Part shown: piece after piece, positions 1 to 64,000 of the stretch | Numbering within the stretch: the first letter of the stretch is position 1 | How the letters are laid out: each line of letters starts with the position of its first letter | Source of the DNA: Candidatus Levybacteria bacterium RIFCSPHIGHO2_01_FULL_36_15b | GTDB lineage: Bacteria > Patescibacteriota > Microgenomatia > Levybacterales > UBA12049 | Assembly: GCA_001782045.1 (NCBI GenBank) | Contig: MFNK01000003.1 | Location: 101,905-165,904, forward strand | Direction of reading: 5' to 3' | Length of the DNA: 64,000 nucleotides | Notes under the pieces: model-generated | What the model saw: the letters and a program-made list of their open reading frames with translations, nothing else | Told to the model about the DNA's origin: nothing | Database searches by the model: none | Program-made: the position numbers and the translations under genes

Positions 1-10
1 TATAACAAAA

Positions 11-502
11 TTAAGAAAAATGAGTGGGTCTGCTGGTTGGCATCTGAAATGTGTGCGTAACCCTTCCTTGGGTTTTATCGACGTTTTTCAGCTTTTTTCT
101 ATATTCTAAAAGATCTTTTCTTGTCTTTACACCTGCTTCGAGCATATTAAAAAGAACCTGGTATCCCGTTTCCATGGTTGCTTTTGATGTATTTCTTGAG
201 CCCTTTTGAAGTATAACCTGTGCTTGTTTTTTAATTACACCCCATTGTTCTAACCATCTTGTCCGATTCCATTTTCCGTTACAATTGGAAATAGTATACG
301 CTCCCATTAAGCTTAACGCCTGTATTGCATTATTTTGTTTTTTTTCTTTGAAATTTCTAAAAGTTGCATAACTATTCAATGCTTCTTGGCTCATTTGTTG
401 AAGACTTTCAGGCTGAATATCTTTTAAGGGAACAAGACAGCTTCTGCTTACTTCTCCCACGTATTTAAATGGAGTTGATATTTTCTCTTTCACGAATTGC
501 AA
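11..502 (-). CDS. hypothetical protein (163 aa)
   Basis: Intact ORF from six-frame track; no recognisable motif; Lys/Gln-rich soluble protein. Confidence 0.4.
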   Translation of the reverse strand: MQFVKEKISTPFKYVGEVSRSCLVPLKDIQPESLQQMSQEALNSYATFRNFKEKKQNNAIQALSLMGAYTISNCNGKWNRTRWLEQWGVIKKQAQVILQKGSRNTSKATMETGYQVLFNMLEAGVKTRKDLLEYRKKLKNVDKTQGRVTHTFQMPTSRPTHFS

Positions 503-572
503 TTATATTACTTTTACGATCTAAATCCAAGACTAGTTGATTTTTAATCCTATTGATGTATAATTCAAAGCC

Positions 573-1028
573 GTGATTAATATAGAGCGACAAACAGACG
601 GAATTCAACATGAAGCTGAGTTTAGCAGAAAGCTAAGCTTATTGTTTGGTCACATAAAAGAGGAAGCAAAAAACGGCCTAAAAAATTATGGCCAATTCTA
701 TCCTGGAGAAGTTGGAAGTCCGACTTTTAGATACGAATTCGACGAAGATACAAATGAGGCGGTTTTTGAAATAGAACAGAATGATTCGTTCTTTGCAGAA
801 GTAAGAAGGTATTTTATAAGTGATACCTCTATAAGAAAAGAAGGACACAGAGATGGTCCCGGAAGGTTTATTAAATATACAAAAGAAGAATATGATCTGG
901 AAGAGGGCGAGTTCAAAGCAGAACCTCTACAAGTAGGTTTACGCGAGTTAGACATATTGGCCAAATTAGTTCTTTCGCCTCTGGAAAATTATCAAGAGCT
1001 TGAATCACTTCGTCATTTGCCTTATTAA
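573..1028 (+). CDS. hypothetical protein (151 aa)
   Basis: Intact ORF, acidic, no recognisable motif. Confidence 0.4.
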   Translation: MINIERQTDGIQHEAEFSRKLSLLFGHIKEEAKNGLKNYGQFYPGEVGSPTFRYEFDEDTNEAVFEIEQNDSFFAEVRRYFISDTSIRKEGHRDGPGRFIKYTKEEYDLEEGEFKAEPLQVGLRELDILAKLVLSPLENYQELESLRHLPY

Positions 1029-1672
1029 AGCTCCAAAAATAAATTTTCTAATCCAAGGCGCAAGTTTACATTAGATTGTTTTATTTCCTTATAATATTGG
1101 TTTAAAACCTCAATCATTTTTTTATACTCCCCTGTTTCTTTCCCAGCTACCATTTTTTCTCTTATAAAAACTATAAACTTTTCTAAAAAGACTAGAGCAT
1201 CGTTTTTTTCTTTAGAAAAATCTTGTGCAAGTTTTAGCCTAAAACCTACATCGTTCATCCTTAAATTCTCAAGTATTTCAGAATAGTTTTTTTCATCGTC
1301 TTTTGTAATTTCTACTCCCCTATCCAGCTCTACTAATTTTGCTCTGGAGTTAATTGTTGGAAGAAAAGAGTTTTCAGAAGCCAGAATAAAAATATAAGTA
1401 GAAAGGGGCGGCTCTTCCAAAATTTTTAGAAATGCATTTTGAGCCTCTGTTGTTGCACCCAAAAATGCCTCTACTACTACTATTTTTTTGTCTCCTTTTA
1501 TGGGCTTTAAAAAAATTTTTGAAGACAAGTTTTTTACATCCGCAATGCCTAATGCTTTTTCGGTTTCCAGAGTATAAATATCAAAATCCGTAACCTTTTC
1601 TTTTTTCGCAAAATCTAAAACGTATTCTTTTGCCTTACCTTTGTCTTTGGAAATTATCAAAAAACTTTGCAT
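1025..1672 (-). CDS. holB: DNA polymerase III delta-prime-like clamp-loader subunit, short form
   Basis: Motif NAFLKILEEPP (the conserved LKxLEEPP box of HolB/DnaX clamp-loader subunits); only 215 aa, no Walker A seen. Confidence 0.6.
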   Translation of the reverse strand: MQSFLIISKDKGKAKEYVLDFAKKEKVTDFDIYTLETEKALGIADVKNLSSKIFLKPIKGDKKIVVVEAFLGATTEAQNAFLKILEEPPLSTYIFILASENSFLPTINSRAKLVELDRGVEITKDDEKNYSEILENLRMNDVGFRLKLAQDFSKEKNDALVFLEKFIVFIREKMVAGKETGEYKKMIEVLNQYYKEIKQSNVNLRLGLENLFLEL

Positions 1673-3477
1673 TACTTAAAATGGGCGATTATCACAGTTC
1701 TGTCGTCAGTATAACTTTCTAAGGTGGAGCCTTTTGTAGATGGGAATTCTCCTATTTTATCAGGATCAACTTCTTCCACATATCTAAACGCTTCTTCCCA
1801 AGATTCTATTGTGGGCTTGTCTGCAATTTTAAAATAACCATCGGAAAATACTTCAAGAAGTCCAACGTCTTTCAGGTCATAAGTAAAAGTTCTCACAAAT
1901 TGTTCCGGGACTTTCCTTCCATCCATTGCTCCAAAGCCTAATTCTTCTTGAGGATTATTCTGCAGTCTTGCTACCTGATTGTTTAATACATCAACTATCT
2001 CTTCTCTACCCTGTTTTAAAAGTTCGTCGCGTTCAATATCTGGATTTTCGGATTTGATTCTTTCAATGGTTTCTTTTCTTTTTTTAGAATTAATATTGTC
2101 TACCTCTTTAGAATCTTGGTGTACAGCCAATCTGTTGATTCTAAAACTTACATCCCCAACTTGTGTAATTACTATTTTATCTTCAATAATTTTTGCTGCT
2201 ACGAACGAGGAAGTAGGCCGTGCTTCTGGAGAGTTTTCAATAGAAGAGAAATAGCCGTCAGACGTAAAAGACCTTTCCATATATCGGCTTACAAAATCTA
2301 CTAATTCTTGCCCTGTCAAGTTCTTAGCTTCGGCGCTAGTAAGTGCTTCTGAGACAAGCTTTGCCGCATATTGTCCCCCCGACTCCTGTCCAAATGATAA
2401 GTTTCCTTTTGGCGTAGCACCATCTATAACAGCAATCAAATAATCTTTTGCAAGCCACATGTCCTCATTCTTAGATGGATCGTTTTTTGCTTTTCCTTTC
2501 GAAAGAGCTTCAACGTTAAATTTTTCAAATTCCCTTTTTTCTATATCACCTCTTTCCCCCAAATTCGAAATTCTTTCAGAGGCTCTTTTATTCAATTTAG
2601 CAAGCTGTTCGCTATCCAGGGTTTTATATTTTTCTTCTCTTTTTTCTAACCTCTCATTTATCCACCTGAACCACTCTTCCCCAAATTTTTCTCTTCCGTA
2701 TAAGGCCAGCGCCGAGGCTCCACTTGGGCTAGGTGAAAAAGCCCACCATAGTATTGCATGTTCGATATCCTCTTTTGTGTCAGGTATAAACTTAATATTT
2801 ATTTCTCTATCCGTTGCCCGCGATCTGATTTGATCTGCCGAAAGATTTGTCTCTGCAAAAAATATCATGCTTGGATTATTTGCTGCCTTGTTATATATAA
2901 TTCCTGAGGCCTTAATATCTGTCAGTTCATTAGTTTCAATTCCAGCCTCTTCCGTCAGTTCCCTTTTTACTGTAGCAAAGGGATCCCAATTGTCCTCTCC
3001 TCTTAAATCAGTTGAAAAATTTGGTTGACCACCTGGTACGCTTAACGCTCCTGGTTTTGTTGCCGCATCTAAGCCGCGTTGCGCGACAATCAACTGTCCA
3101 TCAGCTGTCTTAACTAATACATTAGTCCCTAAAACTCTTGGGGCATACTCTGCGTATCTTGCTCTTAAGTCTTTGTTTTGCATGGCTATATGATCTTTAT
3201 ATGAAGAAGAGGCGAGCTCTATATTTAATTTACCGTCGACCACGTTTACGCCTTTTAAGGATAATTGTGGTTCGGCTTTCAGTGGTGTTTTGCCTTCCGA
3301 AACCCTTTTGCTATTTGTTTCTTCCCAAATACTTTCAGTTTCCTCTATTAATTCTTTAGGTTTGGTTGTATTGAGACTTAATCTGGCTGAAATATCCCCT
3401 TCACCAAATTTGCCTGATGCAAGAATATCAAAGTAAGGATTTGAAATCTCTATTTCTCCGCTTTCAACAGCTTCCAT
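1672..3477 (-). CDS. NUDIX hydrolase / PP2C-type Ser-Thr phosphatase fusion protein (601 aa)
   Basis: Nudix box GEDNWDPFATVKRELTEEAGI (Gx5Ex7REuxEExGu) near residue 160. C-terminal third has PPM-like motifs AVIDGATPKG, VGDVSFR, FSDGY and terminal DDRTVIIAHF (resembles PP2C DDITVIVV ending). Confidence 0.6.
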   Translation of the reverse strand: MEAVESGEIEISNPYFDILASGKFGEGDISARLSLNTTKPKELIEETESIWEETNSKRVSEGKTPLKAEPQLSLKGVNVVDGKLNIELASSSYKDHIAMQNKDLRARYAEYAPRVLGTNVLVKTADGQLIVAQRGLDAATKPGALSVPGGQPNFSTDLRGEDNWDPFATVKRELTEEAGIETNELTDIKASGIIYNKAANNPSMIFFAETNLSADQIRSRATDREINIKFIPDTKEDIEHAILWWAFSPSPSGASALALYGREKFGEEWFRWINERLEKREEKYKTLDSEQLAKLNKRASERISNLGERGDIEKREFEKFNVEALSKGKAKNDPSKNEDMWLAKDYLIAVIDGATPKGNLSFGQESGGQYAAKLVSEALTSAEAKNLTGQELVDFVSRYMERSFTSDGYFSSIENSPEARPTSSFVAAKIIEDKIVITQVGDVSFRINRLAVHQDSKEVDNINSKKRKETIERIKSENPDIERDELLKQGREEIVDVLNNQVARLQNNPQEELGFGAMDGRKVPEQFVRTFTYDLKDVGLLEVFSDGYFKIADKPTIESWEEAFRYVEEVDPDKIGEFPSTKGSTLESYTDDRTVIIAHFK

Positions 3478-3481
3478 AATG

Positions 3482-3511
3482 TTGACATTATATCGTAAAT
3501 TCCCCTACTAT
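3482..3511 (+). promoter_or_regulatory. candidate sigma70-like promoter for pilB (TTGACA-18-TACTAT), would give a leaderless or near-leaderless transcript
   Basis: TTGACA at 3482-3487, TACTAT at 3506-3511, ATG at 3519. Confidence 0.25.
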
Positions 3512-3518
3512 TATAGTA

Positions 3519-5270
3519 ATGCCCGATGTTCAAGCAGTACCTGCTGATTTAACACAAGACGTTAATACATTTACTTCGCAATCTCTTGCTGATGTTTTAT
3601 TTGCCCAAAAGTTAATTTCTCAAACTCAATACGACGATATTAAGGTAAAAAGCGCAAGCAAGGGTGTTTCGGAAGACACCATGATTGAATCCATGGAGAT
3701 TGTGCCCGAGGATAAACTTTATCAGGCAAAAGCGCTAATTTTGGGCATCCCTTATGTTGATATTGAAAACGCTTCTTTTTCGCCGGAAGCTTTAGGAAAA
3801 GTGCCAAGAGCTGTAGCAGAGAGGTTTAGCTTAATTCCCTTTGCATATGACGATAAAGATAAAACATTATCTGTTGCTATGGCAAACCCGGTAGACTTGG
3901 AAGCTGCAACTTTTGTAAGAGAAAAAACAGACCTACCTATTAAGACTTTTGCAGCAACGCCAACAGACGTAGCGCGCGCAATTGGCCAGCAGTATAGACA
4001 GGAATTGGTTGGAGAGGTAGGAGAAGCGATAAAAGAAACCCAAAATCTGACTGCAATAAAGACAATCGACTCGGAACAAATAGCGCAAATTATAAAAGAA
4101 GCGCCAATTGCAAAAATCGTATCGACAATTTTAGAGTATGCGGTAACCAGTAGGGCTTCCGATATCCATATAGAGCCGCAGGAAGACAGAGTTAGAGTAA
4201 GGTACAGAATAGACGGAATTTTGTATGACAGACTTTCTTTACCAAAAGCGGTACAGGAAGCGGTAATATCAAGAATTAAAATTTTGTCTGAGATGAAAAT
4301 AGACGAACATAGAAGTCCACAAGACGGAAGATTTAATTTTAAAGTAGAAGACAAAGAGGTAGATCTTAGAATTAGCGTTTTGCCTACTACTTTTGGCGAA
4401 AAAATCGTAATGAGACTACTTCGAAAAAGCGGAGGAATTCCAACGCTTGAGGAATTAGGTGTTTCAGGGCCAACTAAAAAAACGCTTGAGAATGCAATAC
4501 TAAGACCACACGGAATAATTATTGTTTGCGGACCTACAGGAAGCGGAAAAACTACCACTTTATACTCTGTTTTGTCAAAGCTTAATACGCCAAAAGTTAA
4601 TATTTCAACACTTGAGGATCCTGTTGAATATCAAATTGCAGGAATTAACCAGGTTCAGGTAAATCCTGGAGTTGGCCTTACTTTTGCCGAAGGACTAAGG
4701 TCTTTTTTAAGACAAGACCCAAATATTATATTGGTAGGAGAAATTAGAGATCAGGAAACAACAGAACTTGCTATTCAGGCTGCACTAACAGGCCATTTGG
4801 TATTTTCTACTCTTCATACTTCAAGCGCTGCAGGTGCGTTGCCTAGGCTTTTAGATTTAAAAGCAGAAACCTTTTTACTTGCGTCCACTATGAATGCGGT
4901 ATTGGCGCAAAGAATTGTTAGAAAAGTATGTCAAACCTGCAAAACTGAATACGACCCCCCAGCCGAAATGGTTGAAGAAATGAAAACTGTTTTAGGGAAG
5001 TATTTTCCAAAGGAAAAAACTGCTAAGCTATATAAAGGTAAGGGTTGTGACGAATGCGGAGGAACCGGGTATGTCGGAAGAATCGGAATATTTGAAGCAG
5101 TAAATATAACCGAGAAAATTGGAGGTCTTATTTTGCAGCATGCAGATAGCGGAACAATTGAAAAAGAAGCAATTGAAGAAGGAATGATTACAATGAAACA
5201 AGATGGATATCTTAAGGTATTACAGGGATTAACAACAATAGAAGAGGTGTTAAGAGTAGCACAGGAATAA
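3519..5270 (+). CDS. pilB: type IV pilus assembly ATPase PilB (GspE family)
   Basis: Walker A VCGPTGSGKTTTLYS; GspE N-terminal domain; C-terminal tetracysteine CQTC...CDEC; followed by pilT and pilC. Confidence 0.9.
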   Translation: MPDVQAVPADLTQDVNTFTSQSLADVLFAQKLISQTQYDDIKVKSASKGVSEDTMIESMEIVPEDKLYQAKALILGIPYVDIENASFSPEALGKVPRAVAERFSLIPFAYDDKDKTLSVAMANPVDLEAATFVREKTDLPIKTFAATPTDVARAIGQQYRQELVGEVGEAIKETQNLTAIKTIDSEQIAQIIKEAPIAKIVSTILEYAVTSRASDIHIEPQEDRVRVRYRIDGILYDRLSLPKAVQEAVISRIKILSEMKIDEHRSPQDGRFNFKVEDKEVDLRISVLPTTFGEKIVMRLLRKSGGIPTLEELGVSGPTKKTLENAILRPHGIIIVCGPTGSGKTTTLYSVLSKLNTPKVNISTLEDPVEYQIAGINQVQVNPGVGLTFAEGLRSFLRQDPNIILVGEIRDQETTELAIQAALTGHLVFSTLHTSSAAGALPRLLDLKAETFLLASTMNAVLAQRIVRKVCQTCKTEYDPPAEMVEEMKTVLGKYFPKEKTAKLYKGKGCDECGGTGYVGRIGIFEAVNITEKIGGLILQHADSGTIEKEAIEEGMITMKQDGYLKVLQGLTTIEEVLRVAQE

Positions 5271-5271
5271 T

Positions 5272-6339
5272 ATGGAATTAGGACAGCTTTTAGATCAGAC
5301 AATTAAAAACAAGGCGTCGGACTTGCATCTTCTTGCAGGAATCCCGCCTACTATTAGAATTGACGGAGTTTTAAGGCCGCTTCAAAATTATCCGGCGCTT
5401 ACAAAAGAACAAATAGAAGAAATGGCATTCTCGGTACTTAAGCCCGAGCAAAAAGAACTTTTAATTCACAATAAAGAACTTGATTTTTCATTTGGTTTTG
5501 GAGGCGGGGCTTATGGAGATTTAGGAAGATTTAGAGCAAATCTTTATTATCAAAGAGGCGTTTTGGCCGGTGCATTTAGATTTTTGGAGCCTACTATTAG
5601 AACGCTTGAAGAGCTTAAAATTCCAAAAACTGCACATACTTTCGCAAATCTAAAACAAGGATTTGTTTTGGTAACGGGTCCAACAGGACACGGAAAATCT
5701 ACTACTTTAGCAGCCATAATTAACGAAATAAATGTAAATAAAGCAGCTCACATACTTACAATTGAGGATCCTATTGAATATGTTTATCCCAAGGGTAAAA
5801 GCATTATTTCTCAGCGTGAAATGGAAATTGATACTCTTTCATGGAATTTATCTCTTCGAAGCGCCTTGCGTGAAGATCCGGATGTCGTACTGGTTGGAGA
5901 AATGAGAGATTCGGAAACCATGGCAGCTGCATTAACAATTGCAGAAACAGGCCATTTGGTATTCTCTACCCTTCATACTAATTCTGCTGCACAATCAATA
6001 GATAGAATCATAGATACTTTCCCTGCTACCCAGCAAACCCAGATAAAGGTTCAGCTTGCTGCAACATTAAAAGGCATTATTTCACAAAGATTAATCCCTA
6101 TGATAGATGGAGGACGAGTTCCGGCTGTTGAGATTTTAATTGGAAATAATGCGGTGGCATCCAATATTAGAGAAGGAAAAACCCACTTGATAGATTCAAT
6201 TATTCAGACTTCGCAGCAGCAAGGAATGGTAACCCTTGAGTCTTCCCTTGCTTCTTTGGTTTTATCGGGTGCAATAAGCTTGGAAACTGCAAAATCTTAT
6301 GCTCTGCGGCCGGAAGAGCTTTTGAGACAGACTGGTTAA
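5272..6339 (+). CDS. pilT: twitching motility / pilus retraction ATPase PilT
   Basis: Walker A VTGPTGHGKSTTLAA; shorter PilT-type lacking GspE N-domain; AIRNLIREGK-like motif IREGKTHLI. Confidence 0.9.
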   Translation: MELGQLLDQTIKNKASDLHLLAGIPPTIRIDGVLRPLQNYPALTKEQIEEMAFSVLKPEQKELLIHNKELDFSFGFGGGAYGDLGRFRANLYYQRGVLAGAFRFLEPTIRTLEELKIPKTAHTFANLKQGFVLVTGPTGHGKSTTLAAIINEINVNKAAHILTIEDPIEYVYPKGKSIISQREMEIDTLSWNLSLRSALREDPDVVLVGEMRDSETMAAALTIAETGHLVFSTLHTNSAAQSIDRIIDTFPATQQTQIKVQLAATLKGIISQRLIPMIDGGRVPAVEILIGNNAVASNIREGKTHLIDSIIQTSQQQGMVTLESSLASLVLSGAISLETAKSYALRPEELLRQTG

Positions 6340-6468
6340 TTATGAGTCCCGTTAGAGACCGCTTAAGATGAAAAAATTAATTATAGAGTTCAAGAATTCA
6401 ATAAACCGCTTTAATTTAAGAAAGGAGATTTACGCAAGCGTTTTGAAACGCTCGCTGTTTCTAACGGG

Positions 6469-7671
6469 ATGAGATTGCGATATAAAGCTGCAACAAAAGA
6501 TGGCAAAGTTACACAGGGGTTACTCGAAGCAAAAGATATAACATCAGCCGCTTCCTATCTTCGGGGAAAAGAACTTCTTCCAATTTCCATAACTGAAGTT
6601 GAAAACAGAATTACAAATTACATCCCCTTTTTAAATCGAGTAAAAACTCAAGATTTAATATTATTTACAAGACAAATGTCGTCTATGTTATCCAGCGGCC
6701 TTACACTTCTTCGTGCCCTTGAGATTTTAAAAGAACAAATACAAAATGCTGCAATGACGGAAGTTGTTAATTCTATAATAAATGACGTTTCAGAGGGAAG
6801 AACTTTTTCTCAAGCAATGGAAAAACATTCAAGGGTTTTTACTCCTATTTACGTTTCTATAATTCAAGCAGGAGAAAATTCAGGTTTGCTTGATAAGGTT
6901 TTATCGCGCTTGGCAGATAATTTGGAAAAGCAGGCAAAATTAAAATCTACTATTAAAGGCGCCTTAATGTATCCTGTTATAGTTATACTTTTAATGGTTG
7001 TAGTTATGGTAGTAATGTTAATTTTTGTTATCCCGCAGTTAACAACTCTTTATGCAAATTTAAATATTGAACTTCCGCTTCCAACACAAATACTTTTGAC
7101 AACGTCTAAACTGTTTGCAATTTTTTGGCCGGTAATCTTAGTTATAGTAATAGTATGTTTTGTAGGATATCGTAAGTGGGTAGCGACAGCGGGGGGAAGA
7201 CTAATAGTAGATAATATAATTTTAAAACTTCCAATTTTTGGCGAACTTATTAGAAAAACTATATTGGCAGAATTTGCAAGAACCTTCGGGCTTTTGGTCG
7301 GAACCGGTACCTTGGTGGTTGAAGCTTTAAACGAAACAGCTAATATTGCAGGAAATGTTCATTACAAAAATGCAATTGTTGCGGTTGGTAATCAGGTTGA
7401 AAAAGGAGTTAGCGTTGGTACATCTATGGCCTATTCCCCCCTATTTCCGCCTTTACTTGTGCAATTGGTAAAAATTGGAGAACAAACCGGAAAAATGGAT
7501 GAAAACTTATCTAAAGCATCTGAATATTTTGAAAGAGAGGTAGACCAGACAGTTAAAACCCTAACTACCGCAATGGAGCCTTTTATAATGATAGTGTTGG
7601 GAATAGGAGTTGCGTTTTTAATAATTTCGGTTATTACGCCGATATATAGCCTTATTTCCAGTATTCAATAA
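6469..7671 (+). CDS. pilC: type IV pilus platform protein PilC (GspF family)
   Basis: 400 aa, three TM segments, duplicated GspF domains, N-term MRLRYKAATKDGKV typical of PilC. Confidence 0.9.
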   Translation: MRLRYKAATKDGKVTQGLLEAKDITSAASYLRGKELLPISITEVENRITNYIPFLNRVKTQDLILFTRQMSSMLSSGLTLLRALEILKEQIQNAAMTEVVNSIINDVSEGRTFSQAMEKHSRVFTPIYVSIIQAGENSGLLDKVLSRLADNLEKQAKLKSTIKGALMYPVIVILLMVVVMVVMLIFVIPQLTTLYANLNIELPLPTQILLTTSKLFAIFWPVILVIVIVCFVGYRKWVATAGGRLIVDNIILKLPIFGELIRKTILAEFARTFGLLVGTGTLVVEALNETANIAGNVHYKNAIVAVGNQVEKGVSVGTSMAYSPLFPPLLVQLVKIGEQTGKMDENLSKASEYFEREVDQTVKTLTTAMEPFIMIVLGIGVAFLIISVITPIYSLISSIQ

Positions 7672-7685
7672 GTACATATTGGCTA

Positions 7686-7715
7686 TTGACAAGCAATTTT
7701 GTATATGATTATGAT
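7686..7715 (+). promoter_or_regulatory. candidate promoter for major pilin gene (TTGACA-18-TATGAT)
   Basis: TTGACA 7686-7691, TATGAT 7710-7715, ATG at 7726 only ~5 nt after predicted TSS. Confidence 0.3.
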
Positions 7716-7725
7716 TAAAACATAC

Positions 7726-8286
7726 ATGAGAAAACTGCTCAATGTTTTTAAAGGAACAAAAGGTTTTACTCTCATCGAACTTTTAGTCGTCATCGGAATT
7801 TTAGGAATTTTGGCAGCAGCATTAATTGCAACTATTGATCCCTTCGAGCAGCTTAAAAAAGGGCGAGATACTACTACAAGAAACACTACTCTTGAATATT
7901 TAAATGCTCTTACTCGATATTATGCAACTCACGCAAAATTTCCTTGGGATAATGCTGTCGCAAATTGCAATGCTCCCACAACAGCAGTCCTTCTTTCAAC
8001 CATGAAAGATAATTGTACGGACGCATTAGAGGACGAAGGTGAGCTTAAGGTTGGATTTGGGGCAGCTGTAGACAGTTCCGGAGTCGATGATTTAATTAAA
8101 ATAAAAACAAGCGCTGCGGGTTCAGCGAATGTAACTCTCTGTTTCAGCCCAACAGCAAAATCTATAAAATCAGAAGATGCAACTAAATATGATAATAGTT
8201 GCTCAGGAGTAACTCCCCCAGGTTGTGCTACTTCAGCATTAAGATTAGCTGCTGCAGACGGGACTTGTTGGCAAGAATTTAAATAA
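7726..8286 (+). CDS. type IV major pilin candidate (class III signal peptide, Cys-rich C-terminal domain)
   Basis: MRKLLNVFKGTKG|FTLIELLVVIGILGILAA: prepilin peptidase site G|F with Glu+5. Track ORF begins at TTG 7699 but ATG 7726 gives the canonical short basic leader. First gene after pilC; 8 Cys in C-terminal half. Confidence 0.8.
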   Translation: MRKLLNVFKGTKGFTLIELLVVIGILGILAAALIATIDPFEQLKKGRDTTTRNTTLEYLNALTRYYATHAKFPWDNAVANCNAPTTAVLLSTMKDNCTDALEDEGELKVGFGAAVDSSGVDDLIKIKTSAAGSANVTLCFSPTAKSIKSEDATKYDNSCSGVTPPGCATSALRLAAADGTCWQEFK

Positions 8287-8332
8287 ACCTCTTTACTTGA
8301 GTTTAAACTAATCCTTTGTTATTCTTCTTATA

Positions 8333-9118
8333 GTGTATTTATTTGCAGTAGCCCTTTTTATTATTGGATTGTTTATTGGTTCTTTTTTAGGCGTTTTGAT
8401 AGATAGACTTCCCAAGGGTAAATCTGTTTTAAAAGGAAGGTCTAAATGCGATTTTTGTAAGAAGGAATTAGCTTGGTACGAGTTAATTCCGGTTTTATCC
8501 TTTGTAATTCAAAATGGAAAATGCAGAAGTTGCCATAAAAAACTTTCATTATTCTACCTAACTATTGAGCTCTCAACGGGATTTTTATTCGCAGTAACGT
8601 ATCTATTATTAATTCATAATTCAGAATTCATAATTCAGAATTTGCTTTTCTATTTGCTTATCACATCAAGCTTGATTGTTGTGTTCTTTACGGATTTAAA
8701 ATACGGAATAATTCCCAATAAAATTATTTTCCCATCTGTCTTGGTTACGCTTTTGTGGCTCTTATTTAGCCAACAGCCAACAGCCATAAACCATCTGCTT
8801 TCTGCAATTGGTGCTTCTTTATTTTTAACTCTAATTTCATATATTTACTATTTAATTAGAAAAAAAGAAAGCATAGGAGGCGGAGATATTAAGTTTGCGT
8901 TTTTAATGGGACTTTTGCTTGGTTTTCCAAATATTATTCTTGCTTTTTATATAGCTTTCTTGACAGGCGCAGGATACTCTATCATACTAATTTTATGGGC
9001 AAGATTAAAGCTAAAAGATTCAATTCCATTCGGCCCATTTTTAGTATTAGGAACTTTTGCTTCTCTTTATTTCGGAAGAGAAATCTTATTCTTAATACTC
9101 CCCTACCTAGGCCTTTAG
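8333..9118 (+). CDS. pilD: prepilin peptidase / N-methyltransferase PilD (A24 family)
   Basis: N-terminal CxxC...CxxC zinc motif (CDFCKKEL...CRSCHKK), 6-7 TM, GGGDIKF catalytic-region motif. Confidence 0.9.
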   Translation: MYLFAVALFIIGLFIGSFLGVLIDRLPKGKSVLKGRSKCDFCKKELAWYELIPVLSFVIQNGKCRSCHKKLSLFYLTIELSTGFLFAVTYLLLIHNSEFIIQNLLFYLLITSSLIVVFFTDLKYGIIPNKIIFPSVLVTLLWLLFSQQPTAINHLLSAIGASLFLTLISYIYYLIRKKESIGGGDIKFAFLMGLLLGFPNIILAFYIAFLTGAGYSIILILWARLKLKDSIPFGPFLVLGTFASLYFGREILFLILPYLGL

Positions 9119-9927
9119 AGGGTTTTACTTTAGTTGAGCTTATTATTGTTACTGCAATTTTAGGTATTTTAGCAGGACTTGTTTTATTTACACTTAACCC
9201 ATTTACGCAGCTTGCAAAAGCAAGAGATGCACAAAGGCAGAACGACATAAAGCAGCTTCAGTCTGCTCTTGATACTTACTACAACGATAATAATTACTAT
9301 CCGTCGACTTCAAACCCTTGGTTAACCAGTAACGATTTGGGGCCGCAATATATTAAAAAAATTCCAGTGGACCCTGAAGGAAAGGTATACGTATATCTGG
9401 AAGATCCTTCTAGCCGTCCACAGTGGAATGCATTATTTACAAGACTTAGTGCGCTTCCTGCAACTACCATTTCTTGCCCTCTTGTGCAACTTGAAGCTGA
9501 AGTTGGCGATTGCCTGCCGGAAAACTATGAAAGCGGATACAACTATTGCGTTGTTTCAGGGGATGTAAAATGCAGCGATATTGCCTCGCTTTCTCTCCCT
9601 GATTTAGGAATTCCTACGTCTGCTCCAACACCTCCTGCAGGTGCAACAGATACACCTACATCAGCTCCTACGGCGCCTCCAGGTGCAACAAATACGCCTA
9701 CACCCACCATTACTCCAACTCCTACACCTGCCGGGCCCACGAATAGTCCCACGCCTACTCCAACCCCTGTTATCTGCAGTAATTATTACGCCTATACAAC
9801 GGGTCCAAATTGCAACGATTTAGGTCCAGATCCGGGTAATCAATGCACTATTCACGGAGGGTCATTTATATGCTATAAAAGTAGAACAGGGTCTATTTGC
9901 GATACTCAATTTCCCTGCGCGCAGTAA
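8995..9927 (+). CDS. large pilin-like protein with Pro/Thr-rich linker and Cys-rich C-terminal module; start codon uncertain
   Basis: LEG|FTLVELIIVTAILGILAGL prepilin motif at 9118-9180. Only in-frame ATG is 41 codons upstream (8995), inside pilD; no ATG/GTG/TTG between. PT repeats PTSAPTPPAGATDTPTSAPTAPPGATNTPTPTITPTPTPAGPTNSPTPTPTP, then 8-Cys tail. Confidence 0.65.
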   Translation: MGKIKAKRFNSIRPIFSIRNFCFSLFRKRNLILNTPLPRPLEGFTLVELIIVTAILGILAGLVLFTLNPFTQLAKARDAQRQNDIKQLQSALDTYYNDNNYYPSTSNPWLTSNDLGPQYIKKIPVDPEGKVYVYLEDPSSRPQWNALFTRLSALPATTISCPLVQLEAEVGDCLPENYESGYNYCVVSGDVKCSDIASLSLPDLGIPTSAPTPPAGATDTPTSAPTAPPGATNTPTPTITPTPTPAGPTNSPTPTPTPVICSNYYAYTTGPNCNDLGPDPGNQCTIHGGSFICYKSRTGSICDTQFPCAQ

Positions 9928-9929
9928 GT

Positions 9930-10439
9930 ATGCTTAAGATAGCAAATATAAAAGGTTTTACATTAATAGAACTACTAATAGTAGTTGGTATTTTAGGTAT
10001 TTTGTCGGCGGCGATTCTTGCTACGCTAGATCCTTTTTCACAATTCCAAAAAGGAAATGATTCAAGAAGAAAGTCCGATTTGTCTCAAATTCAGAAAGCA
10101 ATTGAAACTTACTATCAGGATAAAGGTAGCTATCCTGGCTCTTCAGGCAGCCCGAACTATTGCCTGCGGGAATTCGCTTCTCCTTTTACAACCTATTGCG
10201 GAGACTCAAGCTTTACTCCATATATGAATGTGGTACCAAAAGATTCTAATTCCGCGAATAGATATGTTTATTATGCCTCTTCAGATGGACAGTCTTACTG
10301 GATTTATGCTAGTCTGGATAGAGGAGGCAAAGACCCGCAGGCTTGCAACTTAGGTAATCAGTGTGCGAACGTTCCGAGTGGGGCCTCATGCGGGGGAACT
10401 TGTAATTACGGAGTAGCTAGTACTAATGCGCAACCATGA
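9930..10439 (+). CDS. GspG-like pseudopilin / minor pilin
   Basis: MLKIANIKG|FTLIELLIVVGILGILSAA, ATG at 9930 immediately after previous stop (track start 9897 overlaps upstream gene); C-terminal Cys pairs. Confidence 0.75.
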   Translation: MLKIANIKGFTLIELLIVVGILGILSAAILATLDPFSQFQKGNDSRRKSDLSQIQKAIETYYQDKGSYPGSSGSPNYCLREFASPFTTYCGDSSFTPYMNVVPKDSNSANRYVYYASSDGQSYWIYASLDRGGKDPQACNLGNQCANVPSGASCGGTCNYGVASTNAQP

Positions 10440-10870
10440 ATAAGATTATAAAAAAAGTTAAGGGCTTTACGCTTATAGAGCTTTTAATTGTTATTGCAAT
10501 AATTGGAGTTTTATCTGCACTACTCATGGCAAACTTTATAGGCGTAAGACAGCGAGCAAGAGATTCCCAGAGAAAAGCAGATTTGCGCCAAATACAATCG
10601 GCTTTAGAGCTTTATAGGTCTGATCTTTCAAGTTATCCAACTACGGCAAGCTTTCCTGCTTGTAACTTATCCTTAATATCCGGAGGTACAACTTATATGC
10701 AGAAAGTTCCTTGTGATCCCACTAATACATCTCCTTTTGTGTATAGTTACTCATCGGGAGGTACAACATATACGCTATATGCTTGTCTTGAAAACGGCTC
10801 TGACTCTCAAAAAGACGCTTCCAAGCAATCTTCGTGCACTTTAGCTTCGTTCACAGTGACGAACCCATGA
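10436..10870 (+). CDS. GspG-like pseudopilin / minor pilin
   Basis: MNKIIKKVKG|FTLIELLIVIAIIGVLSALL; ...RDSQRKADLRQIQSALELY resembles GspG/PilE conserved helix; ATGA start-stop overlap with upstream gene. Confidence 0.75.
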   Translation: MNKIIKKVKGFTLIELLIVIAIIGVLSALLMANFIGVRQRARDSQRKADLRQIQSALELYRSDLSSYPTTASFPACNLSLISGGTTYMQKVPCDPTNTSPFVYSYSSGGTTYTLYACLENGSDSQKDASKQSSCTLASFTVTNP

Positions 10871-11385
10871 AATTAATCAAAAGAAAATCTGCGGGATTTA
10901 CCTTAATCGAGCTAATTGTTGCTTTTACTATTATTTCTATTCTTTCCGTAATTAGCTTTGCTGCTTATGTAAGCTTTAGCAGAAATCAGGCAGTAGGTAA
11001 CGAGGCTAATCAATTAGTATCTGTACTTAATCTAGCAAAATCAAAGGTGCAGTCACAAGTAAAACCATCATCTTGCACAACAAGTCTTGACCCGTTAGTT
11101 AATCGTACTTTAACTGAATATCGTGTTGTAATAGAACAAGCAAATAATCAATATAAATTAGTTGCGGTTTGCGGAGGGTCTCTTATTAATATTCCAATTG
11201 AAGGCAGCTCAAGCATCTATCACAAAATTCCTTCCCCAATTACAGTTGATGCTAATTACACAATAAGTTTTAACGTCTTATCAGGAGTAGTTAGTCCAAC
11301 TCCCACTACCATTACTTTGAATGGTGGATGGGTTCCAAGTATTGTAAAAACAGTAACAATAAATAGCGATGGTACTATTCAATAA
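10867..11385 (+). CDS. minor pilin (GspH/FimT-like)
   Basis: MKLIKRKSAG|FTLIELIVAFTIISIL; ATG at 10867 overlapping previous stop (ATGA). Confidence 0.7.
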   Translation: MKLIKRKSAGFTLIELIVAFTIISILSVISFAAYVSFSRNQAVGNEANQLVSVLNLAKSKVQSQVKPSSCTTSLDPLVNRTLTEYRVVIEQANNQYKLVAVCGGSLINIPIEGSSSIYHKIPSPITVDANYTISFNVLSGVVSPTPTTITLNGGWVPSIVKTVTINSDGTIQ

Positions 11386-11869
11386 ATTTATAAAAGAAAA
11401 TGGACAAGGATTAATAGAGGCTATGGTTGCATTGGGTGCTGCTGTTATTGTAATTTCAACAATTGCAGTTGCGGTTATCACAGCTGTTAATAATTCGGAC
11501 TTTTCTAAAAATCAAAATACCGCATCTGCCTACGCTCAGCAAGGTCTAGAAATTGTAAGAGATAAGGCAGAAAATAACTGGACAACTTTTTCTACATATA
11601 CAAGTACATATTGTCTTAATAAAGACGTAACGGACCTAGCCACAAGGCCGGATTCACAAGGGAACTGTGCTTTAATAGATAACGTATTTGTAAGAAAAAT
11701 AAATATTAGTCAGAATGATAGTAATTGTACAAACGGAACCGGAAGTAAGGTTAAATCCATGGTTTCTTGGTCTGACGGAAAATGCACGGACACTGTGAAT
11801 AATAAGTACTGTCATACAGTTCAGCTTGAATCATGCATGGCAAACATTAATAGCGTTCCATCATTATGA
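11369..11869 (+). CDS. atypical pilin-like protein (possible G|QGLIEA cleavage site)
   Basis: FIKENG|QGLIEAMVALGAAVIVISTIAV: hydrophobic helix with Glu at +5 if cleaved after NG; Cys-containing C-terminus. Confidence 0.45.
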   Translation: MVLFNKFIKENGQGLIEAMVALGAAVIVISTIAVAVITAVNNSDFSKNQNTASAYAQQGLEIVRDKAENNWTTFSTYTSTYCLNKDVTDLATRPDSQGNCALIDNVFVRKINISQNDSNCTNGTGSKVKSMVSWSDGKCTDTVNNKYCHTVQLESCMANINSVPSL

Positions 11870-12465
11870 AAAAGTTTTTAAATTCAAAAGGATATACATT
11901 GGTTGAGCTTTTGGCGGTAATTATAATTTTGGTTTCGGTTGGTGGCATAATTATAGCAATAGTAACTACTTCGCTTAGGGGCGGAAACAGGAGTATAAAT
12001 GTAAATGAGGTTAGACAAGAGGGAAATTTTGCTATTACACAAATGTCGCGGATGATAAAATACGCAAAAAGCTTTGATGGGGTAAGCGCGGATGGAAGCG
12101 CAAATTCATACACAACAAGTTGCTTACCAATTACAATTACTCCGACTCCTGCACCTGTTAAGTATAAATATTTAAAAATTACCTCATTTGAAGGTGGTGT
12201 TATTACTTTTTCTTGTAAAGACGGGGCTAGCGATATTACTAACCTTCTTTCTTCAAATAGCGCTAATTTAATAAATACCAGCAAAGTAAGCCTGGTTGAA
12301 GACAGTTGCTACTTTAGTTGCAACCAGGATAATTCAATTCTTTCCCCTATAATTGATATACATTTTGATCTGACTCCCTACACTTCGGTAACTCCAGTTT
12401 TTGTAGAAAATACGCTTACTATCCCCTTTCAAACGTCTGTAGTTTTTAGAAATATTGGTAATTAA
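11866..12465 (+). CDS. minor pilin
   Basis: MKKFLNSKG|YTLVELLAVIIILV with Glu+5; 4-nt overlap with previous gene. Confidence 0.65.
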   Translation: MKKFLNSKGYTLVELLAVIIILVSVGGIIIAIVTTSLRGGNRSINVNEVRQEGNFAITQMSRMIKYAKSFDGVSADGSANSYTTSCLPITITPTPAPVKYKYLKITSFEGGVITFSCKDGASDITNLLSSNSANLINTSKVSLVEDSCYFSCNQDNSILSPIIDIHFDLTPYTSVTPVFVENTLTIPFQTSVVFRNIGN

Positions 12466-12516
12466 AACGATTGACAAATCTTAAATTTTACTGCTACTCT
12501 ATACTTAGGCAATTTT

Positions 12517-13344
12517 ATGATTAAAACAAAATTAGGAGGCCAGAAAGGCCAAGCTCTTTTAATTGTAATTTTGGTTATGGTAGTAGCCTTAACTATAACC
12601 TTGTCTGTAATTTCGCGTGCCGTTGTTAATCTAAGAACCACTCAGGATCAGGAAAAATCGCAACGTGCCTTAGCTGCTGCAGAAGCAGGCATTGAACAAA
12701 CAATTAAAAACTCGTTTGTTCCAATTGCTCAGGATCAAAATTTAAGCAATAATTCGTCTTTTACAACTTCTGTTACACAACTGGCTGGAAATGCTCCTTT
12801 TTTAGTTGAAGGAGGTAATTTAATTACACAAAATGACGGAGCATATATCTGGTTATCCACATATAACGAAGTTGGTAATTGGACTACCCGGTGGCCTACG
12901 AGCGGCAGCGCAAACCTTGATATTTACTGGGGAGATTCTAGTGGAGATAACAATAATGCAGCCTTGGAAATTGCTGTAATTTCCGGAAGTAGTGTTGCAA
13001 ATGCTGTAATAACAAGATATGTATATGATCCATCTCCAACAAGAAGGTCTTCAAACAATTTTTCTGCTCCCGTTAACTCCCCTATAGCTATTCAGGATAA
13101 AAGTTTTACTTACAGAGCAACAATTTCAATTACAGACGGAATGGTGGTAAGAGTTGTGCCTCTTTATAAATCAGCTTATATCGCAGCAGCTCCCGCTTCG
13201 GGTGCGCCTGCAATTGCTGCTAATCAGGGCCGACTTATTACTGCTGTTGGAAAATCAGACGAAACCGCGCGAAGGGTAACCGTTTTTCAGGGTTATCCCG
13301 AACTTCCTGCCGACTTCTTCCCATACTCGTTACTTGTCCCATAA
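12517..13344 (+). CDS. PilX-N-like minor pilin / pilus tip protein
   Basis: N-terminus GGQKGQALLIVILVMVVALTITLSVISRA resembles PilX_N domain (GxALIVVL...); no Glu+5; 275 aa Ser/Thr/Asn-rich. Confidence 0.5.
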   Translation: MIKTKLGGQKGQALLIVILVMVVALTITLSVISRAVVNLRTTQDQEKSQRALAAAEAGIEQTIKNSFVPIAQDQNLSNNSSFTTSVTQLAGNAPFLVEGGNLITQNDGAYIWLSTYNEVGNWTTRWPTSGSANLDIYWGDSSGDNNNAALEIAVISGSSVANAVITRYVYDPSPTRRSSNNFSAPVNSPIAIQDKSFTYRATISITDGMVVRVVPLYKSAYIAAAPASGAPAIAANQGRLITAVGKSDETARRVTVFQGYPELPADFFPYSLLVP

Positions 13345-14379
13345 ATGAATAAAAAAAATTTTGGTTTAGATATAGGAGCTACGTCTTTAAAGCTTGTTTG
13401 GCTTGAGCATGATCCAAGGGGTTTTATTTTAAAAGCAGCATTAATTGCTCCTGTGCCGCCTAAAGGAATGTTATCTGAAGCACCTTTGGATGAGGAAGAA
13501 ATGGCTCAAGCTTTGCGAAAAGCGGTTGAGGCAGCAGGGGTTCCTACAAAAAGAGTTAATATTGCGCTCCCTGAAAATCAGGTGTACACAAAAGTTTTGG
13601 AAATGCCTACCTTATCGGATAAAGAAATAGCAGCAGCCATTTATTGGGAGGCAGAACAATATATTCCCGTTCCACTTTCTAACATAAAATTAGTTTGGGA
13701 CGTCTTAAAAAGACCGGCAACTAATAATCCAACTGATAAAATGCAGGTTTTAATGGTAGGCGCCCCTACTCTTCTTGTAAATAAATACCAAAAAATTCTA
13801 TCTATGGCAGGACTTGAAATAAATGCGATGGAAACAGAAATACTTGCAACAATAAGATCAATAGTGCCTAATGAAAGTTTTCCAACAAGCCTTATTGTAA
13901 ATATAGGCGCAATAAGCACCTCAATTGCGATTGTTAAAAAAGGAATAATAATTTTTACATATTCTATGTCTATAGGAGGAGCAGCAATAAATAGAGCTAT
14001 AGCAACCGATTTTAATCTTACTCCTCAGCAAGCGGAAGAATATAAAAGAGTTTATGGGGTTTCCGGAAAAAGCTTGGGAGGCAAAATTGGAAAATCAACA
14101 GAACCAATACTTAGCACAATATTAACCGAGATTAAAAAGTCAATCGCTTTTTATGAGCAAAAATATAAAGACGGGGATAAAATAAGACAAATTATTCTTT
14201 CAGGGGGAACAGCAAAGCTTCCCGGAATCGAGATCTTTTTTGCTCAAAACGCAGGCATTGAAACCGCAATTGCAAACCCATGGAAATCACTCATTTCCCA
14301 GCAAATTCCTAAAGAAGTCCTTCAAAACGCCTCAGATTATCCTATCGCAGTAGGACTAGCGATGCGAGAGTATGAATAA
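13345..14379 (+). CDS. pilM: type IV pilus assembly protein PilM (actin-like ATPase fold)
   Basis: MNKKNFGLDIGATSLKLV N-terminus typical of PilM/FtsA fold, 344 aa, followed by pilN/pilO-like bitopic proteins. Confidence 0.85.
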   Translation: MNKKNFGLDIGATSLKLVWLEHDPRGFILKAALIAPVPPKGMLSEAPLDEEEMAQALRKAVEAAGVPTKRVNIALPENQVYTKVLEMPTLSDKEIAAAIYWEAEQYIPVPLSNIKLVWDVLKRPATNNPTDKMQVLMVGAPTLLVNKYQKILSMAGLEINAMETEILATIRSIVPNESFPTSLIVNIGAISTSIAIVKKGIIIFTYSMSIGGAAINRAIATDFNLTPQQAEEYKRVYGVSGKSLGGKIGKSTEPILSTILTEIKKSIAFYEQKYKDGDKIRQIILSGGTAKLPGIEIFFAQNAGIETAIANPWKSLISQQIPKEVLQNASDYPIAVGLAMREYE

Positions 14380-14908
14380 CAGTATAAATTTAGTATCAAG
14401 CCGCAATGACGCAATTGAAAGAGAGCGAAAAGTTTTTCTTTCCCTGCGCATTATTGCAATCGTTTTGCTTTCTACTATTGCTGTTGGGTCTATACTTGCT
14501 TTTATAATAACAACTACAATTCCGCTTTCAAAAATAAAAGATGAACAAACGCAAACTTTAGCAAGCATTTCTACTTCATCCAAAAAACTATCTAGTTATT
14601 ATTTAATAAGAGATAAACTTACAAATATTAATTCTTTAACTACTACAAGAGCAGATTACATAAAACCAATTGAGTTAATTTTTTCAAAATTACCCGAAGG
14701 GGTTAGCATTGATAGTTTGGATATAGAAAGAAACTTAATAGAAATAGAAATTTCAGGCTCTTCCCTTCTTCCCCTAGATGAGGCCATAAAATCGCTAGTT
14801 GCCCTAGGAACGGAAGGAAAAATAATTAAGTCCGTCAAGTTAAAATCTTTAAACTTAAACGCTCAAGCAGCAAGATACTCGGTTACCTTTGCAGCAGAAA
14901 AAATATAA
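14372..14908 (+). CDS. pilN: PilN-like bitopic inner-membrane pilus alignment protein
   Basis: 178 aa, single N-proximal TM (LRIIAIVLLSTIAVGSILAFI), overlaps pilM stop by 8 nt, position after pilM. Confidence 0.55.
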   Translation: MNNSINLVSSRNDAIERERKVFLSLRIIAIVLLSTIAVGSILAFIITTTIPLSKIKDEQTQTLASISTSSKKLSSYYLIRDKLTNINSLTTTRADYIKPIELIFSKLPEGVSIDSLDIERNLIEIEISGSSLLPLDEAIKSLVALGTEGKIIKSVKLKSLNLNAQAARYSVTFAAEKI

Positions 14909-15663
14909 TGGATTTTAATAAAGACATAAAAGATGTTAGGTTTAACGTAAATCTTTCTACTGTCTTAATTATTTATCGGCAGTATAAGAATTATTTTTTA
15001 CCTTTTGCAATAATAGTTGCGTCGTTAGTTGTGTTATTTATTATTTTAATTCCACAGGTTCAGGGAGTACTAACTGCAAAAGAAGAGGAAAAGCGGGAGA
15101 CGCAAAAATTGACGGAATTAAAAAATAGTTACAATAATTTATCTGCAATGAATGAAGCGACTCTTGGACAAAATGTAGATTCGCTCGAAAGAGCTCTACC
15201 TAGTACGAAAGATTTTGCGGGGATAATTAATTCAATATCGTCAAATGCCGTAAAAGCGGGTGTATCTGTTGGAAATTTTGAATTTTCTGTAGGCGATTTA
15301 AGTAAATCGCAAGAAGGAGTAGCATTTCCTACAATTGCTATATCATTAAACGTTTCCGGCTCTCCTAAATCGACACTTGAGTTTATAAAAAACCTTTATG
15401 AATCTGTGCCAATTGCCGAAATAACAAGCATGAAGCTATCGGGAGAAAGCACTTCTTTAAAAGTACAGTTTTATTATAAAGCTAATTCTCAGATTAGTCT
15501 AAAAAATAATACAGCAATAACTCAATTTAATAAAAATGAAACAGCGTTAATAGCAAAGATAAATAAATGGGCTGAAAGCGTAATAGCGGGATCACTTCCA
15601 ATTGCAATAGGTTCGGAGGGCGAAGTGGCGACGGAATCATCAAGAGCTAATCCTTTTCAATAA
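14908..15663 (+). CDS. pilO: PilO-like bitopic membrane protein
   Basis: 251 aa, one TM (FLPFAIIVASLVVLFIILIP) followed by coiled-coil; start overlaps pilN stop (ATAATGG); positional call. Confidence 0.45.
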   Translation: MDFNKDIKDVRFNVNLSTVLIIYRQYKNYFLPFAIIVASLVVLFIILIPQVQGVLTAKEEEKRETQKLTELKNSYNNLSAMNEATLGQNVDSLERALPSTKDFAGIINSISSNAVKAGVSVGNFEFSVGDLSKSQEGVAFPTIAISLNVSGSPKSTLEFIKNLYESVPIAEITSMKLSGESTSLKVQFYYKANSQISLKNNTAITQFNKNETALIAKINKWAESVIAGSLPIAIGSEGEVATESSRANPFQ

Positions 15664-16315
15664 GATCAGGTCTTAACTTCTTTGTAATCTTTAAAGACTC
15701 ATTTCTTTTCCATTCCAAAATCTTTTTATGGTCTCCCGACAAAAGCACTTCCGGTACTTTTTGTCCATTATATTCGGGTGGCTTGGTATATTGAGAGTGT
15801 TCCAAATATGGCGAAAAAGACTCAAGCTCTGCAGACTCCTCTTTAATTACCCCTTTAACTAAACGTGCTACGCTATCCACTATTAACATTGCAGGTATTT
15901 CTCCTCCGGTTAAAATAAAATCTCCAACGCTAACCTCTTCGTCGATATATTCTTTAACTCTTTCATCGAACCCTTCGTAATGTCCGCAAATTATAATTAA
16001 ATGATCTAAGTTAGAAAAACTTTTTGCTTTTTTTTGGTTAAATTGCTTACCATGTGCGCTTAGGAGTATTACTTTTTCCTCTTCCCCATTTTTTACAAAT
16101 TGAATAGCTCTGTTTAGCACATCAACTCGGAGTACCATTCCCCTTCCCCCTCCGTAAGGTGTATCGTCCACTAGCTTGTGTTTTCCCAATCCAAATTCTC
16201 TTAGATTAATAAATGAAATCTGCAGTAACTTTTTATCTACGGCTCTTTTTATTATTGACTCGCTAAATACCGAAGAAAACATTTCGGGGAAAAGAGTAAT
16301 TACTGATATTTTCAT
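15647..16315 (-). CDS. trmD: tRNA (guanine37-N1)-methyltransferase TrmD
   Basis: MKISVITLFPEMF N-terminus; SPOUT-type motifs (ICGHYEGFDERV; LTGGE). Confidence 0.9.
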   Translation of the reverse strand: MKISVITLFPEMFSSVFSESIIKRAVDKKLLQISFINLREFGLGKHKLVDDTPYGGGRGMVLRVDVLNRAIQFVKNGEEEKVILLSAHGKQFNQKKAKSFSNLDHLIIICGHYEGFDERVKEYIDEEVSVGDFILTGGEIPAMLIVDSVARLVKGVIKEESAELESFSPYLEHSQYTKPPEYNGQKVPEVLLSGDHKKILEWKRNESLKITKKLRPDLIEKD

Positions 16316-16319
16316 TAAA

Positions 16320-16556
16320 CTAGACGGACTCTTCTAGATTTACGAAAACTTTTTCGTTTCTTTTCATTGCGATTATTTTCATTACGTTTCTTAGTCCTTT
16401 TATGACTTTTCCGCCTTTTCCAATTATCTTACCCATATCAGCAGGATCAACCTTAATAACTAAATTTACTATTCCATTTTCTGCTGTTTCGCTAATCTCA
16501 ACACTATCTTCCTTTTCAACAATACTTAAAACCAGTTTATGTAACTTATCTTTCAT
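16320..16556 (-). CDS. KH-domain RNA-binding protein (YlqC-like)
   Basis: GKIIGKGGKVIKGLRNV KH GxxG motif; sits between rpsP and trmD where rimM/ylqC normally lie. Confidence 0.75.
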   Translation of the reverse strand: MKDKLHKLVLSIVEKEDSVEISETAENGIVNLVIKVDPADMGKIIGKGGKVIKGLRNVMKIIAMKRNEKVFVNLEESV

Positions 16557-16776
16557 TTATTAATTTTTCTACCGCGCTTGAAGGTTGTGCGCCAACAGAT
16601 AACCAGTATTTATATCTTTCCAGTTTAATTTCTTTTTTTCCATTTTTGCCTTTTTCGTACCATCCTAAAGCCTCTACGGAATCTCCATCGCGTCTTGATC
16701 TTTTTTCTTTGACTACGACACGAAATTTTCTTTCTCCCTTTTTCCCCATTCTTGAACTTCTTATAACAAGTGACAT
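16546..16776 (-). CDS. rpsP: 30S ribosomal protein S16
   Basis: MSLVIRSSRMGKKGERKFRVVVKEKRSRRDGDSVEALGWY matches S16 consensus (VKIRL.R.G.KK.P.YRIVV.D.R..RDG..IE.LG.Y). Confidence 0.85.
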   Translation of the reverse strand: MSLVIRSSRMGKKGERKFRVVVKEKRSRRDGDSVEALGWYEKGKNGKKEIKLERYKYWLSVGAQPSSAVEKLINER

Positions 16777-16803
16777 AAATGTAATTTTACCATTAAAGCG
16801 GGC

Positions 16804-17460
16804 CTATCTCAAGTGGCTTAGCGCTTCTTCTGCTGCTTTTTCTTCTGCTTCCTGTTTGGATTTACCTTCTCCTTTGCCAATAGTTACTCCTTTTACCAAA
16901 ACGACCACTATAAATGTTTTAGAATGCGCAGGACCTATCTCTTTTAAAACTTTATAAATAGGAGAGCCTTTTTTTCTAGACTGAATGTATTCCTGAAGTA
17001 AGCTTTTTGGATCTTTAAACGAATTAGACTTTGCCAAAGCTTCAATTTTTGGTTCAAAAATTTCTACTAGAAATTTTTCTACAACTATTATTCCGCTATC
17101 TATAAATAGTGCTCCAATAAATGCCTCAAAACAATTAGCAAGAAGAGACTGATTTTGCCTACCCTTTGATTCTTCTTCGCCTTTTGATAGTCTTAAGTAT
17201 CTTCCAAACCCTAAATCTCTTGCAACTTCCGCTAAGCTTTTGGTATTAACCAGTAAGGATCTCATATTGGTAAGAATACCCTCATCAAAATCCGGATATT
17301 TTAGATAAAGATTTTGAGATACAACAAAAGACAGGATACTGTCTCCTAAAAACTCAAGCCTTTCGTTTGAAGAAATCTTTTTTTTAGTTTCGTTAAGGAA
17401 GCTTCTGTGTATAAAAGCCTGTTCGAATAATTCTCTATTTTTAAACTGTGGAAGTTGCAT
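16804..17460 (-). CDS. rnc: ribonuclease III
   Basis: RNase III signature ERLEFLGDSIL; C-terminal dsRBD with GxGxSKxxA (GKGEGKSKQEAEEKAA). Confidence 0.9.
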   Translation of the reverse strand: MQLPQFKNRELFEQAFIHRSFLNETKKKISSNERLEFLGDSILSFVVSQNLYLKYPDFDEGILTNMRSLLVNTKSLAEVARDLGFGRYLRLSKGEEESKGRQNQSLLANCFEAFIGALFIDSGIIVVEKFLVEIFEPKIEALAKSNSFKDPKSLLQEYIQSRKKGSPIYKVLKEIGPAHSKTFIVVVLVKGVTIGKGEGKSKQEAEEKAAEEALSHLR

Positions 17461-17806
17461 TGTTTTTTACCAGTTTACCTAAGGCTCCGTTAATAAAGCC
17501 CGGGCTCGTATCGCCTCCATATTCTTTTGCCAGCTCAATTGCTTCATCAACTATTACTTTTGTTGGCTCTTTCTTTTCAAGAACCATTTCGTAAATTGCT
17601 AATCTTAAAATTGCTAAATCAACTTTATTAATCTTATCGGGTGGAAATTGAGGAGCAGCTTTTTTTATATATAAATCAATTTTATCAATGTTTTCCAGTA
17701 CTTTTTTTGCCTTTGGTCCGGTTTCTTGCTCATGAAATTCGGTTTTGAATAAGTCTTCGACCACTCTTTGTCTTTGTATGTGTCTTGGATCAAGGGGATT
17801 TCTCAT
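17441..17806 (-). CDS. nusB: transcription antitermination factor NusB
   Basis: AIELAKEYGGDTSPGFINGALGKL matches NusB C-terminal motif; 121 aa. Confidence 0.75.
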   Translation of the reverse strand: MRNPLDPRHIQRQRVVEDLFKTEFHEQETGPKAKKVLENIDKIDLYIKKAAPQFPPDKINKVDLAILRLAIYEMVLEKKEPTKVIVDEAIELAKEYGGDTSPGFINGALGKLVKNNATSTV

Positions 17807-18024
17807 TAAGTATTCGCCGTTTCGGCTTCTTTATCTTTTTTCTTTTCTTTCTTTACAATAATCTGCTTTCCCTTATAGTACCCGCAATTTTTACAAACTG
17901 CGTGAGCAAATGAAGGCTCATGACAATTAGGGCAAAATATATAAGAGCTTACTGCAAGTTTAATTGCCGCTCTTCTTTTTCCCTTTCTTTGTCGTGAGTG
18001 TCTTTTCTTTGGTTCTTGTGGCAT
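17806..18024 (-). CDS. rpmF: 50S ribosomal protein L32 (zinc-ribbon form)
   Basis: MPQEPKKRHSRQRKGKRRA... CPNC...CKNCGYYKGKQ. Confidence 0.85.
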   Translation of the reverse strand: MPQEPKKRHSRQRKGKRRAAIKLAVSSYIFCPNCHEPSFAHAVCKNCGYYKGKQIIVKKEKKKDKEAETANT

Positions 18025-18063
18025 ATCGGTATTTTACTTGATTCGAGCTTAATTGGCAATAAC

Positions 18064-20070
18064 TTAGTCGGGGTAAATTTTTTTGTCGCTTAATTTAACA
18101 CTTTCGACAAGTTTTGGATAGTCGCTTAATTTATTAAAAATTTGCATAGCAGCTTCTTTTGTTTTTTGAATTAGGTCCAAATCTGAAAAACTAGCAATTT
18201 TAAGCATAGGAATTCCATGTTGCATTGTGCCGTAAATATTTCCGGGACCTCTTAATTTTAAATCAAGCTCGGCAAGCTTTGGGCCCGAATAAATTTGTTC
18301 CATTGCTTTAAGTCTTTTAAGCGTTTGAGGATTAGTGCTTGATGTAAATAATAGGCAAAATGATTGTTTATTGCCTCGTCCTACTCTTCCCCGCAGTTGA
18401 TGAAGCTGAGCCAGTCCAAAGCGTTCTGATTCCTCAATCAGCATTATAGTTGCCGAAGGGATATCAATTCCCACCTCAACTACAGGAGTTGAAACAAGAA
18501 TATCCAACCTTCTGTTTTTAAAAGCACTTAAAACATCTTCTTTTTCCCTTGATTTAAGTTTTCCGTGTAAAAGTCCAAGTTTTAAGTCAGAAAACACTTC
18601 GCTAGACAATCTTTCAAATTCTTTTTTTGCCGCTTTAACCGTAGTCATATTTTCCGACTCCTCAATTAAGGGGCAAATTATAAATACCTGGTCATTTTCT
18701 TTTTTTACTTTACCTTTTATCCATTCATATGCGTTTTCTCTTTTTAAAGGAGGTACAAGCCATGTTTTAATATTAATTCTTCCTTTTGGCATCTCATCAA
18801 GAATAGATAAGTCTAAGTCGCCATACATAGTAAGCGCTACGGTTCTTGGTATTGGAGTTGCAGTCATTGTTAAAAGATGCGGATTTTGACCCTTAAGACG
18901 AAGCATGGCTCTTTGCTCTACTCCAAATCTTTGTTGTTCATCAATCACGACTAATCCCAATTTGTCAAATTTTACCTTTTTATAAATAAGCGCATGAGTC
19001 CCAACAGCGACATCAAATCGCCTATTTATTTTCGATTCTGAAGAGAATAATTCTACAGCTATTCCCAAAGGCAAGAAAAGACTTGCAAGAGTTTTAAAGT
19101 GCTGCCTCGCTAGTATTTCTGTTGGTGCCATAAAAGCAGTCTGGAAACCGTTTAAATAAGCCACATAGGCCGCTATAGCTGCAACTACGGTTTTCCCGCT
19201 TCCTACGTCCCCCTCCAGCAATCTATTCATAGGCTTATCGCTATTTAAATCATTTAGTACTTCATCTACTGCTCTTTTTTGTGCCACCGTTAATTCAAAA
19301 GGTAAAGATTTTATAAAATCAGCGATTTTTTTATTAAATAACCCAACGTTCCACGGTTTAATTTTTTCTTTTTGCCATTCCCTTTTTCTATTTAAAGACG
19401 ACAAATGAAGCTTTAGCATTTCATCAAAAGACAATCTTTCCCGTGCTTTTTTAGCTTCATTCTGATTTTTCGGAAAGTGAATTGCCTTAATTGCACTTGA
19501 TAAATCGATCAAGTTATTATTTTTAATCAACTCGGCGGGTATATAATCGTCAAAGTTTTTAAGCTCTTCGAGTATCTTAAAAACCTGTCTTCGAATCCAT
19601 TTTGACGATACGCCTTTTGTTTCGGGATAAATTGGCACAAGTCTTCCGGTATGAATAGTTTGATTATTTAAAATTACTTCATAATCTGGAGATATCATAA
19701 TGAATCCGTTTTTTTCCTGCTGCACCTTGCCTGACAAAGATACTTCATCTTTTGCTTTTAATGCCTTTGGAATATAGGGCTGATTAAACCAAATAATATC
19801 AATTGTGCCTGTATTATCGCTGATTTTTGCTTTCTGTAGGCTTTTCCAGCGCCTGGTATAACTATTTTCAATTTTTTCCACCCTTCCTTTTATAGTAACT
19901 AGCTCACCTGCCTGGATTTGGTTAATTTGTGAAATTAGCGAATAATCTTCATATCTAAAAGGAATATGAAACAGGAAATCATATAACTTAAAAATTCCAA
20001 GCTTAGCAAGCCTTCGCGCGTACATTTTATACGACCTCGAAGCCCCTGTTATAGGCGTATTTAAATCCAT
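18064..20070 (-). CDS. recG: ATP-dependent DNA helicase RecG
   Basis: Wedge/OB N-domain, Walker A GDVGSGKT, DEQQRFGV box, QLRGRVGRG motif VI. Confidence 0.9.
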   Translation of the reverse strand: MDLNTPITGASRSYKMYARRLAKLGIFKLYDFLFHIPFRYEDYSLISQINQIQAGELVTIKGRVEKIENSYTRRWKSLQKAKISDNTGTIDIIWFNQPYIPKALKAKDEVSLSGKVQQEKNGFIMISPDYEVILNNQTIHTGRLVPIYPETKGVSSKWIRRQVFKILEELKNFDDYIPAELIKNNNLIDLSSAIKAIHFPKNQNEAKKARERLSFDEMLKLHLSSLNRKREWQKEKIKPWNVGLFNKKIADFIKSLPFELTVAQKRAVDEVLNDLNSDKPMNRLLEGDVGSGKTVVAAIAAYVAYLNGFQTAFMAPTEILARQHFKTLASLFLPLGIAVELFSSESKINRRFDVAVGTHALIYKKVKFDKLGLVVIDEQQRFGVEQRAMLRLKGQNPHLLTMTATPIPRTVALTMYGDLDLSILDEMPKGRINIKTWLVPPLKRENAYEWIKGKVKKENDQVFIICPLIEESENMTTVKAAKKEFERLSSEVFSDLKLGLLHGKLKSREKEDVLSAFKNRRLDILVSTPVVEVGIDIPSATIMLIEESERFGLAQLHQLRGRVGRGNKQSFCLLFTSSTNPQTLKRLKAMEQIYSGPKLAELDLKLRGPGNIYGTMQHGIPMLKIASFSDLDLIQKTKEAAMQIFNKLSDYPKLVESVKLSDKKIYPD

Positions 20071-20077
20071 AATTTAA

Positions 20078-20185
20078 TTATTGGGGAGGAGGTATAAAGG
20101 CAAGAACAGAAGTTGCAATCAAAGCAATAGAGGCAATTGCTACTAATACTTTCCAGATCCATTGGTGTTTTCTAAAAAGTTCCAT
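20078..20185 (-). CDS. candidate 35-aa single-TM micropeptide (MELFRKHQWIWKVLVAIASIALIATSVLAFIPPPQ)
   Basis: ATG 4 nt after tyrS stop, TAA 7 nt before recG ATG; fills the tyrS-recG gap exactly; no separate SD (coupling implied); not in ORF track (below length cutoff). Confidence 0.3.
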   Translation of the reverse strand: MELFRKHQWIWKVLVAIASIALIATSVLAFIPPPQ

Positions 20186-20189
20186 TATT

Positions 20190-21359
20190 TTATTTTACCA
20201 CAAGTCTTCTGAAAGTCCTTTTTCCTACTCTAAGAATCCCCTCCTTAATTTTATAACTAGAGTCTTTTATTTGCTTATTATTTAATGAGACTCCTCCTTG
20301 CTCTATTAATCTTTTTGCCTGTGATTTGCTTTCAGCAAGTTTAGTTTGAATGAGAATATCGGAAGCGGTAATGTTTTCTTTAATTTTAATCTCTAGAATA
20401 TTTCCCGGAGTTTCTCCCTCCTGAACAGTATTTTCAAAATCTTTTTGTGCAGAAGTTGCCTCTTTTTCGCCGTTTATGTCTTTGACGATTTCAAATGCCA
20501 ATTTCTTTTTAATATTAATCGGATTTTCCTTTTTTAATAATTTTTCTAAGCCATTTATAATAGAAAGAGATAAATTTGTACTCAAATTTAAATATTGAAC
20601 AATAAGTATGTCCGATATGGCCATCACCTTTGCGTATATATTTTTTGAGCTATCATCCAGCCAAATTGCATTGCCGTAAGATTTACTCATCTTTCGGCCA
20701 TCCGACCCTTCTAAGATAGGAGTAGTTAATACGAATGACTCTTTGTTTTTTATGTCTTTCAATAAGGTCCTTCCCGCCTGCATATTAAAAGTTTGATCTG
20801 TTCCGCCTATTTGAATATCCGTATTAAGCATCAAGCTATCGTAACCCTGCATGACAGGATAGAGTAGCTCATGTAGTCCGACCCTTTTGTTTTCTTTTAA
20901 TCTTTTTCTAATAAGTTCTCTGCCAATAAAATCTCCCGTACTAAAGTGCTGCATCAGTTTTAATATATCTTCAAAACCAAGCTGCTTTAGCCATTCGCTG
21001 TTATACTTAATTTTTACTTTTGAAAAATCGACTATTTTCTCAGCTTGGTTTTTATAAGTTTTAAAGTTTTCCTTAACCTCGTCTTTTGTAAGAGCAGGTC
21101 TTTCAGATTCTTTGTCCGAAGTATCTCCGATTAAGGCAGTAAAGTCTCCTATTAAAAAAGTAACGTTGTGTCCCAGTTCTGCAAATTGTTGAAGCTTGCG
21201 CAACGCTACTGCGTGTCCTAGATGTATTTTAGTAGATGTTGGGTCGATTCCTAAGTATACGTTCAATTTTTTTCCGCTCCTTAGTTTTCCCAAGAGAACA
21301 TTTTTATCAGGTATAATATTGGCTATACCTCTTTCCAGTATTTCTAAAGGCTTATCCAT
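20190..21359 (-). CDS. tyrS: tyrosyl-tRNA synthetase
   Basis: HIGH-type motif IHLGH, KMSKS present (RKMSKSYGN), C-terminal S4-like domain. Confidence 0.8.
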   Translation of the reverse strand: MDKPLEILERGIANIIPDKNVLLGKLRSGKKLNVYLGIDPTSTKIHLGHAVALRKLQQFAELGHNVTFLIGDFTALIGDTSDKESERPALTKDEVKENFKTYKNQAEKIVDFSKVKIKYNSEWLKQLGFEDILKLMQHFSTGDFIGRELIRKRLKENKRVGLHELLYPVMQGYDSLMLNTDIQIGGTDQTFNMQAGRTLLKDIKNKESFVLTTPILEGSDGRKMSKSYGNAIWLDDSSKNIYAKVMAISDILIVQYLNLSTNLSLSIINGLEKLLKKENPINIKKKLAFEIVKDINGEKEATSAQKDFENTVQEGETPGNILEIKIKENITASDILIQTKLAESKSQAKRLIEQGGVSLNNKQIKDSSYKIKEGILRVGKRTFRRLVVK

Positions 21360-21410
21360 AGCTAAAGTATAGCATAGAAGTTTAATTATTTGATATAATT
21401 CGAGATAGTA

Positions 21411-23789
21411 ATGCTTGACTATTCAAGAAGATCAAGAAGAAAGAATTATTTAACCTTCAGTTTCCCGCGATTTAATATAGGAGGGAATAGGTATTTTAGA
21501 AATACTTCTAAGATGACCCTCGCAAGCCGTCTATCTAAATACGCTTTTTTCGCAACCATAGGTTTTGTTGTTCTTATGATGGCGCTTTTTGTATGGTATG
21601 GAAGAAACCTTCCAGCTCCGGGAAAACTTATTGAAGTTCAGGCAAATCAATCCAGCGGAATTTATGATAGGAACGGAGAGCTTTTGTATTCGGTTTATCA
21701 AAATCAAAACAGAATTTATGTAAAGCTTAATGACATCCCAAAATATCTACAGCAAGGAACTATTGCAATCGAAGATAAAGATTTTTATACCAACAAAGGC
21801 TTTTCTATAACAGGTTACTTGCGAGCCGTAAGAAATTTAGTTCTTCTTCAGGGATTATCCGGAGGCTCTACCCTTACCCAACAGCTTGTAAAAAATGCTC
21901 TATTAACATCGGAGCGAACAATTCCAAGAAAAATTAAGGAATTAATGCTTTCTATTCAGGTAGACAGAAAATATTCCAAAGATCAAATACTAGAAATGTA
22001 TTTAAATGATGTCCCATATGGCGGAACCGCAATTGGGGTTCAAATAGCTTCTTTAATTTATTTTGACAAAGATGTAAAAGATTTATCCTTAGCAGAAAGT
22101 GCTTTTTTAGCCGGGCTTCCGCAATCTCCAAGCATTTACTCGCCATTCTCCGGAAATAAATACTATTTGCAAAGGACAAAAAATGTTTTGAATCAGATGG
22201 TTAATCAAGGATATATTACGCAGAAGCAGGCAGATAGTGCTTATAAAGAAATTGTGAGCAAAAAATTTACACAGTCGAATGTTGGAATAAAAGCACCTCA
22301 TTTTGTAATGTATGTTAAACAACAACTTGTAAAGCAATTTGGCGAGTCGGCTGTTGAAGCGGGAGGATTAAGAGTGACAACAACACTGGATTATAAAATT
22401 GAGAAAGAGGCAGAAAAAATAGTTAAGGAAGAAGTCGACAAACTTAAAAATTATAAAGTTGGAAACGGCGCAGCTGTTGTAACCAGTCCAAAATCCGGAG
22501 AAATTCTTGCAATGGTAGGAAGTGCTGACTATTTTGACACCGATAACGATGGTAATTTTAACGCAGCAACTGGTTTTAGGCAACCTGGTTCTTCTCTTAA
22601 GCCAATAACTTACGGAGTTGCATTTTCAAGAGGCTATACGGCTTCAACCCTTTTAATGGATACAAAAACCAATTTTAAGGCAAATGATTCTGAAAAAGAT
22701 TATATTCCCGTAAACTACGATGGAAAATACAGAGGTCCTGTTCAGGTAAGATTTGCTCTTGCAAATTCTCTTAATATTCCTGCTGTAAAAATGCTTGCTA
22801 TGGTTGGAGTTAAGAATGTAATGCAAAAAGGTTATGAGATGGGAATCGAAAACTGGCAGCCAACAGAAGAAAACCTTAGAAACGTCGGGTACTCTCTAGT
22901 TTTAGGGGGAAGAGACGTAAGGCTTCTTGATGAGGTTCAAGTTTACGGTGTTTTTGCAAATGGTGGAACAAAAATTCCACTGACATCAATTTTAGAGGTT
23001 AAAGATGCTAAGGGAAATTTATTATATAAATATAAGCCCCCTCAAGCGCAAAGAATTTTTTCTGAAGAAATTTCATTTTTAATTTCCCATATACTTTTAG
23101 ATAATATTGCGCGAAGTGCAACTTTTGGAACGAATTCATATCTTGTAATTTTTGGACATCCAAGCGTTGCAGTAAAAACCGGAACAACGGATCAAAAAAG
23201 AGACAATTGGACAGTTGGATACACAAAAGATTATGTGGTGGCTACATGGGTTGGAAATAATAATAACACCCCAATGGGAAATATTACCTCTGGTGTATCA
23301 GGCGCCGCCCCGATTTGGAACAGGATTATGACTTTCGCATTAAGAGGAAAACAGGATGTTTCTTTTGATAAACCAGATAACGTAATTGCTATGCAAGTTG
23401 ATGCTTATGGAGGGGGTCTTCCCGTTGATGGCAGACCAACTAGAAGCGAATATTATATTAAAGGGACTGAGCCAACTGGTCCTTCAACGATTTATAAAAA
23501 GGTAAAATTATCAAAAAACCAAAGCGGAAAACTTGCAAATGATAAGGAGATAGAAAAAGGAGACTATGAAACAAAGGATTATATTGTATTTGACGAAGAC
23601 GATCCTATTTCAACAGATGGAAAAAATAGATGGGTAGAGGGTATTTCTGCATGGTTACGCGAAACTTTTGCTGCAGACCATCCCGAATATTACCCTCCAA
23701 CAGATGTTTCAGATTATAACCCTGGAGATTCAAAGAAAGAAGATACTCCAACCCCTACCATGACCCTTACGCCAACACCTACTCCCTAA
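21411..23789 (+). CDS. bifunctional penicillin-binding protein 1A (GT51 transglycosylase + transpeptidase) with Pro/Thr-rich C-terminal tail
   Basis: GT51 motifs IAIEDKDFYTNKGF, GGSTLTQQL, RKIKE; TPase SxxK (GSSLKP), SxN (NSLN), KTGT. Tail DTPTPTMTLTPTPTP. True start may be ATG 21513 (MTLASRL, TM follows). Confidence 0.9.
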   Translation: MLDYSRRSRRKNYLTFSFPRFNIGGNRYFRNTSKMTLASRLSKYAFFATIGFVVLMMALFVWYGRNLPAPGKLIEVQANQSSGIYDRNGELLYSVYQNQNRIYVKLNDIPKYLQQGTIAIEDKDFYTNKGFSITGYLRAVRNLVLLQGLSGGSTLTQQLVKNALLTSERTIPRKIKELMLSIQVDRKYSKDQILEMYLNDVPYGGTAIGVQIASLIYFDKDVKDLSLAESAFLAGLPQSPSIYSPFSGNKYYLQRTKNVLNQMVNQGYITQKQADSAYKEIVSKKFTQSNVGIKAPHFVMYVKQQLVKQFGESAVEAGGLRVTTTLDYKIEKEAEKIVKEEVDKLKNYKVGNGAAVVTSPKSGEILAMVGSADYFDTDNDGNFNAATGFRQPGSSLKPITYGVAFSRGYTASTLLMDTKTNFKANDSEKDYIPVNYDGKYRGPVQVRFALANSLNIPAVKMLAMVGVKNVMQKGYEMGIENWQPTEENLRNVGYSLVLGGRDVRLLDEVQVYGVFANGGTKIPLTSILEVKDAKGNLLYKYKPPQAQRIFSEEISFLISHILLDNIARSATFGTNSYLVIFGHPSVAVKTGTTDQKRDNWTVGYTKDYVVATWVGNNNNTPMGNITSGVSGAAPIWNRIMTFALRGKQDVSFDKPDNVIAMQVDAYGGGLPVDGRPTRSEYYIKGTEPTGPSTIYKKVKLSKNQSGKLANDKEIEKGDYETKDYIVFDEDDPISTDGKNRWVEGISAWLRETFAADHPEYYPPTDVSDYNPGDSKKEDTPTPTMTLTPTPTP

Positions 23790-25722
23790 CTTGAGCCTTT
23801 AATTTATCTTTTAATATTTTTAAAATTTCTAATCTTACTTTTGATACATCCTCTTTTGTTAGATTTTTATCAAAGTCCCGGTAAGTTATATGAAATGTTC
23901 TGCTTTCATTGTAAGAGTCTTTTAAATAAACTTCGTTAATAATTTTATTTACCGAACCGATTTGATTAATAATTTCCTCTGTATCTAATGTACTAATTAT
24001 GGATATATCTTCATGAATAGCAGGAAATTTAGCTAATGGTTTGTAAACTTTTTTTGTATTGGCAAGCTTAAGTAGAGTTGCAAAGCTTAATTCAAAGTCT
24101 ATTAAATTGGTATCTAAAATTTCAATTTCTCCTAAGAATTCATCTCCCTTAAGAATAGAGGCTCCAATGCCTGCTCTTTTTGAGTTTTTAAAAATTAAGT
24201 CTGTAATGCCAATATCTTTTAAGACTTCCTCAATTAGTCCTTTTACTTCATAAAAGTCAGCGTTTTCTTTTTTTATGATACCGGAAAACATCAGTGTTTC
24301 TTTTGGCAAATCCCCCGTCTTTTTTTCATAGGTGTTGCTTAACTCGAAAATTTTTATTTCGTTTATACCTTTATTTTCATCAATAACCTGAAGTAAGCTT
24401 GGTACAAGCGAATTTCTCATATATTGCATGTCTATGCTTAATGGATTTTTAATTTTCAAAGCATTTTCAATTGGCCCTTCAAACTTTTCTTCAGAGACTA
24501 GTGAATATGTATAAACCTCGTTAAAGCCCAAGTATTTCATGGCGGTTTTAATTTTGTTTTCAAAATAAAAAGAGTCGTGAAATTTATAAGGTCTATTATT
24601 AAAAAACGAAGGTATAATTGAAGGTAGATTCTGATATCCATAAATTCTTGCTATTTCTTCAATAATATCCTCTTCAATTTCCATATCGCCTCTTAAAGAT
24701 GGAACTTTCACTTCAAGCGTTTCTTTTACTTCGTTTACTTCAAATCCTAATTTTTCCAATATTTGCCTAGATTTATTTAATGGAATATCAACTCCTATAA
24801 CGTCGGTTATTTTTTTGTTTGTAATTTTTATACTTTTTTGTTCTCTCTTATTTGGATATATATCAAGTATTTTAGATTCTATTTTCCCATCAGCGTGTTT
24901 TTGATAAAGTTCAATACCTCTTAAAAGAGCAGTCATTGCAAGATTTGGGTCAATTCCCTTTTCATTTAAGATGGCTGCTTCGGTTCTAATTCCTAAATTC
25001 ATAGAAGTGTTTCTTATGTTTATAGGATTATTATTATCAACAAAAAATAAAATTCTTTTTGTATTTTCTGTAATAACAGAATTTTGGGATCCCATAACTC
25101 CAAGAAGGTCAACAATTCTTCCGTTTTCGTCCTTTGCAATAATGTCATCGCCAAAAAGAAAATGAGTTTTACCATCAAGAGTAGTTATTTCTTCCCCTTT
25201 TTGAGACCGGGTAATTGTTAAATATTTAGTATTTAACCTATCTAAATCAAAAACGTGTGTTGGATGACCTGTTTCTCTCATTACGTAATTTGTTATGTCA
25301 ATAATATTATTCAAAGACCTTATTCCGCAAGCCTCTAGCCTATCTGAAATTATTTTAGAAGATTTTCTTACTTTAACAGTCATAACAATTGCACATATTC
25401 TGTTAACGATTGTTGAGTCATTTTTAACCTCAATCGGAAAAGAATCAGTTGATTTAGCAAGAAGCTCAATCTTAAATGGACTAAATTTTGTTTCAATTTG
25501 CTCGTTATATAATCCTACATTCGCTTCTCTAGCAACTCCAGTAACAGACATCAGATCAGGTCTGTTTGTTGTTACCTCAATATCGTAAACAAAATCTTCA
25601 TTTATTTTTTGAATTTTTTCAACAGAAACAGATGTTTGAGATAAAACACTTGCTATTTGCTTTGTGCTTGCTTTAGTTTCCAAATATTCTCTTAACCATG
25701 ATTCGGGTATTAAAATATTCAT
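23779..25722 (-). CDS. pheT: phenylalanyl-tRNA synthetase beta subunit
   Basis: MNILIPESWLREYLETKAS N-terminus typical of PheT, B3/4 and B5 region, directly downstream of pheS. Confidence 0.9.
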   Translation of the reverse strand: MNILIPESWLREYLETKASTKQIASVLSQTSVSVEKIQKINEDFVYDIEVTTNRPDLMSVTGVAREANVGLYNEQIETKFSPFKIELLAKSTDSFPIEVKNDSTIVNRICAIVMTVKVRKSSKIISDRLEACGIRSLNNIIDITNYVMRETGHPTHVFDLDRLNTKYLTITRSQKGEEITTLDGKTHFLFGDDIIAKDENGRIVDLLGVMGSQNSVITENTKRILFFVDNNNPINIRNTSMNLGIRTEAAILNEKGIDPNLAMTALLRGIELYQKHADGKIESKILDIYPNKREQKSIKITNKKITDVIGVDIPLNKSRQILEKLGFEVNEVKETLEVKVPSLRGDMEIEEDIIEEIARIYGYQNLPSIIPSFFNNRPYKFHDSFYFENKIKTAMKYLGFNEVYTYSLVSEEKFEGPIENALKIKNPLSIDMQYMRNSLVPSLLQVIDENKGINEIKIFELSNTYEKKTGDLPKETLMFSGIIKKENADFYEVKGLIEEVLKDIGITDLIFKNSKRAGIGASILKGDEFLGEIEILDTNLIDFELSFATLLKLANTKKVYKPLAKFPAIHEDISIISTLDTEEIINQIGSVNKIINEVYLKDSYNESRTFHITYRDFDKNLTKEDVSKVRLEILKILKDKLKAQVRE

Positions 25723-26757
25723 TTAAAATTGCTCTAGGAAATCAAGCTTGTTTGAGTATATTAGTCTTAAATCATCTATGTTTAAATTCTCTCTCATCAT
25801 TAATACCCTTTCTACTCCCCATCCCGATGCAAAACCTTTATATTTTTCCGAGTCAATTCCTGCGTTTTTTAAAACATTAGGATGTACCATACCGGCACCA
25901 CCCATTTCAAGCCAACCCTCCTTGCAGAGCTTGCATCCTTTACCTAGACACACTGTGCATGTAATGTCTACCTCAAAAGAAGGCTCTGTAAATTCAAAAT
26001 GATAAGGACGGATTCTGGTTTTTATTTTTGAGCCAAAAAAAGATTTTACAAAGTAGTCAAGGGTTCCTTTTAGATGTGTAATTGATAAATTTTCGGAAAC
26101 AGCCAATGTCTCAAACTGATGAAACATCGGGGTGTGCCCTACGTCAATTTGTCTTCTATAGGTTTTTGCAATGTTTAACATTTTAATAGGAGGTTTATTC
26201 TCAAGCATTTCTCTAATCTGGCCGCTTGAGGTATGCGGGGTCAATAGCATCGGTCCAAACTTATCGTGTTCTTTCTCGTCGATAAAAAACGTTTCCCAGT
26301 CATCTCTTGCAGGATGGTTAAGTGGAAAATTTAAAGCAGTAAACGAATACCAATCCCATTCGACTTCCGGATACCTAACCCTCGTAAATCCGATGCTTTT
26401 AAAAATATCTGTTATTTCCTCAATTGCTTGAGTAACAAGATGTAGATGTCCGATTGGCTCTGCCTTTCCTGGACTTGTCACGTCAATTTTTTTGATAACG
26501 TGGCTTAGGTTTTTATTTTTTAACTTTTGTGTTTGAGATTCAATTGCTTGTTCAATTGTTTCTTTTACTTCATTAGCCAGCATCCCCACAGCTGCTCTTT
26601 TCTCTTGCGGTACTTTTTTAATTTCCTTAATGGTTAGCGTCAGCTTTCCACTTTTTCCTAAAAACTGAAGCTTCGTTTCTTCCAGGCTCTCAAGGGAGTC
26701 GGCTTCTAAAACAAAAGACAGAGCGGCATTTTTAATCCCTATAAGTTCTTCTTCCAT
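25723..26757 (-). CDS. pheS: phenylalanyl-tRNA synthetase alpha subunit
   Basis: Class II motifs incl. FEFTEPSFEVDI and GAGMVHPNVL. Confidence 0.9.
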   Translation of the reverse strand: MEEELIGIKNAALSFVLEADSLESLEETKLQFLGKSGKLTLTIKEIKKVPQEKRAAVGMLANEVKETIEQAIESQTQKLKNKNLSHVIKKIDVTSPGKAEPIGHLHLVTQAIEEITDIFKSIGFTRVRYPEVEWDWYSFTALNFPLNHPARDDWETFFIDEKEHDKFGPMLLTPHTSSGQIREMLENKPPIKMLNIAKTYRRQIDVGHTPMFHQFETLAVSENLSITHLKGTLDYFVKSFFGSKIKTRIRPYHFEFTEPSFEVDITCTVCLGKGCKLCKEGWLEMGGAGMVHPNVLKNAGIDSEKYKGFASGWGVERVLMMRENLNIDDLRLIYSNKLDFLEQF

Positions 26758-26815
26758 ATTTTTAAGAATATCAAATCTAGCTCAATATTTCACTATTCTT
26801 ATAGATTCAAGGGGC

Positions 26816-27280
26816 TTAAGCAAGGGTACCTTTAATTACCTTTGTGAATTTATAAATTATGGTTTGCATAGATTGTTTCTCTAAATCATTAATAGCTTCT
26901 GTTTTGCACCCTTTTTTTAAGTCTGTAATAAGCTCAGGTGTCAATTCTCTATATGAATATCCATATATGTACCATAAAGCAGGTTTTAAAATGGTTTGGT
27001 TGAATTCATTTCTTACTTCTCTTCTCCCGTATTCAATGTGTTCATCTGTTAAGGCTAGAATAGGACTTTTTGTAAGCATAACTTTTTTGTCCGTGTGCTC
27101 GAAAAGTTTCTTAGAAAAAAGACCGCAACGCTCTGCTATTAGAATGCCAGAACGCGTTTCGCCTTGCATAGCTTTCAGATATCTTTCCATATCGATAATG
27201 GCAAGTCGGCCTTGGTCTTTTATAAATTTGGGTAAAGGAGGTTCTTCTAAACCGAAAAATCTTTTAGCTTCTATTAGCAT
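26816..27280 (-). CDS. hypothetical protein (154 aa) immediately upstream of pheS
   Basis: Intact ORF in the position occupied by pheM leader in E. coli; no recognisable motif. Confidence 0.4.
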   Translation of the reverse strand: MLIEAKRFFGLEEPPLPKFIKDQGRLAIIDMERYLKAMQGETRSGILIAERCGLFSKKLFEHTDKKVMLTKSPILALTDEHIEYGRREVRNEFNQTILKPALWYIYGYSYRELTPELITDLKKGCKTEAINDLEKQSMQTIIYKFTKVIKGTLA

Positions 27281-27365
27281 AGTGAAGATATTAGCAAAGA
27301 CCAGGTTCTAAGTCAATTTTTCTGCAATACTTTACATTAGCCTTTAAATTAGACAAACTTATAAT

Positions 27366-27824
27366 GTGTCGGAATATTCATCTGAATCAGCTTTTAGCAA
27401 TCAAGAGCTTGAAGGGCATATTGATAAGGCGCGCAGAATAGTAGTTGCGATGAATGTACTTAGATTGCCTGTCCGCTCAACATTTGTAGCTGACGATTTG
27501 AGGGCAGATATAAGAGATTCCCATCAGGATTATGGAAGATTTAGATTTTGGGGTTCGATTGAAAAAAAATTTCCATATCTTGGGTTACAAAATAATACGG
27601 CAATAATTAAAGATATTAAATTACCCGAGGAATTAAGAGAAAGGGGTTTGGGAAAAAAGTTAGTGTCTAAATGGGAAGAGGCGGCGTTAAATCAAGGTAT
27701 TCATAATTTTGTTATAACAAATCCAAGGGCCGAATCAGTAGGCTTCTGGGAAAAAATGGGATACGCAATTCCTAATGAACAGAGACAAAGAGCAGTTCCC
27801 TATTGCATGTTTAAAAGGAAATAA
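27366..27824 (+). CDS. GNAT-family N-acetyltransferase (putative)
   Basis: Motif A-like RGLGKKLVSKWEEAA and C-terminal GFWEKMGY typical of GNAT fold. Confidence 0.5.
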   Translation: MSEYSSESAFSNQELEGHIDKARRIVVAMNVLRLPVRSTFVADDLRADIRDSHQDYGRFRFWGSIEKKFPYLGLQNNTAIIKDIKLPEELRERGLGKKLVSKWEEAALNQGIHNFVITNPRAESVGFWEKMGYAIPNEQRQRAVPYCMFKRK

Positions 27825-28166
27825 TTATTTTACAGAAGCGACTATTTTCTTGAAGGTTTCAGGGTCGTTTACCACTAGATCCGCGAGAATTTTTCTGTCC
27901 AGTTCAATTTTATCCTTTTTAAGTTTATTCATTAAAACGCTATAAGAAATTCCCTGCAATTTTGCAGCTTCACCAATTCTAGTAATCCATAGCGTTCTTA
28001 TATTTCGCTTTTTAAGTTTTCGTCCATGGTATGCATAGGCACCTGAGTGCAAAAGTGCTTCCTTGGCTGTTTTAACGAGTCTATGCTTTGTTCCGCGATA
28101 GCCGCGGGTTAACTTAGCTAATTTATTATGTTTTCTTCTTGAAACTGTACCTCTTTTAACTCTCAT
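27825..28166 (-). CDS. rplT: 50S ribosomal protein L20
   Basis: MRVKRGTVSRRKHNKLAKLTRGYRG consensus L20 N-terminus. Confidence 0.9.
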   Translation of the reverse strand: MRVKRGTVSRRKHNKLAKLTRGYRGTKHRLVKTAKEALLHSGAYAYHGRKLKKRNIRTLWITRIGEAAKLQGISYSVLMNKLKKDKIELDRKILADLVVNDPETFKKIVASVK

Positions 28167-28167
28167 A

Positions 28168-28362
28168 TTATTGATTTCCTAACATTTGTTTTACTTTTTT
28201 TGCAAAAGTGCCTTTTAATATCCCAGGCTCTTTTTGCCTTCTGATTCTTGATTTACTTTTATTAAGCTTCTTATGGCTGCCATACTGGTGACTAAACAAA
28301 ACCTTGCCAGTTTTTGTAACCTTGAATCTTTTAGCTACTGACTTCTTTATTTTCTTTTTCAT
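28168..28362 (-). CDS. rpmI: 50S ribosomal protein L35
   Basis: MKKKIKKSVAKRFKVTKTGKV...HKK, 64 aa, between infC and rplT. Confidence 0.85.
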   Translation of the reverse strand: MKKKIKKSVAKRFKVTKTGKVLFSHQYGSHKKLNKSKSRIRRQKEPGILKGTFAKKVKQMLGNQ

Positions 28363-28906
28363 TTGTTTTTTTCCTTTCCGGTGAAAGAACCGATATTAAC
28401 TTTCTTCCTTCAAGTCTTTTTTCCCTATCTACCTTTGATACGTCACTTAAATTATTTATAACTTCGCCCAAAATTTTGTGCCCAAATTCCGGATGAGTAA
28501 TTTGTCTTCCGCTGAAATAAACTACCAGTCGTACTTTATTTCCGTCTTCCAAAAAATATCTTGTTCTTTTTGTCATTACGGCCAGGTCGTTTTCGCTCAT
28601 AAATGGACCCAGTCGTACTTCTTTAGTTTCGGTTGACTTAGTCTTTCGTTTCTCTTCCCTTTTCTTTTTTTCTTCCTGGTATAAAAACTTTTTATAGTCA
28701 ATTATCTTTGCTACAGGAGGGCTGGCTTTTGATGCTATTTCGACTAAATCCGATAAGCTTTCCTTTGCAAGTTCAAGCGCCTTATCTTTTGGCATTACGC
28801 CTATTTGCTTTCCTTCTGAATCTATTACTCTTAGGGTACTCGCAAATATGCGCTCGTTTATTCTATAAAATTTTCTATCCCTATTTTGGTTATACCTTTT
28901 TATCAA
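28331..28906 (-). CDS. infC: translation initiation factor IF-3
   Basis: INERIFASTLRVIDSEGKQIGVMPKDKALELAKESLSDLVEI...PPVAKIIDYKKFLYQ matches IF3 N and C domains; start codon uncertain (IF3 commonly non-ATG). Confidence 0.85.
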   Translation of the reverse strand: MIKRYNQNRDRKFYRINERIFASTLRVIDSEGKQIGVMPKDKALELAKESLSDLVEIASKASPPVAKIIDYKKFLYQEEKKKREEKRKTKSTETKEVRLGPFMSENDLAVMTKRTRYFLEDGNKVRLVVYFSGRQITHPEFGHKILGEVINNLSDVSKVDREKRLEGRKLISVLSPERKKTNEKENKEVSS

Positions 28907-30101
28907 TTTCTTTTTTTAATTTTTGAAGAAAATCGTCCAGGCTTGTCTTGCCTAAATCTTTTCCTTCTCTGTCTCTTACCGAAACACTGTTTGCTTCAGT
29001 TTCTTTCTCGCCTATTATAGCTAAATATGGGACTTTTTGCAAAGCAGCATCTCTTATTTTAGCCTGAAGCCTTTCAGATCTACTATCTAGCTCAACCCTT
29101 ACTCCTTGTGCAGTAAGCCTTTCCTGTACGTCTTTAGCATAATTTAGCTGTGAATCTGTTATGGGCAGAATTGCAACCTGAACAGGCGAAAGCCACAAAG
29201 GAAAAGCACCCTGATAATGCTCAATTATCATTGCAAGAAATCTTTCATAAGATCCAAAAGTTGCCCGATGCAACATTATTGGTCTTACTTTTTGATTACT
29301 TTCGTCAATATAGCTAAGGTTGAATCTTTCAGGCAAATTGAAATCTACCTGAATGGTTGATAATTGCCATTCTTTTCCCAAAGAGTCTTTTATCATTAAG
29401 TCCATTTTGGGTCCGTAAAATGCAGCTTCTCCGTCTATTCTTTTATATTCTATTTTTAACTCATCTAAAATTTCAGCCATTAAGTTTTGCATTTTTTCCC
29501 ATGTCTTTTCGTCTCCTAAGTATTTATTTTTGTTATTTTTATCCCACGCGGAAAGTCTTATCCAATATTCAAGGCCGAAATCTTTAAGCATTATTTGGTT
29601 AATTTCTAATGCTCTTCGAAATTCCTCTTTAATTTGATCAGGTCTGGCAAAAACGTGAGAATCGTCTAGCGTTAGTCCAAGAACCCGTACGAGTCCTTCT
29701 AATTCGCCTGATTGTTCTGATCTATACTGAGTAGTGGTTTCCGCATATCTTTGAGGCATTTCCCTATAGGAAATGGGTTTTCGAGCAAATATTTGTATGT
29801 GATGTGGGCAATTTGCCGGTTTAAGATTGTATTCTCTTCCCTTTGCTTTTATAGTAGGAAACATATCTTCTGAAAATTTTTCCAGATGACCGGATTTCTC
29901 ATAAAGTTCTTTTCTTGAAATATGAGGAATCCAAACGAATTTATACTCGTGTTTTTCAAGAATATCCTCAATATATCCTTGCAAGATTCTTCTAAGCATT
30001 GCGCCCTTTGGGGTAAAAAGCGGAAGCCCTGCGCCTACTAGATCTGAAAATGTAAATAAATCCTGTTCTTGTCCTATTTCTTGGTGACTTTTATTTGCCA
30101 T
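28890..30101 (-). CDS. thrS: threonyl-tRNA synthetase, catalytic core + anticodon-binding domain only (no N-terminal TGS/editing domains)
   Basis: Class II core, C-terminal GSYERFLAMIIEHYQGAFPLWLSPVQVAILPITD typical of ThrRS; thrS-infC-rpmI-rplT operon order conserved; 403 aa vs ~640 for canonical ThrRS. Confidence 0.85.
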   Translation of the reverse strand: MANKSHQEIGQEQDLFTFSDLVGAGLPLFTPKGAMLRRILQGYIEDILEKHEYKFVWIPHISRKELYEKSGHLEKFSEDMFPTIKAKGREYNLKPANCPHHIQIFARKPISYREMPQRYAETTTQYRSEQSGELEGLVRVLGLTLDDSHVFARPDQIKEEFRRALEINQIMLKDFGLEYWIRLSAWDKNNKNKYLGDEKTWEKMQNLMAEILDELKIEYKRIDGEAAFYGPKMDLMIKDSLGKEWQLSTIQVDFNLPERFNLSYIDESNQKVRPIMLHRATFGSYERFLAMIIEHYQGAFPLWLSPVQVAILPITDSQLNYAKDVQERLTAQGVRVELDSRSERLQAKIRDAALQKVPYLAIIGEKETEANSVSVRDREGKDLGKTSLDDFLQKLKKEIDKKV

Positions 30102-30122
30102 GTGCGTATTTTATCACAATAA

Positions 30123-30344
30123 TCATCTGAGAAGCTCGGGGTTTTTGGAAAGAACGAATTTTATAACATCCGCTACAAAATTTCCAACAAAAGGAACTAG
30201 ATTTACATTCTGCACAATTACTCCTAAAATTGTTAAAACTATGGCTAGCCCAACGGTTGCACCAAGTCCCCAAGCTATTCCACCTATAAAATTATTAAAT
30301 ATGATCTGTCTTTTACTTTTATGAAGCGCCTCGTGTCTTTCCAT
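30123..30344 (-). CDS. small hydrophobic membrane protein (73 aa)
   Basis: Two predicted TM helices (IGGIAWGLGATVGLAIVLTILGVIV). Confidence 0.4.
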   Translation of the reverse strand: MERHEALHKSKRQIIFNNFIGGIAWGLGATVGLAIVLTILGVIVQNVNLVPFVGNFVADVIKFVLSKNPELLR

Positions 30345-30379
30345 AATTAAAGTCTATTTAAGCAAGTCTCTTTTGTCAA

Positions 30380-30961
30380 CTAAAGCCCAAGTGACGGGGC
30401 AATTTGCTGCATAGAGGTTAAAACTATTGAAATAAAGTCTTCCAGTTTAATTTCTAAATGTTTTTTACAGTTTTCTATTGATTTTCTGTCCGCGCCTTTT
30501 GCAAAAGATTTTTCCTTATATCTATTCATTACAAAATTTAAATCTATGGAGGAAAGCTTTTTGTCCGGATGAATTAGCGCAGCTGCAATAATTAAGCCGG
30601 TAAGTTCATCACAGCAAACAATTGCCCAATCCATCAAAGACTTGGGACTAACTTTTGTGTATTTATGATTGTGGGCTTTAATTGCATAAATAACATCTTG
30701 CGGAACTTGATCTTTTAATTTCTCTTCTAAAATTAGCGTGTGTTTTTCGGGGTGTTCCTTAGATTCTTCGTAATCTGCGTCGTGAAGCAACCCAACCATA
30801 CTCCATTTCGCTTGCTCTTCTTGATTAATCGGCTGGTTTTTTGGTTTTTGGATCCAATTATAAATCCCAATCATTGCTGCTTCACAGGCCAAGTGGTGTT
30901 TTATAAGATTTTCGCTTTTTACCATTTGGTTTAAAAAAGCGTATGCGTCGTCTCGTGTCAT
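30380..30961 (-). CDS. HD-domain metal-dependent phosphohydrolase
   Basis: H...HD motif (KHHLACE ... GLLHDADYEES), 193 aa. Confidence 0.7.
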   Translation of the reverse strand: MTRDDAYAFLNQMVKSENLIKHHLACEAAMIGIYNWIQKPKNQPINQEEQAKWSMVGLLHDADYEESKEHPEKHTLILEEKLKDQVPQDVIYAIKAHNHKYTKVSPKSLMDWAIVCCDELTGLIIAAALIHPDKKLSSIDLNFVMNRYKEKSFAKGADRKSIENCKKHLEIKLEDFISIVLTSMQQIAPSLGL

Positions 30962-31000
30962 AAAACTATCTTAACACAAAGGATGATTTTTGGGGAAAAA

Positions 31001-31076
31001 GGTGGGCCCGAGAAGAGTCGAACTTCTGACCTTTGCAATGTCAATGCAACGCTCTAACCAACTGAGCTACGAGCCC
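31001..31076 (-). tRNA. tRNA-Val (anticodon GAC); CC but no full CCA encoded
   Basis: Cloverleaf GGGCTCG/CGGGCCC acceptor, TAGCTCAGTTGGTTAGAGC D-arm, loop TTGACAT, T-loop TTCGACT. Confidence 0.85.
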
Positions 31077-31123
31077 TGGGCTTGTCTATTTTAACAAAAC
31101 AAGCCTATTCAATCAAACATAGA

Positions 31124-31288
31124 TTATTTACTCCTGCTTGCCATTTGTGGCGCCCTTCCAAATGGTGCGTTTTCCCTTGCTGATTCTCCAAAAGGCTTTT
31201 TAGGCTCCGGCGCCACCGGTTTTTCAACAGGCATTGACGGACCATGATGAACTACAACTTCTAAGTTTTTTTTGCCTTGCTCTACCAT
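31124..31288 (-). CDS. small protein (54 aa, MVEQGKKNLEVVVHHGPSMPVEKP...)
   Basis: ATG preceded by AGGGGGTGA SD at ~8 nt; longer track ORF (to 31360) would overlap neighbour. Confidence 0.35.
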   Translation of the reverse strand: MVEQGKKNLEVVVHHGPSMPVEKPVAPEPKKPFGESARENAPFGRAPQMASRSK

Positions 31289-31319
31289 AAATAAATCACC
31301 CCCTTTATTTTTAGCCAAA

Positions 31320-31511
31320 TTATTTTTTAGATAAATTCTGTCCGTTTGATCTAAATGCAACCTCAGATCTTAATAGTTGATTACGGAAATCCGGTCTTCT
31401 GCCGGTTGCCCTAGCCCTATCAACTCTAACATGATATTGAAAATCCATTTCTTGATTGAATTGCTCAACAGTTCTTCCTCGTAGTGGATCGCGTTCATTT
31501 TTGTAACTCAT
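31320..31511 (-). CDS. small basic protein (63 aa)
   Basis: Strong SD AGGAGGTGA 7 nt upstream of ATG; Arg-rich. Confidence 0.45.
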   Translation of the reverse strand: MSYKNERDPLRGRTVEQFNQEMDFQYHVRVDRARATGRRPDFRNQLLRSEVAFRSNGQNLSKK

Positions 31512-31532
31512 AATTTCACCTCCTATTCCAAC

Positions 31533-31554
31533 AAAAAACCTCCCTTTTGGGGAG
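31533..31554 (-). terminator. rho-independent terminator-like hairpin (CCUCCC-CAAAA-GGGAGG + U6) on minus strand
   Basis: RC of 31533-31560 = GAATACCTCCCCAAAAGGGAGGTTTTTT; lies between coiled-coil gene and small SD-bearing gene. Confidence 0.5.
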
Positions 31555-31682
31555 GTATTCCGTACGTTTACCTTACGAGAATTACCTCCCTAACGGGAGT
31601 TAATAATTCTATTAATAAGGTTAAACTTCTTACTCACAAATTAAATAATATAAAATGTACAAAGTAAGTGTCAAGGGGTATT

Positions 31683-32330
31683 TTAACCGGTTTGTTGTGC
31701 AACTACTCGCTCTCCAGACAAGGTAAAACTTGTACCCTGGGATTTTGCAAGGCTCCAAAAGTCTTTCTTAGATTTCTTTCCTGCTAGGGCTGACATCCAG
31801 TTTGCAGAACTCTCAATTCTGACCCTAGCTGCTTGAATTGTAGATAACATCCACTCTACAAAATTTAAGTGATACTTACCCGGTTTAATATTGTCCTGAA
31901 TAGTTTCTGTTGCTACTTGTTTAAAAGAAATCTCAAGTTCCTTAGATTTTTCGGTAATTTTTTTAAGCTCAATTTGAATTTCCGTTAGCCTTTGTTTAAT
32001 TTCCTGATTATCGGCATTTCTTCTAATAGTTTCTGCATGAAGAATTTTATCTACATATTTTATATCCGGATCGCCTTCTGCAGCTCTTTCTTTTTTTTCT
32101 TTCTTAGTAAAACTTATTTCTTCCCCCTCGTTAAGATCTCCGGCTAGTTTTTCAGCCCTAGAAGCCTGGTTTTGAGCTTCTTGAGCTTGTCCCAAGGCCT
32201 GCTTCATAAAAACTTTCCATTCTTCATTAAGTTCACTTTTAACAGTTTTTGAAGCAGATTGAATCAACTCGGCTCCAATTTCGTCGAGGTTTTTCTCTCT
32301 AAATGTTTTTAAGGGATTTTTACTTGCCAT
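31683..32330 (-). CDS. hypothetical coiled-coil protein (215 aa)
   Basis: Heptad-rich, Lys/Glu-rich, no enzymatic motif. Confidence 0.5.
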   Translation of the reverse strand: MASKNPLKTFREKNLDEIGAELIQSASKTVKSELNEEWKVFMKQALGQAQEAQNQASRAEKLAGDLNEGEEISFTKKEKKERAAEGDPDIKYVDKILHAETIRRNADNQEIKQRLTEIQIELKKITEKSKELEISFKQVATETIQDNIKPGKYHLNFVEWMLSTIQAARVRIESSANWMSALAGKKSKKDFWSLAKSQGTSFTLSGERVVAQQTG

Positions 32331-32345
32331 ACGTGCCTATATATA

Positions 32346-33179
32346 TCACAGATTACGTAGATAATCAAGCGTTTTTTGCTGTCTTATAATACTTGCAACT
32401 AAGTATTTATTGTTAGTTAGACTTTTTCTTTCTTCCTCTGTTTTTGCAGCTTTAATTGCTTCTTCAATCTCGCTTTCTTCTACTTTTATATTTTGTTCAT
32501 TTGCAATTTGTCCAAGTATAAACTCAATCTTAACATCAGACTCCGCTTTTTTGGCATAATCTGCTCTTAAAGCTTCAATTGTTTTGCCGCTTGAAGCTAA
32601 ATATTGATCTAGCGTTAAACCCAACCTTTTAATTTCATCTAAGGTTTGAGCCAAAAGTCTTTCTACTTCCTGGTCTAAAATTACCTTAGGCACGATCAAC
32701 TTAACGCTTTCAAGAAGCGCTTTGGCTATTTCATCAAAACTTACAGCCTGATTTTCCTTACCGGGAACTACAATTTTAGATTTTGCGGTAACATTTTGTA
32801 CACCCTCTTTATAGTTACCAAGATCGATTTTTGGCATTTCGCAGGTTTGGGCAATAAATTCCCAGTCTTTATCGTCATCTATTTTTTGAACATGAATTTT
32901 TGGAGAAATTATAGGATTTAAGGCATTTGTTTTAACTGCTTCTGCATATGCGCCCGGCAATATTTTTCGAAGTATATCCTCTTTTATATGTGCTTTGTCT
33001 AAGCTTTGCTCAACCTTTTCAAGAGGCGCCATGCCTTTTCTAAAACCCGGCAATTCGGCTTCTTTTACGTGCTCGTTTATTACTTCTTTTTTTGCCTCAA
33101 CAATTGCGCTCCAAGGAACAGTTACCGTAAGTTCAATTGTTCCGTCTTCCTGTTTTTTTATTTGAGATGTAATTTTCAT
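32346..33179 (-). CDS. tig: trigger factor, PPIase-less short form (N-terminal ribosome-binding + C-terminal arm domains)
   Basis: Signature PGFRKGMAPL (TF GFRxGxxP ribosome-binding motif). 278 aa from ATG 33179 (track start 33215 would overlap tRNA-Leu). No FKBP-type middle domain recognisable. Confidence 0.7.
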   Translation of the reverse strand: MKITSQIKKQEDGTIELTVTVPWSAIVEAKKEVINEHVKEAELPGFRKGMAPLEKVEQSLDKAHIKEDILRKILPGAYAEAVKTNALNPIISPKIHVQKIDDDKDWEFIAQTCEMPKIDLGNYKEGVQNVTAKSKIVVPGKENQAVSFDEIAKALLESVKLIVPKVILDQEVERLLAQTLDEIKRLGLTLDQYLASSGKTIEALRADYAKKAESDVKIEFILGQIANEQNIKVEESEIEEAIKAAKTEEERKSLTNNKYLVASIIRQQKTLDYLRNL

Positions 33180-33186
33180 AAAATTT

Positions 33187-33271
33187 GGTGCGGACGAAGG
33201 GAGTTGAACCCCCACGCCCTTGCGGGCACAAGGTCCTAAACCTTGCGTGTCTGCCGTTTCACCACGTCCGC
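33187..33271 (-). tRNA. tRNA-Leu (anticodon TAG), long variable arm, CCA encoded
   Basis: RC GCGGACGTGGTGAAACGGCAGACACGCAAGGTTTAGGACCTTGTGCCCGCAAGGGCGTGGGGGTTCAACTCCCTTCGTCCGCACCA. Confidence 0.85.
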
Positions 33272-33304
33272 TCGCCCCTATACAACGAGTACATTATAGC
33301 CTAA

Positions 33305-33856
33305 TTAGAAGGAAAGCGAAAGTGAAGATCTTGCGTCGTTAAGCGCAAATTTTTGGATTGAATTTAGGTGTATTTGAACACTATTTGGCCATGCCTGTGA
33401 GGAAGCATAAATTCTTCCTATTTCGTAGATATTTTTAGCTCCCCATCTGTTCATATATTTTTCCCTTAAGCCCTGAGAGATTGTGCCTATTCCCTCTTTC
33501 CAGGAAGCAAATCTTATTACGTTGTCTCCATAAACTCCCCAACCCCAGGCATTATAAGAGTTGTTGGGAATAGCAAGTCCAAAAGAAGACTCAACGCCTG
33601 CAATAGCTGCAACCAGCTTCCAGTCTAAGTTATATTTATCCGCATAAAAAACAAAATCCTCTGCATTTTCTGCAAGCGGAGAATTTCTGCTTTCAAGATA
33701 AGAACGCAGTATTTGTACACGTGAATCGAAAACAGCATTAGTTTCTGTATCTGAAACTATTTTTGCAGATGACGCAGACGCTTTTTCCTGCGCAAAAGCA
33801 TTTTGTGGAGTTGTTAATATTATAGCCGCAAGTATTGCGAGCAGTAATTTTTTCAT
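33305..33856 (-). CDS. secreted lysozyme-like (SLT/glucosaminidase/Rpf-like) protein, paralog A
   Basis: Signal peptide MKKLLLAILAAIILT...AFA; motif ADKYNLDWKLVAAIAGVESSFG...NSYNAWGWGVYGDNVIRF (Glu-Ser catalytic-type box). Confidence 0.5.
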   Translation of the reverse strand: MKKLLLAILAAIILTTPQNAFAQEKASASSAKIVSDTETNAVFDSRVQILRSYLESRNSPLAENAEDFVFYADKYNLDWKLVAAIAGVESSFGLAIPNNSYNAWGWGVYGDNVIRFASWKEGIGTISQGLREKYMNRWGAKNIYEIGRIYASSQAWPNSVQIHLNSIQKFALNDARSSLSLSF

Positions 33857-33975
33857 ACTTGTGTGGGCTTTTTTGCCCAAAAAAAATCCTAACGTATGTA
33901 TTTGGAAGGACATACCTTAGGATCTGCGGAGAGTATATCACACAACTATAGGTTTGTCAAGTGGTTAACTATGGG

Positions 33976-34551
33976 CTATATTTCCATGCGCTCCATGAAG
34001 CCTAAAACTCCTTTAGCCCATGAGCCGTTACTGGAAGGCGTGTATTTGCTCATTATCTGTTCCGGTGTTTCAAGTCCTTGATCTTTGTATTTTGTTGCCA
34101 GTGTTTTTGTAACTGTTTCTATTGCAATATGATAGTTATCAAACCGCGTAACTTTCTTTCCATAAATACCAAACCCCCAGCAATTATATGAATTTTTCGG
34201 TGCTTTTTTGCAAAGAGTTGATTCCTGCATGGCAATTGCAGGAATTAGTCGGTAGTCCAGACCGTATTTATCTGCAGTGCTTACGACAAATTCAGCATAT
34301 GGGCTAAGTGAGGAATTATACCTATCTAAAAAGGCTTTAACAGCCTCAATTCGGCCGTCTTTGGAGTTCATTTTAAGTACATATGCGGTATTAGAGCCTG
34401 GAAGCGCAGCGTAGGCTACTTTGGGAGCCCTTTGAAATGTCAAGAACGAACTGGCATTTTGGGAGTTAATATAGCTATAAAAAAGAAGTGTTAAAATAAG
34501 AAGAACTGGAGTAAGAAAGAAAACATAGGCAGACAGTAATATCTTTCTCAT
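33976..34551 (-). CDS. secreted/membrane-anchored lysozyme-like protein, paralog B
   Basis: N-terminal TM; ADKYGLDYRLIPAIAMQESTLC...NSYNCWGFGIYGKKVTRF, same motif architecture as 33305..33856. Confidence 0.5.
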   Translation of the reverse strand: MRKILLSAYVFFLTPVLLILTLLFYSYINSQNASSFLTFQRAPKVAYAALPGSNTAYVLKMNSKDGRIEAVKAFLDRYNSSLSPYAEFVVSTADKYGLDYRLIPAIAMQESTLCKKAPKNSYNCWGFGIYGKKVTRFDNYHIAIETVTKTLATKYKDQGLETPEQIMSKYTPSSNGSWAKGVLGFMERMEI

Positions 34552-34645
34552 TTATCTTTTAGATTGGCAGATTAATGTGTTTTTGTCAAGCTATTTTAGT
34601 CTAATTTGAGCTCCGGAGGATTTTCTGGTATACTCTTTTTCATTC

Positions 34646-34717
34646 GCGGGAGTAGTTCATCGGTAGAATGTTTCCTTGCCAAGGAAAAGGTAGCGGGTTC
34701 GATTCCCGTCTCCCGCT
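34646..34717 (+). tRNA. tRNA-Gly (anticodon GCC); no CCA
   Basis: GCGGGAG acceptor, loop TTGCCAA, T-loop TTCGATT, 3' CTCCCGC. Confidence 0.85.
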
Positions 34718-34757
34718 CAAAATACCCTCGAAATGCTACAAAAATGCAGAAGAAAAG

Positions 34758-35216
34758 TTAGTGGATTTCGACCTTAGCTTCATAGGCCAAATTTCTAGCT
34801 TCCGCGTAGGCTTTAGGAAATTTACTTTCATTTCCCATTATTCTGTCTGCGAGCCCATTTTTTATCTCAAATCCCGCAATTATCCCGCTAATTGGATTTA
34901 CTGGCTCTATTAATGCAGTTACGCCATCCATGTATGCCACAACATAATCATTTATTCTATCTTTGAAAGTTTCCGTTTGAAAATAATAGTCCGTTACTTT
35001 GTTTGAGTCGTATGTTCTGCGTGTTTCTTTAGATAACCTACCACTAAAAGTTCCATCTTCTGTGCTCCAAAAAACTTTTTCATTTATAGGTTTGCCATTG
35101 GTTCTAGCAGCAAGTACATCAAGATCTAATTCGGAAACAGGAACGAAAGATACCTCCTGTTCTTTCTCAGGGAGTAAAGGTGGATTATTGTCTGTTCTCT
35201 CTAAAGCGACTGACAT
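34758..35216 (-). CDS. hypothetical protein (153 aa)
   Basis: ATG at 35216; the longer track ORF (to 35411) would run antisense through tRNA-Phe, so the shorter start is preferred. Confidence 0.4.
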   Translation of the reverse strand: MSVALERTDNNPPLLPEKEQEVSFVPVSELDLDVLAARTNGKPINEKVFWSTEDGTFSGRLSKETRRTYDSNKVTDYYFQTETFKDRINDYVVAYMDGVTALIEPVNPISGIIAGFEIKNGLADRIMGNESKFPKAYAEARNLAYEAKVEIH

Positions 35217-35285
35217 AACATAAGGATGATATTCTACAGGAAATTTGTCAATAGTCAAGTGCTCTAGTATAATATTAGTCTGTAA

Positions 35286-35358
35286 GCTGAGATAGCCAAG
35301 GTGGTCAAGGCACCTGTCTGAAGAACAGGCTATGTGTGTTCGACTCACACTCTCAGCA
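35286..35358 (+). tRNA. tRNA-Phe (anticodon GAA); no CCA
   Basis: GCTGAGA/TCTCAGC acceptor, loop CTGAAGA, T-arm GTGTG-TTCGACT-CACAC. Confidence 0.85.
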
Positions 35359-35386
35359 CAATTCGACAAGCTTAGTACAAGCACTT

Positions 35387-35469
35387 GCGGATGTGGTGAA
35401 ATGGTATACACGCAGCCTTGAGGTGGCTGTGCCGTAAAAAGCGTGGAGGTTCGAGTCCTCTCATCCGCA
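35387..35469 (+). tRNA. tRNA-Leu (anticodon GAG), long variable arm; no CCA
   Basis: GCGGATG/CATCCGC acceptor, loop TTGAGGT, variable arm TGCCGTAAAAAGCGTG. Confidence 0.85.
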
Positions 35470-35480
35470 CAAATTACCTT

Positions 35481-35552
35481 GGGTACTTAGCTCAGTGGTA
35501 GAGCGCTTCGTTTACATCGAAGATGTCGGGGGTTCAAGTCCCTCAGTACCCA
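35481..35552 (+). tRNA. tRNA-Val (anticodon TAC); no CCA
   Basis: GGGTACT/AGTACCC acceptor, loop TTTACAT. Confidence 0.85.
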
Positions 35553-35580
35553 CATATTAGGCACGCTCAGCGTAAACAAA

Positions 35581-35664
35581 GCCCAGGTGGCGAAACCGGC
35601 AGACGCGCAGCGTTCAGAACGCTGTGTCCGCAAGGACTTGGGAGTTCGAATCTCCCCTTGGGCA
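35581..35664 (+). tRNA. tRNA-Leu (anticodon CAG), long variable arm; no CCA
   Basis: GCCCAGG acceptor, loop TTCAGAA, T-arm GGGAG-TTCGAAT-CTCCC. Confidence 0.85.
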
Positions 35665-35665
35665 C

Positions 35666-36787
35666 ATGAAATACTTAGTCATTCTTTTTTCCTTAGTGAC
35701 ACTTATATCAATGGCTTTTTTTATAATTTCGAACAAGGGGAATATTTCACCAACTCAGAAAAATAACATTACACAAACAAAAAGTACTGAAAACAAAACA
35801 TCAGAGCCGGTTATGGTGGTTACAGATAATTTAGATACTCCATGGTCCATTGCTTTCCTGCCCGATAAATCTATGCTGGTTTCTCAAAGAAACGGTATAG
35901 TTTTTCATATATCAAAAGACGGTAATGAAGAGAAGGTCGGGGAAATTCCTAGCGTAAAGGAATATGGCGAGGGCGGCCTCATGGGGGTTGCTGTGCATCC
36001 CAATTTTTCCGTAAACAGTTATGTCTATTTTTATTACACGTACAGCGAAAACGGAGTTAATACATTAAACAGAGTGGTTAGAATGGGCTATAAAAATAAT
36101 AGACTTGAAAATGAGCAAATAGTTGTAGACAAAATTCCGGGAGGAATCTTTCATAACGGCGGAAGGATAAAATTCGGACCAGATGGTTTTCTTTACATAA
36201 CAACCGGTGATGCAACAAATCCATCATTATCTCAAAATAAAGATTCATTAGCCGGAAAAATATTAAGAGTTACAGATGATGGTAAGCCTGCGCCCGGCAA
36301 TCCTTTTAAAACTCAAGTCTACTCATTTGGTCACAGAAATCCCCAAGGCTTAGCGTGGGATTTGGATAAGCATTTATGGGAAACAGAGCATGGTCCATCC
36401 GGAACATGGCCAAATTGTTGCCAGGATGAAATCAATGTGATAGAAGCGGGAAAAAATTATGGCTGGCCGGAAAACGTTGGGGATAACGTTAAAAGCGGAG
36501 TTGAAGCTGCAGTTTTGCATTCAGGCCGCGAAATTTGGGCTCCGGCAGGACTTGACTATTTAAACGGGTCATTGTTTTTTGCGGGATTAAGAGGAGAAGC
36601 ACTTTATGAATACAAAATTGCAACAAAGAGACTTACAGCACATTTTAAAAATACATTCGGAAGAATAAGAGATGTGGTGGTTGGCCCTGATAATATGATT
36701 TATATCACAACAAGTAATCTTGATGGTAGAGGGTTGCCAAAAAGAGGAGACGATAAAATTATCAAAATTAACCCAGGCAAACTTTAG
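35666..36787 (+). CDS. PQQ-dependent soluble aldose sugar dehydrogenase-like beta-propeller protein (YliI/Asd family)
   Basis: HNGGRIKFGPDGFLYITTGD matches the conserved sugar dehydrogenase box; N-terminal TM anchor; ATG 35666 chosen because track start overlaps tRNA-Leu. Confidence 0.7.
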   Translation: MKYLVILFSLVTLISMAFFIISNKGNISPTQKNNITQTKSTENKTSEPVMVVTDNLDTPWSIAFLPDKSMLVSQRNGIVFHISKDGNEEKVGEIPSVKEYGEGGLMGVAVHPNFSVNSYVYFYYTYSENGVNTLNRVVRMGYKNNRLENEQIVVDKIPGGIFHNGGRIKFGPDGFLYITTGDATNPSLSQNKDSLAGKILRVTDDGKPAPGNPFKTQVYSFGHRNPQGLAWDLDKHLWETEHGPSGTWPNCCQDEINVIEAGKNYGWPENVGDNVKSGVEAAVLHSGREIWAPAGLDYLNGSLFFAGLRGEALYEYKIATKRLTAHFKNTFGRIRDVVVGPDNMIYITTSNLDGRGLPKRGDDKIIKINPGKL

Positions 36788-36794
36788 TAATGAG

Positions 36795-36879
36795 TGCCGC
36801 GGGAGAGAGTCGAACTCTCACGTCCGATTAAGGACAAAGGCTCTTAAGGCCCTCGTGTCTGCCATTCCACCACCACGGC
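36795..36879 (-). tRNA. tRNA-Leu (anticodon TAA), long variable arm; no CCA
   Basis: RC GCCGTGGTGGTGGAATGGCAGACACGAGGGCCTTAAGAGCCTTTGTCCTTAATCGGACGTGAGAGTTCGACTCTCTCCCGCGGCA. Confidence 0.8.
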
Positions 36880-36968
36880 TCGTCAATTCTTGTCCCGCAA
36901 AGCGAGGCAAGCGGACAAGACATGACGTAAAATCATTTTACAAAAGCAAAGAGTATTATTCAATAGCT

Positions 36969-37898
36969 TCAAATGTGCTGCGGAGGTATTACGCCTAAAG
37001 ACTTTAGTGAAAAATCTAATAAATTTTTCATTTCCTGCCTTCTGTCGCTACTATTAAGAAGCACACTTATAATTTGATGTTCCCCATACTCCAAGTATGT
37101 AACTAAACAATATCCTGCTTCATTTGTAAATCCAATTTTTACACCCTTCACACCAGGATAACTTGAAATTAAATTTGTTTCGTTTTCCATAATATATGCT
37201 TTGTGCGTTGGCGATGCCTGAATGGTATATATAAACGTTTTAGAAACGTCTCTAAATGATTGAAATTTATCTAAAGCATACTTTGTAATCACTACCAAAT
37301 CTTTTGCCGTAGAGTGCTGGTTTCCGTCTCCTTCAAGACCCGTAGGGTTAGTAAAGTTAGTATCTTTTAAGCCTAAATCCTTAGCTTTTTTATTCATTGC
37401 CGCAATAAAAGCTATTCTTCCGCCGGGGTAATTACTTGCTAAAGTTTCTGCCGTATCATTTCCGCTTCTAAGTATCAAACCATACAACAATTCTTTCAAA
37501 GAAAGTACTTCTCCTGCCTCAAGTCCCATTGAATTTTCTCCGACTAAATCTTCGCTTTTAACTAAATATTTATCGTCTTTTTTTGGATTTTCTAAAGCTA
37601 CAACAGCAGTCATAATTTTTGTTAAAGAAGCAATTGGAAGTTTTTGTGAGGAATTTTTATCAAATAAAATTTTTTCGTCCGTTAAATCGTAAGCAAATGC
37701 AGACGTGGCAGATACAAAAGGCGCTTTGGCAGAATCTTTTATTATATTTTGTACCCCTGAAAACCAAAAGTAAGTATTAGGAAGAGGAGAAACAATTTTT
37801 CCAAAAGTATCATTTTGAAAATTTAGAAATACTAAATAAAAAACAATTACTCCAAATAGTAGCAAAATAAATCCCAAAAAAACTTTAACCTTTGACAT
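36969..37898 (-). CDS. D-alanyl-D-alanine carboxypeptidase (S11, PBP5/6-like)
   Basis: SxxK (IASLTKIMTA), SxN (RSGNDTAE), KxG (GVKIGFT); N-terminal TM anchor. Confidence 0.8.
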   Translation of the reverse strand: MSKVKVFLGFILLLFGVIVFYLVFLNFQNDTFGKIVSPLPNTYFWFSGVQNIIKDSAKAPFVSATSAFAYDLTDEKILFDKNSSQKLPIASLTKIMTAVVALENPKKDDKYLVKSEDLVGENSMGLEAGEVLSLKELLYGLILRSGNDTAETLASNYPGGRIAFIAAMNKKAKDLGLKDTNFTNPTGLEGDGNQHSTAKDLVVITKYALDKFQSFRDVSKTFIYTIQASPTHKAYIMENETNLISSYPGVKGVKIGFTNEAGYCLVTYLEYGEHQIISVLLNSSDRRQEMKNLLDFSLKSLGVIPPQHI

Positions 37899-37927
37899 AA
37901 TAGTATTTTACAAAATTTTAATATTTA

Positions 37928-39520
37928 TTGAAGCATTTAATCATATCTGATACGATTCTTAAAATGTCTAAGGCCTTATTTCTATCACTCTTTGTTAGTA
38001 TTTTAATATTTATTTTTTTTATTACAGTAAATATAAATTTACCATATGTCGGACCTAATGCAACAAATTTTAATGTATATTCTCTGATTGCTCATAACTT
38101 TAATAAGTTCGGGTATTTAGAAACAAAATTAGCTCCAATTATTTCTGTAAGCGAAAAATATCCTGCAAATCCTGAATATTTTTTCCACCACCCTACTCTA
38201 TTGTCTTTTACAGAATCTATACTTTTTAAAATATTTGGTGAGCAGTTTTGGGTAGGAAGACTCACGGTAATTTTATTTTCTTTAGGATCTTTATTTCTTA
38301 TTTATCTGATAGGAAAAAACTTATTGAACGAAACTTTCGGAGCAATCTCGGCTTTGGTTTTTACGCTTATCCCCGCGTCAACAATATGGGGGAAAATGAT
38401 TGGTCAAGAACCGCTAGTTTTATTCTTTTGTCTTGCAGCCCTGTACTGCTCATTGATTTTTCTTGAGAAAAAAGAAAACAAGTATCTTATTCTAGCTGGT
38501 ATATCGTTGATTCTGGGAACGTTGAGCGACTGGCCTGCAATAATTTTTGCATTCTCGCTAATTTTTCTGTTCAGGAAGTATAGTGAGGTGCGTAAGTATT
38601 CTTACGTACTAGTAGTTGCAGTAGGAATGTTTTTACTTCTACTTTTCTATACATACTTTTTAAGAAATGGATTCTGGGATTTACAAAATGCCATTGGATT
38701 AAGAACTGCATTAGGGCTTTCAAAAGACTGGTTATTTTTCTTGCCCACGCAGCTTATTAGAATTTTAATTTACCTAAATTCATTATTTGTTTTGTTTACC
38801 ATTGCAGTTGGTTTATATATTTATAAAAAGAATAAATTTAAGAATTTGGACAAAACAAGCTTGACCCTTTTAGTATTTTTTTCTTTCTTTTTAATTCACC
38901 AATTATTGTATGCTCAAGCAGTATTTTCCCATAACTATCTTTTGTATTACAGCATACCTTTTTTTGCATTCGGTTCTTCCTACTTAATCTATATTCTTTA
39001 TACGAATAAGCGTTATACTTATCTATCTTTAGCAATTCTAACTTCGTTTATATATTTGATTGTTATTTCCGATTACAAAAACAAACAGGTAGAATCAAAT
39101 TTGTGGAGGTACGAATTTGCCCAAAAAATTTCTTCTTATATTCCAAAATATGAAACTGTAGTTTTAAATCAATCGTATTCAGTTGATCCTGATTTGCTTT
39201 GGTATCCATTTTCAATAAACGTGATGGTGAGTGACGATAAGAGCGCAAATTTTTATTCAAAAAACTATAAATATTATATTTATTCCTGCATAGATTCATG
39301 CCCAACAAACATAAAATTATTGAATACATTAGGAAGCGAACATAAGACTACTCGCATTAAGACAACTCAGGCAGAAGCATATGTTATTTACCTCAATGAG
39401 AAAAAAAATGATGAAGATTATGTTTTTCTAAAAACAAGCCCATCGAATTTATTGGATGGAACTTTTGTAAAAAAAATATACAATAATCTACGGAGCCTTT
39501 TATATACATCTCAAATCTAG
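37928..39520 (+). CDS. polytopic membrane protein, putative GT-C fold glycosyltransferase (ArnT/PMT-like)
   Basis: 530 aa, ~12 TM, N-terminal periplasmic loop with acidic/aromatic residues, architecture typical of GT39/GT83-like enzymes. Confidence 0.4.
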   Translation: MKHLIISDTILKMSKALFLSLFVSILIFIFFITVNINLPYVGPNATNFNVYSLIAHNFNKFGYLETKLAPIISVSEKYPANPEYFFHHPTLLSFTESILFKIFGEQFWVGRLTVILFSLGSLFLIYLIGKNLLNETFGAISALVFTLIPASTIWGKMIGQEPLVLFFCLAALYCSLIFLEKKENKYLILAGISLILGTLSDWPAIIFAFSLIFLFRKYSEVRKYSYVLVVAVGMFLLLLFYTYFLRNGFWDLQNAIGLRTALGLSKDWLFFLPTQLIRILIYLNSLFVLFTIAVGLYIYKKNKFKNLDKTSLTLLVFFSFFLIHQLLYAQAVFSHNYLLYYSIPFFAFGSSYLIYILYTNKRYTYLSLAILTSFIYLIVISDYKNKQVESNLWRYEFAQKISSYIPKYETVVLNQSYSVDPDLLWYPFSINVMVSDDKSANFYSKNYKYYIYSCIDSCPTNIKLLNTLGSEHKTTRIKTTQAEAYVIYLNEKKNDEDYVFLKTSPSNLLDGTFVKKIYNNLRSLLYTSQI

Positions 39521-39534
39521 TAAAATACACATAT

Positions 39535-39605
39535 TGCCGAGTCGTCTAATGGTAGGACAACGGACTTTGGATCCGTTTATTCTGGTTCGAATCCGGGCTC
39601 GGCAG
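39535..39605 (+). tRNA. tRNA-Gln (anticodon TTG); no CCA
   Basis: TGCCGAG/CTCGGCA acceptor, loop CTTTGGA, T-loop TTCGAAT. Confidence 0.8.
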
Positions 39606-39649
39606 CTTTCCCTTTAAATTTACTACCTCGTCTGCTATAATTCCCTCCT

Positions 39650-40075
39650 ATGATTGAACAACGTTTCAGACAGCGTACTGAAGAAGAAGGTAGAGAGTAT
39701 TTAGCAAAATGGGAAAGCCTTTTTTTGGGCATGCTTGCTGCTTATACTAAAACTGGACGTTCCTTTTATGATCTTGAACCCTTAATAGAATTTGTGGGAC
39801 CGGAAGGAAAGTTTACAGTTGCTCCGATTGCGTACTTAATAAATAAAGATATTAATCCCAGGATTATAACAGTGGACATATATAGAGACGGCGAGGTTAT
39901 TCAAAGGGCAATGGCTTTAGCGACTTGGGAAAATGGCAGGCCAACTGTTAGGCGTGAAGATATTGATCAAAGAACGACTTTGGGATACGAGCAGTATAAT
40001 TTTGATCAATTTATTGATTTAGCGGCGAGGGCTCTAAATAATCCTGAAATACCCGATAGTTCCCCTTCCAACTAA
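39650..40075 (+). CDS. hypothetical protein (141 aa)
   Basis: Intact ORF, no motif recognised. Confidence 0.4.
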   Translation: MIEQRFRQRTEEEGREYLAKWESLFLGMLAAYTKTGRSFYDLEPLIEFVGPEGKFTVAPIAYLINKDINPRIITVDIYRDGEVIQRAMALATWENGRPTVRREDIDQRTTLGYEQYNFDQFIDLAARALNNPEIPDSSPSN

Positions 40076-40196
40076 AAAACAATCTCATCTGAGTTTAGAT
40101 AAAGACACTGCTATAATGACTAAACGGATCTTGACCGGTATGCTCAGCATAATCGTTCTTCGAATTTAACTTAAGTAAAAGTAATTAAGAATCGAA

Positions 40197-40547
40197 CTAA
40201 GTCCTGCTTCGGGGTTTATGTTTCTTGTGATATTCCCATAATTCAGTAGGCGCACTGTCTTCTTTTGTAAGTAAGGCGATAGGTATTCTTGACGGTAATT
40301 CAATCCAATGCCCATCAAGTCCGCCAGTTATGTGTATTAACACCGAACTATTGAACCCAACTCTAGGATTTGACAAAACTTCATCTCCAGTTGCCAAAAT
40401 GTCTCCAATTTTTAATGCTCTCGGTTGAGCTAGTCGCTCAGTTCTTAAAAGATTTGTGCCATTTCCGTATTCCTTTAGGTGTCTTTCAAATCCATAAGGC
40501 CTACCATGTTCATCCATAGGTCTACCTGGTATTTCTCTTTCTGCCAT
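40197..40547 (-). CDS. hypothetical protein (116 aa)
   Basis: Intact ORF, no motif recognised. Confidence 0.4.
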   Translation of the reverse strand: MAEREIPGRPMDEHGRPYGFERHLKEYGNGTNLLRTERLAQPRALKIGDILATGDEVLSNPRVGFNSSVLIHITGGLDGHWIELPSRIPIALLTKEDSAPTELWEYHKKHKPRSRT

Positions 40548-40657
40548 AAAAAAATGCTCTTTCGAGCAGTTGAAATATGTTACATCCGGTAAAGTTTGTT
40601 GTCAATAGTTAAGGTCACTAAATATTGGGTAAATTCTGATATAATAATTCGGTTACC

Positions 40658-40729
40658 CGGGGTGTAGTTCATCGGTAGAACGCTCGGTTTGGGACCGAGA
40701 AGTAAGAGGTCCAATTCCTCTCACCCCGA
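40658..40729 (+). tRNA. tRNA-Pro (anticodon TGG); no CCA
   Basis: CGGGGTG/CACCCCG acceptor, D-arm GTTC..GAAC, loop TTTGGGA. Confidence 0.85.
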
Positions 40730-40738
40730 CACTAAATC

Positions 40739-41038
40739 TTATTTACCTCCAAAATACCAAATTCCACTTACAATTCCTAAGTTGAGGGTGAATATTAATA
40801 TTTGACTAAAGAAAATCCAAGTCTTGTGATGTTCTTTCCAATAAAATAGCCATAAGAAAGATGAAATTGTATAAGCTCCCCAAGTAGTAAAAGATAATCC
40901 TGCAACGTCTTGCTTTGTCCATACCTGTAAAAATTGAGGAATAGTAAATAAAGGACCTAAGAAGGCAACGATATACATTATATGATCAAAAAGACTTACC
41001 GGTTTTTTATGAAGATGCTGGTGCATTCCTTGCAACAT
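40739..41038 (-). CDS. PQ-loop / SemiSWEET-like 3-TM sugar transporter candidate
   Basis: 99 aa, three TM helices, PQ motif in TM1 (FTIPQFLQVW), Trp/Tyr-rich like SemiSWEETs. Confidence 0.5.
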   Translation of the reverse strand: MLQGMHQHLHKKPVSLFDHIMYIVAFLGPLFTIPQFLQVWTKQDVAGLSFTTWGAYTISSFLWLFYWKEHHKTWIFFSQILIFTLNLGIVSGIWYFGGK

Positions 41039-41195
41039 AGAGTTATCGTATATTAATTTTAAATTCTTGACAAGATAAGAGCTCCTGACGTGATCTTAGC
41101 CAGACTGCCAGAGTTTATCAGATTGTTCCTATCTGACGGTCTATTACCGGATTTAGTCTATACCTTAGGTCTAAAAAATGCATAAATATGCATAG

Positions 41196-41861
41196 TTATA
41201 AATCTTTCCAGTTAATAAGTTTGATTCTTAAATTTTTAACTTCCTGTGCTATTCTTTGAGAAGTAAGTGTTTTTAATTCTAGCTCGCGCTGCTCAGAATA
41301 GGAACTTTTAAGATCAGCGCTCAATATTCCAGGATGGCACATTAGTTCAGACGTGCCTTCTGGCAAGCTGTTGAGAATTTTAACTAGATTTGCGATAGAT
41401 ATAGCTTCCATTGACGGCATACCAAAGAAAGAATTAATGAAATTAATTTGACCTCGGTAGGGTATGTAATTCTCTTTACACCACTTGCGGATAAATGGAT
41501 AAATCCTTGGCATCTTATGAATATGATGGTGACCATCTATGTGATCGGGTAGCATTCCCACCAGTTTATTAAAAGCGTCTATCTGATTAAGAAACTCCTT
41601 CTTGGTTTTTTCTATAAGTACCGAGGCAATTACTCTTTTAGTTTGCCAAAGTGCTGTAAAATCATCATCTTCAATTTGAAAGTGGAGTCCTAGGCTAAGT
41701 TTTGGATTTTGTTTTGCAAGCCTTACTCCATGTAAAGCTGCCTTACTATTTACCATAAGAGAAGTGCTAGTGACTATGCCATCTCGATGAGCTTTGACTA
41801 TTCCTTCGTTAATTCCATTGGAATAACCAAAATCATCAGCATTAACAATAAGCCTTTTCAT
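41196..41861 (-). CDS. ChbG/YdjC-family carbohydrate deacetylase
   Basis: N-terminal LIVNADDFG box and His-rich metal site (DGHHHIH) typical of YdjC/ChbG. Confidence 0.75.
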   Translation of the reverse strand: MKRLIVNADDFGYSNGINEGIVKAHRDGIVTSTSLMVNSKAALHGVRLAKQNPKLSLGLHFQIEDDDFTALWQTKRVIASVLIEKTKKEFLNQIDAFNKLVGMLPDHIDGHHHIHKMPRIYPFIRKWCKENYIPYRGQINFINSFFGMPSMEAISIANLVKILNSLPEGTSELMCHPGILSADLKSSYSEQRELELKTLTSQRIAQEVKNLRIKLINWKDL

Positions 41862-41981
41862 TACTGTATATTTTAACAGAAGTTCGACTCCCGTAAGGGT
41901 GTTAGGTTATAGGGTTAAATTTAGACAAATTTTAGAACTCTTCCGAAGCTAAAACTTGCAAAGTTCGATCTTTTTCTATGG

Positions 41982-42052
41982 AGCGGGTGAAGGGAATCGA
42001 ACCCTCGTATCAACTTTGGAAAAGTTGTGTTCTGCCATTGAACTACACCCGC
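41982..42052 (-). tRNA. tRNA-Gly (anticodon TCC); no CCA
   Basis: RC GCGGGTGTAGTTCAATGGCAGAACACAACTTTTCCAAAGTTGATACGAGGGTTCGATTCCCTTCACCCGCT. Confidence 0.85.
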
Positions 42053-42092
42053 GTAAAGAATATTATACTAGACTGAACTTATTTGCTCAAGA

Positions 42093-42929
42093 TTATATTA
42101 TTTCAAATAGAAGTTTAAATACTTCGTAAAAACCCCAAAGCGCCAGTACTATAAATGCCAGTCCTCCGATAATTAAAACAACAGGATGACGTACTACTTG
42201 GACCGTCTTTGAGGGCCAAATAAACAATCCAATATTTAAAATCATATGCCCAAGCATTACTCCTAATGCAAATCCAAATAAATTAACTACGTCAAAAAGA
42301 GGAATATAACCTGCAAAATCATCTAAGCCCAAAATAAACGGAATGGTAAAAGAAAAAACCGCCAAGTTTGTAAAAGAAAGTTTTTTTGCACGTGTTAAAT
42401 TAAGGTGAGGAACAAAATATCTAAGAATAGGTCGGAATAACTTATTTACAAAATTTAATTGAGACTGAAGAAGATACACCGGCATTTTAATATCTATTAA
42501 GAAGCTTTTTCTTTGTTTAAGAAATTCTTCTAAGCTTTCCTGAGCCATTCTAAGAAGTACAATAGAGGCAACAAAAATCATAATCATCATTAGAAATGGA
42601 ATTTCTTTAAATACTACCCAAACGATTAAAACTGCAAACGTTCCGAATGCATTCCCTACAGCCGTTCCAAGCTCTATTGCAATTCTTTTTTGCCAACCGG
42701 GGTTTGTATGCATTAAATTGCCGATAAATATTGCAAAGTCTATTGCGGTTTTAAGATAAATAGCAATTCCGATAAGAATATCCCGTTTTCTAAAATCTAA
42801 AACTATTTTGTCAGTTAAGGGAAATGTATTTAAAATTAAAAGAAGTCCGTACAAAAGCGTTGAAAGGACAAAAAATGTAAGAATTGTTAATGCAACCGGG
42901 ATAACTTGACGAATAAAAACTTTTTTCAT
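42093..42929 (-). CDS. integral membrane protein (8 TM; TerC/DUF475-like?)
   Basis: 278 aa, highly hydrophobic; family assignment uncertain. Confidence 0.4.
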   Translation of the reverse strand: MKKVFIRQVIPVALTILTFFVLSTLLYGLLLILNTFPLTDKIVLDFRKRDILIGIAIYLKTAIDFAIFIGNLMHTNPGWQKRIAIELGTAVGNAFGTFAVLIVWVVFKEIPFLMMIMIFVASIVLLRMAQESLEEFLKQRKSFLIDIKMPVYLLQSQLNFVNKLFRPILRYFVPHLNLTRAKKLSFTNLAVFSFTIPFILGLDDFAGYIPLFDVVNLFGFALGVMLGHMILNIGLFIWPSKTVQVVRHPVVLIIGGLAFIVLALWGFYEVFKLLFEII

Positions 42930-43002
42930 TGATAAATTCTATACGATTATACAATAATATTTAACTTTCGTTCTGAACTTATTTTTGCTAAAATACAAAC
43001 AT

Positions 43003-43075
43003 GGCCCTGTAGCTCAACGGATAGAGCGAGTGCGTTCTAAGCACCAGGTTGGGGGTTCGATTCCCTCCAGGGTCG
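43003..43075 (+). tRNA. tRNA-Arg (anticodon TCT); no CCA
   Basis: GGCCCTG/CAGGGTC acceptor, loop GTTCTAA, T-arm GGGGG-TTCGATT-CCCTC. Confidence 0.85.
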
Positions 43076-43195
43076 CAGAAAAACTTTCGTGAGCTTTAGC
43101 TTGTGGGAGTTTTTTGCGTCTTGCAGTAATCGAACCTGCCGGACGAACGTTAGTTCGGAGGCGGGGTCGCGAAGCTGCGAAGCAGAACTTGTGAC

Positions 43196-43217
43196 TTCGA
43201 TTCCCTCCAGGGTCGCA
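43196..43217 (+). repeat. 22-nt exact direct repeat of the tRNA-Arg 3' end (TTCGATTCCCTCCAGGGTCGCA; first copy 43056-43077)
   Basis: Identical 22-mer 118 nt downstream of the tRNA, not in a cloverleaf context; flanked by short hairpins and an 8-nt inverted repeat GTGAGCTT/AAGCTCAC (43089/43225). Confidence 0.6.
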
Positions 43218-43243
43218 CTTCGGCAAGCTCACAACAAGAAAAT

Positions 43244-44455
43244 CTATCTAGTAATTCCAAGCAGCGGATACTCATCCCACAAGCTGGCTATATATAAGCA
43301 GTTAAAAACTACCCCTAAGGTTATAAGCAAAATTGCGGGTTTTGAAAGTTTGGGTTGCAAAGATGGTATAAGCATTAAGAAAAGAAACGGCAAAAAATCC
43401 AAAGCATAACGGTAGCCAAATTGTGCAAATCCAATGCTATACCAGGTAAATATCGGAAGTGCGATTGCCACAGTTGTAACTAGAGATGGTACATAGTACA
43501 AATTTCGCTTAAAGCGGAAAAGTAGCAGGAATAATGGAGATGTAAACCAGATTGCCATTCCCCACGGATCCGCCTTAATAAAAGGAAATTTAAATACAAA
43601 ACCGTCACGGAAATATAAAATTGGTTCAGGTGGTTTTACAAAAAAGCTATATAAGTTTGCCGGAATATGAATTAATCCCCTCTCTGCATATTCTTTATTT
43701 TTAGACAGAGGATATGGGTCTTGAATATGGTATCCATATCCGGTTTCTGTAAATGAGTTAAATCTTAAGTAATTATAACCTCCATATACTAGACCAAAAA
43801 ACATTATTGGTATAAAAATTAGCGCGATTTGCTTTTTCGATAAGCGTTTTTTTATAAATTCTATAAAAAAGAATATAGCTGCAAGCACTAGGGTTATCCT
43901 TGTTAACATTGCAAGCCCTAAAAGAATACCCATAACAAGAGGTCTTTTTTTTGAAAAGTATTCAGCCAAAGCAAGCAAAATTAGTGGCATTCCAATTGCC
44001 TCTACAGTATAGGAAGTTATATTAATTACGCTCGTTGAAAAAAGAACGGTTGAAAATACAAAAAATAAAGAAAGCCATAAGGAATCAACTTTGCTAAACT
44101 TAAATGATTTCGAAATAGAATAGACTGCAAAAAAAGAAATTATTAGTCCCACTATTCCTAAGACAACTTGCGGAAAGCTCTTGCCTAAAATAGCAACTGC
44201 AGGTATAAGAATAATTGAGGCAAGAGGACCAAAGTAAATATAATACTTCCCATTGTATATAGAGATATCCCCCACCGGTAAGTCTAAATTAGGCTCAAGC
44301 GATATATGACCTTTTAAAAATTGCATTGCCAATAAGTTAAGTGATATATCCCAGTTATATATTGCTGCTGTTTTTAAAATTAGAAAAGCGGAAAAAATTG
44401 CAAAAATTAAAAGCGCAAAAAATAATATCTTTTTGTTCTTTTCTTGCATATGCAT
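43244..44455 (-). CDS. polytopic membrane protein (403 aa), GT-C-like glycosyltransferase candidate
   Basis: ~11 TM, aromatic-rich loops; no soluble domain. Confidence 0.4.
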   Translation of the reverse strand: MHMQEKNKKILFFALLIFAIFSAFLILKTAAIYNWDISLNLLAMQFLKGHISLEPNLDLPVGDISIYNGKYYIYFGPLASIILIPAVAILGKSFPQVVLGIVGLIISFFAVYSISKSFKFSKVDSLWLSLFFVFSTVLFSTSVINITSYTVEAIGMPLILLALAEYFSKKRPLVMGILLGLAMLTRITLVLAAIFFFIEFIKKRLSKKQIALIFIPIMFFGLVYGGYNYLRFNSFTETGYGYHIQDPYPLSKNKEYAERGLIHIPANLYSFFVKPPEPILYFRDGFVFKFPFIKADPWGMAIWFTSPLFLLLFRFKRNLYYVPSLVTTVAIALPIFTWYSIGFAQFGYRYALDFLPFLFLMLIPSLQPKLSKPAILLITLGVVFNCLYIASLWDEYPLLGITR

Positions 44456-44534
44456 AATAGAGTTTTATCTTAATGACAATAAAAAAGCAAGAAGTGTTAA
44501 ATAAAGCTGAAAAATATTGTATAATCTAAGGCAC

Positions 44535-44610
44535 GGTGGATGTAGCTCAGCAGCAGAGCGCCTGGTTGTGGTCCAGGAGGTGGCGGGGGCGGCACCCGTC
44601 TTCCACCCCA
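44535..44610 (+). tRNA. tRNA-His (anticodon GTG) with encoded G-1, C73 and 3' CCA; atypical T-loop
   Basis: G-1 + GTGGATG acceptor, D-arm GCTC/GAGC, loop TTGTGGT, acceptor 3' CTTCCAC (one T-T mismatch), C73, CCA; T-loop GGCGGCA non-canonical. Confidence 0.6.
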
Positions 44611-44617
44611 CAACGTT

Positions 44618-45166
44618 ATGCCCGCAATTAATTTTGAAGTAAAGCTGATTAAAATTAGGGATTGGACAATTATTAGGCTTCCGGAGAGTGTATCAGCAAA
44701 GCTTCCCTCCAGGGGCATGACAATGGTTTCTGGAACCATTAATGGTGCTTCTTTTAAAACATTACTTGAACCGGATGGAAGGTATGGTCCAGAAAAAAAA
44801 CCCAGCCACTGGTTTAGGCCTGACAAAAAATTGCTGGGTGAGGCTAGAGCAGCGGCAGGTGATACCGTACGAGTCTCGCTTGAGCCGACCAAAGAGTGGA
44901 TAGAGCCTGAAGTTCCCGAAGATTTGAAGAAAGCTCTTTCGACATCCAGAAGAGCAGAAGATTTATGGAATGATATTACTCCACTTGCCCGTTGGGACTG
45001 GATTCGCTGGATACGAGCTGTTAAAACAGCTGAAACGCGCCAAAAGCATATTGAAGTGGCTTTAGACAAGCTTAACAAGGGCATGAGAAGACCATGCTGT
45101 TTTAACCGCAATTTGTGTAGCGAACCCTACGTATCGCACAATTGGGTTCTCCTCGATCCGAGTTGA
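44618..45166 (+). CDS. DUF1905 + YdeI/OmpD-associated (OmdA) family protein
   Basis: C-terminal WDWIRWIRAVKTAETRQKHIEVALDKLNKGMRRPCCF resembles YdeI/OmdA family ending. Confidence 0.5.
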   Translation: MPAINFEVKLIKIRDWTIIRLPESVSAKLPSRGMTMVSGTINGASFKTLLEPDGRYGPEKKPSHWFRPDKKLLGEARAAAGDTVRVSLEPTKEWIEPEVPEDLKKALSTSRRAEDLWNDITPLARWDWIRWIRAVKTAETRQKHIEVALDKLNKGMRRPCCFNRNLCSEPYVSHNWVLLDPS

Positions 45167-45217
45167 AATGTGGACAAATATTCGGCAGCTACCCACTATT
45201 TTTTGTATAATTAGAGC

Positions 45218-45760
45218 ATGGTAGATAAAAAAGAGGGGCTTCAACCAAAAGTTATTGACAAACAAGAAGTAGTAAATAGACTGAGACTTGCAAACGAGGA
45301 TTTAAGGGAAACAATTTCGAGAATTGACTCTAGAGATCTAGAAAGAACGCAGGTAACAGATGAGGGATGGACAGTCAAGGATGTTCTTAGTCATTTGGCA
45401 GCGTGGAACACCCAATATCTTATTGAAATTAATGGAATTTTACGAAATGATGCTTCTTGGCAAAAATTTTATGAAGATAAAGCGGGAGAGGATGAATTTA
45501 ATAGACTTGCTGTAGAGGAAAGAAAAGCAAAGCCGTTCTCTCAAGTTTTTGACGAATGGAGCTCTTCGATAAATAGAGTTATTGAGAGAGTTGAAGCTTT
45601 GTCCCTCGCCGAGTGGATTTATCAAAGCGGAAGCGATGTATGGAGCGATGGTAGTCCTATAACTGTGTATTCTCTTTTTAACTATAGTTACAATAATAAA
45701 CCTCATGAGGCTGGTCATGCTCAAGCCATAAGAGAACGTCTTGGATTGGATAAAAATTGA
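45218..45760 (+). CDS. DinB/YfiT-like (ClbS/DfsB-type) four-helix-bundle protein
   Basis: VLSHLAAWNTQYL ... HEAGHAQAIRE His-containing helices typical of DinB_2 superfamily. Confidence 0.45.
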   Translation: MVDKKEGLQPKVIDKQEVVNRLRLANEDLRETISRIDSRDLERTQVTDEGWTVKDVLSHLAAWNTQYLIEINGILRNDASWQKFYEDKAGEDEFNRLAVEERKAKPFSQVFDEWSSSINRVIERVEALSLAEWIYQSGSDVWSDGSPITVYSLFNYSYNNKPHEAGHAQAIRERLGLDKN

Positions 45761-45839
45761 CCTAGATTGTCACTTTACTCCATCATATACTATACCCTAT
45801 AGTTTGACTTTAATGTTTGCTTTTGTTAAACTTTCTCAC

Positions 45840-46868
45840 ATGAATATAGAAATTGATAAACTTTATGGACCAGAATTCCTTATGAGTAATGAGGAAAGAC
45901 CCATTGGGGAACAAATTGGGAATCTCATTTCTGCTATAGGTAATCATGAAGCCAAGGCATTAACATTACTTGCTATGAAAGATGGCGCTATTTACAACAA
46001 GCATGAATTGTCGGCGCGTATAAGAGAGCTACAAGGACGTAATCCCATCTGGCGTCAGAGCTATTCCCTTCCGTTTGATTATTGTGCGCATTCTCTTTCT
46101 CCGATAGGTTTAGTGACAAGAGAAATATTAAGTCCCAATTTATCTGCTTATGGATATCAGATATCTGAATATGGTAGACGAGTTGGAATTCCGTTTGCTG
46201 GTCTTCTACTTGATTTTTCTGATCAGAATAATATTTCGTTGGAAAGACTTTTTGCTTCAACTGCTTCAAGTTCTAAAAAGGAAAATAAAGAAGATAAAAG
46301 AAGAGCTCCATCTACTACATTATCGATTATGCGGAAGATTCATATTTTAGAAAAAAATTCAATTTCCCTTATAGAGTTATTGGATATGTTCAAGGATGTT
46401 AAGTCCCATATAATAGTTAGGCATATAAAAAGACTGGCAGAAATAGGACTACTTAATTTAGAAGCGGGAAACTTAACCGCATCAGATGATCAAAGAATTA
46501 TATTTACTGATCTTTTGGAAAGAATAGATAGGTTTAAGATTGGAGACAGGGAGGTAATAGAGAAGGCGCAAGTTTTAGCCGATGGTATTGTTTATGACTC
46601 TAAAAAGTTTTCTTCTTTAATGGGAAGAGCAAAAGAAAATTCTGGACATGCTTCTAGTTCATCTCTGGTCGAAACGAAAAAAATGATTTTCTCTATCTTA
46701 TTTGGAATGAGTGGAATGAGCAACATTCAAATAAGACAAGAACTGGAAAAACAATACGATAAAAAACTAAAACTTCATACAGTTGAAAAAATAACTAGCG
46801 CTATGGTAAAGGAAAATATGGCGAAAGTTATAAAGGAAGGAAGGCATTTGAAATATTTTTTGGACTAG
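45840..46868 (+). CDS. hypothetical protein with three winged-helix-like repeats (start uncertain: 45741/45813/45840)
   Basis: Three ~60-aa segments each with helix-turn-helix-like pattern (ALTLLAMKDGAIYNKHELSARIREL; ISLIELLDMFKDVKSHIIVRHIKRLAEIGLL; NIQIRQELEKQYDKKLKLHTVEKITSAMV). Confidence 0.4.
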   Translation: MNIEIDKLYGPEFLMSNEERPIGEQIGNLISAIGNHEAKALTLLAMKDGAIYNKHELSARIRELQGRNPIWRQSYSLPFDYCAHSLSPIGLVTREILSPNLSAYGYQISEYGRRVGIPFAGLLLDFSDQNNISLERLFASTASSSKKENKEDKRRAPSTTLSIMRKIHILEKNSISLIELLDMFKDVKSHIIVRHIKRLAEIGLLNLEAGNLTASDDQRIIFTDLLERIDRFKIGDREVIEKAQVLADGIVYDSKKFSSLMGRAKENSGHASSSSLVETKKMIFSILFGMSGMSNIQIRQELEKQYDKKLKLHTVEKITSAMVKENMAKVIKEGRHLKYFLD

Positions 46869-47046
46869 TTTGCAATCCTCTCAAATCGAATCTGACATAG
46901 ATTGTCGTATTTTGTTCTCTTGATTTTCGTATAAAGTTCTATTATTCTAACCTTATGCTGTCCTTCGATTTCGCTCAGGATTATAAACCCACTTTATCAT
47001 TTCAAGAAAATCCTCAGAATTTATATTTTTTGGTTACTTTTATAAT

Positions 47047-48309
47047 ATGGATCGTTTAATACTTCATATCGATTTTGATTCTTACTTTGCATCCTGTGAA
47101 CAACAATTCAACCCTAGCCTGCGGGGAAAGCCTATTGGAGTTACAGCTACAAATGGAAGAACTTGCATAATCGCAGCATCAAGGGAGGCTAAAAAACTGG
47201 GTATTAAATCCCCTAGCGTTACATGGGAAGCGCTAAATTTGGTCCCTGATATGATTTTTGTGCCGGCAAGCTTTACAAAGTATTGGGAAATAACTCAAAA
47301 GTTTTTAAATATTTGCAAAGACTATTCTCCATATGTAGAGCTTTTCTCGCTGGACGAAGTTTTTATGGACATCACAAATACACAATATTTATTTGGTGGT
47401 AAAGAGCAAATTATAAAAACAATTAAGGAAAGAATAAGGAATGAAATAGGAGAATACATAACCGTATCTGTTGGTATTTCCTACAACAAGCTTTTAGCAA
47501 AGCTTGGATCGGGCATAAACAAACCCAACGGAGTTTTTGAAATTACAAGACAAAATCTTGATGAAGTTTATCAAAACATAAAACTAACGGATATCTGTGG
47601 AATAGGAGAAAGGATTGCAATTAGGCTTAAAAAGTTGGGTGTTTATAATTTTCTAGACTTAAGAGAAATTCCTCAGTTAAAATTAAAAAAAGAATTTGGG
47701 AATGTTGAATCTTTATTTCTTCATGATTTAGCTTTTGGCATTGATGCATCTAGTGTTATCCCCTACTATTTCGAGGATAAAGTTAAATCCGTCGGAAGAA
47801 ACTATTGCCTTCCACATAATGAGTATGACAAAAGAATTATTTTTCAAAATGTTTATGAACTTTGTGAAGAAGTAACTCTTAAGCTAAGAAAGCTTAGTAA
47901 AAAAGCAAAGACGGCTTTTATCTATCTTGGAGGCACTAAAAGCGTACACGGTAGGAAAACAGTTACGGATTATTTTGAAAGCGGAAAAGACTTATTTAAT
48001 ATTTGTAATCTTATTCTTAAGGATCATGATTTTATTCTAGAGCCAGATGACTACATAAGAAGAATAAGCGTAGGGGTATCAGGCTTAATAGATTTATCAA
48101 ATATTCCCCTTTCTTTATTTGAAGCGGAAGCCAAAGGACAAAATTTGTTAAAAACTATCGATAACCTTAACTACAAATTTGGGGATCATACTATAAGAAA
48201 TGGTTTTTTGCTTTACGCGGATAAACTTACAACGGTCCCAAATGGTTATATGGCAGATAAATTTGAAAGAACAAAGCTTGCTAGAGCTACGCAATTTGAT
48301 TTTAGTTAG
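47047..48309 (+). CDS. dinB: Y-family DNA polymerase IV
   Basis: ILHIDFDSYFASCEQ N-terminal catalytic box, SLDEVFMD, little-finger domain. Confidence 0.85.
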   Translation: MDRLILHIDFDSYFASCEQQFNPSLRGKPIGVTATNGRTCIIAASREAKKLGIKSPSVTWEALNLVPDMIFVPASFTKYWEITQKFLNICKDYSPYVELFSLDEVFMDITNTQYLFGGKEQIIKTIKERIRNEIGEYITVSVGISYNKLLAKLGSGINKPNGVFEITRQNLDEVYQNIKLTDICGIGERIAIRLKKLGVYNFLDLREIPQLKLKKEFGNVESLFLHDLAFGIDASSVIPYYFEDKVKSVGRNYCLPHNEYDKRIIFQNVYELCEEVTLKLRKLSKKAKTAFIYLGGTKSVHGRKTVTDYFESGKDLFNICNLILKDHDFILEPDDYIRRISVGVSGLIDLSNIPLSLFEAEAKGQNLLKTIDNLNYKFGDHTIRNGFLLYADKLTTVPNGYMADKFERTKLARATQFDFS

Positions 48310-50668
48310 CTCTTTTAAAGGCAAAAAAATTCTTCTTTTGAAAAACTAAATTAAAATTATCATTTACAATTAGTTCATTAATTGTCTTTTTTTGTTCTTC
48401 AAGCGGCTGTGCAGCCCAGCCGTGGTCTACTAAAAATATTATATAATCTGCCTCTTTCATTCCTATTGGAAGAGTATAGATGTGTTCACGTTCAGACAAA
48501 TGCGAACCGGCATTGTTCGTAGCGGCCACAGAATATTTTTGAGGTATAGAGTTTAAAAAATTATCAATTTCTTTTCTATTTTCAAGCTGTTTTGTAAACA
48601 TATCTATATTTGGCTTAGTTGACCCGGGCAAAGGCCCAGTTAAGTATTGAGCAAGAATTGTAAAAAATAATATATAAAGTGATAAATACTTTGCGTTAAT
48701 CTTATTAATTTTTTTAATTAAAAATAAAGATGAATAAATTGCGGAAATAAAAATAAAAGGTGTAATTACCGAAGTATATTGATAATAGATTTGGTGCAAT
48801 GCAGCGTTGCTACTTAATAGGGATATAAACAAATCAGGAAGCGCAAATATAAGAGTAAATGGAGCAACTATAGATAAAAAACCAAGTGGTAAAAATAGTT
48901 GCATTAAGAACTCTAGTCTGTTTCCTTCCAGAATTCTTGCAAATAATTTAACGGGATTTAAAAGAACGTTTTTAATTACTTCTAAAGTTGAAGTTCCAAA
49001 ATCCGAATAATATTCCAAAGCAAAATGCTGCTGCCCTCTAAATAAAGGAATAATTTTATCGATAAGAATATAGGCAATTGGAATACCAATTATTAGTAAA
49101 ATAAAGCCATAAATTTTTTCTAAAATATTATTTTTTGTTTTTTTATAGAAACTTCTTATTAAAATAAATAAACCAAAAATTGAAACTAAAGTCCAGACTT
49201 CCTCTTTTGTAAATGCAGAAAGTATTAAAAAAAATGTTAACAAAATATAATTTCTTTTTAGAAAATAGTAATAACTGGCAAGTAAAAAAGTTGTCGCAAG
49301 AGCAACAGGATGAAAGTCATACAAATTTACAAAACCAACTGCAGGGTTTAGTAGATAAGATGCAGAAAATATTAATGAAATTGCTTTATTTTTTAGCAAA
49401 ACATTAGATATTGCATAAACATATAAGGCTCCAAGGCTTAAAATTATTGTATGAAATAGTAATAGCATTTTCGGATTTTCCCAAATTAAATAAAGTGGAG
49501 CTATTAATATAAGAATAAAATCGGAATGGAATGCAAGCCTATAAATTGTTTTAATTCCATCTGGATTGGTTAGCTGAAAAATTCTTCCATTAATCGTATT
49601 CCATACTGTTTGATCCATATTTCCAAGATCAAAACGTCCGGTATAAAAGTTATCGTACCTAAAAAAGCTTGCTGTAGTGTAATAAATTACGTACAAACCT
49701 ATTAAGAAAATTAAAGTTATTAAATACTTGTTCTTAAAAACAAATTTTTCAATATTATTTATTAAATCCCCTTTTATTTTGTTTAATAAAATTATTAACA
49801 CTAAAGAAATAAGCTCTGAAATTATAAGTATAACTCTTGTGAATATCGCGCCGATTGCAGCCGCAGAGGTACCTATAAAGGTTGCCAGAGTATATGTCAT
49901 TGTTCCTTCTCTCACTCCTATTCCCATGGGGGTAATAAAGCTTACATAACCAACAAAAAATGAAAAAGAAAATAGGCCAACGTAGCTTAAAAGATTTCTT
50001 GGATCCAGATAAAATATGGAAAAAATAGAAAAATAAGTTCCAAGACCGAAAATAAAAAAGGTTAATATTGCCCAAAGCAGTATTATTAAATTATTCCAAA
50101 CAGAATAATTAGGTATAAATAAATAAAAGGTAGATTTTAAAATACCGTTTGGCACAAGCTTTGCAAGTGTTTTATGAAATATAAAAATAAAGGAAGCAGT
50201 AGCTACGAAAACAAAAACACCATACTTAAGATAGTAATTATTCTCAAAATAAAATAGAAAAATCAGTGAAAGTATTAAAGATGAAAGAGATAGCACTATT
50301 GCCTCTTTTATAATGAATGAGACTATTTCTTTTTTTGGTAAATTATCTTTTTCAAAAACTGCAGTGCGAGCCATAAACGCCCAAATATTTCCCGGAACAT
50401 ATCTTTTTAATTCCGAAGTTGAAAGATGAAGCGCGTTTTCTTTAAATGAAAATTGATTTCCCCTCTCTCCCAAGATAAGTTTCCATAAATATGATCTTAA
50501 GAAGAAGAAAAAAATAAAAAAAAGTAAGCTTATTAGTAAAAAAACTAAGTTAATTTCAGATATTGCATTAATTGCTTTGGTAGCGCTTGTATAAATAATT
50601 CTAAATACAAAAAGCAACGCGAGGACGGAAAGTGGCCATCCAATTAAAAACTTCAATTTACTTAGCAT
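48302..50668 (-). CDS. large polytopic membrane protein (788 aa): flippase-like (UPF0104/LPG-synthase-TM-like) N-region plus DUF2079-like C-region
   Basis: ~20 TM; RYVPGNIWAF loop; soluble C-terminal ~80 aa; overlaps dinB stop by 8 nt. Confidence 0.5.
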   Translation of the reverse strand: MLSKLKFLIGWPLSVLALLFVFRIIYTSATKAINAISEINLVFLLISLLFFIFFFFLRSYLWKLILGERGNQFSFKENALHLSTSELKRYVPGNIWAFMARTAVFEKDNLPKKEIVSFIIKEAIVLSLSSLILSLIFLFYFENNYYLKYGVFVFVATASFIFIFHKTLAKLVPNGILKSTFYLFIPNYSVWNNLIILLWAILTFFIFGLGTYFSIFSIFYLDPRNLLSYVGLFSFSFFVGYVSFITPMGIGVREGTMTYTLATFIGTSAAAIGAIFTRVILIISELISLVLIILLNKIKGDLINNIEKFVFKNKYLITLIFLIGLYVIYYTTASFFRYDNFYTGRFDLGNMDQTVWNTINGRIFQLTNPDGIKTIYRLAFHSDFILILIAPLYLIWENPKMLLLFHTIILSLGALYVYAISNVLLKNKAISLIFSASYLLNPAVGFVNLYDFHPVALATTFLLASYYYFLKRNYILLTFFLILSAFTKEEVWTLVSIFGLFILIRSFYKKTKNNILEKIYGFILLIIGIPIAYILIDKIIPLFRGQQHFALEYYSDFGTSTLEVIKNVLLNPVKLFARILEGNRLEFLMQLFLPLGFLSIVAPFTLIFALPDLFISLLSSNAALHQIYYQYTSVITPFIFISAIYSSLFLIKKINKINAKYLSLYILFFTILAQYLTGPLPGSTKPNIDMFTKQLENRKEIDNFLNSIPQKYSVAATNNAGSHLSEREHIYTLPIGMKEADYIIFLVDHGWAAQPLEEQKKTINELIVNDNFNLVFQKKNFFAFKRAN

Positions 50669-50669
50669 G

Positions 50670-50742
50670 TGAGCCGCCGGCGAGTCGAACGCCGAACCGT
50701 CTCCTTAAGAGGGAGATGCTCTGCCAGTTGAGCTAGCGGCCC
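50670..50742 (-). tRNA. tRNA-Lys (anticodon CTT); no CCA
   Basis: RC GGGCCGCTAGCTCAACTGGCAGAGCATCTCCCTCTTAAGGAGACGGTTCGGCGTTCGACTCGCCGGCGGCTCA. Confidence 0.85.
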
Positions 50743-50745
50743 GTG

Positions 50746-50818
50746 CGCGCCTGAAGGGAGTCGAACCCCCAACCCCTTCGTCCGAAGCGAAGTGCTCTAT
50801 CCATTGAGCTACAGGCGC
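50746..50818 (-). tRNA. tRNA-Arg (anticodon TCG); no CCA
   Basis: RC GCGCCTGTAGCTCAATGGATAGAGCACTTCGCTTCGGACGAAGGGGTTGGGGGTTCGACTCCCTTCAGGCGCG; 3 nt from tRNA-Lys. Confidence 0.85.
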
Positions 50819-50875
50819 ATGTAGACAATTATACTAGAGTTTGAAATTTAGCTCAAGAAAGGTTTCGTGAGAGAT

Positions 50876-51517
50876 TTATAAAAACCTCTGGAGATTAAAC
50901 GAAGTTCTGTGAATTTGAGTTAAGCCATGATTTCTTAAAGTCTCTATATGATAGACAGTTCCATACCCTTTGTTACTCGAAAACTTAAATTCTGGAAATT
51001 CAAAAGAGACTCTTTCCATTAAATTATCTCTATAAACTTTTGCAAGAATTGATGCTGATGCTATTGATAAACTCTTTTGGTCCCCTTTTACTATTCCCTG
51101 CTGTCTGCTTAGTCCTCCAGGTAAATATTTCCGATGAAACCCGTCTATTAAAATAAAGTAATTTGAACTTTTGATATTTTTTGATATTTTTTTCAAAACC
51201 TTTCTAAACACAGCCGAGTTTGCTTTACCTATTCCATATTTATTTATGTAAGCAATATCAATTTCTTCAACTGCCCAAAACAACGCATTATCTTTAATAA
51301 CTTCAGCACACTCTTCTCGAGCACTATAATTTAAAAGCTTAGAATCGTTAATTCTATTTAATAAGCTAGCATTAATTTTATTTGAAAAAATAACTCCAGC
51401 AGCAACAATAGGACCCGCAAAGGCGCCACGCCCTACTTCATCTATTCCAATTACATAATCTATGCCCTTAGACCAATGTATTTTTTCTTCCTTAAAGGAG
51501 GGTTTCTTGATTCTCAT
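50876..51517 (-). CDS. rnhB: ribonuclease HII
   Basis: VIGIDEVGRGAFAGPIVAAGVIF catalytic DEVGRG box; ATG 51517 (track TTG start 51577). Confidence 0.85.
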   Translation of the reverse strand: MRIKKPSFKEEKIHWSKGIDYVIGIDEVGRGAFAGPIVAAGVIFSNKINASLLNRINDSKLLNYSAREECAEVIKDNALFWAVEEIDIAYINKYGIGKANSAVFRKVLKKISKNIKSSNYFILIDGFHRKYLPGGLSRQQGIVKGDQKSLSIASASILAKVYRDNLMERVSFEFPEFKFSSNKGYGTVYHIETLRNHGLTQIHRTSFNLQRFL

Positions 51518-52574
51518 CTTCAGTAGTTGGTAGTAATGGAGTTTCGATTGTTTCGATTTCAGGTAAATTAGGAACAATATTTTTTAGATCAAGATAAAAA
51601 TCGTATGTATTATTGTCTAGCTTATCTAAAAGTCCCCTTTCTCTTCTCCATCTCAATTTTGCGCTTCTTTCCTCAGCATCCAGGTATGTTTTAAGAGCCA
51701 TAACTGATTCAAAATGAGTTCTCATTTTGTGTTTAAAATCGTCGCTTAACATATATTCCCTTAGCTTTGCCCACTCCTCGTCGCTATGAGAAATAGAGGA
51801 TTTAGATTTGCTTATTGCAGTAATTAAGTAACGAACGTATCTACATATATTTATTGCCAATTCATAGTTTGTAATCCACACGCCGTCTTTCCGATCAAAC
51901 GTTGCAATATCGTCCGGAAGAACCTGGGAAACCAGAATTGTTTCGCTTGCGGATAGTTTTGAAGCATCGTCTTTAAGCTTTGTAAGCCAGCCCTTGCTCC
52001 AAGCTTTTGTTCTCTTTGTTTCCCATAGGATTGAACCCACCGGCTTGCCGTTAAGGTTTACCTTTTGCCAAATATCTGCTCCCTCAACGCCTTTGGGTAC
52101 GGGCAAAAATTCATCTTGCGGAAAAGTTTTTTTGAGTCTTTCTTCTAATTCAAGTTCCAATACTTCCCCTTGTAGTTGCTGCGAACTTTGCTTAGCTTTT
52201 CTTTGAGCATCATCTAATGCCTGTTGAGTATCTTTTAATTTTTTTTCAAGTTCCAGTTTTTCAAGTCGGGATTCCCTAGCAGCTTCTTCGATTGCTTTGG
52301 CTTTAATTTTTTCTTCTCTTTCTGCAGATTCTTTTTCCGTATTCTCTATTTTTTTCTCCAGTTCTAGAAGTTGTTTCTCTTTTGTTTTACTTTCCTCCTC
52401 AAATTCCTTTCTTAATTCTTTTTCTCTTTTGGCTTGTTGTTCTACTTGCGATTTTTCAAATTCTATTTTTGCTTTTTCTCTTTCGTCTTCTCGTACTTTT
52501 GTGGATAATTGATGAATTATTGCTTCGCTAAGCTCTACTTTTTTACCGCAGTGGGGACAAACTATGTCTTTCAT
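51492..52574 (-). CDS. DUF2130-like protein: N-terminal CxxC...zinc-ribbon, long Glu/Lys coiled-coil, conserved C-terminal domain
   Basis: MKDIVCPHCGKKVELSE start, ~150 aa heptad region (EKEL...LELEKK), globular C-term; 3' end overlaps rnhB start. Confidence 0.45.
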   Translation of the reverse strand: MKDIVCPHCGKKVELSEAIIHQLSTKVREDEREKAKIEFEKSQVEQQAKREKELRKEFEEESKTKEKQLLELEKKIENTEKESAEREEKIKAKAIEEAARESRLEKLELEKKLKDTQQALDDAQRKAKQSSQQLQGEVLELELEERLKKTFPQDEFLPVPKGVEGADIWQKVNLNGKPVGSILWETKRTKAWSKGWLTKLKDDASKLSASETILVSQVLPDDIATFDRKDGVWITNYELAINICRYVRYLITAISKSKSSISHSDEEWAKLREYMLSDDFKHKMRTHFESVMALKTYLDAEERSAKLRWRRERGLLDKLDNNTYDFYLDLKNIVPNLPEIETIETPLLPTTEDENQETLL

Positions 52575-52651
52575 TTCAATCTATAATACTTGTTAAGTAT
52601 TTATTTTTCAACTTAATTGACGGTTTAATTATTTCTTGCTAGCATGAATTA

Positions 52652-53053
52652 GTGAAGCCTTTTGTTAGAAATAGTCTCTTTAACGCCTTCTCCATTTTCT
52701 TTTTATCCCAAGTGCTTCCTGGAGTTCATATTAGCGGAGGTATTGCAACTTATCTTTTTGGAGGATTTGCCTTAACAGTTTTGTTTATCTTGCTTAAACC
52801 TCTTTTAAATATTTTGTCAATGCCACTTAATTTGGTAACTCTTGGATTTTTTTCATTTCTTACAAACGTAATAATTTTTTATATTTTAACAGTGTTGGTT
52901 ATAGGTATATCAATAACTTCTTTTACGTTTCCCGGGATATCATATGTTGGTTTTGTTATTCCACCCATTTATTTTAATACCTTATTTGCTTTTGTTTTAG
53001 TTTCTTTTCTTCAATCAATTTGTGTTTCCTTCCTTAATTGGCTTATAGATTAG
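52652..53053 (+). CDS. 4-TM membrane protein of the YvlD / phage-holin-4_2-like family
   Basis: VLPGVHISGGIATYLFGGFALTVL resembles LLPGIHVDG motif of YvlD family. Confidence 0.45.
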   Translation: MKPFVRNSLFNAFSIFFLSQVLPGVHISGGIATYLFGGFALTVLFILLKPLLNILSMPLNLVTLGFFSFLTNVIIFYILTVLVIGISITSFTFPGISYVGFVIPPIYFNTLFAFVLVSFLQSICVSFLNWLID

Positions 53054-53088
53054 TTGAAATAAGCCAGGGTAAAATATATAATAACTTC

Positions 53089-53301
53089 ATGCTTTTTTTA
53101 GAGATTTTGGAGGTAATAGTTGCCTCTTTGCTTATAGTTTTGATACTTCTTCAAATGCAAGGTAGTGGATTATCAGGAGCGTTTGGAGGTGTGGGCGAAT
53201 TTTACAGAAGTAAAAGAAGTATGGAAAAATTTTTAATTGCGGCAACGGTTATTACAACAATTGCATTCGCAATTATTTCTCTGCTTCTTCTTATCCCCTA
53301 A
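53089..53301 (+). CDS. secG: preprotein translocase subunit SecG
   Basis: LIVLILLQMQGSGLSGAFGGVG matches SecG LLQxGKGxGLxxAFG; two TM. Confidence 0.7.
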   Translation: MLFLEILEVIVASLLIVLILLQMQGSGLSGAFGGVGEFYRSKRSMEKFLIAATVITTIAFAIISLLLLIP

Positions 53302-53305
53302 ATTT

Positions 53306-54667
53306 ATGATTTTTCTTAAAAGAAGAAGATTAATTTTCTGGTTACTGCGGGCTTACATAAAAAGATGGCGTCGTACGATTGCTGCTTCTTTTATTTTAGG
53401 TATTTTGGGCTTTTTTATTCTAAGATACGGAATAAATTATTTTATTCCACTCCTGCCCTTTACTAATGAAGAAAAAATTGGCGTTGAAGGAGCATTTAGT
53501 GTAGATGAGCTTCCTACATTTATTACATCTAAAGTATCTATGGGACTTACAACGCTTGACTCAAATTATAACGTAAAACCTGGGGTAGCAAAAAACTGGG
53601 AAATAAAAGATGACGGAAAAACTTATATTTTTTACCTAAAAGATAACATAGAATTTAGTGATAAAACGCTATTAACTTCAAAATTTATTAATTATAAGTT
53701 TATTGATGCTGCTACACAGACCCCAAATAAAAATGTTGTGGTTTTTAGATTAAAAAATAGGTATTCTCCCTTTTTGGTAACGGTATCCCGCCCTATTTTT
53801 AAAAGCGGTTTTGTAGGAGTTGGAGATTACAAAGTGCAATCCATCGATTTAAATGGAAACTTTGTTGAATCAATAAGCCTGCGTTCTTTAAAACAGGAAA
53901 GAAACATTATTACCTACTACTTCTATCCAACGCAAGAATCACTTAAGAGTGCATTTGCCTTAGGTGAAATAACAAAAGCAGTCGGCTTAAGCGATACTAA
54001 TTTTCAAAATACGAATTTAATCTTATTTAAAAAAACAAAAGTTGAAAAAAATCTTAATGATAATTCTTTAGTTACGCTTTTTTTTAACGCAAGAGACAAG
54101 AATCTATCAGATAAAAGACTGCGAGAAGCTCTTTCATATGCAACACCCGATAAATTTGAGCAGGGAGTCAGAAATTATGGGCCCTTTTCTCCAAACCTTT
54201 GGATAAGCGATTCAGGTCTTGCCAGATATTCACAGGATTTTGATCATTCAAGGCTTTTATTAAATGATTCAGAGTCATTTAAAAGTAATAAAACATTAAA
54301 ATTTGAACTTAAAACTTTTCCAAAATATCTAGATATTGCTAAAAAACTACAAATTGAGTGGAAAAAAATTGGAATAAATATTGATATTAAAATCGTAGAT
54401 ATTCTTCCGTCAGACTTTCAAATGTTTCTTGGTGATTTTAGAGTACCAAAAGATCCCGACCAGTATATACTATGGCATTCGGAACAGCCTAATAATATTT
54501 CTGGCTATAAAAATTTACGCATTGATAAATTACTTGAAGACGGAAGGCAAATAGTAAATACAAGTGAAAGAAGAAAAATATATACAGATTTTCAAAAGTA
54601 CCTGCTTGATGATCCTCCTGCAATTTTTCTTATTTTTCCCTATCAGTATACAATTAGTCGTATATAA
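53306..54667 (+). CDS. membrane-anchored solute-binding-protein family 5-like (oligopeptide-binding-like) protein
   Basis: N-terminal TM then ~420-aa domain ending DDPPAIFLIFPYQY, reminiscent of SBP_bac_5; no cognate ABC permease nearby. Confidence 0.35.
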   Translation: MIFLKRRRLIFWLLRAYIKRWRRTIAASFILGILGFFILRYGINYFIPLLPFTNEEKIGVEGAFSVDELPTFITSKVSMGLTTLDSNYNVKPGVAKNWEIKDDGKTYIFYLKDNIEFSDKTLLTSKFINYKFIDAATQTPNKNVVVFRLKNRYSPFLVTVSRPIFKSGFVGVGDYKVQSIDLNGNFVESISLRSLKQERNIITYYFYPTQESLKSAFALGEITKAVGLSDTNFQNTNLILFKKTKVEKNLNDNSLVTLFFNARDKNLSDKRLREALSYATPDKFEQGVRNYGPFSPNLWISDSGLARYSQDFDHSRLLLNDSESFKSNKTLKFELKTFPKYLDIAKKLQIEWKKIGINIDIKIVDILPSDFQMFLGDFRVPKDPDQYILWHSEQPNNISGYKNLRIDKLLEDGRQIVNTSERRKIYTDFQKYLLDDPPAIFLIFPYQYTISRI

Positions 54668-55925
54668 GTTTTTCTCTTAATTTCCTATGATACGTAATTG
54701 CAAATCTATGAGCTTCGTCTCTAATGCGCATTATTAGCTTAAGTGAGCTTGAGCTTTTAGGAAGTTTTATTTCTTTAAGATTTTGATTAATAATAATTTC
54801 TTCTTTTTTTGCAAGACCCATAATTGGAATCTTTACATCAATCGCGTAAAGTAATTTTATTGCGGAGGATACTTGTCCTTTTCCTCCATCAACAATTATA
54901 AGATTTGGCATTGCCCACTCCTTATGTTTGAATCTTCGTTTTAGCGTCTCCTGAAGCATTGCGAAATCATTCGCTTTATTGTTATAAAATCCTTTTATTT
55001 TAAATCTTCTGTATGAATTACTATCTTTTTCGCCATTTTTAAAAACAACCAAAGACGCCGTTGCGCTTTTGCCAGAAATATTTGAAATATCAAAGCATTC
55101 TATTCTTTCTAGGCTACTTACTTTTACGTCATTTTTATTAAGAACGTTTTTTAATTCTGTTAGCTGATTATTAATAACATCAATTTTTAAATTAGGATTT
55201 AATTCGTATTCAAAAGGTTTATAAAAAGAACTTGTTATTAATTTAATATTCTCAATTTTCTTCTGAATCTCGTTTGCTTCTTCAAAAAACTCACTATTGC
55301 TATACTGTTCTCTTTCCTTTTCCAGATCTAATACAACTTTTTTTGTCTTTCCGTTTAAAAAATCTATTAAGTGATTAATATTATTTTTATATCCCAAATC
55401 TTTAAGTACATTAGGACATGGACAAAGCCCTAGGTGATTATATAGGCAAATATAATTGGGATGATTTTTAACGGATACATACGGAAATATCTTTCTTAGC
55501 ATTTTAAGAACTGTTCTTAAAGAGTTTATATTTGTATAAGGGCCAAAATAAATGGAGTTATTGTTTTCTTTCTTTCTTGTTAAGATCACCGAAGGATATT
55601 TCTCTTTTTTATTTATTTCGATAAAAGGATAAGTTTTTGCATCTTTTAAGCTAATGTTAAATTTCGGATGATATTTCTTAATTAGGCGTTCTTCTAGAAG
55701 AAAAGCTTCTATTTCAGATGTTACGCTTATTGTCTTTATGTCTGCAATATTTAAAACCAGTTGTCTTGTTTTTTCTCCGAGGTTTTTATCTTTAAAATAG
55801 CTAGATACTCTTTTGCGTAGGTTTATCGCCTTCCCCACGTAAATTATTGTCCCTTTTTTGTCTGAAAAGAGATATACGCCGCAGTCCTGAGTAAGTGATG
55901 GGTATTGCTGTAATAAAGATGACAA
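54654..55925 (-). CDS. uvrC: excinuclease ABC subunit C, short form (GIY-YIG + Cys motif + RNase H-like domain, no HhH tail)
   Basis: GVYLFSDKKGTIIYVGKAINLRKRVSSYF GIY-YIG; CLYNHLGLCPCP; PNLIIVDGGKGQV...IMGLAKKEE endonuclease domain; 423 aa. Confidence 0.75.
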   Translation of the reverse strand: MSSLLQQYPSLTQDCGVYLFSDKKGTIIYVGKAINLRKRVSSYFKDKNLGEKTRQLVLNIADIKTISVTSEIEAFLLEERLIKKYHPKFNISLKDAKTYPFIEINKKEKYPSVILTRKKENNNSIYFGPYTNINSLRTVLKMLRKIFPYVSVKNHPNYICLYNHLGLCPCPNVLKDLGYKNNINHLIDFLNGKTKKVVLDLEKEREQYSNSEFFEEANEIQKKIENIKLITSSFYKPFEYELNPNLKIDVINNQLTELKNVLNKNDVKVSSLERIECFDISNISGKSATASLVVFKNGEKDSNSYRRFKIKGFYNNKANDFAMLQETLKRRFKHKEWAMPNLIIVDGGKGQVSSAIKLLYAIDVKIPIMGLAKKEEIIINQNLKEIKLPKSSSSLKLIMRIRDEAHRFAITYHRKLREKLIYD

Positions 55926-57690
55926 TCAAAACACCTCCGAGTATAAACCATTTATCCAAAAAGACTGGAGAAATGTGAATATTTTTATAAGCTGACTTTC
56001 CGTCAAGGCTTATTCTAATTGTATCAGCCTCATTTGTCAAAATGTCCGTTTTATTAAAAGCAAAATCTAAAATGACTTTTCCAAAAGGAGGAATCACTGG
56101 AACAAATATATTTTGATAGCTGGGAGTAAAATTATCCGAATAAACGTATGCGTTTAGGCTATTAGACAACACTCCAGACCTATTTTCTACACGTACCTTA
56201 CCTTTTATTGGAAAGCCTGCAATATTATTTTCTGAAATCTCAATTGAGGGAACTAAATTTTTTTCAGTCTTAGCAAAATCTTTTGATATAGAAATATTTA
56301 CGTCTTTAACATTTAAATTCCCAGAATACTTATATCCACCTGCAGGAATTGGATAGGAACTTTTTATACCGTTTTTAACGAAAGCAAAATGGTCAAAATC
56401 CAAAACATTAAAATAATCCACCCCATTAGTAGTGTTTCCCCATGTTGGGTCTACCATGACCCACGCAGAACTATCAAAGTCATAATACTCAGGCCACGCG
56501 TGTAAGACATCTTTTATAAACGATAAAGGCCTTTGTCTTTCGTTTTCCGTATATGCATACCCGTTTACCGCTCTTGCAGGAATTCCTGCTGATCTTGCTA
56601 GGGCTATAAAAAGATCTGTAAACTCCAAGCAGACTGCGGAATCGGGCTTGCCAAGTGCGCCTAGTGCTCCCAGTCTTGGACTCTGTGTTTCAATTCTTGA
56701 AAAATCATATTTTAGAGTTTTAACGACATAATTATAGATTGCCTTTGGAGTTTTTAGCTCTTCCGAAAGTTTTTTTATTTTAGGCTCATTTGATTCCCAA
56801 AAACTTGTTTGTTTTAAATATGAATCGAGATCTTTTTTTGAAACTTTTTCTGTTCTTGGGGTTAAATAAACTTTAGCTTTACCATTTACCTTAACGTCCA
56901 GCTTTTGAGAAGCATTAAGTAAATACTGGGCCAACCAATTACCATCACCATCTATATAAACATTTAGAGGTTTTGGGTTTATTTTCTCAATTTGGACATC
57001 CTGGTAATTAGTAGTAGGAGGAAGAGCTAATTCGGTTTTAATGCTAAAAAGGTTTGTGTTTTGCATATGATAGGTTAGGTCAAAATTATAAATCTGAAAT
57101 TTACCAAAAGCCAAAGAAATACCAGATTCTCCTAAATCATCCCGCGTAAAATTTAAAGTGTTTCCGGATAGGTTTTCTAAAACATGGGGAAGCGATGGTT
57201 TTATATAGGCTGGAGGACCCAAGAATGAAGGATAAATAACGGCTACCTTAAAATTAGAAAAGTCAGATTTTTTAGATATGCCGGGAATGTTTATGTCCCA
57301 TACGTTTTCTAAATTTTGCGCTATTTCTTTTGTATTAAAGGTTACTTTAAAATTTAATTTATTATCTTTTCCTACTACTTTTTGACTGAAAGGCACATGA
57401 ATTTTACTTCCATTTTCTGTTTTTATAATGGTTGAGCTGACTTTGTCGCTTTCTTGCTGCGTTGATATATCTCTTAAGTCCTTGAATCCCACTTCTATGT
57501 CGTAAGATGAAGCATAGTAATTATTTGATAAGTTAGTAAGCGTAACATCAATATTTACTTTAGTATCCGCATTTGAGCTAATCGAATAAGTTACGTTGTA
57601 GTCGGTTGAAAAATTTTCAGCTGCAAAAGTTTTTGGAGTAAAAAACAAAAATAATAAGATAAAAATACCTAGGAAAGCCTTTTTCATCAA
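55801..57690 (-). CDS. secreted, C-terminally membrane-anchored transglutaminase-like cysteine protease-fold protein
   Basis: Signal peptide; core CLEFTDLFIALARSAGIPARAVNGYAY (TGase-like Cys box) with downstream His/Asp; C-terminal TM + basic tail. Confidence 0.7.
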   Translation of the reverse strand: MMKKAFLGIFILLFLFFTPKTFAAENFSTDYNVTYSISSNADTKVNIDVTLTNLSNNYYASSYDIEVGFKDLRDISTQQESDKVSSTIIKTENGSKIHVPFSQKVVGKDNKLNFKVTFNTKEIAQNLENVWDINIPGISKKSDFSNFKVAVIYPSFLGPPAYIKPSLPHVLENLSGNTLNFTRDDLGESGISLAFGKFQIYNFDLTYHMQNTNLFSIKTELALPPTTNYQDVQIEKINPKPLNVYIDGDGNWLAQYLLNASQKLDVKVNGKAKVYLTPRTEKVSKKDLDSYLKQTSFWESNEPKIKKLSEELKTPKAIYNYVVKTLKYDFSRIETQSPRLGALGALGKPDSAVCLEFTDLFIALARSAGIPARAVNGYAYTENERQRPLSFIKDVLHAWPEYYDFDSSAWVMVDPTWGNTTNGVDYFNVLDFDHFAFVKNGIKSSYPIPAGGYKYSGNLNVKDVNISISKDFAKTEKNLVPSIEISENNIAGFPIKGKVRVENRSGVLSNSLNAYVYSDNFTPSYQNIFVPVIPPFGKVILDFAFNKTDILTNEADTIRISLDGKSAYKNIHISPVFLDKWFILGGVLIVIFITAIPITYSGLRRISLFRQKRDNNLRGEGDKPTQKSI

Positions 57691-57706
57691 TTTATTATAT
57701 CTTATT

Positions 57707-60586
57707 TTATCCGATGCTTTTTTTCAAAAAAAGTCCTGTATATGAGTTTTTTGTATTAGCAATTTTCTCTGGAGTACCGGAAGCAACTATGTATCCGCCT
57801 TTATCCCCGCCTTCCGGTCCCAAATCTATAATATGATCAGCATTTCTTATTACATCAAGATTATGTTCTATTACTATTACCGTGTTCCCAATGTCTACTA
57901 ATTTTCTTAATACCAAAAGAAGTTTTTCTAAATCTGCAAAGTGTAATCCGGTTGTAGGTTCATCAAGTAAATATAGAGCATTAGATCCTCTTTTAGATAA
58001 TTCTGCAGCTAATTTTACTCTTTGTGCTTCTCCCCCCGACAAAGTAGGCGCGCTCTGCCCAAGTTTTATGTATGATAAACCAACGTCATTTAATGTTTGG
58101 AGCTTGTGAGAAAGACCGGAAACATTTTTAAAAAAATCTAATGCTTGCTCGACGCTCATTCGCAAAACTTCTGCAATATTTTTGCCGCTATATTGAACCC
58201 GTAGTGCTTCTTCGTTATATTGCATTCCGTTACAAACTTCGCAAGTTACATATACGTCAGGAAGAAATTGCATTTCTATTTTTATCTTTCCTTCTCCTTC
58301 GCATGCCTCACATCTTCCCCCTTTAACGTTAAAAGAAAACCTTCCTGGTCCATATCCTCTTATTTTGGCTTCCTTAGTCTTTGAAAATAAATCTCTTATA
58401 TAATTAAACGCTCCAATATACGTTGCCGGATTGCTGCGTGGAGTTCTGCCAATTGGAGACTGGTCTATCATAAAAACATTTTTTATATTTTCAAACCCGC
58501 TAATAGTTTCAAATTTTCCCGCCTTTTGTCTGTGATACGGATTATTTTTCTGCATCAATGCATGATATAAAATGTCATTTATTAACGTAGACTTACCACT
58601 TCCCGAAACTCCTGTTACTACAATTAATTTATTAAGCGGAAAATCTACGGATATGTTTTTTAAATTATGCTCAGTTGCATTTTTGATAGTTAAAGTCTTA
58701 TTGCTTTCTATTAGCTCTTTTACCTGAACAGATTTAATTTTTCTTTTTCCCGACAAGAATTGTCCGGTTAGGGATTTTGGATTTTTTATTATCTCCTTAA
58801 TATTTCCCTTTGCTACAATGTATCCCCCGTGCTCTCCGGCTGCAGGACCAAAATCAAAAATATAATCAGATTGCCTCATCATTTCCTCGTCGTGCTCTAC
58901 TACTAATACCGTATTCCCTAACATTTGAAGTGCCTTAAGGGTATCTATTAACTTTTGATTATCCCTTTGATGTAATCCAATTGAGGGTTCATCCAAAACG
59001 TATAATACTCCAGTTAAACCACTGCCTATTTGAGATGCAAGTCTAATCCTCTGTGCTTCCCCTCCCGCAAGGGTTTGAGCGCTTCTTGAAAGAGTTAAAT
59101 AATCAAGTCCCACGTCCATTAAAAACGAAAGTCTTTGTTTTATTTCTTTTAAAATAAGCTTTGATATCTCAAGTTCCCTAGGGCTTTCGTTTTTAAAAAG
59201 TTCGTTTGTAAACTCAAGCGTACTGTTAATTGGCATATTGCTAACATCTACAATAGATTTTTTATTAATAGTTACAGATAGCGCTTCCTTTTTAAGTCTT
59301 GCTCCATGGCATTCGCTACAAACTTCATATCTCATAAATTTTTCAATTTGTGACCTAATAAACATAGACTCGGTAGAAGAGTATCTTTGTTTTAATTCGT
59401 GAATAATACCTTTAAATGGTTCCTGAATGCTCGTCTCATTGCCCCAGCGGTTTTCTCCTTCAACCTCATATAATTTGTCTCCCGTTCCATTAAGCAAAAG
59501 ATTTTTTTTAGAATTGTCTAAATCTAGCATCTTTACATTAAGAGGAATTTCATTTTCATCACAAAACGTTCTAAAAGTTCTTGAAAACCAAGTATCATGA
59601 GAAAGTAAGTTAAAAAATGGCGTAATTCCACCTTCCGCAATTGTTAAATTGTTGTTAAAGACTAGATCTTTATCTACATTTAAAATTGTTCCTAAACCGT
59701 TACATACTGGACATGCTCCATGAGGCGTATTAAAAGAAAAAATTCTCGGTTCAACTTCCGGAATAAAAATATTGTCTACGGGACAAGCAAATTTTTCAGA
59801 AAATAGCTCATCTTCCATTTTTTTAGGCTTATCCGGAATAGCAAATCCTGCATCTTTTATTTCTGAAATTATCAACTCTCCGTTGCCTAATTTTAATCCC
59901 TGTTCTACATCCGTTGAAATTCTATTTTTATCGGTTTCTTTTGTAAGTACAATGCTGTCAATTACTGCCTCTATTGTATGCTTATTTGTCTTAATTAAAA
60001 CAAAATCATCCGTTGTATTAAAAACTTGACCGTCAACTCTTACCTTTTTGTATCCCCTCTTTTTTAAATCAAAAAAAAGTTCTGTGTATTCTCCTTTTCT
60101 GTCCTTAACAATGGGCGCAAGAATAAATATCTTTAAATTTCTTAGGTTCTTTTTATATAACAAGTCAAACACTGCGTTAGTTATTTGTTCTTTTGACATT
60201 TTTGTTATTTCTTTTCCACATTTCGGACAATGAGGATGCCCGATTCGTGCAAAAAGAAGCCTAAGGTAGTCATATATTTCAGTTACCGTTCCAACTGTTG
60301 ATCTAGGATTATGAGAAGCTGATTTTTGATCTATAGATATCGCGGGTGAGAGTCCTTCAATTAAATCAACATCAGGCTTTTTCATAACCCCTAAGAATTG
60401 TCTTGCATAGGAAGACAAACTCTCTACATACCTTCTTTGTCCCTCTGCGTAAATTGTGTCAAAAGCCAGCGATGATTTTCCGCTTCCGGAAAGTCCTGTA
60501 AAAACCACAAGTTTTCCTTTAGGAATTTCCATGTCTATGTTTTTGAGGTTGTTTTCTCTTGCCCCTTTGACGATAATTTTGTCCAT
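57707..60586 (-). CDS. uvrA: excinuclease ABC subunit A
   Basis: Two ABC ATPase modules ([23 protein letters not shown]; [10 protein letters not shown]), zinc fingers [20 protein letters not shown] signatures. Confidence 0.95.
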
Positions 60587-60656
60587 ATTGTCGATTGAAT
60601 ATTATAGACCAAATCTGCTTCTAATAAAAGTCCCCGTATGGTATATTCTTTCTACG

Positions 60657-61655
60657 ATGCTTACGCAGGCAGAATATTATTCTAATTACCATATAGGATA
60701 TAAAAGACAAGGTCGGGGAAATTTTGTAAAAATATTTTTTTGGATTGCTGCATTAACCATTTTGGGTTTAATTATTTTGAAATTATTAAATCTGTTTGTT
60801 CCTACTCAAAGCAAAAGCGTTAATATAATTTCTCCGCTTGCACAGGATTTTAAATTAGAAACTCTTGGCTCAGCAGTTGAAAGAGCCGAAAATTCGTCGT
60901 TGTCGAAAATAGTTGAGAAAAATCTGGAAAATCAGGGTGGTTCTTATGCTGTTGGAATTTTAAACTTAACCACAGGGGATGAATACTTTAAAAACAAGCA
61001 TCAAATTTTTGATACAGCAAGTTTATATAAGTTGTGGGTTATGGGATTAATATACCAAAAAATAGAAAACGGTACGTTACAAAAAAACACTGTTTTGTCG
61101 GATAGCGTAGAAAACCTAAATAAAAAGTTTAATATAGCCTCAGAATCTGCAGAGAGAAAAGAAGGCGAAGTGAAGATGTCGGTGGAAAACGCAATTGATC
61201 TTATGATTACAAAATCAGATAATTATTCTGCCCTTCTTTTATCCTCATATCTTGGAATATCAAAAATACAATTATATTTAAATGAACATGGTTTTTCTGA
61301 ATCAAAATTGGGCAGTTCGGAAACACTTCCGTCTACATCGGTTTACGACATACTACAGTTTTTTTATAAGCTATATTACGGAGAGCTTGCAGATAAAGAA
61401 TTTTCGGAAGAAATGACAACTATTTTAAGGCGTCAGGTGTTAAACGGAAAAATACCAAAATATCTTCCCGATAACACAGAAATTGCCCATAAGACTGGAG
61501 AATTAGGTATGTATAGTCACGATGCTGGAATCGTGTATTCTAAAAACGGACCTTATATTATTGTTGTTTTATCTGATGCAAATAATAAAAAAACTGCAGA
61601 TGAAACCATAGCCCAAATTTCAAAAGAAGTTTATAATTATTTTATTTCACAATAG
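60657..61655 (+). CDS. membrane-anchored class A beta-lactamase-family serine hydrolase
   Basis: SxxK (ASLYK), SDN (KSDNYSA), KTG (HKTGELG); N-terminal TM; ATG 60657 chosen (track start lies inside uvrA). Confidence 0.65.
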
Positions 61656-62160
61656 ATTGAAGTTGAAAATCTGAAGCCTTTATAAAATTTCCGAGAAGTT
61701 CGGAAGCTACACCATACTGATGGCCATTCATATCGGTTAGTTTTCTTTCTACGGTTTCATATATCTGCCTATCTTCACTATCGCTCACGCGCATGAAGAA
61801 ACTATTATTAAAAGAGAATATGATTCTAATATTGCCAGAAGGAGAATAGTAGTGAAGAAAAAAATCCGTACTAGTTAAGTTTTTTTCTTCCAAAATATTT
61901 ATACCTAAAGATAAAGATGTTTCGGGAGATAGATTAATTTCATGTATTTTAAGATATCCAATTGGATATCCTTCGTTTTCATACTCTAAAGACCTTGGAT
62001 ATTCCTGTCTTTCTCCATATAACCCAGCAATTACCCTGGCTTTGGTTATTTTTTCAGAAAGAGTATCGTACTGCTCTTTGTTTATGGGTTTATCAATTCT
62101 AAATTCGTAGATAGAATCCGAACTTGATAAAAATTCGCGTGTTTTCGAAAGTTCTACCAT
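61642..62160 (-). CDS. hypothetical protein (172 aa)
   Basis: ATG 62160 abuts tRNA-Lys; longer track ORF overlaps the tRNA. Confidence 0.4.
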
Positions 62161-62162
62161 GG

Positions 62163-62234
62163 TGAGCCGTGCAGGATTCGAACCTGCGACCAAGAGCTTA
62201 AAAGGCTCCTGCTCTACCGCTGAGCTAACGGCCC
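62163..62234 (-). tRNA. tRNA-Lys (anticodon TTT); CC only
   Basis: RC GGGCCGTTAGCTCAGCGGTAGAGCAGGAGCCTTTTAAGCTCTTGGTCGCAGGTTCGAATCCTGCACGGCTCACC. Confidence 0.85.
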
Positions 62235-62329
62235 GTAAACAAAATAGATTATATCAACGATTCTGTCTACTTGACAAGCAAGAATAAAAAAATATAGACT
62301 GTTGAAAATACGGGAAAGGAGGTGAAAAT

Positions 62330-62986
62330 ATGACGGATATTGGAACAACGTTATCTGCCTCATTCAATGGCGCCTTCTATGCCACGGTAAACTTCATCCC
62401 AAGATTTTTAACAGGAGCGATAGTACTAATTATTGGTGTAATTATCGGATCTTTGGTTAAACAAATAATAGTAAGCGTATCCAAATCTTTAAAAATAGAA
62501 TCTTATTTACGAAGATATGGAGTTCCTGAATTGGGTGAATATTCCTGGACAAATATTTTGGCGGAAATTGTAAGATGGTTTGTAATAATAGTCTTTTTAA
62601 TTCCAACAGCAGATGTATGGAATATGCCAAGAATTATTACGGTTTTAAACCAATTCTTACTTTATCTTCCAAATGTATTTGTTGCGGCAGTTATTGCAAT
62701 TGTAGGATTTGTTTTTGCCAGAATAGCGCACGATTTGGTATTGGCTTCAGCTAAAGGAGTCGATGCTCAAGCTGCAAGTACAGTAGCCACTGTTACTAGA
62801 TGGGCTATTAATATATTTGTAATTTTGGCAGTACTTTCCCAGCTTGGAGTTGCAACCGACCTAATAAGAATATTGTTTACAGGTTTGGTAGCAATGGTTG
62901 CTATAGCCGGTGGAATTGCATTCGGACTGGGTGGACAGGATGGAGCTAAAGACGTAGTTGACGGTCTTAGAAAAAGGTTTAAATAA
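62330..62986 (+). CDS. membrane protein with repeated conserved TM-helix units (MscS-associated TM_helix-like)
   Basis: Three to four repeats of ~25-aa hydrophobic helix followed by charged linker; SD AAAGGAGGTG upstream. Confidence 0.45.
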   Translation: MTDIGTTLSASFNGAFYATVNFIPRFLTGAIVLIIGVIIGSLVKQIIVSVSKSLKIESYLRRYGVPELGEYSWTNILAEIVRWFVIIVFLIPTADVWNMPRIITVLNQFLLYLPNVFVAAVIAIVGFVFARIAHDLVLASAKGVDAQAASTVATVTRWAINIFVILAVLSQLGVATDLIRILFTGLVAMVAIAGGIAFGLGGQDGAKDVVDGLRKRFK

Positions 62987-63028
62987 TAATTGCCTTTAAA
63001 TAGGACTTTAGGCTATAATTAGTGTCCT

Positions 63029-63102
63029 GCCGCGGTCGTCTAGTGGCCTAGGACACCTGGTTTTCAGCCAGGGAATCAGGGGTTCGACTCCCCTCCGCGG
63101 TA
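63029..63102 (+). tRNA. tRNA-Glu (anticodon TTC); no CCA
   Basis: TCGTCTAGTGGCCTAGGACA D-arm as in E. coli tRNA-Glu, loop TTTTCAG, T-arm AGGGG-TTCGACT-CCCCT. Confidence 0.8.
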
Positions 63103-63123
63103 CTTTTTGGTATAATTCCCCAA

Positions 63124-63864
63124 ATGAAAGAATCTGCAAAATTTTTAATTTGTTGGGATCTTGATGAGACTCTTGGGCATTTTGCTCCTCTAGTGTATGA
63201 TATGGATGGCGAAGAAAGACCACGGTGGGATAAAGACGTTTATTTAGCCTATGGTATTCAAGACGTCCTTGATAAATTCTCCGAAAAAAACGGGTTTAGA
63301 AGTTGCGTTACCACAGCCTCGATGAGAGATTACGCGGAGTTTGCTCTTGAACAGACAAATTTACGTAGTTATTTTTCAGATTTGTATGCAAGAGACGTCA
63401 CTGCACCGTATTATGAAACAACTCGCTTGTACGTTGGTAAAACATATGAAGATGTTGCTTGGGAGCACATTCCATACGATGATTATCCCAATAGAATGGT
63501 GGTAATAGGTGATAAGGTTGAAGATAATCCTATTGACATGCGTGAACTAGTGCATATCTATTCACCGGGTATTTACTTTAACGCTATGGTAATAAGGGAA
63601 ACCTTGGTTGCATTGCTGGAGGCAGGAAACGATAGCTTCAGAAAAGGTTTTGATGTACTGGCTTCAAGAGGAACAAGAGAGTTTTTCGACAATTCTTCAA
63701 TAGATGCGTATTATCATGTAGATATTGGAAGTGGAATTGAAATTGCTTTAAGTAAGACTAAAGGCTCGGGACCACTAAATGATGAGGATGGTAATATTCC
63801 TCAAGTTTACATAAGAAGTGCCGAAGATTTTAGAAAACAACCAACATTAGTTCCTGTTACATAA
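63124..63864 (+). CDS. HAD-superfamily hydrolase (DxDxT phosphatase)
   Basis: Motif I WDLDETLGHF, motif IV VVIGDK; TGgTATAAT extended -10 at 63106-63114 just upstream. Confidence 0.5.
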   Translation: MKESAKFLICWDLDETLGHFAPLVYDMDGEERPRWDKDVYLAYGIQDVLDKFSEKNGFRSCVTTASMRDYAEFALEQTNLRSYFSDLYARDVTAPYYETTRLYVGKTYEDVAWEHIPYDDYPNRMVVIGDKVEDNPIDMRELVHIYSPGIYFNAMVIRETLVALLEAGNDSFRKGFDVLASRGTREFFDNSSIDAYYHVDIGSGIEIALSKTKGSGPLNDEDGNIPQVYIRSAEDFRKQPTLVPVT

Positions 63865-63909
63865 TCAATTATTGCCAATATTGGTCTAGTTTGATATATA
63901 AATTACCTA

Positions 63910-63938
63910 TTGACAGAAAAGTATTTCTACTATACAAT
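63910..63938 (+). promoter_or_regulatory. canonical sigma70-like promoter TTGACA-17-TACAAT reading toward window end
   Basis: TTGACA 63910-63915, 17-nt spacer, TACAAT 63933-63938. Confidence 0.4.
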
Positions 63939-64000
63939 ATTTGTTACCTTCATTACGCAAGTAAGAAGAGGCAGGAGTTTAATAGCAATATTAAACGCCC

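Follow-up and report, generated by a model that had tools for sequence, protein, structure and literature searches.

A gene-less insert at a tRNA-Arg gene of a Levybacteria genome: a probable miniature member of a family of tRNA-targeting cassettes

The stretch of DNA analysed here (the window) comprises 64,000 nucleotides of a Candidatus Levybacteria genome, has a GC content of approximately 35% and contains 17 tRNA genes as predicted by ARAGORN. The closest relatives of the proteins encoded around the locus belong to Candidatus Levyibacteriota/Patescibacteria. One of the tRNA genes, tRNA-Arg(TCT), is followed at a short distance by a second copy of its own 3' end. The features of the locus, all given for the forward strand, are the following.

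43003–43076, forward strand: intact tRNA-Arg(TCT), recognised by ARAGORN and Rfam (59.5 bits)
43056–43077, forward strand: repeat copy 1, which covers the T-loop (from T54), the 3' strand of the acceptor, the discriminator and 2 nt more, and belongs to the functional tRNA
43075–43117, forward strand: hairpin A, with a stem of approximately 17–19 bp that starts from the last bases of the tRNA, an A-run on the 5' side and UUUUUU on the 3' side; lineage- or target-specific
43118–43127, forward strand: variable linker, poorly conserved among the window, L032 and L022
43128–43136, forward strand: antisense 9-mer AATCGAACC, complementary to GGTTCGATT of the tRNA T-arm/T-loop
43130–43195, forward strand: conserved 66-nt core, GC-rich, 95.5% identical in L022/L035/L036 and nearly invariant with respect to L032
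43135–43165, forward strand: hairpin B, in the core
43166–43195, forward strand: hairpin C, in the core
43184–43195, forward strand: junction 12-mer AGAACTTGTGAC, identical to the last codons and stop (E, N, L, stop) of the GIY-YIG ORF in L016/L028
43196–43217, forward strand: repeat copy 2, a displaced tRNA 3' end without a T-stem partner, directly contiguous with the native trailer
43218–43243, forward strand: native tRNA trailer (CTTCGGCAAGCTCA...), which reaches the stop codon of a convergent 403-aa gene

The 22-mer TTCGATTCCCTCCAGGGTCGCA, to which the sequence-only reading had drawn attention, is indeed repeated exactly at 43056–43077 and 43196–43217, with a spacer of 118 nt (43078–43195). 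No third copy with up to three mismatches was found in the window, and none of 100 shuffles contained a matching repeat, so that none is expected by chance. The same reading had stated that no cloverleaf surrounds the second copy, and neither ARAGORN nor Rfam detected one; the GTGAC in front of it is unable to supply a T-stem. Of the window's 17 tRNAs, tRNA-Arg(TCT) is the only one with a significant partial duplicate. The insert (43078–43217) thus consists of the 118-nt spacer and the 22-nt repeat, 140 bases in total, and has no ORF of its own; two ORFs that overlap it (43014–43232 on the minus strand and 43089–43409 on the plus strand) were dismissed, since each runs into the tRNA or the convergent gene and neither is similar to GIY-YIG proteins. 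The convergent gene (43244–44455, minus strand), located between tRNA-Arg and tRNA-His, encodes a multi-pass membrane protein of 403 aa with no Pfam domain, which has hundreds of homologues in CPR genomes in non-conserved contexts.

A metagenome scan with the 22-mer yielded 22 stretches, most of which carry a tRNA-Arg with a single 22-mer and the trailer directly after it. At such empty sites (L015, L018, L023 and others) the tRNA-Arg has the same sequence as in the window, and the same type of trailer stands directly 3' of the tRNA in L026, L018 and L023. One of these stretches, L023, is syntenic with the window, with the same order of twelve tRNAs, an upstream 278-aa gene with 87.5% protein and 77% DNA identity, and a tRNA-His which, together with the following gene, is 77% identical. 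Directly behind tRNA-Arg, L023 has CTTCG..., as the window has behind copy 2; the 403-aa gene is missing there, tRNA-Arg and tRNA-His being 27 nt apart. In L010, a homologue of the convergent 403-aa gene (81% amino acid identity) is encoded, and tRNA-Arg lies 11 nt from its stop with no insert. Synteny via this neighbouring gene was otherwise mostly uninformative, since gene order is poorly conserved. Look-ups by exact protein for the window's own gene and for its 99% relative returned no record. A third empty site, L029, is the counterpart of L032, which carries an insert.

The tRNA-Arg locus is therefore polymorphic for the presence of an insert, with empty alleles in L023, L010 and L029 and filled alleles in the window, L032 and L016. 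The empty site that the sequence-only reading had suggested looking for in relatives was thus found, and the emptiness of the close relatives L023 and L010 bears out its view that the 22-nt repeat marks an insertion into the 3' end of the tRNA. Exactly 118 + 22 nt have thus been added in the window by comparison with its nearest relatives, unless the latter have lost them precisely; part of the presence/absence pattern could have arisen by precise deletion between the repeats instead of insertion.

Other copies of the insert, another check proposed at the outset, were recovered as a whole insert in L032 and, by BLAST comparison against all fetched loci, as the 66-nt core in L022, L035 and L036. 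In L032, two exact 22-mers lie 125 nt apart at tRNA-Arg, and the insert is 79% identical to that of the window (99/126 columns). Homology between the two loci (86.6% over 239 nt) takes in nothing but the tRNA, the insert and copy 2, at whose end it stops; the flanking genes are unrelated, so the contexts are non-syntenic. The core (43130–43195) is approximately 94–95.5% identical in L022, L035 and L036, where it stands behind a different gene, tRNA-Gly(TCC). The arrangement there is a complete tRNA, a different terminator-like hairpin (analogous in position to hairpin A but unrelated in sequence), a short linker, the core ending in GAACTTGTGAC, and a tRNA-Gly tail. This tail, TTCGACTCCCCTATC(C/A)CGCTC, corresponds to the 3' end of the local tRNA-Gly from T54 (21/21 in L036 and 20/21 in L022), and the junction, GAACTTGTGAC followed by TTCGA, is that of the window, in which the core likewise ends in GAACTTGTGAC directly 5' of copy 2. 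A covariance model (R2), which describes the 66-nt core and the junction GAACTTGTGAC directly before a tRNA tail from T54, recognised four copies only in 248 kb, namely those of the window (115.7 bits), L022 (109.5), L036 (108.6) and L032 (108.4).

The genome that carries the core at tRNA-Gly is distant, the sole coding DNA alignable between the window and L022 being approximately 65% identical. A non-coding core conserved at approximately 95% in a distant genome and absent from close relatives argues for horizontal mobility, while the fact that the repeat is always the tail of the local tRNA indicates that the target, and no fixed att sequence, is its source. The alternative that the sequence-only reading had set against itself, i.e. 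the same arrangement in relatives with neutral drift and no element elsewhere, is not what was observed, since close relatives are empty and the element occurs elsewhere. An orphan junction was also noted in L017 (3100–3202), where GAACTTGTGAC and the 22-mer of the tRNA-Arg tail occur in a 6.1-kb contig with no tRNA-Arg; the junction is preceded by a perfect 33-nt palindrome, and the other strand contains a short ORF whose start (…YYHIYNRGVEKRKIF) resembles IS200/Y1 transposases by eye, with no Pfam match.

The insert is structured, as had been proposed, and comprises hairpin A and the core hairpins B and C. Hairpin A (-17.6 kcal/mol, z -3.95) has a sequence common to the window and L032 that differs from the tRNA-Gly copy; its five substitutions between the window and L032 are all one-sided and keep pairing (G-U to A-U or G-C). 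Stable hairpins ending in a U-run (U6 in the window, U7 in L032 and in the tRNA-Gly copy) are found in all three lineages, although a consensus terminator scan called none of them, and on its predicted fold hairpin A looks like an intrinsic terminator, possibly a bidirectional one. The fold belongs to the tRNA-sense strand, because on the complementary strand its G-U pairs would turn into C-A mismatches, and this strandedness suggests that hairpin A acts as RNA, most simply as a terminator.

Two further motifs named by the sequence-only reading were located in the core, the hairpin CGAAC-GTTA-GTTCG at 43144–43157 and the tandem GCGAAGC-T-GCGAAGC at 43170–43184. The 8-nt inverted repeat that it described is also present (GTGAGCTT, 43091–98; AAGCTCAC, 43225–32) but is incidental rather than a feature of the element, since its right arm lies in the native trailer (also found at the empty site L026: CTTCGGCAAGCTCA) and is absent from the homologous inserts of L032 and L022. 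A minimum-free-energy pairing of GTGAGCTT with AAGCTCAC was rejected for the same lack of a right arm in L032 and L022; the conserved fold is the local hairpin A, inside which GTGAGC pairs. Kink-turn and tRNA-minihelix readings of hairpin B, considered from sequence alone, were unsupported.

In the predicted fold of the core, 7 bases of AATCGAACC can pair with the T-loop of copy 2 to form stem 1, which closes a three-way junction with hairpins B and C that has no unpaired junction bases and whose branch point coincides with the boundary between the element and copy 2. In the tRNA-Gly copy the 9-mer is AGTCGAACC, complementary to GGTTCGACT, and thus changes with the target. All six within-stem substitutions between the window and L032 keep pairing, and in the window, L032 and the tRNA-Gly copy every one of the 75 pair cells holds a standard pair, a single compensatory change following the target. 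This covariation in stem 1, one position in three sequences, is suggestive and not significant, as it is reached by 159 of 500 shuffles. Copy 2 is exact (22/22) in the window, L032, L016/L028 and L017 while the insert has diverged by approximately 21%; by our own calculation, the chance of 22/22 at such divergence is approximately 0.006 per pair. Copy 2 is therefore either constrained or regenerated at each insertion.

With Rfam models, both at the gathering threshold and at E<=10 (42900–43400), the tRNA alone gave matches, and no ribozyme, tmRNA or tRNA-like family did; six related loci likewise returned tRNAs only. A tmRNA, a tRNA-like RNA, a group I intron and a small ribozyme were accordingly rejected, as no model matches, the tRNA runs on without interruption and the junction lacks an unpaired core.

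A coding counterpart of the insert occupies the same site in L016 and L028 (identical to each other), where two 22-mers lie 340 nt apart at tRNA-Arg and the insert consists of a 72-nt leader and an 88-aa ORF with a GIY-YIG domain (PF01541, 9e-15). The protein resembles the UPF0213 structures 1zg2 and 1ywl and belongs to the minimal stand-alone Slx1-like GIY-YIG type without auxiliary domains (PMC1564403). This ORF ends in GAG AAC TTG TGA C (last codons and stop), the very sequence found just before copy 2 in the window, L032, L022 and L017, and positions 43184–43220 of the window are identical to L016 (37/37). Variants of the junction are kept in other tRNA-Arg cassettes (L046, L063, L037). 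Neither a GIY-YIG gene elsewhere in the 64-kb window nor any ORF in the insert was found, and a search for viral relatives of the GIY-YIG protein returned none.

The GIY-YIG family is large, with 2134 cluster representatives (E<=1e-10). It is also highly conserved, with a mean column identity of 63% and invariant catalytic Y, Y, R, H and E residues. In six of seven look-ups picked by protein alone, the ORF lies 80–130 nt after a tRNA (Arg twice, Glu-TTC, a CAT-anticodon tRNA, Tyr and Asn), the seventh contig being cut in the leader. Behind the ORF, copy 2 is exact in L016, degenerate in L037, L046 and L041 and gone in L038, L047 and L057, the Arg and CAT cases being those in which it is exact or degenerate. 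Many metagenome contigs (L047–L063) were also seen to end 90–260 nt upstream of GIY-YIG genes, within the leader or the tRNA, which is consistent with assembly breaks at multi-copy sequence.

The cassette leaders share two stem-loops, with 95% of cells paired and compensatory changes in 11 of 18 pairs, a level reached by 0 of 500 shuffles. A covariance model built from these leaders (R1, hairpins A and B of the leader) recognised an unseen cassette, L063 (43.7 bits), but did not match the window and L032 inserts even with filters off (best -0.5 bits). Nor was homology detected between the 5' two-thirds of the window insert and the GIY-YIG leaders, the alignment score being matched by 17% of shuffles. 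Homology of the insert to these leaders was therefore rejected as unproven. In L016 and L063 the ORF starts with ATGAACTT and ends with AACTTGTGA, a short direct repeat that could mediate loss or gain of the ORF.

Taken together, these observations make it probable that the window insert is a gene-less, non-autonomous miniature member of a family of homing cassettes that target tRNA genes at the start of the T-loop (53/54). Among the options offered by the sequence-only reading, a miniature non-autonomous element fits best, given the empty relatives, the core elsewhere and the GIY-YIG version at the same junction. The insertion, the occurrence of the family at two different tRNAs, the derivation of the repeat from the target and the junction in common with the GIY-YIG cassette are direct observations. 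Descent from an ORF-bearing cassette is more indirect: the window element is most likely an ORF-less derivative of the GIY-YIG cassette, in view of its insertion at an identical site, its parallel layout and 12 junction bases which the cassette uses as coding sequence. By analogy with intron loops, the reverse history, in which an ORF invaded a pre-existing non-coding element, would be equally compatible.

As to mechanism, homing through the repair of a break has the best support; in this model, the element would supply a replacement 3' end of the tRNA (copy 1), so that the tRNA is kept intact, followed by the terminator-like hairpin and by the 66-nt core abutting the displaced native tail (copy 2). 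A nuclease would cut both strands of an empty tRNA gene within its T-loop DNA, and repair of the break would copy the element from a filled allele, with the tRNA body as the left homology arm and the displaced tail of 21–22 bp as the right arm. Such portable arms would permit entry into the same tRNA gene in genomes with unrelated flanks, and arms that work in any genome with that tRNA fit the unrelated flanks of the window, L032, L016 and L017. The likely nuclease is the putative 88-aa minimal GIY-YIG protein, coded by the cassette at the same site and junction and by related cassettes located behind many other tRNAs; the window copy, which has no ORF, would need the nuclease in trans or may now be immobile. 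The constant left boundary of copy 2 at T54, in two tRNAs, points to the likely break site, and the repeat presumably stops at the end of the tRNA because donor and recipient flanks diverge there. The decayed tails of some cassettes may represent old immobile copies. However, a protein of 88 aa that consists of the catalytic domain only has no obvious means of site recognition, and the filled allele still carries an intact tRNA, so that its escape from recutting is unexplained; both points speak against homing. The link to the GIY-YIG cassette is weakened by the 5' two-thirds of the insert, which show no detectable homology to the cassette leaders, and by the lack of a GIY-YIG gene in the window, and is based on the same site and the 12 junction bases.

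A rival idea is that the ORF-less elements form an independent family with a mechanism unrelated to GIY-YIG proteins, their right junction having been captured or shared by recombination at the same hotspot. The failure of R1 to recognise the insert, the sharing of just 12 non-tRNA bases with L016, and the presence at these sites of further small inserts, unrelated but likewise bearing tRNA-tail repeats (L026, L063, L022), are all in keeping with it. The 12 bases, however, hold an identical position with respect to copy 2 and are the last codons of the ORF in L016, L063 and L046, and a chance 12-nt match at a fixed position is expected with a probability of approximately 6e-8 (own calculation), which makes an independent origin unlikely.

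An improbable reading, too, is that of a structured RNA beneficial to the host, for example a tRNA terminator combined with a small RNA, a processing element or a tRNA-like 3' tag, and kept by selection. The core is GC-rich in a genome of 35% GC, folds stably (z -2.95) and is nearly invariant, substitutions in its stems keep pairing, and the terminator-like hairpin A has G-U pairs that work on the tRNA-sense strand only. Nevertheless, the insert is dispensable, as it is lacking in the closest relatives L023 and L010, its distribution fails to follow relatedness, and it matches no Rfam family; moreover, if hairpin A terminates transcription, transcripts of the tRNA would not extend into the core, in front of which no promoter-like site was seen. 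A host-beneficial RNA role for parts of the element, such as the terminator, is possible.

It is also conceivable, if quite unlikely, that the core serves as a nucleic-acid guide that can be retargeted between tRNAs by a few base changes, with the 9-mer pairing with the target as RNA or single-stranded DNA, the three-way junction exactly at the insertion point conferring site specificity on a structure-specific minimal GIY-YIG nuclease that lacks a DNA-binding domain, and the tail repeat acting as a portable arm.

The explanation first suggested by the repeat, a tyrosine-integrase scar or cis-mobilisable remnant with the 22-mers as attL and attR and the cargo deleted down to 118 nt, has fared worst and is now very unlikely. 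Islands that integrate into tRNA genes classically have, as their identity block, a direct repeat spanning T-loop to 3' end, and the 22-nt repeat is exact and flanks the insert. The absence of an integrase noted by the sequence-only reading was confirmed by a Pfam scan of nine ORFs within approximately 5 kb (37928–48309), and no filled site carries one either; the integrase-bearing island that might have been expected at the same tRNA in other genomes was not encountered at any filled site, and the coding relative L016/L028 carries the 88-aa GIY-YIG ORF only. The 22-mer is absent from 2.9 million viral contigs (IMG/VR), as are the core and the junction, so a phage attP was rejected. A core of approximately 95% identity at tRNA-Gly with a tRNA-Gly repeat is incompatible with a fixed attP and would require a complete recent change of attP that left the rest of the element unaltered. 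The likeness to tRNA-integrating islands and prophages therefore extends to the flanking repeat of the tRNA 3' end from the T-loop and to the restoration of the tRNA by the element, whereas the present element differs in its size (140 bp), in the lack of an integrase among its relatives and in a core found at two tRNAs with local repeats.

The homing cassettes favoured here have their nearest parallel in SegB of phage T4, a free-standing GIY-YIG homing endonuclease in a tRNA gene cluster, which recognises a 27-bp site with the conserved TpsiC stem-loop motif of tRNA genes at its centre (PMC2330249). In both cases a GIY-YIG gene lies among tRNA genes; SegB spreads by break repair into alleles without it, and the insertion boundary described here is exactly at the T-loop start. 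SegB, however, is a phage protein with a DNA-binding region, whereas the present protein has a catalytic domain only (88 aa, UPF0213/Slx1-like), occurs in cellular CPR genomes and is known from sequence; in addition, the elements described here are flanked by a tRNA-tail repeat and include ORF-less forms. In fungal mitochondria, free-standing GIY-YIG and LAGLIDADG homing endonuclease genes are associated with 3'-terminal partial duplications of atp6 or cob (PMC6279837). The layout there is similar, with a complete host gene, an endonuclease gene or its remnants and a displaced partial 3' copy, and ORF-less remnants are common; the hosts are protein-coding and the duplications hundreds of bases long, while here the host is a tRNA, the repeat measures 21–22 nt and a non-coding core is conserved.

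Like MITEs, the window element is short, ORF-less and structured, has near-identical copies at different loci and genomes, and has a plausible coding relative. Unlike them, it shows neither terminal inverted repeats nor a short target-site duplication of fixed length (the ends were read in three copies), and occupies a specific position in tRNA genes with a target repeat of 21–22 nt. Patescibacterial tRNA genes also harbour group I introns, which are self-splicing and inserted in the anticodon loop at 35/36 (PMC13011429). They, too, are selfish elements inserted into tRNA genes in this phylum, but the tRNA described here is uninterrupted and the insert is below the size of a group I core and matches no intron or ribozyme model.

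Several other peculiarities of tRNA genes were observed in these genomes. Mirror-image cassettes consist of a tRNA 5' fragment (approximately 1–26) with a GC-rich hairpin in the D-loop, a GIY-YIG ORF of a different subfamily and a complete tRNA. They were located as follows.

L026: at tRNA-Arg
L032, 7780–8170, and L036: at tRNA-His
L014, 5250–5640, minus strand: at tRNA-Glu-CTC
L022: at tRNA-Gln

In L016 (oriented 1950–2610), a 166-aa ORF with an HNH motif lies between a 5' fragment of a canonical tRNA-His and a complete tRNA-His; its match to Pfam HNH_3 is weak (E 3.3e-4, below the curated cutoff), its stop falls inside the tRNA, and the complete tRNA-His has unusual D- and T-arms. The tRNA-His of the window (44536–44610) departs from the canonical T-arm in lacking a TTCGA T-loop (GGCGGGGGCGGCACCCGTC), and its Rfam score is only 41 bits. 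Similar T-arm variants occur in L016 and L023, and a canonical T-loop in L031, L032 and L036; the variant of the window could be resistant to nucleases that target the T-loop. Shorter 5' duplicates with no intervening ORF precede a complete tRNA-Asn in L060 (80–160; 12 nt, approximately 40 nt upstream) and a complete CAT-anticodon tRNA in L041 (1700–1815; 14 nt, approximately 105 nt upstream).

Small inserts of a second family (...TTTAyyCTGAGyGAA...GAGTCG...) likewise have a partial tRNA 3' end behind them. Members of this family produce a third copy of the tRNA-Gly tail in L022 and interrupt copy 2 behind the GIY-YIG ORF in L063.

L022, 3480–3560, minus strand: second-family insert
L026, oriented 1460–1570: second-family insert
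L063, 366–420: second-family insert

A trailer motif, approximately (C/A)TTCGACAAGCTCAGTGyAAnC, follows many tRNA genes (Arg, Phe, Val, Pro, His, Gly), in the window at 43218–43240, 35360–35385 and 35554–35580 and at many other loci. The trailer of tRNA-Gly-TCC in the window (41862–41978, minus strand) contains GAGTCGAACTTCTG, a 14-mer antisense to the T-arm region of tRNA-Val(GAC), as well as GATCGAACTT; both could have been left by a similar element or have arisen by chance (E 0.013).

The searchable literature yielded no report of GIY-YIG cassettes or of miniature elements at the tRNA genes of Patescibacteria, and this family of selfish elements targeting tRNA genes is apparently undescribed so far. 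The tRNA genes of CPR/Patescibacteria appear to be colonised by tiny selfish cassettes, comprising minimal GIY-YIG genes, HNH genes and ORF-less derivatives, each of which retains one intact tRNA and leaves a partial tRNA copy. This bears on annotation, with regard to the partial tRNA copies and contig breaks beside these genes, and provides a testable role for the large, uncharacterised UPF0213-type GIY-YIG family. With respect to mechanism, a 66-nt non-coding core that is 95% identical across distant genomes and found at two target tRNAs is a compact candidate for study. With respect to genome evolution, the retention of an intact tRNA may account for the tolerance of such insertions by reduced genomes with single-copy tRNA genes.
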